From NCBI GenBank assembly GCA_965249135.1, contig OZ252220.1, forward strand, positions 1,248,001 through 1,312,000: a DNA stretch of 64,000 nucleotides, given 5' to 3'. Origin of the DNA: Alphaproteobacteria bacterium (GTDB taxonomy: Bacteria; Pseudomonadota; Alphaproteobacteria; GCA-2746255). This document shows, in pieces, positions 1-64,000 of the stretch. Numbering within the stretch: position 1 is the first letter of the stretch; each line of letters opens with the position of its first letter. The position numbers and the translations under genes are program-made. Below the pieces are notes generated by a model that was given only the letters and a program-made list of their open reading frames with translations, searched no databases and was not told the DNA's origin.

Positions 1-1
1 G

Positions 2-664
2 GTCATGGAGCCGGGGGAAGACCTGCCGAAGGGCGGAATTTACGACGCCAACCGCTACATGCTGATCGCGCTTCTTAGCGGCTTGGGTGCAAGCGTGACC
101 GACCTTGGCATCCTGCCGGACGCGCAAGGCCGGATCGAACAGGCACTTAAAGACGCCGCCCTTGACCACGATCTGCTCGTCACCTCGGGCGGCGTTTCCG
201 TCGGCGAGGAGGACCATGTGCGGGCAGCGGTGAGCGCGATGGGGAGCCTCCATCTCTGGCAGCTCGCCATCAAGCCGGGCCGTCCCGTCGCCCTTGGCCA
301 GGTCGGCTCCACCCCCTTCATCGGCCTGCCCGGCAACCCGGTCGCCGTCGCCGTCACCTTCCTGCGTTTCGCCCGGCCGGCCGTGCTTCGCCTGTCCGGG
401 GCGGCGGACACGGAGCCGGTGAGCTATCGGGTGAAGGCGGGCTTCGACATGAAGAAGAAGGCCGGGCGCCTGGAATGGGTGCGCTGCCGACTGCGCCGGG
501 ACAACGCCGGCGAGTTGATCGCCGAGCGCTTTCCCCGCGAGGGTTCCGGGATCCTTGCCTCGATGGTCGCTACGGACGGCCTCGTCGAGCTGCCGGAGGA
601 CGTGACGAAGGTCGCGAAAGGCATGGCGGTCGATTTCTTCCCCTATGGCGAGTTGATGCCATGA
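2..664 (+). CDS. moeA: molybdopterin molybdotransferase MoeA (5' part outside window)
   Basis: IYDANR, TSGGVSVGEEDHV, AIKPGRP, GLPGNPV motifs; followed by moaD/moaE. Confidence 0.95.
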   Translation, partial: VMEPGEDLPKGGIYDANRYMLIALLSGLGASVTDLGILPDAQGRIEQALKDAALDHDLLVTSGGVSVGEEDHVRAAVSAMGSLHLWQLAIKPGRPVALGQVGSTPFIGLPGNPVAVAVTFLRFARPAVLRLSGAADTEPVSYRVKAGFDMKKKAGRLEWVRCRLRRDNAGELIAERFPREGSGILASMVATDGLVELPEDVTKVAKGMAVDFFPYGELMP

Positions 665-918
665 AGATTTGCTACTTCGCCTGGGTGCGTGAGAAGGTGG
701 GCGTGAAGGAAGAGGAGCTTACCCCGCCACCGGAGGTGAAGGACGTGGACGGCCTCATCGAATGGCTGAAGGGACGAAGCCCGGGCCATCGGGAAGCGCT
801 GGCCGATCCTCGAATGGTCCGCGTCGCCATCAACCAGGGCTACGTGGCCGGCAACCATCCAATTGGCCCTGAAGACGAGATCGCCTTCTTCCCGCCGGTC
901 ACCGGAGGCACCCCATGA
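661..918 (+). CDS. moaD: molybdopterin synthase sulfur carrier subunit
   Basis: MKICYFAWVRE...DEIAFFPPVTGG; ATG at 661 overlaps the moeA stop. Confidence 0.95.
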   Translation: MKICYFAWVREKVGVKEEELTPPPEVKDVDGLIEWLKGRSPGHREALADPRMVRVAINQGYVAGNHPIGPEDEIAFFPPVTGGTP

Positions 919-1379
919 TCCGCATCCAAAGGGAAGACTTCGACGTGGGCGCCGAGCTGGAAAAGCTGGCGGCGGGGAACCCGAAGGTCGGAGGTATTGC
1001 CTCGTTCGTCGGAATCGTCCGGAATCACGCGGAAAATGAGGCTATTCAGGCGATGACACTTGAGCATTATCCGGGCATGACCGAGAAGGCCCTCGCCGAA
1101 ATCGAGGCGGAGGCCCGCCGACGCTGGCTGCTGGAGGCTTGCCTCATCATCCACCGCCATGGCCGGCTGAAACCGGGGGACCGCATCGTGCTGGTGGCCA
1201 CCGCGTCCCAGCACCGCCAGGCCGCCTTCGAAAGCTGCCACTTCCTGATCGACTGGCTGAAGACGAAGGCGCCCTTCTGGAAGCAGGAGGAAACGCCGAA
1301 GGGCGCGCGCTGGGTCCGCGCGCGCGCGCAAGACGACACGGCGGCGGCGCGCTGGAGCAAGGAAGAGCCTTCTTCTTAA
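915..1379 (+). CDS. moaE: molybdopterin synthase catalytic subunit
   Basis: LEHYPGMT, HRHG, DWLKTKAPFWK motifs. Confidence 0.95.
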   Translation: MIRIQREDFDVGAELEKLAAGNPKVGGIASFVGIVRNHAENEAIQAMTLEHYPGMTEKALAEIEAEARRRWLLEACLIIHRHGRLKPGDRIVLVATASQHRQAAFESCHFLIDWLKTKAPFWKQEETPKGARWVRARAQDDTAAARWSKEEPSS

Positions 1380-1389
1380 AAGAGGCCGT

Positions 1390-2271
1390 TTAAGCCGTCT
1401 CGCCACGGACCAACCGGTCGTAATCCTCCATCAGGTTGCGGGTGAGTTCGCCGACTTTGAAGCGGAACTCCCCGATCTCGCGGATGGGGGTCACCTCGGC
1501 GGCGGTGCCGGTGAGAAAGGCCTCCTCGAAATCCGCCATCTCTTCCGGCTGAATCGCGCGCTCATTGATCTCGATGCCGCGGGTCCGCGCCAGCGCCATC
1601 ACGCTTCGCCGGGTGATCCCGTCGAGAAAGCAATCGGGAACCGGCGTGTGCAGAACGCCGTCTTTCGCGAAGAAGACGTTCGCCCCCGTCGCCTCCGCGA
1701 TCCGCCCCCGCCAGTCGAGCATGAGGGCGTCGTCGTAGCCCTCCGCTTCGGCGGCGTGTTTCGACAGCGTGCAGATCATGTAGAGACCGGCCGCCTTCGT
1801 CTGGGTCGGCGCCGTGTTCGGCGCCGGACGGGCCCAGTCCGAGATGGTGAGGCGCAGGCCCTTGAGCCGCGCCTCCTTCGAAAAATAAGACGGCCAGGGC
1901 CAAGCCGCAATCGCCACGTGGATCTTCGTCTCCTGGGCGGAAACGCCCATCATCTCGCTGCCCCGCCAGGCGACGGGACGGACATAGCCATCCGAAATTT
2001 CAAGCGCCTCGATGACCTGGCGGCAGGCGCCATCGATCTCGGCTGGCGTGTAGGGCGGTGCGAAACCAAGCGCACGGGCGGAGGCGAAAAGACGTTCCGT
2101 ATGCTCCGTCAATTTAAAGATGGCGCCGCCATAGACCCGCTCGCCCTCGAAGACGCAACTCGCGTAGTGAAGGCCATGGCTGAGCACGTGGAGTCCGGCT
2201 TCGCGCCACGGGACAAGCGAACCGTCGTACCAGATGACCCCGTCGCGATCATCGAAGGGCAGCACCGTCAT
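1390..2271 (-). CDS. ilvE: branched-chain amino acid aminotransferase
   Basis: HGLHYASCVFEG, EATGANVFF, LDGITR, FLTGTAAEVTP (class IV aminotransferase). Confidence 0.92.
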   Translation of the reverse strand: MTVLPFDDRDGVIWYDGSLVPWREAGLHVLSHGLHYASCVFEGERVYGGAIFKLTEHTERLFASARALGFAPPYTPAEIDGACRQVIEALEISDGYVRPVAWRGSEMMGVSAQETKIHVAIAAWPWPSYFSKEARLKGLRLTISDWARPAPNTAPTQTKAAGLYMICTLSKHAAEAEGYDDALMLDWRGRIAEATGANVFFAKDGVLHTPVPDCFLDGITRRSVMALARTRGIEINERAIQPEEMADFEEAFLTGTAAEVTPIREIGEFRFKVGELTRNLMEDYDRLVRGETA

Positions 2272-2355
2272 CGGCAGCGTCTTTCCGGGATAAAAACCCT
2301 AGGAATCCCTACCGCGCTCGAAAGGGAGTTGATTCGAGTAGCATTCCCGTTCATA

Positions 2356-2376
2356 TATGTCAACATGGCTGACATA
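2356..2376. promoter_or_regulatory. inverted repeat TATGTCA-N7-TGACATA, candidate MarR operator
   Basis: perfect 7-bp arms spanning the marR start codon, between divergent ilvE and marR. Confidence 0.55.
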
Positions 2377-2862
2377 AAATCCGGTGTGAATCCACTCTTT
2401 CTGCGCGAGGAGGAGCTTCGCCAAGGCATGGAACTCCTGTTCTACGCCTACCGAGACTTCACCGCCGAGCCGGACGCCATCTTAGCGAAGCACAAACTCG
2501 GCCGGGCGCATCACCGGGTGATCTATTTCGTCGGTCGCTACCCCTCGATCAGCGTCAGTGAACTGCTCGACATTCTCCGCATCACGAAGCAAAGCCTATC
2601 GCGCGTCCTAGGCGAACTTGTCCGTCAAGGCTTTATCACCCAGCAACCGGGGCAGCGCGACCGCCGTCAGCGCCTGCTTCAACTCACCGCGAAGGGCGCC
2701 GAGCTTGAGCGCAAGCTTTTCGAATCCCAACGCCAGCGCGTGGCGCGCGCCTATCGCGCCGCCGGCGCCGAGGCCGTCGAAGGGTATCGCAAGGTGCTGA
2801 GCGGGATGGTCGATGACGACGGCCGCGCAAAACCCTCACGCAACCGCGGCTCCGGAGCTTAA
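2365..2862 (+). CDS. MarR-family transcriptional regulator (PetP-like)
   Basis: MELLFYAYRDFT...GRAHHRV...ITKQSLSRVL...DRRQRLLQLT winged HTH; start taken at MADIKS inside ORF 1648..2862. Confidence 0.88.
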   Translation: MADIKSGVNPLFLREEELRQGMELLFYAYRDFTAEPDAILAKHKLGRAHHRVIYFVGRYPSISVSELLDILRITKQSLSRVLGELVRQGFITQQPGQRDRRQRLLQLTAKGAELERKLFESQRQRVARAYRAAGAEAVEGYRKVLSGMVDDDGRAKPSRNRGSGA

Positions 2863-2899
2863 GCCCGGCGGCCTCGGCGCCAATCGGAAACCGCCGCCC

Positions 2900-3583
2900 A
2901 TGACAGAGGCATGCACACATATTCTGGTCGTCGACGACGACACGCGGCTTCGCGACTTGCTTCGGAAGTACCTTACGGAGAACGGCTTTCGGATAACGAC
3001 GGCGCACGATGCCGCGGAGGCACGGGAAAAGCTGCAAAGCTTCGCCTTCGACCTGATCGTTCTCGATGTCATGATGCCGGGCGAAAGCGGCTTCGAGCTT
3101 ACGGATGCACTGCGCAAGGAAGGCGACATTCCAATTCTTCTTTTAACGGCGATGGGCGAAGCGGACGACCGCATCAAGGGACTCGAGGCCGGGGCCGACG
3201 ATTACCTTCCCAAGCCGTTCGAGCCGAGGGAATTGGTGCTTCGCATTCAGACGATCCTTCGGCGCGCCCAGGAAGAAGAGACGGCCGAGGCAATCCACCT
3301 TGGAGATTGCTCCTTCGATCTGGCGCGGGAGGAATTGCGTCGCGAAGGCGAGCTCGTTCGTTTGACGAGCGCCGAGGCGAGCCTGCTTGCCACGCTCGCC
3401 AAGCATGCGGGCCAAGCGCTTAGCCGGGAAAGGCTGGTCGAGGAGGCCCGCATCCGCGGCAACACGCGGACGGTCGACGTTCAGGTGACGCGGCTTCGCC
3501 GCAAGATCGAATCGGATCCGAAGCTTCCCCGCTATCTGCAGACGGTGCGCGGCCAAGGCTACGTGCTGCGTCCGGATCGCTAG
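2900..3583 (+). CDS. ompR: OmpR-family response regulator
   Basis: ILVVDDD, LDVMMPG, GADDYLPKPF, RTVDVQVTRLRRKIE, TVRGQGY. Confidence 0.9.
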   Translation: MTEACTHILVVDDDTRLRDLLRKYLTENGFRITTAHDAAEAREKLQSFAFDLIVLDVMMPGESGFELTDALRKEGDIPILLLTAMGEADDRIKGLEAGADDYLPKPFEPRELVLRIQTILRRAQEEETAEAIHLGDCSFDLAREELRREGELVRLTSAEASLLATLAKHAGQALSRERLVEEARIRGNTRTVDVQVTRLRRKIESDPKLPRYLQTVRGQGYVLRPDR

Positions 3584-3595
3584 GAAAGACAAGGG

Positions 3596-4903
3596 ATGAT
3601 CAAACGCCTCCTGCCACAAACCCTTCTCGGGCGCTCGCTCATGATCATCGTGATGCCGCTCGTGTTGCTGCAGATCGTTGCCACCTACATTTTCTATGAG
3701 CGCCACTGGGACACGATCACCCGCCGTCTGGCCAGCGACCTGGCCGGTGAGATCACCGTCATCATCCATTTGATGGAACGCTATCCCGCGCCGGACGAGA
3801 AGAAGATGATCCTGGATCAGGCGCTGACCTTTCTCGAAATCCGCGCCTTCCTGAGGGAAGGCGAGGTGCTTCCCGCCGAAGAACCGGAGCCCGCCTTCGG
3901 CTTCCCCGATGACAAGCTCCGTCATGAGCTCGAGATTCGGTTGCGCCGACCCTTCCAGATCAACACCCAGAGCTACGATCGGGAAGTGGAGGTCCGGGTC
4001 CAGCTGCCGGAAGGGGTGCTGCAGATCATCACCCCGCGCAAGCGGCTGTTCAGCTCGACCACCTACGTCTTCATCATGTGGATGGTCGGGGTCTCGCTTA
4101 TTCTGTTCGCCATCGCGACGCTCTTCATGCGCAACCAGGTGCGCCCGATCCGCCGGCTTGCGATGGCCGCGAACCGTTTCGGGCGGGGACTCGATGTCCC
4201 CGATTTCAAGCCGGCCGGCGCGCTTGAGGTGCGTCAGGCGGCCAGTGCCTTCAACCTGATGCGGGAGCGGATCCAACGTCAAATCTCGCAGCGCACGGAT
4301 ATGCTGGCGGGCGTTTCCCACGACCTGAAGACGCCGCTAACGCGGATCAAGCTTCAGCTCGCGATGCTGAAGGACAACCCGGACATTGCGAGCATCCAGA
4401 CCGACGTCATCGACATGGAAACGATGCTGGAAGGCTACCTGGCGTTTGCCCGCGGGGAAGGCGGCGAGAAGGCGGTGGAGACGAATTTAAGCGATTTGCT
4501 GCGTGAGGTCGCGGAAGGGGCGCGGCGGGAGGGGGCTGCCGTCGATCTTCACATCGAAGGCGAGATGGTCTTGCCGCTGCGCCGCGATGCCTTCCGGCGG
4601 TGTCTCACGAATCTCGTTTCGAACAGCATGCTGCACGCCGAGCATATCGCCATTCGCGCCGGGCGGCGGGAAGCCGGCGTCGTGATGACGATCGACGATG
4701 ACGGCCCCGGCATTCCGGTGGAGCGGCGCGAAGAAGTCTTCCGTCCCTTCTACCGGCTGGATACGTCGCGCAACCGGGAGACCGGCGGCGTCGGGCTCGG
4801 CCTTTCGATCAGCCGGGACGTCATCCGCGGCCATGGCGGCGAGATTGCGCTCGACGATTCCCCACTTGGCGGTTTGCGCGTCCGGATCCGCCTGCCGCTC
4901 TGA
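3596..4903 (+). CDS. envZ: EnvZ-like sensor histidine kinase
   Basis: two TM segments, HAMP, H-box GVSHDLKTPL, DDDGPGI, GVGLGL. Confidence 0.9.
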   Translation: MIKRLLPQTLLGRSLMIIVMPLVLLQIVATYIFYERHWDTITRRLASDLAGEITVIIHLMERYPAPDEKKMILDQALTFLEIRAFLREGEVLPAEEPEPAFGFPDDKLRHELEIRLRRPFQINTQSYDREVEVRVQLPEGVLQIITPRKRLFSSTTYVFIMWMVGVSLILFAIATLFMRNQVRPIRRLAMAANRFGRGLDVPDFKPAGALEVRQAASAFNLMRERIQRQISQRTDMLAGVSHDLKTPLTRIKLQLAMLKDNPDIASIQTDVIDMETMLEGYLAFARGEGGEKAVETNLSDLLREVAEGARREGAAVDLHIEGEMVLPLRRDAFRRCLTNLVSNSMLHAEHIAIRAGRREAGVVMTIDDDGPGIPVERREEVFRPFYRLDTSRNRETGGVGLGLSISRDVIRGHGGEIALDDSPLGGLRVRIRLPL

Positions 4904-4925
4904 TTCTTAAGGCCCGAATAAGGAA

Positions 4926-4951
4926 GAGGCCGTCGGTAACCCGACGGCCTC
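4926..4951. terminator. intrinsic terminator hairpin between convergent envZ and phasin genes
   Basis: GAGGCCGTCGG-TAAC-CCGACGGCCTC, 11-bp perfect stem; T-rich tail on the minus strand. Confidence 0.7.
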
Positions 4952-4979
4952 GATCCGGCCAAACCGTAGGATGCGATCT

Positions 4980-5465
4980 TTAAGACTTCTGAGGGGCCTT
5001 TCCGGGAGCGGGCTTGGCGGCGGCGGGCTTCTCGGCCGCCGGCTTGGGCGCCTGGACGACGGAGCGGAACTCGTCGAGGCCTTCCGAAAAACGCTGCTCG
5101 ACGACATGAAAAATCGCATTCGCGGACTTCGTCGTGAGCTCCGTCAATTCGTTGAGATCGGAGACCGCCTCTTCGAAGAGCGACTCGACGAGGTCGGCCT
5201 GCTTCGACGCTTTTTCCTCCGGCGTGCCTGCTTCGACGACCGCGTTGGCGCCCTTCGTGCAGGACTCGAAACAGCCCTTCGCGAGTTCGGCCTGACGCTT
5301 CGCCAGCGACTGGAATCCTTCGAAGGCGAGCTGACCGACGGCGGTCGCCGTCTCCATGTTCCTGCGCTGGCTGGCGACCAGCGTCTCGACTTCTACCTCC
5401 GGCAGGCGAAACTCGCCGAAGAGCTTGGTGACGTCCACGTTCAAGAATGGGTTCGCTTTTTCCAT
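4980..5465 (-). CDS. phaP: phasin (PHA granule-associated protein)
   Basis: LVASQRRNME...FEGFQSLAKRQAE...SEGLDE with Ala/Pro/Lys tail; GAGGA RBS; TGC-rich boxes upstream. Confidence 0.8.
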   Translation of the reverse strand: MEKANPFLNVDVTKLFGEFRLPEVEVETLVASQRRNMETATAVGQLAFEGFQSLAKRQAELAKGCFESCTKGANAVVEAGTPEEKASKQADLVESLFEEAVSDLNELTELTTKSANAIFHVVEQRFSEGLDEFRSVVQAPKPAAEKPAAAKPAPGKAPQKS

Positions 5466-5530
5466 GACATTCATCCTCTGCTCGTTCCCGGCCGGTGCGC
5501 TCGGCACGTAACGGCCCTTATGTTCCAATC

Positions 5531-5630
5531 TATGCTGCACTGCATGCTGCAGTGTATGCTGCACTGCACAATCGGGCAGGAATATGGGCTTTTCCGGCCG
5601 ATCCGTCAAGATTTATATTGCAGTGCATAA
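5531..5630. promoter_or_regulatory. tandem PhaR-like operator boxes upstream of the phasin gene
   Basis: 12-bp period TATGCTGCACTG/CATGCTGCAGTG/TATGCTGCACTG-CACAA (5531-5571) plus TTGCAGTGCATAA (5618-5630). Confidence 0.7.
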
Positions 5631-5664
5631 AAGGGTGGAAAGCGGCCCTTTCCGGCCCGATCCG

Positions 5665-6492
5665 TCAGTCGCCGAGCTCACGCGAGCGGGCCGCCGCGGC
5701 GGCCACCGCCTGGTCGATCAGGGCCTGCAGGCCATCGCCCTCGAGGAGCAGCTTAAGGGCGGCTTCCGTCGTGCCGCCGGGGCTGGTGACGTGCTGGCGG
5801 AGCACATCCGGCGCCTCGACGGAGCGGCGCAGAAGCGCGCCGGAGCCGCTTACCGTCACCCGGGCCAGCCGCCAGGCCAGCGATGCCGGCAGCCCTGCCT
5901 TGATGCCGGCCTTGGCCAGGCATTCCGTGAACAAAAAGACGTAGGCCGGGCCGCCGCCGGAGACCGCCGTGACGATATCGAGCAGGCCCTCATCGCCGAC
6001 CCAGTCGCTTTCGCCGACCGCCTCGAGCAGGCGCTGGCAAAGCCCACGCTGTTCCTCGGTGACGGGGGGGTTTGCAAAGGCCACCGAGATGCCACGGCGA
6101 ACGGCGGCGGGCGTGTTCGGCATGGCACGCACGATCGCGGCCTCCGTGCCTAAGCCTTCCTCGAAGAAACGAATTCGTTTTCCGGCAACGATGGAAAGGA
6201 AGACCGTCTCTCTTCCGGCGAACCGGCGGCAGTCTTTGAGGACCGCCTCCATTTCCTGGGGCTTCACGGCGAAGACGACGACCGTGGGCCGATAGGCGGC
6301 ATCCAGCGCGTCCATCGCGGGCAGGATGCGAAGCCCGGCCCGGCAGCGGAAGGCTTCGGCGGCGGCAGGTGACGGCTCGATGACCGTTACCTGCTCGGGC
6401 GGAACCCTGCGCTCCAGCCAGCCATCGAGCATGGCGCCGCCCATCTTGCCGCAACCAATAAGAAGAGTGGGCGCTTCCACGGATATGCCCAT
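5665..6492 (-). CDS. proC: pyrroline-5-carboxylate reductase
   Basis: IGCGKMG, AVKPQ, RAMPNTP, SGGGPAY, VTSPGGTT. Confidence 0.95.
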   Translation of the reverse strand: MGISVEAPTLLIGCGKMGGAMLDGWLERRVPPEQVTVIEPSPAAAEAFRCRAGLRILPAMDALDAAYRPTVVVFAVKPQEMEAVLKDCRRFAGRETVFLSIVAGKRIRFFEEGLGTEAAIVRAMPNTPAAVRRGISVAFANPPVTEEQRGLCQRLLEAVGESDWVGDEGLLDIVTAVSGGGPAYVFLFTECLAKAGIKAGLPASLAWRLARVTVSGSGALLRRSVEAPDVLRQHVTSPGGTTEAALKLLLEGDGLQALIDQAVAAAAARSRELGD

Positions 6493-6504
6493 GCCCGATG
6501 AAGC

Positions 6505-7008
6505 CTAAGCTTCGCCGATCGTATCGAGCAGCGCGAGCTGGAGCGCCTCCGATGGTTCCTTGTTCCCCCAGAGCACGAACTGCAACGCTGGGTAGAAGCG
6601 ATCGCACTCGATTAACCCCGTCTCCATCAGGTCCTCGATTTGTTCGGAACTCGCCCCATGCATGCCGCGAAGAGGCAGCGTGTGACGAAACATCGGCAGG
6701 CCGTCTTCCGACCACATGTCGAAATGCCCGAGCCACAGCCGCTCATTCGCCGAGGTCAGAAGCTCGGCAATCGGGCGGCGCTTCGGGCCAGGCACGCGAA
6801 GATCCATCGCGCAGGAAAAATGCAGGGCGTCCGCCTCCCGCCGCCACGCAAAATACAGATTGAGATCGCACCACCGCCCCGGCACATCGGCGGAAAGCTC
6901 TTCCCGGTTGGCCCGTTTGAAGAGCCAATCGTGATGGACGAGAAGGTCCTCGACGAGATCGAGGGGGTTTGACGGGCGGCTTCTTATGGATGTGGACAGC
7001 ACGGTCAT
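6505..7008 (-). CDS. YbjN-domain protein
   Basis: NPLDLVE...NERLWLGHFDMW...ECDRFYPALQFVLW; usual neighbour of proC in alphaproteobacteria. Confidence 0.8.
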   Translation of the reverse strand: MTVLSTSIRSRPSNPLDLVEDLLVHHDWLFKRANREELSADVPGRWCDLNLYFAWRREADALHFSCAMDLRVPGPKRRPIAELLTSANERLWLGHFDMWSEDGLPMFRHTLPLRGMHGASSEQIEDLMETGLIECDRFYPALQFVLWGNKEPSEALQLALLDTIGEA

Positions 7009-7234
7009 CGAAACGTCCTCTGGCGGGTGACGGGCCCTTAAGGACACGAGATATGGGGTACTACCCTCCTGCAATACACCATACCGGCCAAATTGCCAGA
7101 ATGTCCCGCGCCGCGCAAGCCGTGAGTGAAAAGCGGCCCCCCCCACCCGGCAAGCCGGGCCTGGCAAGCCGGCTCGCGAGTTGCGGCGGCAGGGACCCGG
7201 TCCTATAAGGAGAGCGGACTTAGGGGATGACGCC

Positions 7235-8221
7235 ATGATCGTGGTAACGGGCGGCGCCGGTTTCATCGGGTCGAACCTGTTGGCCGGCCTCGATGCCCAG
7301 GGTGAAAAGGCGCTCGTCGTCAGCGACCGTCTGGACGATGGAGAGAAGTGGCAGAACGTCGCGAAACGAAGTCTCACCGACATCGTTCGACCGGACGATC
7401 TGATGCCTTTCCTCGACAGCCACCGCGGCGAGGTGACGGCGATCTTCCATCTCGGTGCGATTTCCGACACCACCGTGCTGGATACGGAACGTCTGCTGGA
7501 GACGAATTTTCGTCTTTCCGTTTCCCTATGGGAGTACGCTGCCGAAGAAGGCATCCGTTTCTTCTACGCCTCCTCGGCCGCCACCTACGGGGACGGGTCC
7601 CAAGGATTCGACGACGACGGATCGCCGGAAGCGCTGGCCAAGTTTCGGCCGCTCAACCCTTACGGCTGGAGCAAACATCTCTTCGACCAGCATGTCGCCA
7701 AGGCCGTTCGCGAAGGCCGGCCGGAGCCACCCCAGTGGATAGGGCTCAAATTCTTCAATGTCTATGGGCCGAACGAATACCACAAGGGACGGCAGAAGAG
7801 TGTCATCGCCCAGATCTTCCCGGACGTGAAAGCCGGCCGATCGGTCCGTCTTTTCCGTTCGCACAATCCGGACTATCCGGATGGCGGTCAGTTGCGCGAC
7901 TTCCTGTGGGTCGGCGACAGCGTGGAAGTGATCCTGTGGCTTTACGCGCATCCGCATGTAAGCGGGCTTTTCAATCTTGGCTCCGGCAAGGCCCGAAGCT
8001 TCCTGGACCTTGCCTATGCGCTGTTCGCCGCCCTTGAGGCGGAACCAAGAATCGAATTCATCGACACGCCGGAAGAAGTCCGCGAGCGTTACCAGTACTT
8101 CACCCAGGCGGAGATGTTGCACCTTCGCCAGGCGGGGTACGATCAACCTTTTCTTTCGCTCGAAGACGGGATCGCGCGCTACGTGCGCGACCACCTGAAT
8201 ACGGCGGATCCTTACGTCTAG
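7235..8221 (+). CDS. hldD: ADP-L-glycero-D-manno-heptose 6-epimerase
   Basis: MIVVTGGAGFIGSN, YASSAATYG, PLNPYGWSK, FFNVYGPNEYHKG, YQYFTQA. Confidence 0.92.
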   Translation: MIVVTGGAGFIGSNLLAGLDAQGEKALVVSDRLDDGEKWQNVAKRSLTDIVRPDDLMPFLDSHRGEVTAIFHLGAISDTTVLDTERLLETNFRLSVSLWEYAAEEGIRFFYASSAATYGDGSQGFDDDGSPEALAKFRPLNPYGWSKHLFDQHVAKAVREGRPEPPQWIGLKFFNVYGPNEYHKGRQKSVIAQIFPDVKAGRSVRLFRSHNPDYPDGGQLRDFLWVGDSVEVILWLYAHPHVSGLFNLGSGKARSFLDLAYALFAALEAEPRIEFIDTPEEVRERYQYFTQAEMLHLRQAGYDQPFLSLEDGIARYVRDHLNTADPYV

Positions 8222-8234
8222 CGGTGGTTTGAAG

Positions 8235-9035
8235 ATGTTGCCCGTCCTTGCCTTCCCAGCCATCGAGCCTGTGCTTTTCGAGTTCGGCCCCATCGCGATC
8301 CGCTGGTACGCGCTGGCTTACGTGGCGGGCCTGCTTTTGGGGTGGTGGTACCTCCGAACTCTGGCCGTGCGACCGCCGCCGGTGATGACGCAACGCCAGG
8401 CGGACGACCTTTTGCTGTGGGCCACGCTCGGCGTCCTGCTTGGCGGGCGCGTCGGCTACGTGCTCATCTACAATCCCGGCTTCTATTTCGACCACCCGAT
8501 GGAAATCCTGGCCGTCTGGCGCGGCGGCATGGCCTTCCACGGCGGCCTGGTCGGGGTCCTGCTGGCCACCGGCCTGTTCTGCTGGCGGCAGAAACTTTCC
8601 TTCCTTGCCGTCAGCGATCTGGTGGCCTGCGTGACCCCCATCGGGCTTTTCCTTGGCCGCATCGCCAATTTCATCAATGGCGAACTTTACGGACGCATGA
8701 CGGAGGTTCCCTGGGGGGTCGTCTTTCCGAACGGCGGGCCGAAGGCACGCCATCCGAGTCAGATCTACGAAGCCCTGCTTGAAGGCGCGCTTCTCTTTCT
8801 CCTTCTATACGTGCTCATGCGATTCACGAATGCGCGAGACAAGCCGGGGCTGCTTGGCGGCGTCTTTCTTGGCGGGTATGCGATCGTGCGTTATGGCGTC
8901 GAGTATTATCGCCAGCCGGACACGCAGGTCGGGCTCATCGGACCGGGGCTCACCATGGGACAGGTGCTTTGCGTGCCCCTCTTCCTCGCCGGTCTCGCAC
9001 TCTTTCTCTGGGCATGGAGGAAACGGCCCGCCTGA
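8235..9035 (+). CDS. lgt: prolipoprotein diacylglyceryl transferase
   Basis: IRWYALAY, GGMAFHGG, GRIANFINGELYGR, HPSQIYE. Confidence 0.95.
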   Translation: MLPVLAFPAIEPVLFEFGPIAIRWYALAYVAGLLLGWWYLRTLAVRPPPVMTQRQADDLLLWATLGVLLGGRVGYVLIYNPGFYFDHPMEILAVWRGGMAFHGGLVGVLLATGLFCWRQKLSFLAVSDLVACVTPIGLFLGRIANFINGELYGRMTEVPWGVVFPNGGPKARHPSQIYEALLEGALLFLLLYVLMRFTNARDKPGLLGGVFLGGYAIVRYGVEYYRQPDTQVGLIGPGLTMGQVLCVPLFLAGLALFLWAWRKRPA

Positions 9036-10111
9036 ACGCGATGGCGCGGCTGCTCCGCCGGCGGATCGAGCTTGGCGGACCCATCCCGCTTGCCGAATAC
9101 ATGGCACTGGCGCTTACCCACCCGGAGCACGGCTACTATCAACAGGCGGAGCCCTTCGGGACGGCCGGCGATTTCATCACCGCGCCGGAGATCAGCCAGA
9201 TCTTCGGCGAGCTCCTCGGTGGGTGGTGCGGGGCCGTCTGGGAGGCGCTAGGCAGCCCGAACCCGGTCCTTTTGGTCGAACTGGGGCCGGGCCGCGGCAC
9301 GCTGATGAAGGATGCGCTTCGCGCCGCCTGCAAGAAGGACGGCTTTCAAGAAGCAGCCCGGCTGCACCTGATCGAGACGAGCAGGCGGCTGAAGGCGCAG
9401 CAGGCGGAAAATTTGCGAGAATTTTGGCCGCTCTTTCACGAGCATCCGGGCGAGCTTCCGGACGGTCCGATCCTGCTTCTCGCCAACGAATTCTTCGACG
9501 CCCTTCCCATCCGCCAATTCGAACGCACGCAAAGCGGCTGGCGCGAACGCCTGGTCACCTTCGAGCCGGGCGCATCCGCCTTTCGTTTCACGCTTGCTGA
9601 CGCCGTGACGCCAGAGGTGCAAATACCGGCGCGCCTGCGTATAGCACCTTTGGGAAGCATCGCCGAGATTTCGCTGCCCGCGCTTGGGCTTGCCGCAGAC
9701 ATCGGCGAACGCGTATGCAACTTCGGAGGGGCCGCGTTGATTCTCGATTACGGCGCGCCGGAAACGCAAGTGGTTGCGACGTTTCAATCCGTGCATGCGC
9801 ATGGCTTCCACGACCCGCTCGCGCATCCAGGGGAGGCGGACCTTACCGCCCATGTCGATTTCGAATCCCTGGCCGAGGCGGCACGCGCCGGCGGCGCTTA
9901 CGCTACGGATTCGATTCCCCAGGGCCTTTGGCTTACGCGTCTTGGCATTCGCGAACGCGCAGAGCGGCTCTTGGAAGGGGTGGATCTTACGGATCGGTCC
10001 GCCATTCGCAGCGCCTGCCACCGCTTGATCGATCCGCAAGAAATGGGCACCCTGTTCCGGGCCATGGCGATCGCGCAACCAGATCCGATCGCCCTGCCCG
10101 GCTTTGACTAG
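9014..10111 (+). CDS. MidA/NDUFAF7-family SAM-dependent methyltransferase
   Basis: GDFITAPEISQIFGE, VELGPGRGTL, ANEFFDALP, DLTAHVDF; start uncertain (9014 or 9041). Confidence 0.88.
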   Translation: MEETARLNAMARLLRRRIELGGPIPLAEYMALALTHPEHGYYQQAEPFGTAGDFITAPEISQIFGELLGGWCGAVWEALGSPNPVLLVELGPGRGTLMKDALRAACKKDGFQEAARLHLIETSRRLKAQQAENLREFWPLFHEHPGELPDGPILLLANEFFDALPIRQFERTQSGWRERLVTFEPGASAFRFTLADAVTPEVQIPARLRIAPLGSIAEISLPALGLAADIGERVCNFGGAALILDYGAPETQVVATFQSVHAHGFHDPLAHPGEADLTAHVDFESLAEAARAGGAYATDSIPQGLWLTRLGIRERAERLLEGVDLTDRSAIRSACHRLIDPQEMGTLFRAMAIAQPDPIALPGFD

Positions 10112-10126
10112 GGGTGAAATGGTCCC

Positions 10127-10909
10127 GTGCTTACCCATCCGACCCTCGATTCGCTCCCGCATATCGCCCACGCCTTCTTTACCCGCGAAGGCGGGACGAG
10201 CGAGGGGATTTACGCCTCCTTGAATTGCGGTCCGGGTTCCGGCGACGCACCGGAACGCGTCGCGGAAAACCGGCGGCGCGCCATGACGCGGCTGGGGCTG
10301 GCCGCCGACGCGCTGGCGACGGCAAGGCAGGTGCATGGCCGCGCCGTCCTTTTCGTCGAACGGCCCCTGACACTGGGGGCGCCGTCGGGGTCAGCATCGG
10401 AGGCGGACGGGTTGGTCACGAACGTACCTGGAATCGCGCTTGGCGTGCTGACGGCGGATTGTGCGCCGGTTTTGCTTGCCGATGCAAAAGCCGGCGTCAT
10501 CGGCGCGGTCCATGCCGGCTGGCGCGGCGCCGCAGAAGGGGTGATGGAAGCCGTCATCGAGGAGATGGAAGACTTAGGCGCTGCGCGCTTACGGCTTTGC
10601 GCCGTCATCGGGCCCTGCATCGGCGCCCCATCCTACGAGGTGGGGCCTGAATTTCCGGCCCCCTTCCTTGAGCAAGATCCGGCCCATGCCCGGTTCTTCA
10701 CGGAAGCAAGCAAGGGGCGTTTCCGGTTCGACCTGGCGGCTTACGTCGAGGCGCGGCTGGAAGAGCTTGCCATTCCCAGCGTCGAGCGGATCGCAGCCGA
10801 TACCTATACGGACGCGGAGCGCTTCTTCAGCTATCGCCGCGCCGTGCTTGCGGGCGAGCCGGATTATGGCCGCACCCTTTCCGCCATCGCCATCAAAGAG
10901 GAGGCTTAG
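10127..10909 (+). CDS. pgeF: peptidoglycan editing factor PgeF / YfiH
   Basis: FFTREGG, QVHG, TADCAPVL, HAGWRG, FFSYRR. Confidence 0.92.
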   Translation: MLTHPTLDSLPHIAHAFFTREGGTSEGIYASLNCGPGSGDAPERVAENRRRAMTRLGLAADALATARQVHGRAVLFVERPLTLGAPSGSASEADGLVTNVPGIALGVLTADCAPVLLADAKAGVIGAVHAGWRGAAEGVMEAVIEEMEDLGAARLRLCAVIGPCIGAPSYEVGPEFPAPFLEQDPAHARFFTEASKGRFRFDLAAYVEARLEELAIPSVERIAADTYTDAERFFSYRRAVLAGEPDYGRTLSAIAIKEEA

Positions 10910-10993
10910 GCGCCGGTGCCCTATATGGTGCAGTTCCTTCTTTTTCTTTTTGTCGCCATCCTACTCGCACTGCTTGCCAGCTGCGTGTTCTAG

Positions 10994-11875
10994 ATGGGCA
11001 GGGGTTTGCGCATCGGAGCGTTCCTTGCAGGCTTCAGCGCCTTCCTTCTGATCGGCTGCGCGAGTCTTCCCCAGCCCTTCGCGCCCGAGGAACGCACGCC
11101 GGAAGAAGAAGCAACCCTGCTGCCGCCCCACGGGCAGGGCATGTGGGTCGGTGATTTTCGCGGCCTGCCTCCGGAGCAAGGCATGCGCGTCGCAGGCACC
11201 TTGCTTGCCACCCTTCACGCCGAAGGCATTCCGGCGAGCGCCGCCAACCGGAACGAAGCGTCCCTCGTGCTGGACGGGAGCGCGGAAGTCACGGAAGCCA
11301 ACGATGAAGGAATGCGCTTTGAGCTTCGCTGGACGCTTTCCACCGCGGCCGGCGAAGCGATCGGCACCGTCCATGAAACGCAAACCCTGCCCAAGGAGCT
11401 TTGGAAGGACGATCCGCGCACCCTCGACCGGCTCGCCATTTCGGCCGCCCGCAAGATCGCCCGGCTCGCCCGCGGCGACGAGCCGGTGGGCGCCTTGTCA
11501 TCCGCCGTGGCGGTGTGGCCGATCGACGGCGCGCCGGGGGATGGCAAACGCTCGCTCACCTTTGCCGTGCGCGCCGCCTTGGCGGAAGCCGGCGTGCCGC
11601 TTTCCGGGGGGAACCGGGAGCCGGGCCTGATCCTGCTCGGCGAAGTCCGGCTCGGCGAGGCAAAAGCCGGGCAACAGGAGGCCCGGCTTAGCTGGTCGCT
11701 GATCCGCCCATCCGGGGAGGCGATCGGTTCCTTCACCCAGGTGAACGCGATTGCCGAAGGCCGGATGGAGGGTGCCTGGGGGACGCTGGCACCGTCCATC
11801 GCCGCCGGCACGGCGGAAGGGGTCGTCGCGGTGATCAAACGGATGCAGCGGGAAAAACCGGTGAAAACCCAATGA
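10994..11875 (+). CDS. hypothetical lipoprotein with two repeated domains
   Basis: signal peptide ending in lipobox LLIGC; similar halves ([12 protein letters not shown] / [12 protein letters not shown]). Confidence 0.7.
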
Positions 11876-11984
11876 CTTTGCGCCGCCCCCGAAGCGGGCA
11901 ATGTCCTCCTTCGTCATTTACAAGGCGGGCGATCCGCTGCTACATTTCGCCCGCATTCGGCCGACAGGCCGTGAGGAAATCCGC

Positions 11985-12917
11985 ATGAAGGTGATCAGCT
12001 GCAACGCCAATCGGCCACTTGCCGAGGCCATCTCTACGTGGCTCAATCTGCCCCTCGCCAACGCCGAAATCCGGCGGTTCGCCGATAACGAGGTCTTCGT
12101 CGAGGTCCATGAGAACGTCCGCGGCGAGGACGTTTTCGCCATTCAACCGACTTCCTATCCGGCGAACGACAACCTGATGGAGTTGCTGGTGGCACTGGAT
12201 GCGCTGTGCTTGGGCTCGGCGCGCAGGATCACCGCCGTCATCCCCTATTTCGGCTATGCGCGTCAGGACCGGAAGACCGGGCCCAGGACTCCGATCTCGG
12301 CGAAGCTGGTGGCGAATCTGATCGGCATCGCGGGTGCGAACCGGGTGTTGACGCTGGACCTGCACGCCGCCCAGATTCAGGGGTTCTTCGACATTCCCGT
12401 CGACAATTTGTTCTCCGCCCCGGTCTTCACGCGCGACATTCGCGCCAATTACCAGGGCAAGGAGCTCACCATCGTGTCCCCGGACGTCGGCGGCGTGCTG
12501 CGCGCCCGGGCAATCGCCAAGCGCATGGATACCGACCTTGCGATCATCGACAAGCGGCGCGAACGCGCCGGGGTTTCCGAAGTGATGAACGTCATCGGCG
12601 AGGTCAAAAAGCGGCATTGTCTGCTGATCGACGACATCGTCGATTCGGCCGGCACGCTTTGCAACGCGGCGGTGGCACTGAAGGATGCCGGTGCGGATTC
12701 CGTGTCAGCCTACGTCACCCATGGCGTGCTTTCCGGCGATGCGGTGAAGCGGATCGAGGCCTCACCGCTTGCAACGCTTGTCGTCACGGACAGCATCCAG
12801 GCGACGAAGATGGTCGAGAAATCCAAGACCGTCCGGCAGATTTCGATCGCACCGCTTTTGGCCGAGGCCATGCTGCGAATCAGCGAAGAAAGTTCCGTTT
12901 CCTATCTCTTTAACTAG
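11985..12917 (+). CDS. prs: ribose-phosphate pyrophosphokinase
   Basis: [39 protein letters not shown]. Confidence 0.96.
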
Positions 12918-12986
12918 GGAGAGGAAGCGTGGGGCACCGGCACCCCTGGAGGCCGGCGTCGAAGCCTAAGATAAGGAGAAGTTTCC

Positions 12987-13700
12987 ATGGCCAATATTGC
13001 AACCATCACCGCGGAAATCCGCGAACGGGCCGGAAAGGGGGCCGCCCGTGCCGAGCGCCGAGCGGGGCGCGTGCCTGCCGTCATTTACGGCAACAAGGAA
13101 GAGCCCGTCATCGTCTCGCTCGCCCCTCGCGAATTGAAGCAGGAAGTGCACAAGCCCGGCTTCTTCACGCGGATTTTCGACGTCGAAGTGAACGGCAAGA
13201 AGCACCGCGTACTGCCCCGCGACGTGCAGATCCACCCTTTGACGGATGCGCCAATCCATGTTGATTTCCTGCGCGTCTCGGAGGAAACGACGATCCATGT
13301 CGGGGTCCCGGTCGTGTTCGAGAATGAGGAGCTTTCGCCCGGCCTCAAGCGCGGCGGCGTGCTGAACATCGTCCGCCACGAGATCGAGATGGTTTGCAAG
13401 GCAATGGAGATTCCGCATTCGCTGTCTGCGAATCTCGATGGGCTGGATATCGGGGATGGCATCCACATCAGCCAGATCGAACTGCCCGAAGGGGTGCGGC
13501 CGGTCATCGCCGACCGCGACTTCACGGTGGCCACGATCGCCGCACCTTCCAAGCTGAAGTCCGTCGAGGAGGAGGAAGCCGAGGCGGTCGCAGCCGCCGA
13601 AACCGCCGCCCTTGCCGAGGCCGAAGGCGAAGGAGTCGAAGGGGTCGAGGGCGAGACCAAGCCCGAAGGCGAGGCGAAGGAAGAAGAAAAAGGCGAATAG
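12987..13700 (+). CDS. rplY: 50S ribosomal protein L25/Ctc
   Basis: GKGAARAERRAGRVPAVIYG, HVDFLR, PGLKRGG, acidic tail; AGGAG RBS. Confidence 0.95.
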   Translation: MANIATITAEIRERAGKGAARAERRAGRVPAVIYGNKEEPVIVSLAPRELKQEVHKPGFFTRIFDVEVNGKKHRVLPRDVQIHPLTDAPIHVDFLRVSEETTIHVGVPVVFENEELSPGLKRGGVLNIVRHEIEMVCKAMEIPHSLSANLDGLDIGDGIHISQIELPEGVRPVIADRDFTVATIAAPSKLKSVEEEEAEAVAAAETAALAEAEGEGVEGVEGETKPEGEAKEEEKGE

Positions 13701-13712
13701 GCGGGCCAAGCC

Positions 13713-14333
13713 ATGCTGCTTCTGGTGGGCCTTGGAAATCCGGGCCCGGACTCCGCGGGCAATCGCCACAATGCCGGTATCCTGGCGGTCGACGCGATCG
13801 CAAAGCGCCATGCCTTTGGGCGTTTCCGGGCACGTTTTCGCGGGCGCGAAGCCTCGGGCATGCTTGGCGGGGAGAAGGTGGTGGCGCTGAAGCCGGAAAC
13901 CTTCATGAACAATTCCGGAGCCGCCATAGCTGCCGCCGTCCGCTTTTACAAGCTCTCCCTCGACGACGTGCTGGTCGTTCACGACGACATCGACCTGGCG
14001 CCCGGCAAGATAAAGATCAAGCAGGGTGGCGGCGATGGCGGGCACAACGGCCTTCGCAGCATCGATCAACATTTGGGGCGCGATTACCGCCGCCTTCGCA
14101 TCGGCATCGGCCACCCCGGCCATAAGGACGAAGTCGCCGATTACGTGCTCAGGAATTTTTCGAAAAACGAGAAAGCCTGGCTTGAACCCTTGATCGATGC
14201 GATCGCCGATGAGGCGGAGCTGCTGGTTATCGACGAGGCCAAGTTTTTGACCCGCATCGCCCTTATCCTGAAGCCGCCGAAGCCAAAAGCGCCACCCGAC
14301 GATGTGGACGACGAGGGCACAAGTGGGGTTTAA
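13713..14333 (+). CDS. pth: peptidyl-tRNA hydrolase
   Basis: GLGNPG, NRHNAG, KPETFMNNSG, HDDID, GGHNGL. Confidence 0.96.
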   Translation: MLLLVGLGNPGPDSAGNRHNAGILAVDAIAKRHAFGRFRARFRGREASGMLGGEKVVALKPETFMNNSGAAIAAAVRFYKLSLDDVLVVHDDIDLAPGKIKIKQGGGDGGHNGLRSIDQHLGRDYRRLRIGIGHPGHKDEVADYVLRNFSKNEKAWLEPLIDAIADEAELLVIDEAKFLTRIALILKPPKPKAPPDDVDDEGTSGV

Positions 14334-15423
14334 CTGCGGCATCGTCGGCCTTCCGAATGTCGGAAAATCGACGTTGTTCAATGCGCTGAGTGCGACGGCG
14401 GGGGCGGACGTCGCGAACTACCCGTTTTGCACGATCGAGCCGAATGCGGGCCGCGTCGCCGTGCCGGACCCGCGCCTCGAAGAAATCGCAGCACTTGCAA
14501 AATCCGCACGCACCACACCGACCCATCTGGAATTCGTCGACAGCGCAGGTCTGGTGCGCGGCGCCAGCCAAGGCGAGGGCCTCGGCAACCAGTTCCTCAG
14601 CCATATCCGTGAGGTGGATGCCATCCTGCATGTGCTTCGCTGTTTCGAATCCGAGGACGTGACCCATGTGGAGGAAAGCGTCGATCCGGTCCGCGACGCC
14701 GAGACGGTCGATACGGAATTGATGCTGGCCGACCTCGAAAGCCTCGAGCGGCGAACCGCCGGCTTTGCAAAAAAGGTGCGCGGTGGCGAAAAAGCGCTTG
14801 GCGCGGAACTCGCCCTCATGGAACGCGCGAAAGAGACATTGGAAGAAGGCAAGCCCGCCTCGATGACGCCGCTCAAAGCGGACGAGGAGGCGGCCTTGAA
14901 GCGCCTTCAGCTGCTGACGGCGAAGCCGATCCTGTTCGTCGCCAATGTCGAGGAAGAGGCCGCAGGCCTTGGCAATGCGCATTCGAAGGCGGCGGAGGGG
15001 TACGCGAAGAAGCGCGGCGCGGGCCTGATCGTCATCTCGGCCGCCATCGAGGCGGAGGTGGCGGCGCTCGATAGCCCGGACGAACGCGCCGCCTTTCTCG
15101 CCACGCTGGGCCTCAAGGAAGCCGGGCTGGCGCGGGTCATCCGGGCGGGTTACGCGCTTTTAGATCTGCTCACCTTCTTCACGGCGGCCCCCAACGAGGC
15201 CAGGGCCTGGACGATCGAAAAGGGAACGAAGGCGAGCGAGGCCGCCGGCGTCATTCACACGGATTTTGCGCGCGGCTTCATCGCGGCGGAAACCATCGCG
15301 TTTCAGGATTTCATCGCCTGCACGGGCGAGCAGGGCGCAAAAGACGCGGGCCGAATGCGCCTCGAGGGCCGCGACTACGTGATCGAAGACGGCGACGTGC
15401 TGCGCTTTCGCTTCAACGTGTGA
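14323..15423 (+). CDS. ychF: redox-regulated ATPase YchF
   Basis: GIVGLPNVGKST, NYPFCTIEPN, GEGLGNQFL, C-terminal FRFNV; GTG start. Confidence 0.96.
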   Translation: MGFNCGIVGLPNVGKSTLFNALSATAGADVANYPFCTIEPNAGRVAVPDPRLEEIAALAKSARTTPTHLEFVDSAGLVRGASQGEGLGNQFLSHIREVDAILHVLRCFESEDVTHVEESVDPVRDAETVDTELMLADLESLERRTAGFAKKVRGGEKALGAELALMERAKETLEEGKPASMTPLKADEEAALKRLQLLTAKPILFVANVEEEAAGLGNAHSKAAEGYAKKRGAGLIVISAAIEAEVAALDSPDERAAFLATLGLKEAGLARVIRAGYALLDLLTFFTAAPNEARAWTIEKGTKASEAAGVIHTDFARGFIAAETIAFQDFIACTGEQGAKDAGRMRLEGRDYVIEDGDVLRFRFNV

Positions 15424-15436
15424 AGCGCGCGGACGC

Positions 15437-16114
15437 TTAGTCGTCGTTCGAGGCCGGGCCTGCGGCCATCGCCGCCGCGCCGTAGGTGCGAAACTTCTCA
15501 AGCACCGTCGCCATCTCGGCATCCGAAAGGAGCACCGGTTCGCCTATTGCAAGGGCCTGGGCATACTGTTCGGAAAGGGCCTCGACCTCGACGGCGAGAT
15601 CGAGCGTATCGCGAAGTGTCTTTCCGAGCGCGAGGATCCCGTGGTTGGCGAGCAGACAGGCGCGCCTTCCTTCGAGCGCCTCAACCGCATGATCGGAAAG
15701 CTCCTGGCTGCCGAAGGTCGCGTAGGGCGCGCAGCGGATGGAGGCGCCGCCCGCCACCGCCACCATGTAATGGAAGGCCGGAATGGGGCGGTTGAGACAG
15801 GCAAGCGCGGTTGCGAAGATCGGGTGCGCGTGAAGGATGACGTCGATTTCGGGACGGACGCTAAGGATATCGCGGTGAAAGCGCCACTCCGAGGAAGGAT
15901 CCTGGTTGCCCTGAACTTTGCCTTCGAAATCCATCGCCACCAGATCGTCCGGCAGCATGGCGTCGGGGTCCAACCCGGAAGGCGTGATCAGGAAGTGATC
16001 CGCCTCGCGCACGCTTAAATTCCCGGACCGCCCACGGTTCAAGCCCAGCTCGACCATCCGGCGCGCGCTCACGATCATCGCCTCGCGAAGGTTGGGATCG
16101 GTCTTTTCGTTCAT
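15437..16114 (-). CDS. class II aldolase (FucA-like; probable methylthio-/5-deoxy-ribulose-1-phosphate aldolase)
   Basis: [40 protein letters not shown]; start overlaps mtnA stop. Confidence 0.85.
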
Positions 16115-17226
16115 CCGGCCTCTTCCTTTCGCGAGCGATGCTCCGGATAAAGCGCCTCCAATCCTTCGCTCGAGGCATCCGCCAGCCCACGTTCGGTAAT
16201 GAGGCCGGTGACCAGCCGGGCCGGCGTGACGTCGAAGGCGACGTTTCGGACCGGGCTTGAGGCAGGCATGAGCTCGACGGTCGTCAAGCCGCCATCTGCG
16301 TCGCGGCCGGTGATGGTGGCGACTTCCGCCCCGTCGCGCTCTTCGATCGGAATCGCATGGACGCCTTCCTCGAGCTTCCAGTCGATCGACGTGCCGGGAA
16401 GGGCCACGTAAAACGGCACGTCGTTGTCGAAGGCGGCGAGCGCCTTTAAGTACGTGCCGATCTTGTTGCAGACGTCGCCGCCGCCGGTGGTCCGGTCCGA
16501 GCCCACGATGCAAAGATCGACTTCGCCCTGCTGCATCAAATGGCCGCCCGCACTGTCGACGATCACCGTGTAGGGAACCCCGTGCTGGCCAAGCTCCCAG
16601 GCGGTGAGGCTTGCGCCCTGGTTGCGGGGACGCGTCTCATCGACCCAGACATGAACCGGAATGCCGGCATCATGGGCGAGGTAAACGGGGCTAAGCGCCG
16701 TCCCCCAATCGACGGTGGCGAGCCAGCCAGCGTTGCAATGGGTAAGCACGTTGACCGGCCCCGATGCAGCCTTTCGATCAAAGATCGCCTGCAGCAAGGG
16801 AAGGCCATGTCGCCCGATCGCCGCGTTCTGGCTTACGTCCTCCTCGGCGATCGCAGCCGCCCGGGCGTAAGCCGCGGCCTCGCGCTCGGCCGAGCTTAAG
16901 CCTTCGAGATGGGCGGCCATGTCGTCCAGCGCCCAGCGAAGATTGACCGCCGTCGGCCGGGTGGCAAGGAGCACACGCACGGCCTCCTTCAGCGCCTCAT
17001 CGGAGGCCTTGGCCCGCATGGCGAGCGCCACCCCATAGGCCGCCGTCGCACCGATCAGCGGCGCGCCGCGGACCTCCATGTCGGCGATCGCGGTGGCCGC
17101 ATCCCTGAGGGTTTCCAACGCGATGCGTTCGAAACGGAAGGGGAGCTTCGTCTGGTCGATGATGCCGACCGATCCGCCATCGTCGTTCAGCCAAATCGTT
17201 CGCGTCGGTTTGCCTTCGACTTTCAT
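16111..17226 (-). CDS. mtnA: methylthioribose-1-phosphate isomerase
   Basis: [47 protein letters not shown]. Confidence 0.95.
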
Positions 17227-17239
17227 ACCTTCCTCGCAC

Positions 17240-18124
17240 TTATCCTTTCAGCACGCGTCCGGCGACGGCGTCGAGCCTGGCCATCAAATCGGGGTCCCGA
17301 ACGTCCTTGGCCGTGACGATCGCATCGTCCAACGCCCGGTCGCAGCCTTGCTGGCAAGGATCGTTGGCGCCGGTAAGCGGCACGACGGTACGCACCAGCT
17401 CGCGCGCCCGGTCGGCATTCGCAAAAAGCACCTTCAGGATCGCCTCGACCGTGACGTCGTCGTGGTCCGGATGCCAGCAATCGTAGTCGGTGACCATGGC
17501 GACGGACGCGTAACAAATTTCCGCTTCGCGCGCGAGTCTTGCTTCCGGCATGTTCGTCATGCCGATCACGTCGAAGCCTGCGCTCCGATAAAATTCGGAT
17601 TCCGCCAAGGTCGAGAATTGCGGGCCTTCCATCGCCAGATAGGTGCCGCCATGAACAAAGCGGATGCCGGCGCCCTTGCACGCTTCGGCGACGGCTTGGT
17701 TCAAGCGTGCGCAGACCGGTTTCGACATCGCGACATGGGCGACGAGGCCGGGCCCGAAAAAACTTTTTTCCCTGGAACTCGTGCGGTCGATGAACTGATC
17801 GACGATCACGAAGGTGCCGGGCGTGAGCTCCTCGCGGAGAGAGCCAACCGCGCTTAAAGAGAGAATCTCGGTGACGCCGGCGCGTTTCATCGCATCGACG
17901 TTCGCCCGGTAGTTGATGTCGCCGGGCGGCAGCCGGTGACCACGCCCGTGGCGGGGGAGGAAGACGAGATCGCGCCCGGCAAGGCGTCCGAAGAAGAATT
18001 CGTCCGATGGCGTGCCGAAGGGGGTGGCGATTGCTTCCCACCGCGTGTGTTCGAGGCCTTCGATCTCATAAAGACCGCTGCCGCCGATGATGCCGAGCGC
18101 GCCGGTCGCCTTCTTCTTTGCCAT
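17240..18124 (-). CDS. mtnP: 5'-methylthioadenosine phosphorylase
   Basis: [36 protein letters not shown]; alternative start at 18184. Confidence 0.93.
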
Positions 18125-18130
18125 CCAATC

Positions 18131-18175
18131 CCTTGCCTTTCGGGCCCTTGCCTTTCGGGCCCTTGCCTTTCGGGC
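18131..18175. repeat. 15-bp tandem repeat x3 (CCTTGCCTTTCGGGC)
   Basis: three exact copies just upstream of, or within, the mtnP N-terminus. Confidence 0.95.
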
Positions 18176-18215
18176 CGCCACCATCCTAGCCCGGCCGTGG
18201 CTTTAGAAAAAGCAA

Positions 18216-18238
18216 GGGCCGCCAGAAACTGGCGGCCC
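18216..18238 (-). terminator. intrinsic terminator after petABC
   Basis: GGGCCGCCAG-AAA-CTGGCGGCCC stem followed by TTGCTTTTT on the minus strand. Confidence 0.75.
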
Positions 18239-18264
18239 AGAATCGGGAAAAACTGGCGGCGCGC

Positions 18265-19050
18265 CTAGTGCAGCTTCGACCAGATCCGCCGCTTCACCGC
18301 GTACAGCATCGCCGTCAGCAGGATCACGAAGAGCAGGACCTTGAGGCCGAGGCTTTTCCGCTCTTCGAGCTCCGGCTCGGCCGTCCAGGCAAGGAAGGTG
18401 GAGACGTCCTTCGCCATCTGCTCGACACTGGCCGGCGTGCCGTCTTCGTACTCGACCAGGTCCTCGTACAAGGGCTGCGGCATGGCGACCTGGTGACCGG
18501 GGAAGCTGCGGTTGTAGGACATGCCCTCCATCATCTCGACGCCTTCCGGCGCCTCTTCCTCATAGCCGGTGAGCAGGCCGTAGATATAGTCCGCACCGCC
18601 TTTGCGCGCTTTCACGATGAGCGAGAGATCCGGCGGAAGTGAGCCGTTGTTCGCATAGCGGGCGGCGTTGTCGTTCGGGAAGGGGCTTGCGAAACGGTCC
18701 GAAAGCTTGCCCGGGCGGTCATACATTTCGCCCTCTTCGTCCGGGCCGTCCTCGATGACGGCCTCGGCGGCGATCTCTTTTGCCGCTTCTTCCGAGAATC
18801 CGATATCCATCAGATTGCGGTAAGCGATGAGATCGAGCCCGTGACAGCCGGAGCAGACCTCCTGATAGACCTGATGGCCGCGATGAAGGGCGGGCCTATC
18901 GAAGCGGCCGAAGATCCCATCGAACGTCCAGCTTTGCGTTTCGTATTCCGCCCCACCGGCAGCATTGGCCGGATGGGGGCCGCCCACAAGAAGGCCGAAC
19001 CCGATGACGATGAGAAGAAGGATGAGAAGAAGGAATCGTTCTTTGCGCAT
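18265..19050 (-). CDS. petC: cytochrome c1
   Basis: CSGCH heme motif, PPDLSL, AMPQPL, C-terminal TM anchor. Confidence 0.95.
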   Translation of the reverse strand: MRKERFLLLILLLIVIGFGLLVGGPHPANAAGGAEYETQSWTFDGIFGRFDRPALHRGHQVYQEVCSGCHGLDLIAYRNLMDIGFSEEAAKEIAAEAVIEDGPDEEGEMYDRPGKLSDRFASPFPNDNAARYANNGSLPPDLSLIVKARKGGADYIYGLLTGYEEEAPEGVEMMEGMSYNRSFPGHQVAMPQPLYEDLVEYEDGTPASVEQMAKDVSTFLAWTAEPELEERKSLGLKVLLFVILLTAMLYAVKRRIWSKLH

Positions 19051-19055
19051 CCTCG

Positions 19056-20276
19056 CTACCCCTTCGGCGGGCCGGTGGCTGCCACCGCCGATGCGATGCT
19101 TTCCGGCAAGGGCTTGGTTTTTTCGACCAGGCCCAGCAATGGGAGAATGATCAGGAAGTGGGCGAAATAGTAAGCCGTCGCCACCCGGCCGATGGTGATG
19201 AACATGCCCTCCGGCGGGTTCGCGCCGATCCAACCCAGAACGAAGCAATCCACCAGGAAGAGCCAGAAGAACTGTTTGTAGATGGGGCGAAAGCGGGCGC
19301 TTCGGACCTTCGAGCGGTCGAGCCAGGGAAGCACGAAGAGGATCAGGATCGAGCCGAACATCGCGATGACGCCGCCGAGCTTGTCCGGAATGGCGCGCAG
19401 GATCGCGTAATAGGGAAGGAAGTACCATTCCGGCACGATGTGCGGTGGCGTCGCCATCGGATTGGCGGGAATGTAATTGTCCGGCTCACCGAAGAAGTTC
19501 GGGGCGAAGAAGACGAGCGCCATATAGACGATGAAGAACACGCCGAGGCCATAGTAATCCTTCGCCGTGTAATAGGGATGGAAGGGGATGCTGTCCTGTG
19601 GCCCCTTCATGTCGATGCCGAGCGGATTGTTCGACTTCACCACATGCAGCGCCCAGATGTGCACCACGACGACACCCACAAGCACGAACGGCAGCAGGTA
19701 GTGGAGCGCGTAGAAGCGATTGAGCGTCGGATTGCCGACGGCAAACCCGCCCCACATCCAGGTGACGATGTCTTCGCCCACCAAGGGCACGGCCGAGAAC
19801 AGGTTCGTAATCACCGTCGTCGCCCAGAAGCTCATCTGACCCCAGGGCAGCACGTAGCCCATGAAGGCCGTCGCCATCATCAACAGGAGAATGATGATGC
19901 CGAGCCACCACAGAAGCTCGCGCGGGGACTTATAGGAGCCGTAATAGAGCCCCCGGAAAATATGAATGTAGACGACGATGAAGAACATCGTGCCGCCGTT
20001 CGAGTGAAGATAGCGAAGCAGCCAGCCGTAATTCACGTCGCGCATGATGCGCTCGACGCTGTTGAAGGCATGGTCCACATGGGGCGTGTACTGCATGGCG
20101 AGCATGATGCCGGTGAGGATCAGGATCACCAGCGTGATCCCGGCGAGCGACCCGAAATTCCACCAGTAGTTCAGATTCTTGGGCGTCGGATAATCGACCA
20201 GCGAGTGCTGGGTGAATGCGAAGATCGGCAGGCGATCCTCGATCCATTTTCCAACGCCCTTGTCGGGTGAAATCAT
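19056..20276 (-). CDS. petB: cytochrome b
   Basis: [27 protein letters not shown]. Confidence 0.97.
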
Positions 20277-20287
20277 CCGCGTGCCCC

Positions 20288-20848
20288 CTAGCCGATCCGG
20301 ACAACAAGCGTGTCGTCGAGGAAGACGTACGGAGGTACGGTGAGATTCTTCGGCGCCGGGCCTTTGCGAATGCGGCCCGAGCTGTCGTAATGGGAGCCAT
20401 GGCAGGGACAGAACCAGCCATCCCAATCGCCGCGTGGGTCGCCCATCTTCTGGCCCAGCGGGATGCAGCCAAGATGCGTGCACACGCCGACCATGATCAG
20501 CCATTCCGGCTTTTCCGCCCGCTCCTGATCCGGCTCGGGATCGCGCAAGGTTTCCACATCGACGGCGCGCGCCGCCTCGATCTCGGCCGCCGTGCGGTGG
20601 CGGATGAAGACCGGCTTGCCGCGCCATTGAATGGTGATCGCCTGGCCTTCCTCGATCGGCGAGATGTCGATTTCCGTGGACGACAGCGCCAGCACATCGG
20701 CGGACGGGTTCATGCTATCGATGAATGGCCAGAGGGAGAGCGCGACGCCGATGCCGCCGACGGCGCCCGTGGCGAGAATCAGGAAATCCCGGCGGCTGCC
20801 GCCGTCTTCGTCTGCCGCCGTCTTTTGGGATTTTTCCTTAGCTGCCAT
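20288..20848 (-). CDS. petA: Rieske iron-sulfur protein
   Basis: Tat motif SRRDFL; CTHLGC and CPCHGS. Confidence 0.97.
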
Positions 20849-21037
20849 GTTTCGCGTCGCTCCCCTTCGCAGGCCTAGCGCCTGGAACCGATACGGTGCC
20901 GAAGTATGGTTGCCAGTTTGTTAAGCCGCCTTAAGTTTCGCGAAGGATAAGGATCGTAAGGATCGTATAGCGTTTTCGAGCCGATGGCTCACGGGTATAC
21001 TAAAATTTCAACGCCTTTGCAAAGCCCCGCCCCGGTC

Positions 21038-21514
21038 ATGCGCATAGCCCTGTTTGAGCCCGACATACCTCAGAATGCAGGCGCGATCTTGCGGCTTTGC
21101 GCCTGCCTCGGCGTGCCTCTTGACGTGATTGGCCCTTGCGGTTTCGTCTTCGACGACCGCCGGCTCAAGCGCGTGGCACTCGATTATCTGGACAAGGCCA
21201 CGGTCTGCCGCCACGTTTCGTGGGACGCCTTCCTGAAAACGCGAAAAGAGGACGCGCATGCTGGCCGGCTGGTGCTGCTTTCCACAAGTGCGGAAATCTT
21301 CTATACGGATTTCGCCTTTCGCGAAAACGACACGCTTCTCCTTGGGCGCGAAAGCAAAGGCGTGCCCGCCGCCATCCACGAAACGGCGGACGCGCGCGTG
21401 AAGGTCCCGATGCAAAGCGGTGTACGCTCGTTGAATGTCGCGCTCGCCGCCGCCATGGTGGCGGGCGAGGCGCTTCGCCAGACGGCGGGCTGGCATAAGG
21501 GAAATGGGAGATGA
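21038..21514 (+). CDS. trmL: tRNA (cytidine34-2'-O)-methyltransferase
   Basis: [29 protein letters not shown] (SPOUT family). Confidence 0.9.
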
Positions 21515-22368
21515 CGCGCGACGCGCAAAAAGCAAGGGCCAGCGCCTGGTTCGAGGAATTGCAGGGTTCGATCTGCCGCCGTTTCGAGGAAATCGAGGCG
21601 GCCTATGACGGACCCGGTGACGAACCCGGCGCCGAGCTTGCCCCCGGCCGGTTCGAACGGACCGCCTGGAAGCGCGAGGAAGGCGGCGGCGGCGTGATGA
21701 CGATCCTGAAAGGTAGGGTCTTCGAGAAGGTCGGCGTCAATGTCTCGACCGTCTTCGGCGAGTTTCCGGAAGCCTTCCGCAACGAGATCCCAGGCGCGGA
21801 AACGGACCCGACCTTCTGGGCGAGCGGCATCTCGCTGGTTGCCCATCTGCGTTCGCCCCATGTGCCGACCGTCCATCTGAACACGCGCCACATCGTGACG
21901 ACGAAGGGCTGGTTCGGCGGCGGCAGCGATCTCACGCCCACATTTGCGGATGAAAAGGACACGCAAAGTTTTCACGCCGCCTTCAAAGCCGCCTGCGACA
22001 AGCACGACCCGGATTACTACCCGCGCTTCAAGGAGGAGTGCGACCGCTACTTCTATTTAAAGCACCGCGACGAGCCGCGTGGCATCGGCGGCATCTTCTA
22101 CGATTATCTCGACAGCGGCGATTGGGAAGAGGACTTCGCCTTCACGAGGGACGTCGGCACCGCCTTCCTCGAAGTCTATCCGTTGATCCTTTCCCGTCAC
22201 ATGGACGCGCCGTGGACGGAGGCGGAACGCGCCGCTCAATTGGTGAAGCGCGGACGCTACGTCGAGTTCAACCTGCTTTACGATCGCGGTACGAAGTTCG
22301 GGCTGATGACCGGCGGCAACGTGGAGGCGATCCTGATGTCGCTGCCTCCCGTCGTCACCTGGCCTTAG
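21511..22368 (+). CDS. hemF: oxygen-dependent coproporphyrinogen III oxidase
   Basis: [39 protein letters not shown]. Confidence 0.96.
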
Positions 22369-22371
22369 ATT

Positions 22372-23610
22372 TCAACCCAAAAGTTCCTTCGCCTTCTCAA
22401 GGCAAGCCTCGCGCGAGGCTTGGAAATCGCCTTCGATCCACCAGTCCTCGAGGCTCTCCAGCAGCACCCCCATCTCGGGCCCTGCGGGAACGCCGAGCGC
22501 CTGGAGGTCCTTCCCCTTCACCGGAAATTCGACCGGTTGCCAGCTTCTCGCCTCGGCAAGGGCGGCCCGGGCTGGTTCGGAAAATCCCTCACCTGCCCGC
22601 GCCCAATGGAGGAGAGCCTGATCCACGACGCGCTCGGCGCCAAACCCATAAAGGGCGCGGCGCACGCCCTTGGCGTCCTCGAGGTCCGCCATGCCAATGG
22701 GAGACGTGACAAGCGTCATGAGACGGCGTTTCTCGACATTCGAAAGTTTGAGGTGCGCCGCAACTTCGCCCACCGCGTCGGCGTCTTCGCGATCCACAGC
22801 CAGCAAGATGGCGAGCCTGCGGATCGGATGGCCGCCAAGGGTTTCCTTCTCAATCGCCACGAGGGCGGCAAGGGCATCGACGTTCGTCGCCTCCGGAAGC
22901 AGGTGGACGAGCACGCCTTCCTTGATCATGAGCCGAACGACGTCGGCCGCCGCATTCGAGGCAAGCAGGCGCAGCATCTCGGCGCGCACCCGCTCGCCGG
23001 AAAGGTTCGGTAAAAGCGGTGCCAGCTCCCGGCAGGCATCAAGGGCGTCCGGATCCGGGCCTGCGATTCCATACTCCGCATAGAAGCGGAAGAAGCGAAG
23101 CAGGCGAAGGACGTCTTCTTCGATTCGCTCCTTGGCGTTGCTGACGAATCGCACGCGGCCCGCAAACAAATCCGCGACCCCATCGAAGGGGTCATAGAGC
23201 GTGCCGTCCGCATCGCAGAAGACGGCGTTCATCGTGAAGTCGCGCCGCGCCGCGTCTTCCTGCCAGTCATCGATATAGGCGACCTTTGCGTGCCGCCCGT
23301 CGGTTTCGACGTCGCGGCGGAGCGTCGTGATCTCGAACGGCTTGTGATTGACGACCGCCGTCACCGTCCCATGGGCGATGCCAGTTGGCACCGTGTGGAT
23401 GCCGGCTTGCTTGAGAAGTTCGAGCGCGCTTTCCGGCGGCTCGGTCGTCGCGATGTCGACGTCGCGGACCTCGCGTTTCAGAAGCGCATCGCGCACGCAG
23501 CCGCCCACGAAACGGGCAAGCGCGCCGTTTGTTGTCAACGCCTTCAACACGGTTTGCGTTTCCGGCGCCGTCATCCAGGGCTGGGTTTCCATTTTCCCGG
23601 ACGGCTGCAA
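22372..23610 (-). CDS. cca: CCA tRNA nucleotidyltransferase
   Basis: VGGCVRD, DVDIAT, EITTLR, RRDFTMNA, EDVLRLLRFFRF. Confidence 0.9.
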   Translation of the reverse strand: MQPSGKMETQPWMTAPETQTVLKALTTNGALARFVGGCVRDALLKREVRDVDIATTEPPESALELLKQAGIHTVPTGIAHGTVTAVVNHKPFEITTLRRDVETDGRHAKVAYIDDWQEDAARRDFTMNAVFCDADGTLYDPFDGVADLFAGRVRFVSNAKERIEEDVLRLLRFFRFYAEYGIAGPDPDALDACRELAPLLPNLSGERVRAEMLRLLASNAAADVVRLMIKEGVLVHLLPEATNVDALAALVAIEKETLGGHPIRRLAILLAVDREDADAVGEVAAHLKLSNVEKRRLMTLVTSPIGMADLEDAKGVRRALYGFGAERVVDQALLHWARAGEGFSEPARAALAEARSWQPVEFPVKGKDLQALGVPAGPEMGVLLESLEDWWIEGDFQASREACLEKAKELLG

Positions 23611-23625
23611 CCTAGGGCCCCCGCC

Positions 23626-24225
23626 TCAATCGCGGAGGGCTTCGCAGAGATTCCTCAGCATCCCCGCCGTCGCCCCCCAGATGTACCGATCTTCATAAGG
23701 AATCGCATAGTAGTAGGCGGTTCGGCCACCGTATAGGCGTTCGTGACGAACGTAGTTGGCAGGCTCGAGAAAGTGGCTAAGCGGCACTTCGAAGACGTCG
23801 GCGACTTCGAAGCGGTCGGGTTCAAGGGGAAAGGGCGGCGCCAGGAGGCCCACGACCGGGACCACCTCGAAGCCGGTGCGGGTGATGTAGGTATCGAGGC
23901 GGCCGATGAGTTCGATGGAGGCGTCGGGAATCCCGAGTTCCTCTTCCGTCTCGCGAAGAGCGCCCGCCTCCGGATCGCGATCGGCGCTCTCCAGCCGGCC
24001 GCCGGGAAAACTGATCTGGCCGGCATGATCGTTCAGATGATCCGTGCGCTGGGTCAAGAGGACCGTCATGCCGTCTTCGCGATCGACGAGCGGCACCAGC
24101 ACGGCGGCCGGCGTCCAGGGCGCCGGCGGGGCGAGATGCGGCGACAGCACATGGTCGCCGCGTAAGGAGTCGCGATCCGTCTTCGGCCGGTAGGCGGAAA
24201 GCTGGGTGGTGACGCGATCGCACAT
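23626..24225 (-). CDS. Nudix CoA pyrophosphatase
   Basis: AAVLVPL, HAGQISFPGG, ALRETEEELG Nudix box, IWGATA. Confidence 0.9.
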   Translation of the reverse strand: MCDRVTTQLSAYRPKTDRDSLRGDHVLSPHLAPPAPWTPAAVLVPLVDREDGMTVLLTQRTDHLNDHAGQISFPGGRLESADRDPEAGALRETEEELGIPDASIELIGRLDTYITRTGFEVVPVVGLLAPPFPLEPDRFEVADVFEVPLSHFLEPANYVRHERLYGGRTAYYYAIPYEDRYIWGATAGMLRNLCEALRD

Positions 24226-24788
24226 TATTTCGGCCCGTGAAGGGGGCTCAAGGGAAAGAAGACATCCTTGCTCCATACGCCAAGCACCGCCTTCGCTCCG
24301 GTGCCCACTTCAACCCCAAGCGCCACGAGTTCGTAATAGACGGCGCGCATAATCAGCGCCTCCAGCCGGTCCCGCACCACAAGGTAGGGTCTGGGTTCAC
24401 AGGTTTTTGGGTCCTCCACCACGCGCAGCGGGTGGTCGGGCCCCGCCTCGATCCATTCGTCCACGTTCGTACGCAAGCGCAGCACCTGATGGCGGCCGAT
24501 GCCGGAGACGGCAAGCTCGACCGCCGTGAAGGGGGCATCTTCGACCTCCACCCGTCCCTTCTCGACCGGCGTTTCGAGCCAGTAGTCGCCTTGGCTGTCC
24601 CGTTTGAGCACGGTCGAGAAAAGGCGGACCAGGGATTGGCGCGCGATCGGCGAGCCCTCGTAATACCAGGTGCCATCTCGCGCGATGCGGATCCCGAACT
24701 CGCCACAGTCGTGGGGCTCTCGCTTCGCTCTCGCGTTGGCCGAGCCCGCGTTCCGTTCGGCTGCCATGGCTTGCGGTTGGTCGTTCAT
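24225..24788 (-). CDS. DUF1285-family protein
   Basis: IARDGTWYYEGSPI, LFSTVL, TPVEK, VEDAPF. Confidence 0.85.
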   Translation of the reverse strand: MNDQPQAMAAERNAGSANARAKREPHDCGEFGIRIARDGTWYYEGSPIARQSLVRLFSTVLKRDSQGDYWLETPVEKGRVEVEDAPFTAVELAVSGIGRHQVLRLRTNVDEWIEAGPDHPLRVVEDPKTCEPRPYLVVRDRLEALIMRAVYYELVALGVEVGTGAKAVLGVWSKDVFFPLSPLHGPK

Positions 24789-24909
24789 CAAGGCTCTTCC
24801 AGGATGCCAAGGTCCGGCTTGTTTTCAAGGCCTGGGACTATACTTCGGTCAGGTTACGCCCTTATAACGTAAGTCTTCCAAAAACAAAGACGAGCGGAAA
24901 GATCGGGGA

Positions 24910-26289
24910 ATGGGAGCGGGCAGCCTTCAGGAAGCAGACGCCTCGCCGCCTCGCGCGTACGTGCGAACACTGCCCAAAAGCCGCGATCTGCTTCGGCTCC
25001 ATGCGCTCAGGCCCGAACGCTACCCCTTTCTTCTGGAAAGCGTCACCCGGGGCACCCCCCGGGCACGCTATGACATTCTCTTTGCCTTTCCCGAGGCGAG
25101 CGTAAGCCTCACGGCAAGCGAAAGTCCCGAAGGCGGCTTCCTTGACGCCCTCGATCGCCGGTGGCAAGCGGCCTGCGTGCGCGATGCAGCATCTTCGCTT
25201 CCCTTCACAGGCGGCTGGTTTCTTTACCTGGGTTACGAGTTGGCCGGCGAGATCGAGCCCACCCTTCGCCTGCCGGCCGCCAAGGACGGCTTTCCGATTG
25301 CGCTGGCGACGCGCATCCCGGCCGCCATCGTCCGCGACAATGAGCGAAACGAAACCCATCTCGTGGCGGAAGCCGGAAGGGCGGAATTGCTCGATGCGCT
25401 TAAAGATGATTTTGAGGAAGCCGCCGCCATCCAACCCCCGCCCGGCCGCGATGGTCCCGTGCTAGCAGCACCCCTTTATGAGGCGAGCGCCGAGCGTTAC
25501 CTCGACGGTGTCAAACGGGTGCAAGACTACATCGCGGCGGGCGACGTCTTTCAGGTGAACCTGTCGCGCCTTTGGGAAGGGGACTTAAAGGATGACCTCA
25601 CCCACGCCGAGATTTACGCGCGCCTTCGCAAACGGAATCCGGCCCCCTTCGCCGGCCTCGTGACATTTGGAGAACGCGCGATCTTAAACTCTTCGCCGGA
25701 GCGCCTCGTCGAGCGCCGGGGTGCGCTTGTGCAGACCCGCCCCATCGCCGGCACGCGGCCCCGGGGCACGGATGCCTCGAGCGACCGCGGGTATGCGCAA
25801 AAGCTGCTGGCGCATCCGAAGGAGAGAGCCGAACACATCATGCTGATCGATCTCGAACGGAACGATCTGGGCCGGGTGGCGCGACCGGGAAGCATCGCGG
25901 TCGATGAATTCATGGGAATCGAATCTTACGCCCACGTCCACCACATCGTCTCGAACGTGCGGGGCGAGGTGGGGGCGGAAACGACCCCCGGCGAGATCAT
26001 CCGCGCCTTCTTCCCGGGCGGCACGATCACGGGATGCCCGAAGGTGCGCTGCATGGAAATCATCGCCGAGCTGGAAGGGATCGGCCGCGGACCCTATACG
26101 GGCGCCATCGGCTATCTCAACCGAAACGGCGACATGGACCTGAACATCCTGATCCGTTCGATCCTTCGCGAAGAAAACCGGGTTTCCATCCGCACGGGTG
26201 CGGGCATCGTCGCCGATTCGGTGCCGGCGCGCGAGCTCGAAGAAACCCGCGACAAGGCCCGCGGCATGATCCGCGCGTTAACCGGATGA
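24910..26289 (+). CDS. pabB: aminodeoxychorismate synthase component I (chorismate-binding family)
   Basis: FQVNLS, SSPERL, TRPIAGT, KERAEHIMLIDLERNDLG, FPGGTITGCPK; coupled to a PabC-like gene. Confidence 0.8.
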   Translation: MGAGSLQEADASPPRAYVRTLPKSRDLLRLHALRPERYPFLLESVTRGTPRARYDILFAFPEASVSLTASESPEGGFLDALDRRWQAACVRDAASSLPFTGGWFLYLGYELAGEIEPTLRLPAAKDGFPIALATRIPAAIVRDNERNETHLVAEAGRAELLDALKDDFEEAAAIQPPPGRDGPVLAAPLYEASAERYLDGVKRVQDYIAAGDVFQVNLSRLWEGDLKDDLTHAEIYARLRKRNPAPFAGLVTFGERAILNSSPERLVERRGALVQTRPIAGTRPRGTDASSDRGYAQKLLAHPKERAEHIMLIDLERNDLGRVARPGSIAVDEFMGIESYAHVHHIVSNVRGEVGAETTPGEIIRAFFPGGTITGCPKVRCMEIIAELEGIGRGPYTGAIGYLNRNGDMDLNILIRSILREENRVSIRTGAGIVADSVPARELEETRDKARGMIRALTG

Positions 26290-27146
26290 CGAAAGCCATT
26301 CCAAACCTCTTGGTGAACGGGCTGCCGGCGGGCGCGATCCCGGCCGACGACCGGGGCCTTCGCTATGGCGACGGCGTCTTCGAGACGATTGCGGTTCGCG
26401 ATGGACAGCCGGAGTTTTGGGATCGTCATCTGCGAAGGCTCTATTTAGGCGCCGAGCGGCTCAAGATCGAAGCCCCGGCCGAGGCCACCCTGGTCAAGGA
26501 GGCGGCGCGCCTTTTAAAAGCGTCGCGCGACGGCGTGCTGCGCATCCGGCTCACGCGAGGCGGCGGCGGTGCAGGCTATCGGCCGGAGCCCGACCCGCGC
26601 CCGACCCGCATCCTCGAGCTCGATGCCTTTCCGGCGCATCCGAAAGATGCGCCCGCGCAAGGGGTTCGGGTCCGCCTGGCTCAGATGCGGCTTGGGCAAA
26701 ACCCCGCCCTTGCCGGCATCAAGCACTTGAACCGCCTTGAACAGGTGCTGGCGGCCCAGGAAGGAACGGAGCCTGAGATCGCCGAAGGGCTGATGCTGGA
26801 TCAAGACGGCTATCTGATCGAGGGCACGCGGACGAACGTCTTCTTCGTGAGTGATGGCGCGCTGGTGACGCCGGCGCTCACCACGGCAGGGGTGGCCGGC
26901 ATCCTGCGCGAGGTCGTGCTGGAAGAGGCCAAGCGCCTCGAGCACACGGTTGAAATCCGCCCCGTACGGCTGGCCGAGGCCACTCGCGCCCAAGAATGCT
27001 TCCTCACGAACAGCCTCATTCACCTTTGGCCGGTGCGTGAGTTCGAGGAAAGGACCTATACCATCGGCGCACGCACGCGCGAGCTTGCACGCAGCATCGA
27101 GGCGCGCGCGCGCGCCGAACGCGGCCTTAAGCAGCCGCCTTTGTGA
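26286..27146 (+). CDS. pabC: aminodeoxychorismate lyase
   Basis: DRGLRYGDGVFET, IKHLNRLEQVLA, EGTRTN, FLTNS. Confidence 0.88.
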   Translation: MTKAIPNLLVNGLPAGAIPADDRGLRYGDGVFETIAVRDGQPEFWDRHLRRLYLGAERLKIEAPAEATLVKEAARLLKASRDGVLRIRLTRGGGGAGYRPEPDPRPTRILELDAFPAHPKDAPAQGVRVRLAQMRLGQNPALAGIKHLNRLEQVLAAQEGTEPEIAEGLMLDQDGYLIEGTRTNVFFVSDGALVTPALTTAGVAGILREVVLEEAKRLEHTVEIRPVRLAEATRAQECFLTNSLIHLWPVREFEERTYTIGARTRELARSIEARARAERGLKQPPL

Positions 27147-27224
27147 GACTTGCCGGGAAGCGAACGCCGACGCATGATGGGCGGAGGGGCAAGCAAGGCT
27201 CTTAAAAAATTGGGAGGATCACCG

Positions 27225-27677
27225 ATGAACACTCTCTTCATTCCGGCGCTTGGCGGGATTTACGAGAAGCTTTCCTGTCTCGCCTATCCCTTGATCCGGG
27301 TAACGACCGGGCTCTTCCTCATTCCCCACGGGGCGGGGAAGCTTTTCGGATGGTTCGGCGGCAATGCGGAAAAGACCGCCGAGTTCTTCAGCAAGATCGG
27401 CATTGAACCGGCCATGCCGATGGTGATCGCCGCCGGCGCCGTCGAATTCTTCGGAGGCATTCTCCTGGTGCTTGGTCTGTTGACGCGGCCGGCCGCAGCG
27501 GCCGTCTTCGTGTTGCTGGTCGTCGCCGTCGAGCGCGTACATCTCGCGAAGGGTTTCTTCGTTTACAATGGCGGTTACGAGCACGCCATGATGTGGGCGC
27601 TTCTTGCACTGGCGATTCTTTTCCGGGGTGGCGGCGCGTTTTCCGTCGACCGCAGCCTCATCGGCAAAGAATTCTAA
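27225..27677 (+). CDS. DoxX-family membrane protein
   Basis: HGAGKLFG, EFFGG, GLLTRPAA, GGYE, GGGAFSVD; GGAGG RBS. Confidence 0.85.
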   Translation: MNTLFIPALGGIYEKLSCLAYPLIRVTTGLFLIPHGAGKLFGWFGGNAEKTAEFFSKIGIEPAMPMVIAAGAVEFFGGILLVLGLLTRPAAAAVFVLLVVAVERVHLAKGFFVYNGGYEHAMMWALLALAILFRGGGAFSVDRSLIGKEF

Positions 27678-27680
27678 GCG

Positions 27681-28478
27681 GTGGATCTTGGTCTTAAGGG
27701 CAAGTCCGTCATCGTCACGGGCGGCGGCTCCAACATCGGGCGCGCCATCACCTTGGGCTTCGCAAAGGAAGGCGCGAATCTGACGGTGGCCGACATCGAC
27801 GCTGGACAGGCGGAAAAGGTTGCGCTTGAGGCGCGCAAGCTTGGCGCCGGTGACGTTCAGGTGATCGAGACGGACGTCACGGATTTCGATGCCGTCGGCC
27901 GGATGGTGGCGGCGGTACGTGACAAATACGGCAGGGTCGACGTGCTGGTAAACAACGTCGGTTGGGACCGGCTGATGTTTTTCGCGCAGACGACGCCGGA
28001 GCTTTGGGAACGGATCATTCGGATCAACTTCGTCGGCGTCCTCAACTGCACGAAGCAGGTTCTCGACACCATGATCGAACAGAACGAAGGCGCGATCGTT
28101 TCCATCAGTTCCGACGCCAGCCGCCAGGGCGAGCCCACGGAGGCCGTCTATGGCGGCATGAAGGCGGCGGTGAACAGCTTCATGAAGACGATCGCCAAGG
28201 AGAACGGCCGCTTCGGCATCCGCTGCAACGTCGTCTGCCCCGGCATCACCGTGGCGGAGAAACCGGAAGAACTTGGCGAGAAGAGCATGTGGAAGACCGG
28301 CGACGTCGACTTCTCGGAGGGGCAATTGGAGAAGGTCGCCAAGACCCTGCCGCTGAAGAAGATCGGCCGGCCCGACGACATCGTCGGCGCCGTCCTATAC
28401 TTTGCCTCGAACACGGCCGCCGGCAACGCGACCGGTCAAATTTTGAGCGTCAGCGGCGGCTACAGCATGATCGGGTGA
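27681..28478 (+). CDS. SDR-family oxidoreductase
   Basis: TGGGSNIG, LVNNVG, YGGMK (YxxxK), NVVCPG. Confidence 0.9.
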   Translation: MDLGLKGKSVIVTGGGSNIGRAITLGFAKEGANLTVADIDAGQAEKVALEARKLGAGDVQVIETDVTDFDAVGRMVAAVRDKYGRVDVLVNNVGWDRLMFFAQTTPELWERIIRINFVGVLNCTKQVLDTMIEQNEGAIVSISSDASRQGEPTEAVYGGMKAAVNSFMKTIAKENGRFGIRCNVVCPGITVAEKPEELGEKSMWKTGDVDFSEGQLEKVAKTLPLKKIGRPDDIVGAVLYFASNTAAGNATGQILSVSGGYSMIG

Positions 28479-28667
28479 GGCGAGCCCCATCGAGGCAGGG
28501 CGCGGCGAAGGGCTGGCGAACGGGGCTTGAAGATCGAGGGGCCCCAAGGCCCGCCTTGAAACAAAATTTCGTGAGCCGGCTGGTTCTCATCTTTATGCAA
28601 ACCATATAAATATCTTGCTAGTATCCACGGTTACGCCGCCGAGATGGCGCGATGAGTGAGAAATAGG

Positions 28668-30542
<1,875 letters not shown>

Positions 30543-30543
30543 C

Positions 30544-31572
30544 ATGAACGTAACGACACCACTCGAGAAACTGACCGCGAAGGACTTCACGTCCGATCAG
30601 GAAGTGCGGTGGTGCCCGGGCTGCGGGGACTACGCGATTCTGAAGGTGATCCAGAAGACGATGCCGGAGCTTGAGCCGATGCGTGAAAACGTCGTCTTCG
30701 TTTCCGGCATCGGGTGCTCGTCGCGCTTCCCGTACTACATGAATACTTACGGCTTCCACACGATCCATGGCCGCGCGCCCGCCTTCGCGACGGGGGTGAA
30801 GCTGGCCAATCCGGAGCTAAGCGTGTGGGTCGTGACCGGCGATGGCGACGGGCTTTCGATCGGCGGCAACCATCTGCTGCATATCTTACGGCGGAACGTC
30901 GACGTTCAGATCCTGCTGTTCAACAACGAAATCTACGGACTGACGAAGGGGCAATATTCGCCAACCTCGCGGCTGGGGACGCGTTCGCCCTCGACGCCGA
31001 CGGGCTCGATCGACAATCCCCTGTCGCCGACGGAATTCGCCCTTGGCGCCGGCGCCCGTTTCGTCGCCCGGGGCGTCGACACCCAGCTGAAGCGCCTGCC
31101 GGACCTGTTCAAGCGGGCCCATGCCCACAAGGGCGCCTCCTTCATGGAGATCTTCCAGAACTGCATCGTCTACAACGACGCGGTGTTCAACGACTTCACC
31201 GAGAAGTCGGTCGCCGACGAGAAGCAGATCCATGTCGAACACGGAAAACCGCTTCTTTTCGGCAAGGAAGGGACCTCAGGCTTGCGCCTGAAGCCAGGCA
31301 GCCTCGAGCTTGAGATCGTGACGGTTGGAGAGAACGGCATCGCCGAAGGCGACCTTCTCGTCCATGACGAGACGAGCCGCCCCCTTGCCAATCTGCTGGC
31401 GGCCATGCAGCCCCCCGATTTCCCGATGGCCATCGGGGTCCTCTACTGCAATCCGTCCGAGCCCTACACGGACAAGATCCATGGGCAGATCGAGGGGGCG
31501 AAGGCGAAGGCGCCGCCCGGCGACCTCAATACGCTGCTTCGTTCCGGCCATACCTGGCAGGTCACCGACTGA
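30544..31572 (+). CDS. korB: 2-oxoacid:ferredoxin oxidoreductase beta subunit
   Basis: WCPGCGD, SGIGCSSR, GDGDGLSIGGNH, YGLTKGQYSPT. Confidence 0.93.
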   Translation: MNVTTPLEKLTAKDFTSDQEVRWCPGCGDYAILKVIQKTMPELEPMRENVVFVSGIGCSSRFPYYMNTYGFHTIHGRAPAFATGVKLANPELSVWVVTGDGDGLSIGGNHLLHILRRNVDVQILLFNNEIYGLTKGQYSPTSRLGTRSPSTPTGSIDNPLSPTEFALGAGARFVARGVDTQLKRLPDLFKRAHAHKGASFMEIFQNCIVYNDAVFNDFTEKSVADEKQIHVEHGKPLLFGKEGTSGLRLKPGSLELEIVTVGENGIAEGDLLVHDETSRPLANLLAAMQPPDFPMAIGVLYCNPSEPYTDKIHGQIEGAKAKAPPGDLNTLLRSGHTWQVTD

Positions 31573-31665
31573 CCCTTGGCACCGGCTGAGCCTTCGCACC
31601 GGCAAGGCAGCGCCTTAGCGAGTCGGCTTGACGGGCATTCTTCCTCCCTCCAGAGTGATTCCAAG

Positions 31666-32991
31666 ATGACGATCAGGGTGGCAATCATCGGGGCCGGACC
31701 GGCCGGCTTCTATACGGCCGAGGCGCTGACCAACCTGGACGCGGACACAGAGATCGACCTCATCGAATATCTGCCGGCCCCTTACGGGCTCATCCGGGCC
31801 GGCGTGGCGCCCGATCACCAGACGACGAAGAAGATCCAGAAAAGCTACGCGAAGACCGCGCTCAAACCGGAGGTCCGCTACTACGGCAACGTCAAGGTCG
31901 GCCGCGACGTGAGCCTCGACGCGTTGCGCGAAATCTACGACGCCGTCGTGCTGGCCATCGGGGCTCCGACCGACAACCCGGCCCGTTTGCCGGGCGCCGA
32001 CAAGAAGGGCGTCTATGGCTCGGCCGCCTTCGTCGGCTGGTACAACGGGCATCCGGATTTCAGGAACCTCGACCCGGACCTCAACGTGTCTGCCGTCGCC
32101 GTCATCGGGGTCGGCAACGTGGCGGTCGACGTCGCCCGGGTGCTGGTGAAGACCCATGAGGAGATGACGATGGCCGATCTGCCGGACTATGCCGATGCCG
32201 TCATCCAAGCGGCCCCGATTAAGGACGTCTACATGTTCGGCCGGCGGGGGCCGGTGGACGCGAAGTTCACGAATGTGGAACTGCGTGAAATGGGCCGCCT
32301 CGAGAACAGCGTGCCCATCGTCGATCCGGCCCAGCTGCCGGACGCGGTGACCGGCGATTACAAGGACCGGGACCTGCGCGTGCGGGAGAAGAACCTGGGT
32401 ACGCTGAAGGAATTCGCCACGCGCAGACGTGAGGAAAAGCCGAAGCGGGTCCATTTCGTCTTCTATGCCTCGCCGGTCGAGATCCTAGGGGGGGACAAGG
32501 TCGAGAGGCTGCGCCTGGAACGGACCCGCGTCGAGGAAGGCCGGGCCGTCGGCACCGGCGCGTTCTTCGAGATCCCATGCGGGGTCGTGATATCGGCCAT
32601 CGGCTATCGCTCGGAGCCGATCGAAGGGGCACCCTTCGACGCGGAAAGGGGAATCGTCCCGAACGCGGAGGGCCGCGTGGCGGACGGGCTTTATGCCGTC
32701 GGCTGGATCAAGCGGGGGCCGACCGGCACGATCGCCACCAACAAGCCGGACGGCAAGCTCGCCGCCGAGCAGATCCTCGCCGATGGCAAGGGGGGAAAGC
32801 CCGGCCGGACCAGCTTCGAGAAGCTGCTGGATGGGCGCGGCATCCGGACGGTTTCGTTTGAGGAGTGGCAGAAGATCGAGGCGGTCGAGGAGGCCGCCGC
32901 CACGCCGCCCGCGCCGCGCAAGAAATTCGTCACCGTTGAGGCCATGCTCGCCCAGCTCGATGGCGTGGAGGCGACCCGCGAGGTCGGCTGA
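31666..32991 (+). CDS. fprA: ferredoxin-NADP+ reductase (adrenodoxin reductase/FprA type)
   Basis: GAGPAG, GVAPDH, FVGWYNGHP, GVGNVAVDVAR, GWIKRGPTG. Confidence 0.88.
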   Translation: MTIRVAIIGAGPAGFYTAEALTNLDADTEIDLIEYLPAPYGLIRAGVAPDHQTTKKIQKSYAKTALKPEVRYYGNVKVGRDVSLDALREIYDAVVLAIGAPTDNPARLPGADKKGVYGSAAFVGWYNGHPDFRNLDPDLNVSAVAVIGVGNVAVDVARVLVKTHEEMTMADLPDYADAVIQAAPIKDVYMFGRRGPVDAKFTNVELREMGRLENSVPIVDPAQLPDAVTGDYKDRDLRVREKNLGTLKEFATRRREEKPKRVHFVFYASPVEILGGDKVERLRLERTRVEEGRAVGTGAFFEIPCGVVISAIGYRSEPIEGAPFDAERGIVPNAEGRVADGLYAVGWIKRGPTGTIATNKPDGKLAAEQILADGKGGKPGRTSFEKLLDGRGIRTVSFEEWQKIEAVEEAAATPPAPRKKFVTVEAMLAQLDGVEATREVG

Positions 32992-33010
32992 AGAGGGAGT
33001 CGGCGTGGCT

Positions 33011-33018
33011 TAAAAAAG
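33011..33018. repeat. 8-bp target site duplication, left copy (TAAAAAAG)
   Basis: identical to 35534-35541. Confidence 0.9.
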
Positions 33019-33035
33019 GGGACTTATATACGATT

Positions 33036-33710
33036 TTAGCCATCGCGCAGGATTTGCAGCATCCGCAGGCGCACGGACTCGATCTTGAGCAGTTCCTCGA
33101 TGAAGTACTCGCAGTTGTCGCCGCAATCTGTCTGGCGCCATCGAATGATGGCGTCGTAGTCGATCTCCAGCAGGTCACAGAACTCCCGCCCGGTCATCGC
33201 CTCATCGAAGGCTATTCGTCGCTTAAAGCCGTTCCATATCGCTTTCCGGTCATCCTGATTGAAGGCGCAGAAGTGCGCCCGGAATCGATACTGGATGTGC
33301 TGGGCGTTGTGCTCGATGAACCCATGCATGGCCTGGCGCTCTGCGCTGGCCTTCTTGGTGTCGAACACATGGCCGTCCTTCAACTCGACGATGTGGCATG
33401 TTTGCATGCCGCCACGGCGCTTGAACACCATGAAGTCCGGTTCCGATCCGGCGAAGTCCAGGGTGGTGCTCCGCTTGATTTGGCGCTTGCGGGCGAGCAA
33501 CACGCCTTCGGGCATGATCTCCTGCTCTAGGAAGGCGTCGAGGCCGGAGATGTTGGGAACCGCTGCCACGATCATTGCTTCGAGTTCCGAGCCCGACGAG
33601 ATGACGGCGGACTGAACCTTGCTGGCCAACTCGCCTAACGCGGCATTGCCGAACAGTCGCTCGTAGGCGCCCGACGTGTTCTTGGGCTTGGCGTTCCGAA
33701 GGCGGGCCAT
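33036..33710 (-). CDS. putative type II restriction endonuclease (PD-(D/E)xK)
   Basis: EPDFMVF...HIVELKDG catalytic-like motif; 5 nt downstream of the MTase; TAA stop lies inside the TIR. Confidence 0.7.
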   Translation of the reverse strand: MARLRNAKPKNTSGAYERLFGNAALGELASKVQSAVISSGSELEAMIVAAVPNISGLDAFLEQEIMPEGVLLARKRQIKRSTTLDFAGSEPDFMVFKRRGGMQTCHIVELKDGHVFDTKKASAERQAMHGFIEHNAQHIQYRFRAHFCAFNQDDRKAIWNGFKRRIAFDEAMTGREFCDLLEIDYDAIIRWRQTDCGDNCEYFIEELLKIESVRLRMLQILRDG

Positions 33711-33715
33711 GGAGC

Positions 33716-34471
33716 CTAGTCGTTCAGGTCACAGCCGAGGAAGGTGCGCCGCCTGTTCCGCGCTGCCTGAAGCACAGAGAATGAGCCGGCTGCCGGGTCG
33801 ATCACAAAATCGCCTTCGTGGCTCACGGCGGCCATTAGCTCGCCCTGAAGGTCCACCGGCTTCGTGTGCGGATGGTTGCGTTGCGAGACCTGCTCTTGAA
33901 TCACGTCCGGGATGTTGTGAATCTTCCACACGCCTTTGGCTTTGCGCGGCTGCTTCTGCAAGACGACGCAATATTCCGCCCGGCGCCGGGTGCGATAGCC
34001 CATGCCGAAAGTGCCTTTGTCCCATGTCACCAAGTCCACGATGTCGAGACTCGTTCCGTCCAGCCAAGCATGGATGCCTTGGCAGAGATGAAACTTGTCG
34101 ATCCACAGGAACAGGTGGCCGGACGGAATCAGCGCCCGGTCAATGCCGCGCACGAAGCCGCCGATCACGGCGTCGGTCATCTGCTCCAAGGCACATCTCC
34201 GCTTGCCGCGGTCCTTGCCTTCGTTGCCGTAGGACAGTTTTTCGAGCACGCCGCGATATTGCGGATCAAGGAACGCTACGGGGATAGCGTTGGCCGGAAG
34301 CACGGACAGGAACTCAAGGCCGTCCATCTTGAGCCGGACGTTTGGCTTTAGCGCATCGGGCAGCGCTAATGGCGGCGCATGGACGGTTCTTTGCCCCGAG
34401 AACACCGTCGCCGTGAGCGTGTCCATCGTTGTGTCGATAGGCTCTACAAGCTGCTTGGCTTTGCGCGGCAT
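33716..34471 (-). CDS. N6-adenine/N4-cytosine DNA methyltransferase (beta-class order)
   Basis: motif IV FLDPQY, HPHTKP, motif I VIDPAAGS; start MPRKAK with GGGGA RBS. Confidence 0.85.
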   Translation of the reverse strand: MPRKAKQLVEPIDTTMDTLTATVFSGQRTVHAPPLALPDALKPNVRLKMDGLEFLSVLPANAIPVAFLDPQYRGVLEKLSYGNEGKDRGKRRCALEQMTDAVIGGFVRGIDRALIPSGHLFLWIDKFHLCQGIHAWLDGTSLDIVDLVTWDKGTFGMGYRTRRRAEYCVVLQKQPRKAKGVWKIHNIPDVIQEQVSQRNHPHTKPVDLQGELMAAVSHEGDFVIDPAAGSFSVLQAARNRRRTFLGCDLND

Positions 34472-34481
34472 GGTGTTCCCC

Positions 34482-35417
34482 TTAATCGGCGGTGAGTCCC
34501 TTGTAGCCCAGCACGCCGCCCGCGTTGCGAAGGCTCTGGTCAATATGGGCCATGGTGCCCCAGTCGCGCCGATTGTGTCGAGTGGCAAACTCATCGACAT
34601 AGCGGCCCATGTGCTTTTCGGAGAAGTGGTGGAAGGTTCCGATGTAGCCGCGCTTCAGGAGCGCCCAGAACGACTCGATGCCGTTCGTGTGTGCCATCCC
34701 GCTGACGTATTCGCCGACCGAATGCTCGACGGTCTCGTGCGTGTATTCGCCCATGCCCTGATAGGCTTTGTGGCCGTCCGTGTAGATCGTTGTGCCGGGC
34801 TTGACCTCGGAACGCACCGCGCCTTGCAGGTGCGCCGCGTCCGTCCCGTCAATCGGGCGGGCTTTGATGCGCCCAGACTTGCGCTCGCGCATTCCGATAA
34901 CCGGCTGCTTCCCGACACCGCCGCGCCCCATGCGGAGCTTCTTGTTCGAGTGCTTGTTCTTTTCCTTGCCGCCGATATAGGTCTCGTCAACCTCAACCTC
35001 ACCAGACATCGGATTGCCGACGCCGGACTTGTTCAGCCACATCTCGCGGATGCGCTGCGAAAGATACCATGCGGTTTTCTGCGTGCAGCCAAGCTCGCGG
35101 GCCATCTGGCAACTTGAGATCGACTTCTTGGCAATGACCATGAGATAGATCGCGTAGAGGCATTTGCGTGGCGACAGGTTGGCCGAATGGAACACCGTTC
35201 TGGTCGTGACCGAGAAGTGCTTGCGGCAATCCTTGCAGCGATAGGGTTGGGGGTTCTCGTTCGCGACATGGCTGATCCGAACGCTCCCGCAGTGCGGGCA
35301 GTAAGGATCGTCGCCCCAGCGCATCCGCTCGATGTGAGCCCGCGCATCCTTGTCCGTCGGGAACCGCGCCATGAAGTCCCAGGTGCTCATGATCTCGGGT
35401 TTGTTGCGCTTCGCCAT
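34482..35417 (-). CDS. IS1595-family (ISXO2-like) transposase
   Basis: Zn ribbon CPHC...CKDC, HTH, EVDETYIGG, YTDG, HTNGIESFW, RYVDEF; GGGGAG RBS. Confidence 0.95.
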   Translation of the reverse strand: MAKRNKPEIMSTWDFMARFPTDKDARAHIERMRWGDDPYCPHCGSVRISHVANENPQPYRCKDCRKHFSVTTRTVFHSANLSPRKCLYAIYLMVIAKKSISSCQMARELGCTQKTAWYLSQRIREMWLNKSGVGNPMSGEVEVDETYIGGKEKNKHSNKKLRMGRGGVGKQPVIGMRERKSGRIKARPIDGTDAAHLQGAVRSEVKPGTTIYTDGHKAYQGMGEYTHETVEHSVGEYVSGMAHTNGIESFWALLKRGYIGTFHHFSEKHMGRYVDEFATRHNRRDWGTMAHIDQSLRNAGGVLGYKGLTAD

Positions 35418-35439
35418 GTTCTGTCTCCCCATGGCTAGA

Positions 35440-35468
35440 AATATAGGGTTACGACGGCGTAATGTCAA
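35440..35468 (-). promoter_or_regulatory. sigma70-type promoter for tnp-M-R
   Basis: minus strand TTGACA-17 nt-TATATT, 22 nt upstream of the transposase ATG. Confidence 0.75.
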
Positions 35469-35533
35469 GAGACATAATATCTCGTTATATCAATTAGTTA
35501 GACAGTATTTGGCTAAAATAGTATATAATCCCC

Positions 35534-35541
35534 TAAAAAAG
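35534..35541. repeat. 8-bp target site duplication, right copy (TAAAAAAG)
   Basis: identical to 33011-33018. Confidence 0.9.
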
Positions 35542-35565
35542 GGTGGCCTGGGGCCGCCCTTTTTT
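35535..35565. terminator. bidirectional-type terminator downstream of tRNA-Gln
   Basis: AAAAAA-GGGTGGCC-TGG-GGCCGCCC-TTTTTT. Confidence 0.75.
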
Positions 35566-35566
35566 C

Positions 35567-35640
35567 TGGTTGGGGCGGCAGGATTCGAACCTGCGATCAC
35601 GGGACCAAAGCCCGTTGCCTTGCCACTTGGCTACGCCCCA
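35567..35640 (-). tRNA. tRNA-Gln(TTG)
   Basis: TGGGGCGTAGCCAAGTGG...ACGGG-CTTTGGT-CCCGT...GGTTCGAATCC...CCCCAACCA, 74 nt, CCA encoded. Confidence 0.96.
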
Positions 35641-35844
35641 AAACCGGTGCCCGGAAGGTAGGCGCAAAAAGCCCGCCTCCGCAAGGGAGGGCCCTTACCT
35701 TCCGGCCCGCCTTCGCGCCACCAGAAAGGGCGGCGAAGAATAAAGGAGGACCCGACCCGGAAGCGCCGGAAACGAGCCGGGCCTTAAGGGCACTACTCCT
35801 TGTGCCCGCCGGGGCGACCGGGGTAGGATTTCGGGGAGGGAAGT

Positions 35845-36015
35845 ATGACCGGCTGGAAACTCGAAGGCATCTCGACGACGGCCCGTGAGGCGGCGAAGGA
35901 AGCCGCCCGGGAGCAAAAACTACCCTTGGGTGAATGGCTAAGCCGGTTGATTCTAAGGGCCTCCGAGAGCCGGAAAACGGGCCCCGGGGGGCCCGGAAAA
36001 CCGGGAGCGGATTAG
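35845..36015 (+). CDS. 56-aa small protein consisting of a PodJ N-terminal-like (RHH-like) motif
   Basis: hand translation MTGWKLEGISTTAREAAKEAAREQKLPLGEWLSRLILRASESRKTGPGGPGKPGAD; GGGGAGG RBS; aligns with the N-termini of the next two genes; below the ORF-track length cutoff. Confidence 0.72.
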   Translation: MTGWKLEGISTTAREAAKEAAREQKLPLGEWLSRLILRASESRKTGPGGPGKPGAD

Positions 36016-36036
36016 CCCTACGCCGCACTACTTTTC

Positions 36037-36065
36037 TTGACTTGGGTAGCGCCACCCCTTACATT
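36037..36065 (+). promoter_or_regulatory. sigma70-type promoter
   Basis: TTGACT-17 nt-TACATT upstream of the CDS at 36136. Confidence 0.55.
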
Positions 36066-36135
36066 TCGCCCGTTTTGTTGGACCGTTAACGAACCCCGGC
36101 CAAGGGAGACGGATCACCAATTAAGGCGAGGTCGG

Positions 36136-36651
36136 ATGGCTTCCCAGTCGCCCTGGAGCATTAAAGGCATCGATCCGGAAGCGCGCGAGGCCGCCAAGAT
36201 GGCGGCCTGCAAGGCCGGTATGACCCTTGGCGGCTGGCTCACCCGGACCATCCTTGCCATCGCCGCCCACGAGCTCAAGCGGGACGGCGGCAAGAAGGCG
36301 CCGCCGGAATGGGCGGAGAGCGACGGTCCCGACCTTTCGGCCCCCTCGCCGCCGGCGCTGACGGAGCAGGCGATCCTCAAAAGCATCCAGCAGCTCATCC
36401 AGCGGGTCGAGCATATCGAGCAGGTGACCCAGGAGACGATCGCGGCGATCACCGAGAAGGTCGGGGAACTCGCCGAACGCATCCAGGAGGTGAACGAGAA
36501 GACCGGTCTTACCTCCGGCCCGATGGAGCGGGCGCTACAACGATTGTCGGAACGGATGGACCATCTGGATGCGGAAGAAGCACCGTCGCCCGAGGAGGCC
36601 CATCCCCGGCACCGCCGCCGCCGCTTCGCCCGCATGTTCAACCTTCCCTGA
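36136..36651 (+). CDS. PodJ N-terminal-like motif plus coiled-coil protein (171 aa)
   Basis: MASQSPWSIKGIDPEAREAAKMAACKAGMTLGGWLTRTI resembles the Caulobacter PodJ N-terminus; heptad-rich middle. Confidence 0.75.
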   Translation: MASQSPWSIKGIDPEAREAAKMAACKAGMTLGGWLTRTILAIAAHELKRDGGKKAPPEWAESDGPDLSAPSPPALTEQAILKSIQQLIQRVEHIEQVTQETIAAITEKVGELAERIQEVNEKTGLTSGPMERALQRLSERMDHLDAEEAPSPEEAHPRHRRRRFARMFNLP

Positions 36652-36664
36652 AGGAGAGCCTCTT

Positions 36665-37849
36665 ATGACGACGCAAGGGGCCTGGTACCCGAAGGGCGTC
36701 GGCCCGGAAGCCAGGCGGGCGGCAAAGGAGGCGGCGAAACGGGCCGGCGTGCCGATCGGGCAATGGGTCGAGGCGATGATCCTTCGCCACACCCGAAGCC
36801 CAGGCCTTAAGACCCGCCCTAGCCCGGAGGCCCGAAAGGCTCCGGAGTTCGAACTCCTCTCCCGCGAAGAGCCGATGGAGGAAATGGGAGGCGGGCGCTA
36901 CCCGGCACTGCCTCCACGCCGGATCCACCGGCAGCTCTGCTGGCTGGCCGGCGGGTCCCTGGTCATGCTCATCTTCCTTATCGTAGGCTTCGGGCTTTTC
37001 TGGATCGGGCAGCAGCAGGAAGCCCAACCCCAGCGGACCGCCGACGCGCAAGCCAAGCCTTCGCCGCCGACGGATCTCAGCCGGGCCACGTTGAACCAGA
37101 TCCGCAGTGCCGCCCAGGCCGGCGACCGGGAGGCCCAGTTCACCCTCGGTGCGCGCTACGCGCTGGGCGAGTGGGTGCCCAAGGACGAGCTGGCCGCCGC
37201 CGACTGGTTCGAGAAGGCGGCCCTTCAGGGCCACCCGGAGGCCCAATACCGGTTAGGGCTCCTCTACGAGGAAGGGCGCGTCGTCGCGCAGAACCTTTTC
37301 GAAGCCTTCTTCTGGTTCCAAAGCGCGGCCGACCAGGGCCACCTCGAATCCTAGTTCAAGGCCGGCGTCGCCTATGCGGAAGGCATCGGCATCGGCGAGG
37401 ATCCGAAGAAGGCGGCAACGTGGCTGCTGGCCAGCGCCGAGCGCGACCACGCCGGCGCCATGGTTCGCCTGGCCGAACTTTACGATCGCGGCGAAGGGGT
37501 GGCGAAGGACCCGGAGGCGGCGGCCCGCTGGAAGGCGATGGCTGCCGCCATCGCGCCCGAGGAAAAACCGGGAAAGACGGATGTCCAGATCGTCATCCTC
37601 GACAAGGCGCCGATGCCTAGCGGCCTGGAGGCGGCGCTGGATCCGCGCGCGCTCGAGACGATGGAGCGGCTGCTCGCCGGGCTCGGTTTCGAGCCGGGCC
37701 CCGTCGACGGGGCCGTCACGGACGAGACGGTGGCGGCGATCCGACTCTATCAAGCCTTCGCGGGCCTTGAGGTCGATGGCCGGCCCAGCGCGCTCCTCCT
37801 CGAAGAGTTGCGTCAGGTGTCCCAGACGGCGGGGCTGAAGCTGAACTGA
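36665..37849 (+). pseudogene. PodJ-like protein (N-motif, TM, Sel1 repeats, peptidoglycan-binding domain) with an in-frame TAG at 37352-37354
   Basis: the Sel1 pattern continues in frame through the stop (QGHLES*FKAGVAYAEGIG); C-terminal LGFEPGPVDG...TVAAIRLYQ...GLEVDG is PG-binding-like. Confidence 0.75.
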
Positions 37850-37869
37850 CGGCCGGGCCTGGCTAAATC

Positions 37870-38760
37870 TCACGCGCCGGAAAGAAGCTCCGTCGCCGCG
37901 ATCCACCAGTTGGGGTGGGAATTTAAGAGCGCTTTCGCCGCCGCTTCGGCCGCGAGGCGGTCGCCATAGAGCCCGAAGCAGGTCGTCCCGCTTCCCGACA
38001 TCCGCGAAAGCAGGCAATGGGGCGTGCCGGCGATGGCCGAAAGCACGCCGGCGATCTCCGGCGCGAGCGCGACGGCGGCCTCCGTGAGATCGTTGCGCCG
38101 GGCCTTCAAATAGAGCGCGAGCGCCGCCGCATCCTTGGGCAAGGCCTGGCAAGCGGCGGGTTTCGACACCGTCCCCCCATGGGCCTTAAAGACGGCCGCC
38201 GTCGAAAGGGCCGCGCCCGGATTGACCAGAACGAGACCGGCCAAGGGGAGCCCCTGAACCGGCGTCAGTATCTCGCCGACGCCGCCGACGAAGGCCGGGC
38301 GGCCTTCGATGCAGACAGGCACGTCCATGCCGAGTTCGAGACCAAGGTTTTGAAGCGCGGGCGCCTCAACGCCAAGCCCCCAAAGTCGGGTGAGACCCAA
38401 AAGCGTCGCCGCCGCATCCGCCGAGCCGCCGCCGAGGCCGGCCGCGACAGGCAGGTTCTTGGTCAGCGTGATCGCCGCGCCATCGTTCACATGGTGAAGC
38501 CGGCCCAGATGACGGGCGGCCCGAAGCACGAGGTTGTCGTCGAGGTCCACCTCGCCAAGGGCGGCGGCAAAGGGGCCGCGAAGCACAAGGCTCAACGTGT
38601 CGTCCGGGCGAAAGGCGAGTTCGTCGTGGAGCCTCGCGAAGACGACGAGACTGTCGAGCAGATGGTACCCGTCTTTGCGGACGCCGGTGACGTGGAGGTA
38701 GAGATTGAGTTTCACCGGTGCCGTAAGATGAAATTCGCCGCGAACCGTCTTTTCCGTCAC
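37870..38760 (-). CDS. ispE: 4-diphosphocytidyl-2-C-methyl-D-erythritol kinase
   Basis: APVKLNLYLHV, DGYHLLDS, PVAAGLGGGSADAA, MSGSG. Confidence 0.95.
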   Translation of the reverse strand: MTEKTVRGEFHLTAPVKLNLYLHVTGVRKDGYHLLDSLVVFARLHDELAFRPDDTLSLVLRGPFAAALGEVDLDDNLVLRAARHLGRLHHVNDGAAITLTKNLPVAAGLGGGSADAAATLLGLTRLWGLGVEAPALQNLGLELGMDVPVCIEGRPAFVGGVGEILTPVQGLPLAGLVLVNPGAALSTAAVFKAHGGTVSKPAACQALPKDAAALALYLKARRNDLTEAAVALAPEIAGVLSAIAGTPHCLLSRMSGSGTTCFGLYGDRLAAEAAAKALLNSHPNWWIAATELLSGA

Positions 38761-38766
38761 CGTTCT

Positions 38767-40566
38767 TCAGTCGCCCTTGTCAACGGTGGCGGGAAGACCA
38801 CTATGAAGTTTCGACTGGATGCTGGCGTTGAGTTTGGGGTCGGCATCGTTGTCGGCGTTGAAGGCAAGCGCGCGCCGCCACTGGAAGCGTGCTTCGTAGC
38901 GCCGGCCGACCTGCCAATAGACGTCGCCAAGGTGGTCGTTGATGATCGGATCGTGGGGCCGAAGCTGCACCGCCAGTTCGAGATGCGGAAGCGCCTCGGC
39001 ATATTGTCCGGTGCGATAAAGTGCCCAGCCCAAGCTGTCGACGATGTAGCCATCCTTCGGCCTTAGCTCGATGGCGCGTTCGATCAGGCGCTGGGCCTCG
39101 TCCATCCTCTCGCCCTTCTCCAGCCAGGCATACCCTAAGTAATTGAGAACATAGGGTTGATCCGGCTGGAGTTCAAGCGCATGCAGCAGATCCGCCTGGG
39201 CGCGCTCCCACTCGTCCGACTGCTCGAGCGCGATGCCCCGTGCATAGAAAAGGGTCCAATGATGGGGCTCGATCTTCTTGATGCGCTTGATCGCCTCACC
39301 GTATGCGGCGACCGCCTCCCGGTAGAGATCGTGCAAGCGAAGCAGCGCACCCAGTTCGACCAGCGCATCGATTCGTTCCGGACGTTCCCTCGCCATCGCC
39401 TTCAGCAGACGCTTTGCTTTCAGCCTCTCATTCAGGGCATCGTAATTTTTGGCGATGCGAATCCGGCTAAGCCATCCCCAGGCGGTGTCGGGAGGGATCC
39501 GTTCGTACATCCGGATGGCGGCGCGGTGGCGATTGTGTACCTCATGAATCTCCGCCACCAGGACGTTGGCCTCGTAAAAATCCTTGCGAAGATTTATCGC
39601 CAGCTGGGCAAAGACCAGTTCGAAGCCGAACGAATTTTGCTGATAAAGCGCACTTTGCTGATGAAAGAGAACGGCGAGACTGTAAAAGACTTCCGCCACC
39701 CCCTCGATGGGGTTTCCCACGAGACGCCGCGTGGGCTTCTTATGGTCGAGACGGCCCTTGCGTGCGTCCAGGACGAGGGAGGCGCTGTTGTCGGAAATAT
39801 ATTTTTCGTAAAGGTCGCGGGCTTCCGCTTTACGGTTGTGCCGCTCATAGAAATTGCCCAATGCCTCGACGGCCCGCAAGGTCGGCGAATAATTGCCGAG
39901 CGCCGTGATGTAGTTGCCTTCCGCCGAATCGGTTTTGTCGCTGAGGTCATAGAGCAGCGCGAGATGATATTTATAGACCGCCTCGAAACCTTCCGTTTTC
40001 GCAAGCTTGCCCATCACTTCGATGGCCTTCTCACGGTCGCCCAAAGCGAAGTGTGCCCACGCCGAAAAAAGCGGACGAAGATAGACGTTCAAGCCGCGCC
40101 GTGGCATCTTCTCCAGATGGGCGAGCGCCTCAGCGTATCGTTTGTTCCTAAATTCGCGCTCTACTAAATAAAGTCCGGCGATCGGATCGTCCGGTCCGGC
40201 TTCGACGATGCGCTGAGCCAGTTTGTCGGCTTCCTGAAAGCGGCCCTCGCCGGCCACCAGATAGAAGGTGCGGCGAAGCAGCTCCAGGTTCTCCGGCTCA
40301 TAGGCCAAGGCGGCGGCCATGAAGTCGGCGGCCGCACCGAAGTCGCGGATGAGGGTGGCATGCTGGCCGGCGAGGTAGCTGCCGGCGAAGTTCGACTCGA
40401 ATTCCTCCGGTTGGACGCCACGATAGGACGCGCTGTCCTCTCGCCCCTCGTCACAGGCGGCAAGGAGAAGGATCGAAGCCAGGCCCAGAGCGCCGGCACG
40501 TAAGCGGCGCAGGGCGGCCCTCAACGCTTGCCCGAACTCCCCAGAAAAGAACAAAAAATCTGCCAT
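38767..40566 (-). CDS. tetratricopeptide-repeat lipoprotein
   Basis: lipobox-like LLAAC, many TPRs, LNYLGY, DSLGW, DHLGDVYW. Confidence 0.85.
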   Translation of the reverse strand: MADFLFFSGEFGQALRAALRRLRAGALGLASILLLAACDEGREDSASYRGVQPEEFESNFAGSYLAGQHATLIRDFGAAADFMAAALAYEPENLELLRRTFYLVAGEGRFQEADKLAQRIVEAGPDDPIAGLYLVEREFRNKRYAEALAHLEKMPRRGLNVYLRPLFSAWAHFALGDREKAIEVMGKLAKTEGFEAVYKYHLALLYDLSDKTDSAEGNYITALGNYSPTLRAVEALGNFYERHNRKAEARDLYEKYISDNSASLVLDARKGRLDHKKPTRRLVGNPIEGVAEVFYSLAVLFHQQSALYQQNSFGFELVFAQLAINLRKDFYEANVLVAEIHEVHNRHRAAIRMYERIPPDTAWGWLSRIRIAKNYDALNERLKAKRLLKAMARERPERIDALVELGALLRLHDLYREAVAAYGEAIKRIKKIEPHHWTLFYARGIALEQSDEWERAQADLLHALELQPDQPYVLNYLGYAWLEKGERMDEAQRLIERAIELRPKDGYIVDSLGWALYRTGQYAEALPHLELAVQLRPHDPIINDHLGDVYWQVGRRYEARFQWRRALAFNADNDADPKLNASIQSKLHSGLPATVDKGD

Positions 40567-40698
40567 CCCGCCTCGCCCGAATCGCGAGTCCTCGAATCGC
40601 GAATCCCAAGTCCTCCCCCTCCTTTCAAATTAGGGGGTTTCCCCGCTCCTCGCAAGCCGGCCCGGGGGACCTTCGCCTTAAAACGGCCCAAGCAAGCC

Positions 40699-42351
40699 TT
40701 ACATGTTCGGGTAGTTCGGGCCGCCGCCGCCCTCCGGCACCACCCAGTCGATGTTCTGGGTCGGATCCTTGATGTCGCAGGTCTTACAATGCACGCAGTT
40801 TTGGGCATTGATCTGCAGCCTCGGATTCTGGCCGTCGTCGTCGCGCAGGATCTCGAAGACGCCGGCCGGGCAGTAGCGCTGCTCCGGCGCATCGAAGCGC
40901 TTCAAATTAACGTCGATCGCCACCTTCGGGTCCTTCAACACGAGATGAACCGGCTGGTTCTCTTCGTGGTTCGTATTCGAAAGGAAGACCGACGACATCC
41001 TGTCGAAGGTGACCACGCCATCGGGCTTTGGATAGTCGATGGCGCGCGCCTCGTCTTTCGTGGCCAGCCTTTCATGATCGGCATGGCCGTGGCGAAGCGT
41101 CCAAGGCGCACGTCCCCGGAAAAGAATCTGATCGATGCCAGTATAAAGGGTGCCCAACCACAAGCCCCATTGAAAAGAAGGCCGCACGTTGCGCGCCTGG
41201 TAAAGTTCGTCATAGACCCATGCGTTCTTGAAGTTCTTCGCGTAGGCTTCCAATTCGTCCCCGCCTTGCCGGCCTTCACAAAGTGCTGCGAAGGCCGCTT
41301 CGGCCGCCAGCATCCCGGACTTCATCGCCGTGTGCGTGCCTTTGATCTTCGGCATGTTCAACGTGCCGGCCTCGCAGCCGATGAGCGCGCCGCCCGGAAA
41401 GGTAAGCTTCGGCAACGATTGCAGGCCGCCTTCGTTCATGGCACGCGCACCATAGGAGATGCGTTTTCCCCCTTCGAAGATGGGGCGGATTTTCGGATGC
41501 AGCTTGAAACGCTGAAATTCGTCATAGGGGCTTAGGTACGGGTTCGTGTAATCGAGACCGACGACGAACCCGACCGCGACCTGACAATCCTCGAGATGAT
41601 AGAGGAACGAACCGCCATAGGTCGCATTATCCAGCGGCCAGCCCGCCGTATGAATGACGCGGCCCGACCGGTGCTTTTCCGGCGCCACCTCCCAAAGCTC
41701 CTTGATGCCGATGCCATAGGTCTGTTCCTCGCTCTCCTCGCGTAAATGAAAACGCCGGATCAGGTCCTTGCCCAGGCTTCCCCGGCAGCCCTCGGCGAAG
41801 AAGGTGTATTTCGCATGGAGCTCGATCCCTGCCTGGTAGGTGGCAAGCTTCCCGCCGTCCCGCCCGACGCCTAAATCGCCGGTGGCTATGCCCTTGACAC
41901 TGCCGTCCGCATTCGTGAGGAGCTGGGCTGCGGCAAAGCCCGGGTAAATCTCGACGCCCAGCGCCTCGGCCTGGCTTGCTAGCCAGCGGCAGAGATTGCC
42001 AAGGCTGATGATGTAGTTGCCGCGATTGTGCATGGCCGGCGGCAAGAACAAGGTGGGGAAGGCAAAGCCGCCCGAGCGGGTAAGAAAGAGGAATTTTTCC
42101 GAGCGAACCGGGGTTCGGACCGGTGCTTCCCTTTCCTTCCAGTCGGGAAGAAGTTCATCGAGCGCGCGCGTATCCAGCACCGCACCGGAAAGAATATGGG
42201 CGCCGATTTCCGAGCCCTTCTCGACAACGCAGACGCTGAAATCCTTGCCCGCTTCTTCGCAGAGTTGCTTCACGCGAATCGCCGCCGCAAGGCCGGCCGG
42301 CCCGGCACCGACGATGACGACGTCGTAGGTCATCGATTCGCGTTCGCTCAA
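40699..42351 (-). CDS. electron transfer flavoprotein-ubiquinone oxidoreductase
   Basis: GAGPAG, HILSGA, KIKGTHTAM, YCPAGVFE, NCVHCKTCDIKDP. Confidence 0.95.
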   Translation of the reverse strand: MSERESMTYDVVIVGAGPAGLAAAIRVKQLCEEAGKDFSVCVVEKGSEIGAHILSGAVLDTRALDELLPDWKEREAPVRTPVRSEKFLFLTRSGGFAFPTLFLPPAMHNRGNYIISLGNLCRWLASQAEALGVEIYPGFAAAQLLTNADGSVKGIATGDLGVGRDGGKLATYQAGIELHAKYTFFAEGCRGSLGKDLIRRFHLREESEEQTYGIGIKELWEVAPEKHRSGRVIHTAGWPLDNATYGGSFLYHLEDCQVAVGFVVGLDYTNPYLSPYDEFQRFKLHPKIRPIFEGGKRISYGARAMNEGGLQSLPKLTFPGGALIGCEAGTLNMPKIKGTHTAMKSGMLAAEAAFAALCEGRQGGDELEAYAKNFKNAWVYDELYQARNVRPSFQWGLWLGTLYTGIDQILFRGRAPWTLRHGHADHERLATKDEARAIDYPKPDGVVTFDRMSSVFLSNTNHEENQPVHLVLKDPKVAIDVNLKRFDAPEQRYCPAGVFEILRDDDGQNPRLQINAQNCVHCKTCDIKDPTQNIDWVVPEGGGGPNYPNM

Positions 42352-42446
42352 ATGCCTCTCCTTATCCCTTCGCGAGGGCCCAAGTGAAACAGGACGTTAA
42401 GTCTAACATGATGCGCGCATTCGGGGTGCGTGCTAGGCTTTGATTC

Positions 42447-43262
42447 ATGGAAACCACGGAGGCTCCGCTTTTCCAGCTTCGTTGGCAGATCGCCATCGGT
42501 GCCGATGAGGCGATCGGCGAGACGCCGCGAAACCGTTACCAGGAAAACGCCCAGGGAACCGTCATGGGCAATCCGCCTCTCTCAGGCCCAGAGCTGCCGC
42601 TTGCCCCCGAAGGGACTGCGCGCAAACCTTCCCGTCCCGCGCCGCGCCCGACATTGCCCGAGACGGGGAGCGCACACAGCCTTGCGGACGCGGCAAAGAA
42701 TCTGGACGAGCTTCGGGAGGCCCTGCTCCTTTACGAGGGCTGCCCGTTGAAGGCGGCGGCGAATCTCGTCTTCGCGGACGGCAATCCTGAAGCCCGCGTG
42801 ATGCTGATCGGCGAGGCACCGGGTGCCGAAGAAGACCGCCAGGGCCTTCCCTTCGTGGGCCCAAGCGGAAAGCTGCTCGACCGGATGCTGGCGGCGATCG
42901 GGTTGGACCGGAGTTCTGTTTACATCACGAACGTTCTTTTCTGGCGGCCGCCCGGCAACCGGCAGCCGACACCTGCAGAAATTTCGTCCTGCCTTCCTTT
43001 CGTCGGACGCCACATCGAACTCGTGGATCCGGAGATCCTCGTTTTACTGGGGGGTGCGGCGGCAAAGACGCTGATGGCACGCAACGAAGGGATCATGAAG
43101 CTCAGGGGGAAATGGTTCGAATATGAAAGCCGGGGAATGAGCCGACCCTGCCCGGCCATCGCCACCTTTCACCCCGCCTATCTTCTGCGATCGCCGATTC
43201 AAAAGCGCGCCGTCTGGGCCGATTGCCTGACGATCCAGACGAAACTGCAGGAAGGGCGTTAG
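42447..43262 (+). CDS. family-4 uracil-DNA glycosylase
   Basis: IGEAPG, PFVGPSG, WRPPGNR, TFHPAYLLR. Confidence 0.92.
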   Translation: METTEAPLFQLRWQIAIGADEAIGETPRNRYQENAQGTVMGNPPLSGPELPLAPEGTARKPSRPAPRPTLPETGSAHSLADAAKNLDELREALLLYEGCPLKAAANLVFADGNPEARVMLIGEAPGAEEDRQGLPFVGPSGKLLDRMLAAIGLDRSSVYITNVLFWRPPGNRQPTPAEISSCLPFVGRHIELVDPEILVLLGGAAAKTLMARNEGIMKLRGKWFEYESRGMSRPCPAIATFHPAYLLRSPIQKRAVWADCLTIQTKLQEGR

Positions 43263-43310
43263 GGCCCCTTGGCCTTGCCGAGCGTGCCCGATTCCGTTAA
43301 GGCAAGCCGC

Positions 43311-45146
43311 ATGTTCATGCGGCCGGCCACGCGTGGAGCTAATCTTGCGCGCGCTCCCCGTCTCGGCAAGCGCGGGATAGGAAGGGTTTTCCTTGCCCCT
43401 GTCCTTGTCCTTGTCCTCGGTGGCTTCTTAGTCCCAGGGGGGAGTTTGCGCGCCGCCCCTTCCGATTCGGCCCAGGGCCCGGTGCCGGCGATCCTTTCGG
43501 AGAAGGATCGGCAACGCTACATAGAAATCTTCGCCCTGCAGGAAACGGGAGAATGGATCGCCGCCGACCGGCAGATAGGTAAGCTCGAAAACCGGATCCT
43601 GGTCGGCCATCTCCTTGCCCAACGCTATCTCCATCCGACGGCGTATCGCTCGAAGTTCGATGAACTTCGCCGTTGGCTTAAAGTTTACGCGGACCACCCG
43701 GACGCCGGGCGCATCTATCGCCTGGCACTTCGCCGAAAGCCGAGAAATGCGCGCAACCCGAAGCGACCCGTCGGCACCTACATCACCGGTCTGGAGAAGA
43801 TGGCCAAGATGGAGGGGGCGGCACCGGCACGTTCGGCAAAGGCTGAGCGCGAGGCGCGCAAATTGCGCGTCCGGGTGCGCTACCGGCTTCGCAAGGGCTA
43901 TACGCAACGCGCGGAAAGCGCGCTTACCGACAAGAACGCGAACCGCTATCTGGATGCGTTAAGCTACGATGCGCTGCAGGCCGATGTTGCCGCCGGCTAT
44001 CTCAGCAAAGGCAAGATCGAGACGGCTTACGCGCTGTCGCTCAAGAGCATCGAACGTTCGGGTTTGGGCGTTCCGAATGCCTATTGGGTGGCGGGAAGGG
44101 CCGCCTGGCGGATGCGGCATTTCGACGCGGCGGGCGAGCATTTCCGCGCGCTTGCTTCGATCAAGGACATCTCTGCGGATCTGACGACGGCGGCCGCCTA
44201 TTGGGCGGCGCGCAACGAGCTCATCCACCGCCGGCCGCAAAACGTCACCCGCTGGCTCAACGCGGCCGCCGAGCATCCGCAAACCTTCTATGGCATCCTC
44301 GCGCGCCGCGCGCTGGGCTTGCGAAACGGGTACGCGTGGGAGGCGCCGCGGCTCACCCGGGAAGACGTGGGCCGCATCGAGGCAATGACGCGCGGGGTGC
44401 GGGCGCTTGGCCTGCTGGAAGTCGGCCAACGCTACCGGGCGGAGCGCGAGCTGCGTGCGGTTGCCGCCGAGCCGGAACTCACCCGCCCGGTGCTGGCGCT
44501 TGCCACACATTTCAGCCTGCCTTCCCTTTCCGTCCGTCTGTCCGGCCTGCTAAGCTTTGGTGAAGGCCATCCCGGTGTCGCCTACCCGATCCCGCCCTGG
44601 ATCCCGGAGGAAGGCTATGCGGTCGACCGTGCGCTTCTCTACGCGATCATGCATCAGGAATCCGTTTTCAACGTCCGTGCGAAGAGCCCGGCCGGCGCCC
44701 GAGGTCTCATGCAGTTGCTGCCCAGGACCGCCAATCTGATGGTGCGCGGCAGGCCCTTCTCGGGCGTGCGCCGCGACCGATTGTTCCAACCGGAACTGAA
44801 CCTTGCGATCGGCCAGAAGTTCGTGCTCCACCTTCTTAACAACGAGCAGACTCAAGGCAATTTGTTCCTGCTGACGGCCGCTTACAATGCGGGCCTTCGC
44901 CGTGTCACGGGATGGCAACGCAAGGTCATGCCAAAAGACGATGACGCGCTTCTTTTCATCGAAAGCCTCCCCTCAAAGGAAACGCGGATTTTCGTGAAGC
45001 GCGTCTTTCGGAATCTCTGGATCTATCGCGAGCGGTTGGGCCAGGAGACACCATCGATTGAGGCGATCCTCGGTGGCGAATGGCCGGTCTATATCGCCCT
45101 TGATGGCGCGGAGAAGGATCCACAGGTGGCCGAGCATGGCGATTGA
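43311..45146 (+). CDS. soluble lytic transglycosylase (SLT domain)
   Basis: QESVFN, GARGLMQL, AAYNAG, FIESLP, ETR. Confidence 0.9.
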   Translation: MFMRPATRGANLARAPRLGKRGIGRVFLAPVLVLVLGGFLVPGGSLRAAPSDSAQGPVPAILSEKDRQRYIEIFALQETGEWIAADRQIGKLENRILVGHLLAQRYLHPTAYRSKFDELRRWLKVYADHPDAGRIYRLALRRKPRNARNPKRPVGTYITGLEKMAKMEGAAPARSAKAEREARKLRVRVRYRLRKGYTQRAESALTDKNANRYLDALSYDALQADVAAGYLSKGKIETAYALSLKSIERSGLGVPNAYWVAGRAAWRMRHFDAAGEHFRALASIKDISADLTTAAAYWAARNELIHRRPQNVTRWLNAAAEHPQTFYGILARRALGLRNGYAWEAPRLTREDVGRIEAMTRGVRALGLLEVGQRYRAERELRAVAAEPELTRPVLALATHFSLPSLSVRLSGLLSFGEGHPGVAYPIPPWIPEEGYAVDRALLYAIMHQESVFNVRAKSPAGARGLMQLLPRTANLMVRGRPFSGVRRDRLFQPELNLAIGQKFVLHLLNNEQTQGNLFLLTAAYNAGLRRVTGWQRKVMPKDDDALLFIESLPSKETRIFVKRVFRNLWIYRERLGQETPSIEAILGGEWPVYIALDGAEKDPQVAEHGD

Positions 45147-45663
45147 CGAATCGAAGCCGTTCATTCCCGTCAATGTCGCGGTGCTCACCATATCGGACAC
45201 ACGAAGCGAGGCGAACGACAAATCCGGGAACGTGCTTGTCAAGCGAATCACGGAAGCGGGCCATCGTCTGATTGGTCGCGCCATCGTTCCGGACGAGATG
45301 GAAGCGATCACCTTAAGGCTTCGCGCGTGGATCGCGGACGAGGAAGTGGATTGCGTCATCGCCACCGGCGGCACCGGCCTTACGGGACGCGACGTGACGC
45401 CGGAGGCTTTTCTTTCGGTTTACGAGAAAGAGATCGAGGGCTTCGGCGAACTCTTCCGCAATTTAAGTTATGAGAAGATCGGCACCTCGACCATCCAGTC
45501 GCGCGCCACGGGCGGGGTTGCGAACGGCACGTTCCTGTTCGCGCTTCCCGGCTCGCCGGGCGCCTGCATGGACTGTTGGGACGGCATCCTGCGCTTCCAG
45601 TTGGACTCGCGCTTCCGTCCCTGCAATTTCGTCGAGCTCATGCCGCGTCTTAAGGAGCGCTAG
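45136..45663 (+). CDS. moaB: molybdenum cofactor biosynthesis protein B
   Basis: LTISDTR, TGGTGLTGRDVTPEA, QSRA, LPGSPGAC. Confidence 0.93.
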   Translation: MAIDESKPFIPVNVAVLTISDTRSEANDKSGNVLVKRITEAGHRLIGRAIVPDEMEAITLRLRAWIADEEVDCVIATGGTGLTGRDVTPEAFLSVYEKEIEGFGELFRNLSYEKIGTSTIQSRATGGVANGTFLFALPGSPGACMDCWDGILRFQLDSRFRPCNFVELMPRLKER

Positions 45664-46310
45664 GTCTTTTCTTCCTTCCGCCGTTTCCGCCAGTGGCGAT
45701 AACCGGCCTCGTCATCGACGTCCTCACGCATCGCCACCCTTGCGACGCGTAAAGGGGTTTTCAGGTTGCCAAGCGTGTCGGAAAGGGCATGGACGGAGGA
45801 GAAGCGCACGCGCCTGAAGGGATGAAAGGGCCGGGTCAAGCGCCGGAAGCCTACCAGCCAATAGCCGCCATCCGGCGACGGGCCGAAGACGGCGTCGTGA
45901 TCGGTAAGCGCGCGGAAGGCATCCTGGATGTCGCCTATGGTGAGCTCCGGGATATCCGTCCCGATGAGGACGACCGGACCGGGGGGTAGACCTTGAAAGA
46001 CGCGGCCCATGCGCCGACCCAGATCGCTCGAGCCCTGCGGGATCACGCGCGCGGGGCCTGCTTGCGGCCAAGCGCGGCCAATGCCGCCGGCGCCATCGGG
46101 GGTAACCGCCAGCCAAAGGCGCCAGCGCGGATCCCGGTTCAATTTTTTAAGAAGGGCGGCCGTCGTGCTCAGGTGAAAGCGAAGGGCGGGCAGCGGACCG
46201 ATGGTGCGGGCGAGCCTTCGTTTCACCTGACCAAGCCGCGGGGCGCGCGCAAACAGAACGAGGTGGCGTTTAGGCCCGAGACGGCGTTTTCGTGTTCTGC
46301 TTCGTTTCAT
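45660..46310 (-). CDS. TIGR04282/DUF2064-type transferase
   Basis: FARAPRLGQVKRRLA, QGSSDLGRRM, IGTDIP, FGPSPDGGYWLVG, DVD. Confidence 0.8.
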   Translation of the reverse strand: MKRSRTRKRRLGPKRHLVLFARAPRLGQVKRRLARTIGPLPALRFHLSTTAALLKKLNRDPRWRLWLAVTPDGAGGIGRAWPQAGPARVIPQGSSDLGRRMGRVFQGLPPGPVVLIGTDIPELTIGDIQDAFRALTDHDAVFGPSPDGGYWLVGFRRLTRPFHPFRRVRFSSVHALSDTLGNLKTPLRVARVAMREDVDDEAGYRHWRKRRKEEKT

Positions 46311-47011
46311 CCGTAAATGCGTAAGAGGCGCTTCGGAGACACGCCAAGAAAGTAGAGGGTGAGACAGAAGAGGTTGCGCAACGGCCTTTGCCAATAGCCT
46401 TCCCTTTCGTAGCGCTCGGCAGAGGTGAGAAGGACTGCATCCAGAAAGGCGAGCCGCGATCTGCCAAGTCGGCGCACGATGTCGACGTCCTCCATGATCG
46501 GGATCGACGAAAAGCCGCCGATCACATCGTAAAGGGCGCGCGAAAGCAGCAGGCCCTGATCGCCATAGGGAAGGCCCAAGGCCCGGGTGCGCCAGGCGAC
46601 GAGCCGCTCGATCCGCCGCGCCGCCAGTTTCCGGCTGGCCAGCTGGAAATGGAAGATGGCCGCCATGTGATAGTTTTCGGGTACGGCCATGAAGGCTTGC
46701 GTCACTTCCGCCCAGGCCGGCTCGGGCTTGGTGTCGGCGTGAAGAAAGAACAGCCATTCGCCGCGGGCGATCCGTGCCCCTTCCCTTAACTGCGCACCCC
46801 GGTTGGGGAGAAGTGCTGTATCCCCGGTGACGACAGTGGCGCCGAAGCGCTTCGCCACTTTGAGCGTGTCATCGGAAGAGCCGCCATCGGCGACGATGCA
46901 TTCGCAGTCGAGGTTGCGGGTGGCGTCTGCGATCGCCGCCAAGGTCTTTTCCAGATGCGCGGCCGCATTCCGGGTGGGTAGCACGATGCTGAGCAAGGGA
47001 GGTTGCGGCAT
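46307..47011 (-). CDS. TIGR04283-type GT2 glycosyltransferase
   Basis: DGGSSDDT, RGAQL, FLHADT, PYGDQGL, IMEDV, TSAERY. Confidence 0.85.
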   Translation of the reverse strand: MPQPPLLSIVLPTRNAAAHLEKTLAAIADATRNLDCECIVADGGSSDDTLKVAKRFGATVVTGDTALLPNRGAQLREGARIARGEWLFFLHADTKPEPAWAEVTQAFMAVPENYHMAAIFHFQLASRKLAARRIERLVAWRTRALGLPYGDQGLLLSRALYDVIGGFSSIPIMEDVDIVRRLGRSRLAFLDAVLLTSAERYEREGYWQRPLRNLFCLTLYFLGVSPKRLLRIYG

Positions 47012-47126
47012 GGGACGGAGGCATGGGACGAATGGGCCGGATTTTCCGCCTGTTTAGCACAGAAGATGGGTTGGGACAGAAGACCGGCCCTGCCATGCGC
47101 CCTCTCCCGGCCGGGGCACGATAAAT

Positions 47127-47141
47127 GTTCTTGCTTTGTTC
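47127..47141 (+). promoter_or_regulatory. alphaproteobacterial LexA (SOS) box
   Basis: GTTC-TTGCTTT-GTTC (GTTC-N7-GTTC), 24 nt upstream of the radical SAM gene. Confidence 0.8.
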
Positions 47142-47165
47142 CAGTTTGGCCCCTAGCCTTCCCCC

Positions 47166-48242
47166 ATGGTTAACATTCTCCCCGATCGCCCCCGCAAGGG
47201 CCGCGGCGCCGTCAGCAACTTAACCGGCCGCTTCGAGACGGAGGAGCGCATGGCCGTGAGCGACGGCTGGACGGAGGCGGAGAGACCGGCGCTTCGCACC
47301 CATATCACCATCGATCGGACGCGTTCGATCATCACCCGCAACGCCTCTCCGGACATTCCCTTCGACCGCTCGATCAATCCCTATCGCGGCTGCGAGCATG
47401 GGTGCATTTACTGTTTCGCCCGTCCGACCCATGCCTATCTCGGGCTTTCGCCTGGACTCGATTTCGAAAGCCGCCTGTTTGCCAAACCGAATGCCCATGA
47501 GCTTCTCGAAGCGGAGTTGCGTAAATCCGGCTACCGCTGCGACGTGCTCGCCCTTGGCACAAACACGGACTGCTACCAGCCGATCGAACGGGAGTATAAA
47601 ATCACGCGAAAGGTACTCGAGACGCTGGCCGCCTTCGCCCACCCGGTGAGCCTGGTGACGAAGTCGACGCTGGTGCTGCGCGACCTCGACCTTTTGAGCG
47701 AGATGGCGAAACGGAATCTCGTCAAGGTGTTCATCACGGTGACCAGCTTGCGTGCGGAGATCACGCGCACGCTTGAACCCCGGGCCGCCCATCCGAAGCA
47801 CCGCATCGAGACCATCCGAAGACTTAGCCGGGCCAGCGTGCCGGTCGGCGTCATGGTCGCGCCGGTCATTCCTTTTCTCACCGATTCGGAAATGGAGGGG
47901 ATCCTGGAGGTGGCGGCGGCGGCGGGCGCGACGGAGGCCGGCACCGTCGCCCTTCGTCTGCCCCGTGAGGTGGCCCCGCTGTTCCGGGAATGGCTGCAGG
48001 CAAACGCGCCCGGAAAGGAGCGCCACGTGATGAGCCTCGTCCAAGGCATGCGCAGCGGCAAGGATTACGATTCCCGTTTCTTCGTTCGCGGCCGCGGCAC
48101 CGGACACTACGCGGACCTGCTTGGCAAGCGGTTTAAGCTTGCCTGCCGGCGACTTGGATTGAATGCGAAGGTCGCACCCTTGGATCGAAGCCAGTTCCGC
48201 GCCCCGCCGACCACGGGCGATCAGTTCGACCTCTTCCCGTAA
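47166..48242 (+). CDS. PA0069-family radical SAM protein (SplB-like)
   Basis: SINPYRGCEHGCIYCFARPTH, GTNTDCYQPIE. Confidence 0.9.
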   Translation: MVNILPDRPRKGRGAVSNLTGRFETEERMAVSDGWTEAERPALRTHITIDRTRSIITRNASPDIPFDRSINPYRGCEHGCIYCFARPTHAYLGLSPGLDFESRLFAKPNAHELLEAELRKSGYRCDVLALGTNTDCYQPIEREYKITRKVLETLAAFAHPVSLVTKSTLVLRDLDLLSEMAKRNLVKVFITVTSLRAEITRTLEPRAAHPKHRIETIRRLSRASVPVGVMVAPVIPFLTDSEMEGILEVAAAAGATEAGTVALRLPREVAPLFREWLQANAPGKERHVMSLVQGMRSGKDYDSRFFVRGRGTGHYADLLGKRFKLACRRLGLNAKVAPLDRSQFRAPPTTGDQFDLFP

Positions 48243-48904
48243 ACGCAATCCGTGTTAGGGTTTTGGCATAAGGGTCATGCCATATGCGAAAATCGTAAAG
48301 CGAAAATCGTGCCGGACTTCTCCCTTGAAATGGAAACACCAGGCCCGGTCGCCGGGATCGACGAGGTGGGCCGCGGGCCGCTTGCCGGACCCGTGCTTGC
48401 CGCCGCCGTCATCCTGGAGCGAGAAAACTTTCCGGACGAACTTCGCGGAGCGGTGCGGGATTCGAAGACGCTCTCCGCCAAGCGGCGGGAGGAGATTTTA
48501 AAGGCGCTGCTCCCCTTTGGTCGCATCGGCATCGGTGCTGCGAGCGTGCGGGAAATCGACCGTATCAACATCTTAAACGCGACGCTGTTGGCCATGGCCC
48601 GCGCCGTCCGGGCACTCGGGTCCGAGCCCGCGCTGGCGCTCGTCGATGGCAATCGGGCGCCCACGCTTGCCTGCCCGGTCCGCACCGTCGTCGGAGGCGA
48701 CGGGATCAGCCTTTCCATCGCGGCGGCCTCCATCGTCGCCAAGGTGACGCGGGATAAGCTGATGACGCAACTTGCCCGACGCCACCCGGAATATGGCTGG
48801 GAGCGGAACGCCGGCTATGGCACGGCGGCGCACCGGGAAGCCCTTTTTACCCACGGCGTCACCCCACATCATCGGCTTAGCTTCCGGCCGATCCCCCATA
48901 TCTT

Positions 48905-50084
<1,180 letters not shown>

Positions 50085-50230
50085 CCCACCACCCCTGGTT
50101 TCTAGAAATTGACGCCACCTTCCTTTCGCAATGCGGCGATTTCGGCCGGGTGCGGGGCGGTCCCCAGCCCCGAATCGGTCATGAAATACATGTTTTTCAA
50201 ATGCCTATTTGCTTATCCACAATTTAAATC

Positions 50231-50249
50231 TTAAATCTTTGTTAACCAT
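50231..50249 (+). promoter_or_regulatory. CtrA-binding box
   Basis: TTAA-ATCTTTG-TTAACCAT (TTAA-N7-TTAAC) in an AT-rich intergenic stretch. Confidence 0.7.
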
Positions 50250-50404
50250 TAACTCTTCTAATAATACCTCTCAAAGTTGAACGATTCGGTGATTGCTGAA
50301 CCTAATACGTGTGCATTAACACTTATGTCCTAGGGAAGCGGAGCGAAAACGCCAGGGGGGTATCGGCATTTCCTTAAGGACGACGGCCGGAAAGGAACCG
50401 AGCC

Positions 50405-51370
50405 ATGAGAAATGCAAGATCCACCCCCCTTGAACCGCGGCCGCCCACGGCGCACGCGCCTGCGAGACGACATCGCTGGCCGGCCGAGCCAAGACCTGCA
50501 ACCACAAAAGGGGAAACGGTCCCACCCTGGGTGAGCCGTGCAAGCAACGTGAAACAGAGCCCCTCGCCGCACATCCTCGTCGCCGACGACAACGAAGCGA
50601 CGCAGGACGTCATCCTGACCATCCTGCGCGTCGCCGGTTTCGATCCGGACGGCGTCGACGATGGCGAAGCCGCCATCGAGGCGGTCAAGAAAGAGGATTA
50701 CGACCTTGTCCTGATGGATGTCGAAATGCCGAAACTGAACGGCATCGACGCGACGAAAGCCATTCGGGCGTTGCCGAGCGCAAAAAGCAAGGTGCCCATC
50801 CTCGCCTTCAGCGGAAACATCACGCCGGACGATCGGGAACGCTTCTATCAGGCCGGCATGGACGGCTTTGCGACGAAACCCATCGCCGCGAACGAACTCG
50901 TCACCCTGATTGCGCGCTGGACCGACCCTGACCCCAAACCGCTATCCCCTGAGGCGAAGAAGGAAAGCGATCTGCCGCTCATCGAGCCGATGACGCTCGC
51001 CGATCTCGAGGCGGCGATCGGGATCGAATTGATCCTCAATCTCCTTGTGCTTTTCGATGAAAATGCCTGTCGCCGCGCGGACGGCAGTCGCACCGCGGTG
51101 GAGGAAGGCAACGCCACCAGGCTCGCCGAAAACGCCCATGACCTGAAAAGCGTTGCCGGCAATTGCGGGTTTACCCGGTTAAGCCGTCATGCGGCCGCCA
51201 TCGAGATGGCCTGCAAGGAGCACGCCCTCGATCGCGCGTTTGCGCTTGGCCGCGAGGTGGACGGGATGCTTGCCGAGTCGCGGGCGAGCCTGTTCGCCAC
51301 CTATCCCGACATCCGCACGAAGCGTGATGCGCTCGCGCAAGGCTCAGGGCCTGCGCGCCGAAGCAACTGA
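50405..51370 (+). CDS. receiver (REC) plus Hpt domain protein; real start may be a GTG at about 50531-50549
   Basis: ILVADD, LMDVEMP, KP; Hpt H-box AHDLKSVAGNCG. Confidence 0.85.
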   Translation: MRNARSTPLEPRPPTAHAPARRHRWPAEPRPATTKGETVPPWVSRASNVKQSPSPHILVADDNEATQDVILTILRVAGFDPDGVDDGEAAIEAVKKEDYDLVLMDVEMPKLNGIDATKAIRALPSAKSKVPILAFSGNITPDDRERFYQAGMDGFATKPIAANELVTLIARWTDPDPKPLSPEAKKESDLPLIEPMTLADLEAAIGIELILNLLVLFDENACRRADGSRTAVEEGNATRLAENAHDLKSVAGNCGFTRLSRHAAAIEMACKEHALDRAFALGREVDGMLAESRASLFATYPDIRTKRDALAQGSGPARRSN

Positions 51371-52510
51371 CTCCAGCTCCAGCACGTGGCGTGCGAGCTT
51401 GTGCATCGCCGACGGCAGTGCGTAATCGCCGAACCGTTCCGGCGGGCACCAGACCGCGTTCTCGAGCACGCTCGTCCGGCCGCGCGTCTTAGCCGCAACG
51501 ACCTTAAGTTCCAGCCGGAAATGTGAAAATTCGTGCCGGACCGTGCCCGGCAAAAGCCGTTTGTGAAACAATTTCGCCTGGGGAAGCGGACTCTGCTTCA
51601 ACGCTTCGGCCAGCGTCCACGTGCCTTGCCGCCAGTCGGTGGAGGGGACTTCCATCATGCCGCCAAGCAGGCCTTGTTCCGGGCGGCGGCGAAGCAGAAC
51701 GGCGCCGTCGGCGCGCTGCAACCAGAAAGCAACCCCATGGCGGATGGGGCGGTGCGGGCGGGGGGAGCGCCGTGGAAGCTCGTCCACCAGCTTTTTCGCC
51801 TTCGCCTCGCAGCCGAAGGCCCAGGGGCAGTGGCCGCAGGCCGGATTGACCGGCCGGCAAATGGCGCTGCCGAGTTCCATGATCGCATGGGCATAGTCGC
51901 CGGGACGGCGGGCGGGCGTGAGCATGGCCGCGAGTTTGCGAATCTCACCCTTCGCCTTGGGCAGGGGATCCGTCACCGCAAAGAGCCGCGCGATCACGCG
52001 CTCGACATTGCCATCGACGACCGTCGCCGGCTTGCCGAAGGCGATGGCGGCGATCGCGGCGGCGCTGTAGGGGCCGATGCCGGGAAGGGCCAGCAGGTCT
52101 GCTTCGTCTTTGGGCAAGTGGCCGGCGTGCTCGTGCTGGACGATGCGGGCCGCGCGGTGGAGGTTGCGCGCCCGAGAGTAATAACCAAGGCCCTGCCAGA
52201 CGTGGAGCAAGGCGTCGAGATCGGCACCAGCCAGATCCTCAAGGGTCGGCCAGCGGGCGATGAATTTCTTGAAGTAGCGCTCCACGGTCGCGGCCTGGGT
52301 CTGCTGCAGCATCACTTCGCTGAGCCAGACCCGGTAGGGATCCGGCGTCTCGCCCGGCTGCGTGCGCCACACGAAGGAACGATGCCCGCGGTCGTACCAG
52401 CGAAAAAGAGCCGCCACCAGAGCGGTGCGATCCAGGCCAGGAGGTTTGCGAGGGCGCCTCCGAGGGATTTTGCGTTTTCTCGGCCTCATCCCGCTCGCCC
52501 TTCGTCTCAT
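51344..52510 (-). CDS. mutY: A/G-specific adenine glycosylase
   Basis: VWLSEVMLQQT, WQGLGYYSRARNL, LPGIGPY, VDGNVERV, Fe-S motif C-x6-C-x2-C-x5-C. Confidence 0.95.
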   Translation of the reverse strand: MRRRASGMRPRKRKIPRRRPRKPPGLDRTALVAALFRWYDRGHRSFVWRTQPGETPDPYRVWLSEVMLQQTQAATVERYFKKFIARWPTLEDLAGADLDALLHVWQGLGYYSRARNLHRAARIVQHEHAGHLPKDEADLLALPGIGPYSAAAIAAIAFGKPATVVDGNVERVIARLFAVTDPLPKAKGEIRKLAAMLTPARRPGDYAHAIMELGSAICRPVNPACGHCPWAFGCEAKAKKLVDELPRRSPRPHRPIRHGVAFWLQRADGAVLLRRRPEQGLLGGMMEVPSTDWRQGTWTLAEALKQSPLPQAKLFHKRLLPGTVRHEFSHFRLELKVVAAKTRGRTSVLENAVWCPPERFGDYALPSAMHKLARHVLELESVASARRP

Positions 52511-52595
52511 CGATTGCCCGCCTTTCGCTTCGGGCCTAGCATAGGCGAGAAAACCGGCCCATGGCCAAGGCCGGAAGATTAAGGAAACGCCTGCG

Positions 52596-53132
52596 ATGCC
52601 CGCTAAACGCATTGGGACCCGTTCCCTTGCCCAGCTCGTCCCGCGAATTACCCAAAAAGCGCTCGGCCGCCGGGGCGCCGCCGTGGCCGGCCTGATCACG
52701 AAATGGCCGGACATCGTCGGCCCCGCCATCGCCCGGGCCAGCCTGCCCAGGAAGCTCAGCTTTCCGAAGGGGGAGCGCGGCGGTGGCACGCTGCAGATCG
52801 CCGTCGCCGGCAGCCTGGCGACGGAACTTCAGCATTTGGAGCCGCAGGTGCTGGAGCGGATCAACGGCTTCTTCGGCTACGCGGCCGTCAAACGCTTACG
52901 TCTCATCCAGGACCTGACGGTGGGAGGCGAAAGGCAAAGGTACGTGGAAAAGGGCCGGCCGGCCGGGCCCGTGCCGGCCAAGGCCGCGACAGACTTGGGT
53001 GCGACAGACTTGGGTGCGACAGACTTGGGCGCGACAGGCGGGCGCGGTACGGGCGCTTCCGATGCCGAACTTCACGCGGCGCTTGGGCGTCTGGGCAGGA
53101 CCGTCCGGGAGGCGGCAAAGACCAAAAAGTGA
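52596..53132 (+). CDS. DUF721 / DciA-family protein
   Basis: WPDIVG, ELQH, ERINGFFGYAAV; mutY-DUF721-dsbA-smc synteny. Confidence 0.82.
   Translation: MPAKRIGTRSLAQLVPRITQKALGRRGAAVAGLITKWPDIVGPAIARASLPRKLSFPKGERGGGTLQIAVAGSLATELQHLEPQVLERINGFFGYAAVKRLRLIQDLTVGGERQRYVEKGRPAGPVPAKAATDLGATDLGATDLGATGGRGTGASDAELHAALGRLGRTVREAAKTKK
52986..53037. repeat. 15-bp tandem repeat x3 (GCGACAGACTTGGGT), encoding (ATDLG)3
   Basis: three near-exact copies in the DUF721 C-terminal linker. Confidence 0.93.
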
Positions 53133-53206
53133 GGGCAAAGAACCAGGAATCCTTGCCGATGCGCAGCTTGCCGGTCCCATCCCCCACCCCTATACTGCCC
53201 CGCAGC

Positions 53207-53860
53207 ATGCTATATCTTGTGGATAGGTGGCGGTGCATTCGCCATATCCTGTTTTTCCTGGTCCTTGCCCTGCCGCTGGCCGGGTGCGATTCAGGGAATG
53301 GGTCCGGCCGCACAGCCCAGGATCAGGCGCCGGGGCCGGTCCGCGCGCTCGGCGCAGAAGACGCCCCGGTCACCATCATCGATTACTCCTCGCTTACCTG
53401 CCCGCACTGCGCGAAGTTCCACAACGAGACCCTGCCGGCATTGAAGAAGAAATACATCGAGACCGGAAAGGTTCGGCTGGTCTACCGAAATTTCCCGCTC
53501 GACAACGTCGCCCACAAGGCGGCCATGCTTGTGAGCTGTGCGCCGGAAGGAAAATATTTCCAGCTTCTCGACATCCTGTTCGCACGCCAGCGCAATTGGG
53601 CGACGTCGGAGAACCCCAGAGCAGCCCTTGCGAACCTCGGAAAGATGACCGGCATCGATGAAAAGCGTTTCGATGCCTGCATGAACGATACGGATCTGGG
53701 CAGTTTGATTTTGGAAGAACGCCTCTATGGCGAGAAGACATACGAGATTCAATCGACGCCCACCTTCATCATCCATGGCGAAAACCATGTCGGCGTGCTT
53801 CCCATCGAAGACTTCGATGCGATCCTGGCGCCTCTTTTGAGCGAAGCGGGGGCAAACTGA
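53207..53860 (+). CDS. DsbA-family thioredoxin-fold lipoprotein
   Basis: lipobox LAGC, SLTCPHCAKFH, RNFPLD, STPTF. Confidence 0.9.
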   Translation: MLYLVDRWRCIRHILFFLVLALPLAGCDSGNGSGRTAQDQAPGPVRALGAEDAPVTIIDYSSLTCPHCAKFHNETLPALKKKYIETGKVRLVYRNFPLDNVAHKAAMLVSCAPEGKYFQLLDILFARQRNWATSENPRAALANLGKMTGIDEKRFDACMNDTDLGSLILEERLYGEKTYEIQSTPTFIIHGENHVGVLPIEDFDAILAPLLSEAGAN

Positions 53861-53861
53861 C

Positions 53862-56800
53862 GTGCAGTTCCTGAAACTCACGCTCGCCGGTTTCAAGTCC
53901 TTCATCGATTCGACGGAGCTGCCGATCGAACCCGGGCTTACCGGCATCGTCGGACCGAACGGCTGCGGCAAGTCGAACCTCGTCGAGGCGCTGCGCTGGT
54001 CGATGGGCGAAACCAGCGCAAAGCAGATGCGCGGCGGCGAGATGAACGACGTGATCTTCAGCGGAACATCGGAGCGGCCTGCCCGCAACCTTGCCGAGGT
54101 CATCCTGCATCTCGACAATCGGGACCGCATGGCACCGGCGATGTTCAACGATCAGAGCGAGCTGCAGGTCTCGCGGCGGATCGAACGTGGGGAGGGATCT
54201 CTTTACCGGGTGAACGGCAGCGACGTCCGGGCCAAGGACGTCCAGCTTCTGTTCGCCGATGCGACGACCGGCGCACGGTCGACAGCCCTGGTGAGCCAGG
54301 GCCGGATCGGCGCCATCATCAACGCGAAGCCACAGGAGCGGCGCGGCCTGCTCGAGGCGGCGGCGGGAATCGCCGGCCTGCACAGCCGCCGCCATGAGGC
54401 CGAGCTTCGCCTGCGCGCCGCGGAAACGAATCTGGGACGCGTCGACGACGTGATCGAGACGCTCGAGGTCCAGCTCAAGGGACTGAAACGCCAATCCCGC
54501 CAAGCTTCCCGCTACCGGCGCTTGAGCGAACGCATCCGCGAGGTGGAAGCCCTGCTGCTTCACCTGAAATGGATCGAGGCCTCGGCGGCGGTCGAGAGCG
54601 CCGAACAAAACCTTGGTCACGGGGAAGTGGACGTCTCGGAACGCACCCGGCAATCCGCAGCGGCAGCCACGGTCCAGGCCGAAGTGGCGGCGATCCTGCC
54701 GGACCTGCGCAAAGCGGAAGCCGCGGCCGCCGCCGAGCTTCAGCGCATGCTTCTGGCCCGCGACGGGCTGGACGCCGAGGAGGCGCGCATCCAGTCCGCC
54801 CAACGCGAATGCACCGAGCGGCTCGCCCAGATCGAAAGCGATCTCACCCGCGAGCAGGCGCTCGTCCGCGATGGGGCGGAAGCCTTGGGGCGCTTGGAAG
54901 AGGAACGTAAAGTCCTGATCGCGTCGCGCGAAGGCGAAGCGGGGGCCCAAACCAAAGCCGCCGAACGGCTGGCCGGGGCAAGCGCCGAGGTCGATGCGCT
55001 CGAAACCGAGCTTACCCATCTCACGGAACGGGTCGCCGCCGACGAGGCGCGGAAGGCGAATTTGGCCGAGGAGATCCGGGACCTCGACGGACGGCGCGGG
55101 CGCCTCGACGAACAGGCGAGCGAAATCGACGGACGGCGCAACCAGCTTCAGGCGGAAGGCGTAGAGCCGGCCGCCCATGAGGAAACCGAGCGCGCGATTG
55201 CCACCGCAGTGACCGCTGTCCGTCAAGCGCGCGAAGCGATGGACCGGGCAGATCAGAACCGTCTCGCGTTGAATGAAAAGGCGAGCGAGGCTAGAAGCTC
55301 GCTCCACGAAGCAGAAGCGGTGCTAACCAGGCTGCGTGCCGAGGAAGCGGCGTTATCCGAACTTCTCGAGGGTGCGGAGATCGGAAACTGGACGCCGCTT
55401 CTCGATTCGGTTGCCGTCACATCCGGTTACGAGGCTGCCCTTGGGGCCGCCCTTGGCGACGATCTGAGTGCTGCGATCGATTTGGACGCGCCGATCCACT
55501 GGCGGGCGACCGCGAAGGGGAATGACGCGCCACTTCCCGAAGGGGCGGCGCCACTTAACCAGTTCGTCCAGGCGCCGGAGATGTTGCATCGCCGGCTTTC
55601 GCAAATCGGCGCCGTTCCGGATGGACCAAGCGGTGCCCGGCTTGCCGCTTCGCTCCGCCAGGGCCAACGGTTGGTGAGCCAGGCGGGGGATCTTTGGCGG
55701 TGGGACGGTTTCGAGATCCGTGCCGGCGCCGCGACGGCGGCGGCGACGCGGCTGCGCCAGCGCAACCGGTTGCAGGAACTGCGTGGCGAATTGGTGCGCG
55801 CCGAGAGCGTGTTGACCCAGCGCGCCGAGGAAGACCGAAGCGCGCAAACGGCAGCCGAGGGTGCGGCAAAGGCGGAGCGTATCTCGCGCGATGGGCTTTC
55901 GGAAGCGGAAGGCGCCCTTGCCCGGACCCGGGAGGCCCAAACGACGCTCGCTCGCAAGAGCGCGGAAACCGATTCTCGGTTGCTCGCGCTTGAGGAAGGC
56001 GAGCAGCGCATCGGCAGCGACCGCGAGGAGACGGAAACCAGAATCCGGTTGGTGACGGAGGCGCTTGGCCAACTCGGCAATCTTCAAGAAGCGCGCAGCA
56101 CCGTCGAAGCGAAACGCCAAGCGCTTTCGAAGCGGCGGATCGTCATGTTCGAATGTCAGGCCACCCACGATCGCCTCCGTCAGGAGGGTGCTGCACGCAC
56201 CTCGCGGCTGCATGCGATCGAGGCCGAGGCCATTTCCTGGCAGAAACAGGCGGAAGGTGCGCAGCGCCAGCAGAGGCTCCTGAAGGAAAGGCACCTGGCC
56301 GCCGACGAGGAGCAGCGGCGTCTGGCCGCGCTGCCTGAGGAAATCACCACGCAACGCGGCGAGCTTATCGCCCGCATCGAGGTGGCCGAGAAGGTCCGCC
56401 AGACGGCGGCCGATCGCCTGGCGGAAGGGGAAAGCCGGCTCGGCGAAAAGGACAAGGCGCTGAAGGCGGCGGAGGCGCAACTCGCGGAAGGCCGGGAAAA
56501 CCGCATCCGTCTGGAGGCCGCAGTCACCCAAGCCGTCCAGGCCCGCCAGGTGCTCAATGAGCGGATCCGCGAACGCCTCGAATGCGCGCCGGAAGAGGCG
56601 GCAGACGTGGCCGGCCTGAAGGAGGACGCCGAGCCGCCCGACCCGGTGGAGATCGAAGCGAAGCTCGACCGCTACATGCGGGAGCGCGAACGCATGGGCC
56701 CGGTCAATTTGCGCGCGGAAGCGGAAGCCGAAGAGCTTCAGGAACGCATCGGTGCGATGACGACGGACCGCGAAGACCTAGTGGCGGCGATCGCGCGCCT

Positions 56801-57320
56801 TCGCAAGGGCATTGCCGCGCTGAACCAGGAAGGCGAAGCGCGCCTGCAGGCCGCGTTCACCCAGGTCGATACCCATTTCCGCGAGCTGTTCGTGCGGCTG
56901 TTCGGCGGCGGCAAGGCGCATCTGAAACTGACCGAATCGGAGGATCCCCTCGAGGTGGGCCTCGAGATCATGGCAAGCCCGCCCGGTAAGCGGTTGCAGA
57001 TCATGTCGCTGCTTTCCGGCGGCGAGCAGGCACTGACGGCGATCGCGCTTCTGTTTGCCGTCTTCCTCACGAATCCGGCCCCGATCTGCGTCCTCGACGA
57101 GGTCGACGCGCCGCTGGACGATGCGAATGTGGACCGTTTCTGCACGCTGGTTGAGGAAATCGCCCACAGCTCGAAGACGCGTTTTTTGGTCATCACCCAC
57201 CACCGCATGACGATGTCCCGGATGGACCGCCTGTTCGGCGTGACGATGGGCGAACGGGGCGTTTCGCAATTGGTTTCCGTCGATCTTCAGGGCGCCGAAC
57301 GGATGCGCGCAACCGCCTAA
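53862..57320 (+). CDS. smc: chromosome segregation protein SMC
   Basis: GPNGCGKSN, long coiled coils, LLSGGEQ, LDEVDAPLD, ITH. Confidence 0.97.
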   Translation: MQFLKLTLAGFKSFIDSTELPIEPGLTGIVGPNGCGKSNLVEALRWSMGETSAKQMRGGEMNDVIFSGTSERPARNLAEVILHLDNRDRMAPAMFNDQSELQVSRRIERGEGSLYRVNGSDVRAKDVQLLFADATTGARSTALVSQGRIGAIINAKPQERRGLLEAAAGIAGLHSRRHEAELRLRAAETNLGRVDDVIETLEVQLKGLKRQSRQASRYRRLSERIREVEALLLHLKWIEASAAVESAEQNLGHGEVDVSERTRQSAAAATVQAEVAAILPDLRKAEAAAAAELQRMLLARDGLDAEEARIQSAQRECTERLAQIESDLTREQALVRDGAEALGRLEEERKVLIASREGEAGAQTKAAERLAGASAEVDALETELTHLTERVAADEARKANLAEEIRDLDGRRGRLDEQASEIDGRRNQLQAEGVEPAAHEETERAIATAVTAVRQAREAMDRADQNRLALNEKASEARSSLHEAEAVLTRLRAEEAALSELLEGAEIGNWTPLLDSVAVTSGYEAALGAALGDDLSAAIDLDAPIHWRATAKGNDAPLPEGAAPLNQFVQAPEMLHRRLSQIGAVPDGPSGARLAASLRQGQRLVSQAGDLWRWDGFEIRAGAATAAATRLRQRNRLQELRGELVRAESVLTQRAEEDRSAQTAAEGAAKAERISRDGLSEAEGALARTREAQTTLARKSAETDSRLLALEEGEQRIGSDREETETRIRLVTEALGQLGNLQEARSTVEAKRQALSKRRIVMFECQATHDRLRQEGAARTSRLHAIEAEAISWQKQAEGAQRQQRLLKERHLAADEEQRRLAALPEEITTQRGELIARIEVAEKVRQTAADRLAEGESRLGEKDKALKAAEAQLAEGRENRIRLEAAVTQAVQARQVLNERIRERLECAPEEAADVAGLKEDAEPPDPVEIEAKLDRYMRERERMGPVNLRAEAEAEELQERIGAMTTDREDLVAAIARLRKGIAALNQEGEARLQAAFTQVDTHFRELFVRLFGGGKAHLKLTESEDPLEVGLEIMASPPGKRLQIMSLLSGGEQALTAIALLFAVFLTNPAPICVLDEVDAPLDDANVDRFCTLVEEIAHSSKTRFLVITHHRMTMSRMDRLFGVTMGERGVSQLVSVDLQGAERMRATA

Positions 57321-57395
57321 AGGGGCGGCACAATATTCGTATAACCCTATGAAAAAAAATACTTTTTTCTGCTTCTGGCGGGCGGGCGCCCATGC

Positions 57396-57424
57396 TTGAC
57401 AGTGCGAAACCCCGCACCTATGTT
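57396..57424 (+). promoter_or_regulatory. sigma70-type promoter of the atp F0 operon
   Basis: TTGACA-17 nt-TATGTT. Confidence 0.65.
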
Positions 57425-57456
57425 GCCCCGAACTTCGCGCCTAGTGCTCTTTGCGA

Positions 57457-57819
57457 ATGCGCAAACACAACGTGCCGATGGTAGAAGACGAACGGCCACC
57501 TTCGCTCGACGATCCGGCGCTCGACGATCTGGAAAGCCGGATCCAGAAGGCCCGCGCGGCGCAGCCCGCGGCCGGACCCGATACTCCCCGGCCATCGCCC
57601 GTTGGGGCAGCACTTCGTCTGGCCGTCGAAATGGTATCGGCGTTGTTCGTCGGCGCAGGCATGGGCTGGCTGTTGGACGAATGGCTGGGCACCAAGCCAT
57701 GGCTTTTGTTGGTGTTCCTGCTCCTTGGAGCTGCCGGGGGGATGTTAAACGTATACCGGACCGGAAGACGCCTCAGTGCTTCGTCCGAAGAAGAACATAA
57801 ACGAGGGGATGGCGGTTAA
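57457..57819 (+). CDS. atpI: ATP synthase protein I (AtpZ/AtpI family)
   Basis: EMVSALFVGAGMGWLLDEWLGTKPW...LGAAGGMLNVYR. Confidence 0.85.
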   Translation: MRKHNVPMVEDERPPSLDDPALDDLESRIQKARAAQPAAGPDTPRPSPVGAALRLAVEMVSALFVGAGMGWLLDEWLGTKPWLLLVFLLLGAAGGMLNVYRTGRRLSASSEEEHKRGDGG

Positions 57820-57849
57820 GCCACCCTTCAAGCGGCGAGAGGAAGTGGA

Positions 57850-58584
57850 GTGGCAGCCGAGCACAGCCCATTAGAACAATTCGCGATCACGCGGCTCGTC
57901 GAGCTTGAGGTCGGCGGCGTGGACGTGTCGTTCACGAATTCATCGGCGATGATGGTTGCCGTCATCGTCCTTATCACACTCTTCATGGGCTTAAGCATGC
58001 GCCGCCACGCCATGGTACCGAGCCGATGGCAGCTCATGGCGGAACTCAGTTACGAATTCATTGCGAAGACCGTGAGAGACACCATCGGCGCGGAAGGAAA
58101 ACGCTTCTTTCCGTTCGTCTTCACGCTCTTCATGTTCATCCTGTTCAGCAATACCCTTGGCCTGATCCCGCACAGCTTCACGGTGACCAGCCACATCATC
58201 GTCACCTTCGCATTGGCGTCCTTCATCTTCCTCAGCGTGACGCTGCTGGGATTCATCCGCCATGGCCTGAAGTTCCTGACGTTCTTCCTGCCGCCGGGGG
58301 TGCCGGTGTTCCTTGCCCCCCTGCTCGTCCCGATCGAGCTTATTTCCTATCTCTCGCGCCCGGTGAGCCTTTCCGTGCGTCTGGCCGCAAACATGCTGGC
58401 CGGCCATACGATGCTGGCCGTGTTCGCCGGATTTGTCGTCGCCCTTGGGCTGTTCGGGGTCGCCCCTTTCATCTTCATCGTTCTGCTTTACGGACTCGAG
58501 ACGCTGGTGGCTTGTCTGCAGGCTTACGTGTTCGCCGTGCTGACCTGCATCTACATCAGCGATTCGATTCACCTGCATCACTAG
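57850..58584 (+). CDS. atpB: F0 ATP synthase subunit a
   Basis: SPLEQF, SLSVRLAANMLAGH, LQAYVF. Confidence 0.96.
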   Translation: MAAEHSPLEQFAITRLVELEVGGVDVSFTNSSAMMVAVIVLITLFMGLSMRRHAMVPSRWQLMAELSYEFIAKTVRDTIGAEGKRFFPFVFTLFMFILFSNTLGLIPHSFTVTSHIIVTFALASFIFLSVTLLGFIRHGLKFLTFFLPPGVPVFLAPLLVPIELISYLSRPVSLSVRLAANMLAGHTMLAVFAGFVVALGLFGVAPFIFIVLLYGLETLVACLQAYVFAVLTCIYISDSIHLHH

Positions 58585-58639
58585 GCCACCTGCATCACTG
58601 GGAAGAAAGCGGAACGGTTTGTTTGACCATTCAACCTAA

Positions 58640-58882
<243 letters not shown>

Positions 58883-58924
58883 GCCGAAAGGCAAGCCCAA
58901 AAGAGCTTTCCAAGGAGACCCCGC

Positions 58925-59446
58925 ATGCCGCAGATGGTCATTCCGGATTACGCGCCGCAAGTCGTATGGCTCGTTATTACCTTTGTCGCGCTTTACTTCG
59001 CCATGGCGAAGCTGGCGTTGCCGAAGATCGAGCGCGTGCTCGAGGAGCGCCGGAGGCGGATCGACTCCAATCTCGAACGCGCCACAACATTGAAGGAAGA
59101 GGCCGACGCCGCCGCCAGGGCCTATGAAAAAACCCTCGCCAAGGCCCGCGATGCGGCGCACGAGGCGCTTCGGCAATCCGCACAAGAATTTTCGAAGGAA
59201 GCCGACAGGCGAACGGCGGTCTTCGATCGAGAGCTCGGTGAAAAGACGAAGGCGGCGGAGGGGCGCATCCAGGACTCCCGCGAAAAGGCCTATGCGGAGA
59301 TCCGGGACGTCGCCATCGAGGTGGCGGCCGAGGCCGCCGCCAAGCTGATCGGCGAAGCGGTGTCGAGGGAGAAGGTCATTCGGGCCGTCGACCAGACACG
59401 AGAGGGCCAGACACGAGAGGGCCAGACGCAAGAGGGGAAGACGTGA
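58925..59446 (+). CDS. F0 ATP synthase subunit b'
   Basis: MPQ...QVVWL TM followed by a charged helix. Confidence 0.9.
   Translation: MPQMVIPDYAPQVVWLVITFVALYFAMAKLALPKIERVLEERRRRIDSNLERATTLKEEADAAARAYEKTLAKARDAAHEALRQSAQEFSKEADRRTAVFDRELGEKTKAAEGRIQDSREKAYAEIRDVAIEVAAEAAAKLIGEAVSREKVIRAVDQTREGQTREGQTQEGKT
59392..59436. repeat. 15-bp tandem repeat x3 (CCAGACACGAGAGGG), encoding QTREG-QTREG-QTQEG
   Basis: two exact copies and one degenerate copy at the b' C-terminus. Confidence 0.9.
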
Positions 59447-59928
59447 TGTTCGAATCGCTCTTCTTCTGGGAGGCACTGGCCTTTGCGATCTTCGTGTTCG
59501 CCGTCTTCAAGCCGATCCGGAACAAGGTTCTGGGCATGCTGGACCAACGCATCCATGCCATCCGCTCGGAGATCGAAGAGGCGGAGCGCTTGCGCGAAGA
59601 GGCTCAAACGACGCTTGCCAGCTTCCAGCGAAAACAGCGGGACGCGGCGAAGGAGGCCGAGCAGATCCTGGCCCATGCCAAGGAAGAGGCGGGCCGCCTT
59701 CATGAAGAAGGCCTGAAGAACCTTAGGGCGGTGTTTGAACGGCGCAAACGCATGGCCGAGGAAAACATCGGCCAGGCGGAGCTGGAAGCAAAACGCGAAA
59801 TCCACAGCTACGCCGTCGAGCTTGCGGTGGCAGCCGCGGCCAAGGTGCTGGCCGAGAGCCTGGATGCGAAGAAAGCGGACCGATTGGTCGACCAGGCAAT
59901 CGCCGAAATGCCCGACAAGCTTCACTAG
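59443..59928 (+). CDS. atpF: F0 ATP synthase subunit b
   Basis: FFW...TM, LDQR, EAERLREEA. Confidence 0.9.
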   Translation: MMFESLFFWEALAFAIFVFAVFKPIRNKVLGMLDQRIHAIRSEIEEAERLREEAQTTLASFQRKQRDAAKEAEQILAHAKEEAGRLHEEGLKNLRAVFERRKRMAEENIGQAELEAKREIHSYAVELAVAAAAKVLAESLDAKKADRLVDQAIAEMPDKLH

Positions 59929-59948
59929 GAATTTCGAGAGAACGCTCC

Positions 59949-61448
59949 TTAAGCCCCCGGCCGCCAGCGAAGGACGGGGTGGCGAGCGGCCTGGGTTTCG
60001 TCCAGGCGGCGGCGCGGAGCAAATCTGGGCGCTTCTTGAAAATGGGTCACTTGGCCTGCCTTCAGCCGAGCCACCAGCGCCTTCACGGTTGCGATGAAGT
60101 GGTCGAGGCCTTCCTTGCTTTCGCATTCGGTGGGTTCCATGAGGAGCGCCCCGTGAACGACCAGCGGAAAATAGATCGTCATCGGATGGAAGCCCTCGTC
60201 GATCAGCGCTTTTGCGAAGTCGAGCGTCGTGATCCCGTGGGCGCGGAAGACCGCATCGTCGAACAGCGCCTCGTGCATGCAGGGTCCCGGATAGGGCGCG
60301 GAGAGTTCGTTCTTGAGCGAGGCGAGCAGGTAGTTCGCATTGAGGACGGCATCCTCGGCCACCTGACGCAGCCCGTCCCCGCCATAGCTCAGCATGTAGG
60401 TGAGCGCGCGGATGAACATGCCCATTTGGCCGTGAAAGCCTTTCAGCCGGCCGAACGCCTTCGTGTCGGCCGGCGCGTCCCTCTCCCCTTCGATCAGACG
60501 CAGGCCATCGTCGTCATGGACGAGGAAGGGGTAGGGAGCAAAGGCGCTTAAATCCTCCGACAGCGCCACCGGGCCCGCACCCGGGCCGCCGCCGCCATGG
60601 GGCGTCGAGAAGGTCTTGTGCAGATTGATGTGCATGCAGTCGATGCCCAAATCGACGGGCCGCACCCGGCCGACGATCGCATTGAAATTGGCGCCGTCCG
60701 CATAGAGAAAACCGCCGGCATCGTGGATGGCACGTGCGACTTCCAGGATCTCGTTCTCGAAGAGGCCGCAGGTGTTCGGGTTCGTCAGCATGACCGCGGC
60801 TACGTCAGGCCCAAGTTTCGACCGAAAGGCGTGTAAGTCCATCCGCCCCCGCGCATCACCTGGCACCGGGTCCACCCGATAGCCAAGCGAGGCGGCCGTC
60901 GCCGGATTCGTCCCATGGGCCGATTCGGGCACCAGCACGCGGGCGCGAACGTCGCCTCGCTCGGCGAGCGCGGCGCGGATCGTCATCATGCCGCAGAGCT
61001 CGCCCTGGGCGCCGGCGGCCGGCGACATGGCGATGGCGTGCAGGCCCGTCAATACCTTCAGCCAAGCCGCCACCCGATCGATCACCTTGAGCGCGCCCTG
61101 AACGGTGGCGAAGGGCTGAAGGGGATGGAGGCTCGCAAAGCCGGCAAGCCGCGCCGTCTTTTCGTTGAGCCTCGGATTGTGCTTCATGGTGCAGGACCCC
61201 AGTGGATAGAAACCGGTGTCGATGCTGAAGTTCTTCTGGCTGAGGCGGGTGAAGTGGCGAATCACCTGGGGCTCCGAAAGACCGGGAAGCCCGATTTCTG
61301 CCTTTCGCTCGAGACCGCCCAGGCGGTTTTTCTCCGCATTCGGCGTGGGCAGATCGACCCCCGATCGGCCCTTGGCGCCCTGCTCGAAGAGGAGCGGTTC
61401 TTCGAAATCGAGCCCATGATGGCCGGACGTCGTCCTTTCCCCTCTCAT
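59949..61448 (-). CDS. gcvPB: glycine dehydrogenase subunit 2
   Basis: [35 protein letters not shown]. Confidence 0.96.
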
Positions 61449-62785
61449 GGCGTGAGCCCCTTCAGGCCAGCGAGAAGGGCTTCCATGTCACCTTCTTTCG
61501 TTAACTCCGTCACCGCCACGAGCAGATGGTTCGCGATCTCCTTTTCGCCTGGGTAAAGGCGCGACAATGGAACGCCTGCGAGCAACCGGCGTTCCGCCAA
61601 GCGGTCGACGGCTTCGGCGGCGGCAACGGGAAGGCGGACGGTGAACTCGTTGAAGAAGGCCGGCGTCACAATTTCGATATCCGGCAGCTTCTCAAGTTTT
61701 TCGGCAAGCAAAACCGCCTTTTCGTGATTGATCAAGGCCAGGCGGCGCAAGCCTTCCTCGCCAAGCAGGGCCGCATGCACGGTAAAGGCGAGCGCGCAAA
61801 GGCCGGAATTCGTGCAGATGTTGCTGGTCGCCTTTTCGCGGCGGATATGCTGCTCCCGCGTGGAAAGGGTAAGCACCCAGCCGCGCCTGCCGTCGACGTC
61901 CACCGTCTCACCGCAAAGCCTTCCCGGCATCTGACGGACGAACCTCTCGCGAGACGCCAAGAGGCCGACGGTCGGTCCGCCGAAATTGAGCGCATTGCCG
62001 AAGGACTGGCCCTCGGCGGCGACAATATCGGCCCCCATCTCGCCCGGGCTTTTGATCGCGCCCAAGGAAAGCGCCTCCGTAACGACGGCGATCAACAACG
62101 CGCCCTGCGCCTCGCAGGCCGCGGAAATCTCGCTTAAGTCTCTGATATTTCCGAAGAAATCAGGGTTCTGGACGACGACGCAGGCGGTCTCGGGACCGAT
62201 CTTGGGTTTGAGCACCTCGCCTCCTTCTACTTTAAGCGGCAGCGTCTCGATGTCACCGCCGCGGACAAGCGTGCTTGCCACGTCCCGGTAGTGGGGATGC
62301 AGGCCGCCGGAAAGGAGCACGCGATCGCGCCGCGTCACCCGCCTTGCCATCAGGATCGCCTCGGCCGTGGCGGTTGCCCCGTCGTACATGGAAGCGTTCG
62401 CCACCTCCATTCCGGTGAGAAGGGCCACCTGGGTCTGGAATTCGAAAAGCGTTTGCAGCGTGCCTTGGGAAATTTCCGGCTGATAGGGCGTGTAGGCGGT
62501 AAGGAACTCGCCACGCTGAATCAAATGATCGACGGCGGCCGGCACGAAATGGCGATAAAGACCGGCGCCGAGAAAACTCGGCACGGAACCCGCATCCATG
62601 TTCTTCGAGGCAAGGTCCGAAAGGATCCGTTCGACTTCCATCTCCCCCAAATGATCGGGAAGATCGAGCGGACCCGAAAGCCGAGCCTGCTTCGGCACGT
62701 CGACAAAGAGATCGTCAACGGAATTCGCACCGATCGTTTCCAGCATCTTCTGACGGTCCTTGTCCGTCAGCGGCAGGTAACGCAT
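61445..62785 (-). CDS. gcvPA: glycine dehydrogenase subunit 1
   Basis: [33 protein letters not shown]. Confidence 0.96.
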
Positions 62786-63162
62786 CAGGCGATTTCCTTC
62801 AGGTAAGCCTCATAGGAAGCCGCATCCATCAAGGAATCATAAGCGCCGGGATCGGTGAGCCTTAGTTTCAGGAACCACCCTTTGCCGGTCGGATCTGCGT
62901 TCACAAGCGCCGGTTCGGACTGCAGTTCTTCATTCACCTCGACGATTTCACCAGCCAAAGGTGCGTAGACCTCGCTTGCCGCCTTCACGGATTCGATGAC
63001 GGCTGCCTCTTCGCCCACACGTACGGTCTTGCCCGGCTCTGGCAATTCGACGAAGACGATGTCACCGAGCTGTTCCTGGGCGTAATTCGTGATTCCGACG
63101 GTCGCAACCTCGCCATCCAGGCGGGCCCATTCGTGGTCCTTCGTGTAACGCAATTCGCTCAT
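62785..63162 (-). CDS. gcvH: glycine cleavage system H protein
   Basis: [24 protein letters not shown] lipoyl motif. Confidence 0.97.
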
Positions 63163-63181
63163 GCCTCAACCCCCTCACCCG

Positions 63182-64000
63182 TCAGCCCTTGTAGTAACGC
63201 GTCGCAACGAAGGGAAGCTTCGCAACCCGTGCCGCGAGTGCGCGGCCCCGAAGCAGAATTTCGACCTCCGTGCCTGCCGCCGCAAACGGCGCTTTAACAT
63301 ACCCCATTGCGATCGGTCCCTCCACGGTGGGGCCAAAACCGCCGCTGGTCACGGTGCCTACTTTCCGTCCTTCCACGGATCGCACTTCCGCACCCTCGCG
63401 GACCGGTGCACGGCCGCTGGGCCGAAGGCCGACCCGGCGGCGGCTTGCGCCCTCGGCCAATTCGCGTTTGACGATGTCGGCGCCCGGATAGCCCCCGTCC
63501 GCGCGCCGGCGCTTGGAAAGCGTCCAGGTGAGCCCTGCCTCGACCACCGTCGTCGCCGGATCGAGATCGTGGCCGTAAAGGCAAAGCCCCGCCTCCAGCC
63601 GCAGGCTGTCCCGGGCGCCGAGGCCGGCGGGTGCTACCTCCGGCTCGCCCAGCAATGCTTCTGCGACCCCTTCCGCCTGATCGGGGGCAAGCGAAATCTC
63701 GAACCCGTCCTCGCCGGTGTAGCCGGAGCGCGTGACGAACGCGTCCGCGCCGGCAATCGAAAACGTCTCGGCCGAAAGATAGGGCATGCGTGCGCAGCCC
63801 TCGGCGAAACGGGCAAGTACGGAGGCGGCGCGAGGCCCCTGAAGGGCGAGAAGGGCGCGGCCTTCAAGATAGGTCACCCTGTCCGGGCCTAGATGGGCTC
63901 GCAAATGGGCAAGATCGGACGCCTTCGGGCCGGCATTGATGACGAGCTGCCAATCCTCGGGCCCATGGATGACCATCAAATCATCGAGGATGCCGGCGGC
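63182..64000 (-). CDS. gcvT: glycine cleavage system T protein (5' part outside window)
   Basis: ALQGP, RSGYTGEDGFE, GLGARDSLRLEAG, VTSGGFGP. Confidence 0.95.
   Translation of the reverse strand, partial: AAGILDDLMVIHGPEDWQLVINAGPKASDLAHLRAHLGPDRVTYLEGRALLALQGPRAASVLARFAEGCARMPYLSAETFSIAGADAFVTRSGYTGEDGFEISLAPDQAEGVAEALLGEPEVAPAGLGARDSLRLEAGLCLYGHDLDPATTVVEAGLTWTLSKRRRADGGYPGADIVKRELAEGASRRRVGLRPSGRAPVREGAEVRSVEGRKVGTVTSGGFGPTVEGPIAMGYVKAPFAAAGTEVEILLRGRALAARVAKLPFVATRYYKG

Follow-up and report, generated by a model that had tools for sequence, protein, structure and literature searches.

A putative split variant of PodJ assembled around an undescribed RHH-like N-terminal module

PodJ is a central polarity scaffold of Alphaproteobacteria whose N-terminus drives self-assembly. 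The window analysed here, a 64,000-nt stretch of an alphaproteobacterial genome (contig OZ252220.1, positions 1,248,001 to 1,312,000), holds three tandem genes that each begin with the same N-terminal motif. Do they encode a PodJ divided among several polypeptides, and could the shared N-terminus be the part that joins them?

Layout of the locus and its three genes

All three open reading frames named in the preliminary description are present on the forward strand: a 56-aa ORF (35845–36015), a 171-aa ORF (36136–36651) and a third gene (36665–37849), separate frames, each of which has a start codon and a Shine-Dalgarno-like site of its own. Each protein carries the conserved N-terminal motif PWSVKGI..AREAAK..A..GMTLGxWL. 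That this motif is common to three tandem genes was borne out by a six-frame translation of the 2,118,282-bp genome, in which the strict pattern W-x3-G-[IV]-x3-AR-x-AAK-x-AA-x6-[LI]G-x-W matches exactly three times, always at this locus. Searching the genome with the 171-aa protein likewise brought up, at E values under 1e-4, nothing but the other two N-termini (4.5e-6 and 2.7e-5); the matches that follow (E 0.19 and 0.47) are unrelated, and the former, considered as a fourth copy of the module, was discarded as an alpha/beta-hydrolase-like ORF without the motif. The genome as a whole is small (2.12 Mb). Upstream, the locus is bounded by a tRNA-Gln gene (anticodon TTG; 35567–35640, reverse strand; called by ARAGORN, Rfam tRNA 67.2 bits) that occupies the same place in congeners, and the order tRNA-Gln, mini gene, ~170-aa gene, ~400-aa gene and ispE is kept in all three congeners with sufficient flank (G001, G002 and G005).

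The 56-aa mini gene encodes the module alone (W4 to W31, nt 35854–35937) followed by a Gly/Pro-rich tail, with no coiled coil. It had been described as unlisted; a public collection, in fact, has it called as a protein along with six close homologues, and two of these seven are NCBI hypothetical proteins. A GGAGG resembling a Shine-Dalgarno sequence lies 7–8 nt 5' of its ATG. Its orthologues (52–56 aa, 59–73% identical) sit at the same position in the three congeners and all start with MTGWKLE. Over 40 codons, dN/dS is 0.25, 0.39 and 0.09 in the three of six pairs with unsaturated dS, and dN is 0.17–0.24 in the three pairs in which dS is saturated. The preliminary description had named a lack of conservation of this ORF as grounds for abandoning its proposal; synteny in three of three congeners and a dN/dS of 0.09–0.39 contradict such a lack. 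On these comparisons we regard the ORF as a real gene under purifying selection. It is short and has no Pfam match, as one would expect of a chance frame or a non-coding leader with an accidental likeness to the motif, yet that explanation is contradicted by the congeneric orthologues, by dN/dS values below 0.4 and by the confinement of the pattern to this locus; gene finders, moreover, call the ORF in several assemblies. We therefore judge it extremely improbable. A role as an RHH-class type II antitoxin was rejected because no toxin gene adjoins it, the neighbours being tRNA-Gln, the 171-aa coiled-coil gene, the Sel1 gene and ispE.

Just 3' of the mini stop codon, a consensus scan located a sigma-70-like site (TTGACT-17-TACATT) that overlaps the intergenic element GCACTACTTTTCTTGAC (36025–36065, forward strand), a block kept in all four congeneric sequences. 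This region is likely a promoter belonging to the 171-aa gene itself, and we treat it as a candidate.

The 171-aa protein consists of the module (nt 36154–36237), a disordered linker, two long helices (residues 77–146, nt 36364–36573) and a conserved C-terminal tail, RFARMFNLP. Of the three proteins, it is the one in which a coiled coil follows the motif. Orthologues occur in other families as well, and several homologues carry the JGI label "localization factor PodJL". A look-alike search of the Atlas with this protein returned only "hypothetical protein" clusters, apart from one RHH_1 cluster at 0.76, below the lead threshold.

The third gene had been credited with a transmembrane (TM) segment, Sel1 repeats and a peptidoglycan (PG)-binding domain in one reading frame; the domains are there, and the single open frame is not. 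An in-frame TAG at codon 230 (37352–37354), overlooked in that description, splits the gene inside the Sel1 region. The first piece (229 codons plus TAG, 36665–37354) holds the module (nt 36683–36766), a hydrophobic TM segment read from the sequence (residues 91–115, nt 36935–37009) and Sel1 repeats; the last Sel1 repeats and PG_binding_1 (residues 331–380, nt 37655–37804) thus sit behind the stop, in the remainder of the same frame (37355–37849). Read through the TAG, the ~394-aa product shows four Sel1 repeats (E 7.9e-28) and PG_binding_1 (E 2.2e-10), with a linker of ~55 aa between module and TM and neither a coiled coil nor a long disordered region. Its domain content shows an envelope anchor, in which the module is followed by a short linker, a single TM helix, Sel1 repeats in the periplasm and a domain that binds peptidoglycan.

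The TAG may be a sequencing error or a recent mutation rather than a regulated form. The probable source sample, at a depth of 3.9, is the only one to show it; near-identical metagenome contigs from three other studies read CAG at this position, and orthologues have K, T or Q there. If it is real, the change from Q230 to stop removes the PG-binding domain and the locus is damaged in this strain. Reassignment or suppression of the codon was rejected because no tRNA with anticodon CTA was found and TAG terminates 212 of 828 long frames.

The shared module and its relation to PodJ

The module comprises ~40 residues, and its predicted structure supports the RHH-like fold proposed earlier. In the AlphaFold2 model of the mini-protein (overall pLDDT 71.5), two helices, residues 11–23 and 28–44, stand at RHH positions with pLDDT 83–87; residues 1–10 are coil, not strand, in the monomer models of both the mini-protein and the 171-aa protein. 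Exhaustive structural alignment against 48,161 PDB representatives gave a top 50 made up almost entirely of RHH proteins, with Z scores of 4–6.2 (the "middling" range) and, for the better matches, rmsd values of 1.4–3.9 Å over 40–52 residues; among them are MazE6-N (7wj0), TacA, the RHH domain of PutA (2rbf), NikR, AmrZ (3qoq), Arc (1arq) and CopG-like proteins. The top Foldseek rows are also mostly RHH proteins, but all have E above 1 and none reaches E 0.001. The module resembles the Arc/MetJ/CopG superfamily in having, within ~45 residues, two helices joined by a G-x-T loop, before which a strand would be expected, and we presume that its loop, G-M-T-L-G-x-W, corresponds to the G-x-[ST]-x-x that starts RHH helix B. 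It differs in lacking membership by sequence model: neither Pfam, including RHH_1 and its relatives, nor NCBIfam matches the module at E ≤ 1, and its profile found nothing better than E 0.2 among PDB sequences. It differs, too, in being joined to scaffold, membrane-anchor and ParB-like proteins, not to repressors or antitoxins.

The module profile places the motif at residue 1 of eight long PodJ-like proteins (875–1041 aa). The profile of the 171-aa family aligns nearly full-length with the first 130–200 residues of all eight, covering positions 1–5 to 142–165, and the coiled-coil unit of this family recurs further along the long proteins. By this alignment the 171-aa protein is shown to correspond to the N-terminal module plus the first coiled-coil unit of full-length PodJ-like proteins. 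Caulobacter crescentus PodJ (PodJL) and its Agrobacterium and Sinorhizobium homologues share the module and the coiled-coil unit that follows it, and they have the single TM, periplasmic Sel1 repeats and PG-binding domain that are found here in the third protein when it is read through the TAG. The suggestion that the PodJ architecture is spread over several proteins at this locus is upheld by both results, and we conclude from the sequences that the locus encodes PodJ in split form, built on an RHH-like module with no earlier description. Here the domains lie not in one polypeptide but in three, every one of which begins with a module copy; the anchor is far shorter than the single-gene forms and lacks their coiled coil, a module-only mini-protein is added, and the anchor gene is interrupted by a TAG in this strain. 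Elsewhere, the genome carries a PopZ-family gene (DUF2497, PF10691, E 6e-26).

An anchor without its PG-binding end has counterparts. The PodJ1 gene of S. meliloti Rm1021 is reportedly truncated, and PodJS of Caulobacter arises by proteolytic removal of the periplasmic part, according to excerpts of PMC9926476. The TAG at codon 230 would have the same outcome, whereas what is seen here is one nonsense codon in one sample.

In the portions available of PMC8980812, residues 1–249 of Caulobacter PodJ ("CC1-3") are required for pole accumulation and robust condensation, and PodJ lacking them fails to gather at the poles; the counterpart of the 171-aa protein falls inside this region. The N-terminal region is treated as "coiled coils 1-3" in the sections seen of PMC8980812 and PMC9926476, and nothing that our full-text literature search on PodJ returned describes satellite paralogues or a module of RHH type.

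Beyond the genus, the arrangement is widespread and not peculiar to this genome, a point that the preliminary description had overlooked. The module has 3,479 cluster representatives at 50% identity, and it is present in 56 of 201 genomes of the class, 19 of which have at least two copies within 5 kb. Outside the genus, tandem arrays of two to four module genes occur in 17 of 54 module-bearing genomes across many families. Among the 16 arrays retrieved, 13 include a module-bearing Sel1 protein and five a ParB-like protein fused to the module beside a PodJ-like gene; two cluster representatives combine three to four modules with ParB domains. The part of the 171-aa family that follows the module matches the middle genes of arrays in G146, G108, G132 and G022 (two genes in the last) at E 1e-26 to 1e-32, and that of G135 at E 1e-17. 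The gene in first position has a product of 57–164 aa or one that is ParB-like, and in larger arrays the long gene retains its own coiled-coil unit. Twenty-five representatives of at most 100 aa among the best 150 were excluded as evidence for mini-proteins because a number of them resemble pieces of long PodJ cut off at the end of a contig. The modules cluster by gene position and not by genome (13 label changes against 35.8 in shuffles, with a value as low in 0 of 200), and from this comparison we regard them as position-specific classes conserved across families.

What the module may do

We slightly favour a reading of the locus as a split podJ, in which three old tandem paralogues share an RHH-type N-terminal module that serves as the dimerisation plug joining them. 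An RHH fold is an intertwined dimer by necessity, and the module is the one structured part in the cytoplasm that the three proteins of this genus all possess; for these reasons it would most likely bring anchor, coiled-coil protein and mini-protein together as homodimers, heterodimers or both. The coiled coil of the 171-aa protein would add higher-order assembly, and the mini-protein, without effector parts, would act as a cap or modulator. Of the hetero-oligomerisation through the module that had been postulated earlier, one pair obtained a weak pass in silico: residues 1–52 of the 171-aa protein with the mini-protein scored 0.44, against 0.00 for the best of three controls, which the tool calls "weak support". 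The runs agree on at least 91% of contacts with a partner pLDDT of at least 69, and no interface was reported. In the calibration of this tool, 116 of 157 solved complexes and two of 215 mismatched pairs reach the mark, but scores up to 0.60 comprise only 18 of the 157 solved complexes together with both passing mismatches. A pass of this kind is, per the tool, more often wrong than right unless a strong prior exists; it may also reflect the model's memory of solved RHH dimers. Co-assembly through the module is thus what we infer from predicted structure. Differences between the positional classes could fit equally well with each class homodimerising only, and in the larger arrays, where the long gene keeps its own coiled coil, co-assembly need not use the module.

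There are two other readings of the locus. The three genes might be old tandem duplicates that act independently, each product forming its own homodimers, the common N-terminus recording descent and the mini-protein being a vestige whose role is minor or separate. Position-specific module classes would be expected if each copy had evolved its own specificity, and both the diversity of first-position genes and the small genome, in which the anchor no longer has the coiled coil seen in arrays elsewhere, sit comfortably with such a history. We nevertheless think it improbable: the genes have stayed adjacent in many families, which suggests that their functions are linked, purifying selection acts on the mini gene, the anchor in this genus has nothing else structured in the cytoplasm by which to connect, and the pairing of the 171-aa protein with the mini-protein, weak as its pass is, stands above its controls. 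The module could instead be a working DNA-binding RHH domain, with the mini-protein an autorepressor like CopG, Arc or omega and the larger proteins tethering DNA, so that PodJ-like proteins and their ParB-like relatives would be parts of a polar DNA-anchoring device. The structures most like it belong to RHH repressors and antitoxins that bind DNA, the ParB-like fusions beside PodJ-like genes and the representatives with ParB domains suit such a device, and the mini gene has the small size and first-in-locus position typical of RHH autoregulators. A conserved block, GCACTACT..CTTG, precedes both the mini and the 171-aa genes, but it is not enriched genome-wide (seven occurrences against 4–9 in shuffles), and the operator search upstream came up with none of the inverted or direct repeats that RHH operators usually contain; what it did find was a hairpin resembling a terminator next to the tRNA and, within the mini tail, a GC palindrome. 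The outward strand positions of the mini-protein read K-x-E, which puts an acidic residue where, we assume, Arc or CopG have base-contacting residues. Agrobacterium PodJ, in the passages seen of PMC9239152, is needed to place origins at the old pole, in line with DNA anchoring, whereas enrichment of GFP-PodJ at origins by ChIP was barely over background; the fusion is N-terminal and might mask an N-terminal RHH. Taken together, we hold DNA binding by the module to be unlikely, and the dimerisation plug remains our preferred reading.

Implications for polar assembly

A wider reading, which we offer as doubtful and speculative, is that the N-terminus of PodJ is an unrecognised RHH-type plug that defines a set of pole-associated clients, coupled by mixed dimers or by a shared DNA site. 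The clients, usually encoded by neighbouring genes, would include mini-proteins that consist of the module alone, proteins with a coiled coil, Sel1 proteins anchored in PG, and a DNA clamp related to ParB. A polar landmark fixed to peptidoglycan would thereby be tied to cytoplasmic scaffolds and to a nucleoprotein complex of the ParB type, with the mini-protein tuning assembly as a capping subunit. Part of the "CC1-3" self-assembly phenotype of Caulobacter PodJ would then be reassigned to residues 1–45.

If the first 40 residues of PodJ are an obligate-dimer RHH shared by neighbours, they would provide a concrete and easily testable mechanism of assembly, and the module would constitute a large domain family that has no Pfam or NCBIfam model. 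PodJ-type anchors would also be linked, in several lineages, to an orphan ParB-like protein. This link would be relevant to the anchoring of origins at the old pole, a task that the text available of PMC9239152 leaves, for Agrobacterium, to "other unknown origin-anchoring proteins".

A three-gene locus with a common N-terminal module

A tRNA-Gln gene (35567-35640, minus strand) lies upstream of the locus, which comprises three plus-strand genes: a 56-aa ORF (mini gene; 35845-36015), a 171-aa ORF (36136-36651), and a third gene (36665-37849, one frame apart from a TAG) that starts 13 nt past the 171-aa ORF. All three have a Shine-Dalgarno-like purine run ahead of the ATG. Approximately 40 N-terminal residues of the three proteins align without internal gaps, the mini-protein being 46-49% identical to the other two. 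The strict pattern W-x3-G-[IV]-x3-AR-x-AAK-x-AA-x6-[LI]G-x-W, which the preliminary description had reported as common to the three genes, has exactly three matches in a six-frame translation of the complete 2,118,282-bp genome, all within this locus, and the 171-aa protein matches only its two neighbours below E 1e-4 (the next-best match, E 0.19, is an unrelated ORF). The shared N-terminus, hereafter the module, is therefore real and the resemblance not due to chance.

The standing of the 56-aa ORF as a gene hung on its conservation. In all three congeners with enough flank (G001, G002, G005), a 52-56-codon ORF starting MTGWKLE lies between tRNA-Gln and the ~170-aa gene; the contig of a further congener, G003, ends inside the third gene. 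Three pairs gave dN/dS values of 0.25, 0.39, and 0.09 (Nei-Gojobori, 40 alignable codons), the remaining three having saturated synonymous sites and a dN of 0.17-0.24. Gene finders also call it: a public collection holds the mini-protein and six homologues (56-72 aa), two of them NCBI hypothetical proteins adjoining a 171-aa homologue. The mini gene is thus a real gene.

For the third protein, the predicted domains stood but the uninterrupted frame did not. Codon 230 is an in-frame TAG (37352-37354) within the Sel1 region; read through as X, the protein has a hydrophobic segment (residues 91-115), four Sel1 repeats (E 7.9e-28), and PG_binding_1 (E 2.2e-10). Its orthologues in G002, G001, G005, and G003 (56-73% identity) contain no internal stops and have K, Q, or T in place of the TAG. 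Near-identical metagenome sequences from three other studies (X3, X4, X5; 19-26 differences per 1,301 bases) have C at 37352, giving CAG (Gln). T was found in run X1 only, which is identical across the stretch at a depth of 3.9 and may be the source sample of the assembly. No tRNA of the genome carries anticodon CTA, and 212 of its 828 long frames end with TAG, so the codon is a normal stop. Either this strain has recently acquired a nonsense mutation or the consensus is in error; across the lineage as a whole the third gene is intact.

Several features surround the locus. The mini gene and the 171-aa gene are each preceded by a similar block, GCACTACT(Y3-4)CTTG (35790-35802 and 36025-36039, respectively), which is kept at both places in congeners; as its degenerate pattern is no commoner genome-wide than chance (7 versus 4-9), the two copies may reflect a duplicated promoter region and not a regulon motif. 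Between the upstream metabolic genes and tRNA-Gln, 33036-35468 holds three minus-strand genes encoding an IS1595-family transposase (34482-35468), an N6/N4 DNA methylase (33716-34600), and a 224-aa ORF (33036-33710). In G002 and G005 about 30-40 nt separate the end of the upstream gene from the tRNA, and the stretch therefore looks like a strain-specific insertion next to the tRNA. Beyond the PodJ-like third gene lie ispE (GHMP kinase) and a large TPR protein gene on the opposite strand (37870-40566), and the same order adjoins the array of the distant genome G177 (L074:37-1445), which suggests an old conserved neighbourhood.

Correspondence to PodJ and distribution of the module

A profile of the 171-aa family (21 sequences) aligns from positions 1-5 to 142-165 with the first 130-200 residues of all eight long comparison proteins, which are single-gene, module-bearing products of 875-1041 aa from other families. 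Its coiled-coil unit recurs in two to three further copies along these proteins, and long module-bearing proteins carry Sel1 and PG_binding_1 (for example, Sel1-region matches in G015 and G009). Several 171-aa homologues are named 'localization factor PodJL' by JGI. The three proteins therefore correspond to parts of PodJ, bearing out the proposal that its architecture is distributed over three polypeptides: the mini-protein is the module alone, the 171-aa protein adds the first coiled-coil unit, and the third protein is PodJ without coiled coils or the long disordered region. This homology is shown, as are the conservation and adjacency of the genes. The 171-aa family also keeps a short C-terminal tail past a basic stretch (36622-36648; ARMFNLP here; RLFG, RLFS, or KLFGN in distant orthologues), which may serve as a binding peptide or touch the membrane as a helix. 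Caulobacter PodJ lacking residues 1-249 ('CC1-3') is reported not to accumulate at the poles and to condense less readily (PMC8980812); because this deletion takes the module too, the phenotype does not distinguish module from coiled coils. PopZ is a partner of PodJ in Caulobacter, and a DUF2497 (PopZ-family) gene elsewhere in this genome (C1:409352-409585, locus L084; E 6.1e-26) is a candidate counterpart.

Surveying 201 genomes of the class with a 12-sequence profile, we found the module in 56. At least two matches within 5 kb of one contig occurred in 19 of the 56 (17 of 54 outside the genus), and most of the others have a single match that opens a frame of 900-1100 aa. We fetched 16 of these 17 arrays, excluding the weak matches of G084; 13 encode a module-bearing Sel1 protein, nine of them with PG_binding_1 as well. 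The three-gene synteny sought emerged in five genomes outside the genus (G182, G161, G135, G108, G132), where a short, a middle, and a long module gene follow one another. In G108, G132, and G173 a mini (57-72 residues from the module) takes first place. A post-module HMM of the 171-aa family matched middle genes of G146, G108, G132, and G022 (two genes; E 1e-26 to 1e-32) and of G135 (E 1e-17), so the middle gene is an orthologous family well beyond the genus. The tree built from 57 modules (48 columns) has little resolution, 36 of its 54 inner branches being open; even so, modules of the same genome do not cluster with each other. Gene-position labels require 13 changes on it versus 35.8 in shuffles, none of 200 shuffles being as low, and the minis of the genus fall with other first-position and ParB-linked modules. 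This grouping by position, not by genome, indicates that the paralogues are old.

Predicted fold and possible co-assembly

No Pfam or NCBIfam model covers the module, and a profile search of PDB sequences reached at best E 0.2. In an AlphaFold2 model of the mini-protein (48-row module alignment), ten residues of coil precede helices 11-23 and 28-44 (pLDDT 83-87 there). The 171-aa model has matching helices (14-26 and 31-49), from which a disordered linker leads to helices 77-123 and 128-146; a short helix comes last, at the C-terminus. Ribbon-helix-helix (RHH) proteins dominate the Foldseek list against the PDB (rmsd 0.6-1.2 Å over 30-37 residues), with every row at E>1. With an exhaustive aligner and 48,161 PDB representatives, the top 50 were almost entirely RHH (Z 4-6.2 over 40-52 residues), including the MazE6 N-domain, TacA, PutA RHH, NikR, CdbA, AmrZ, FitA, MatP, Arc, ParD, and TraM. 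Such modest Z values are to be expected with a domain of 45 residues; the weight lies in how consistent the list is. On inspection of the sequence, the loop G-M-T-L-G-x-W also resembles the G-x-[ST] turn opening helix B of RHH proteins. At model level, the suggested RHH-like module is thus upheld, and the motif points to an undescribed domain of RHH-type fold.

RHH domains (Arc/MetJ/CopG superfamily) fold only as intertwined dimers, and within the genus the module is the sole structured cytoplasmic element common to anchor (the third protein), coiled-coil protein, and mini-protein; module-module dimers would consequently be the simplest way for the three to cooperate. We lean slightly towards such co-assembly. 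Complex prediction for residues 1-52 of the 171-aa protein with the mini-protein scored 0.44 (best of three controls 0.00), rated 'weak support'; runs agreed in at least 91% of contacts with partner pLDDT of at least 69, and the output came without an interface. Of 157 solved complexes 116 reach the mark applied, as do 2 of 215 mismatched pairs, but passing scores of 0.60 or under comprise only 18 of the 157 plus both mismatches. As RHH dimers are abundant among solved structures, the pass may reflect likeness only. That each paralogue homodimerises and acts independently seems rather improbable to us. We likewise consider it unlikely that the module would bind DNA, the mini-protein then being an RHH autorepressor of the usual kind or belonging to a DNA tether. 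Two Agrobacterium results concern this reading: PodJ is reported to be required for old-pole origin placement, but ChIP of N-terminally tagged GFP-PodJ at the origins to be barely above background (PMC9239152).

ParB-like relatives and multi-module chains

A further, unexpected relative bears on function. In five of the 16 arrays, from unrelated alphaproteobacteria (G022, G055, G102, G177, G086), a module-headed ParB-like gene lies directly upstream of the PodJ-like Sel1 gene (L065:5629-6558, minus; L071:1589-3670, plus; L073:1458-2513, plus; L074:2674-3873, minus; L075:2804-4066, minus), with ParB_N, usually HTH_ParB, and ParB_C behind the module. In four of the five genomes a separate canonical ParB that scores better is encoded elsewhere, and none of the ParB-like genes inspected has a ParA gene beside it. 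A 1.84-billion-protein representative library holds the module in 3,479 proteins at E<=0.001 (1,425 at E<=1e-10), nearly always at residue 1 and in 2-4 copies in a few. Among 123 new proteins >100 aa from the best 150 of the 3,479, a Pfam scan found Sel1 with or without PG_binding_1 in 18, ParB domains in two, and no family in 103. Chains of 2-4 tandem modules (P0031-P0034; L065:3662-4441, minus; L071:3798-5936, plus), of which P0033 and P0034 place three and four modules ahead of ParB domains, might form intramolecular pseudo-dimers.

Full-text searches, which cover subscription journals thinly, returned only work on MatP for PodJ with ribbon-helix-helix and nothing relevant for PodJ with Sel1 and peptidoglycan binding in alphaproteobacteria; by title and abstract, PodJ satellite genes are not described among the paralogue matches listed. 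With subscription literature mostly outside these searches, they are no proof that a description is absent. We class the locus as a split PodJ with an unannotated RHH-like module at its core. As a portable N-terminal tag, the module heads at least four kinds of jointly encoded protein, and it is possibly a plug that joins ParB-like and scaffold proteins to a peptidoglycan-anchored polar landmark.
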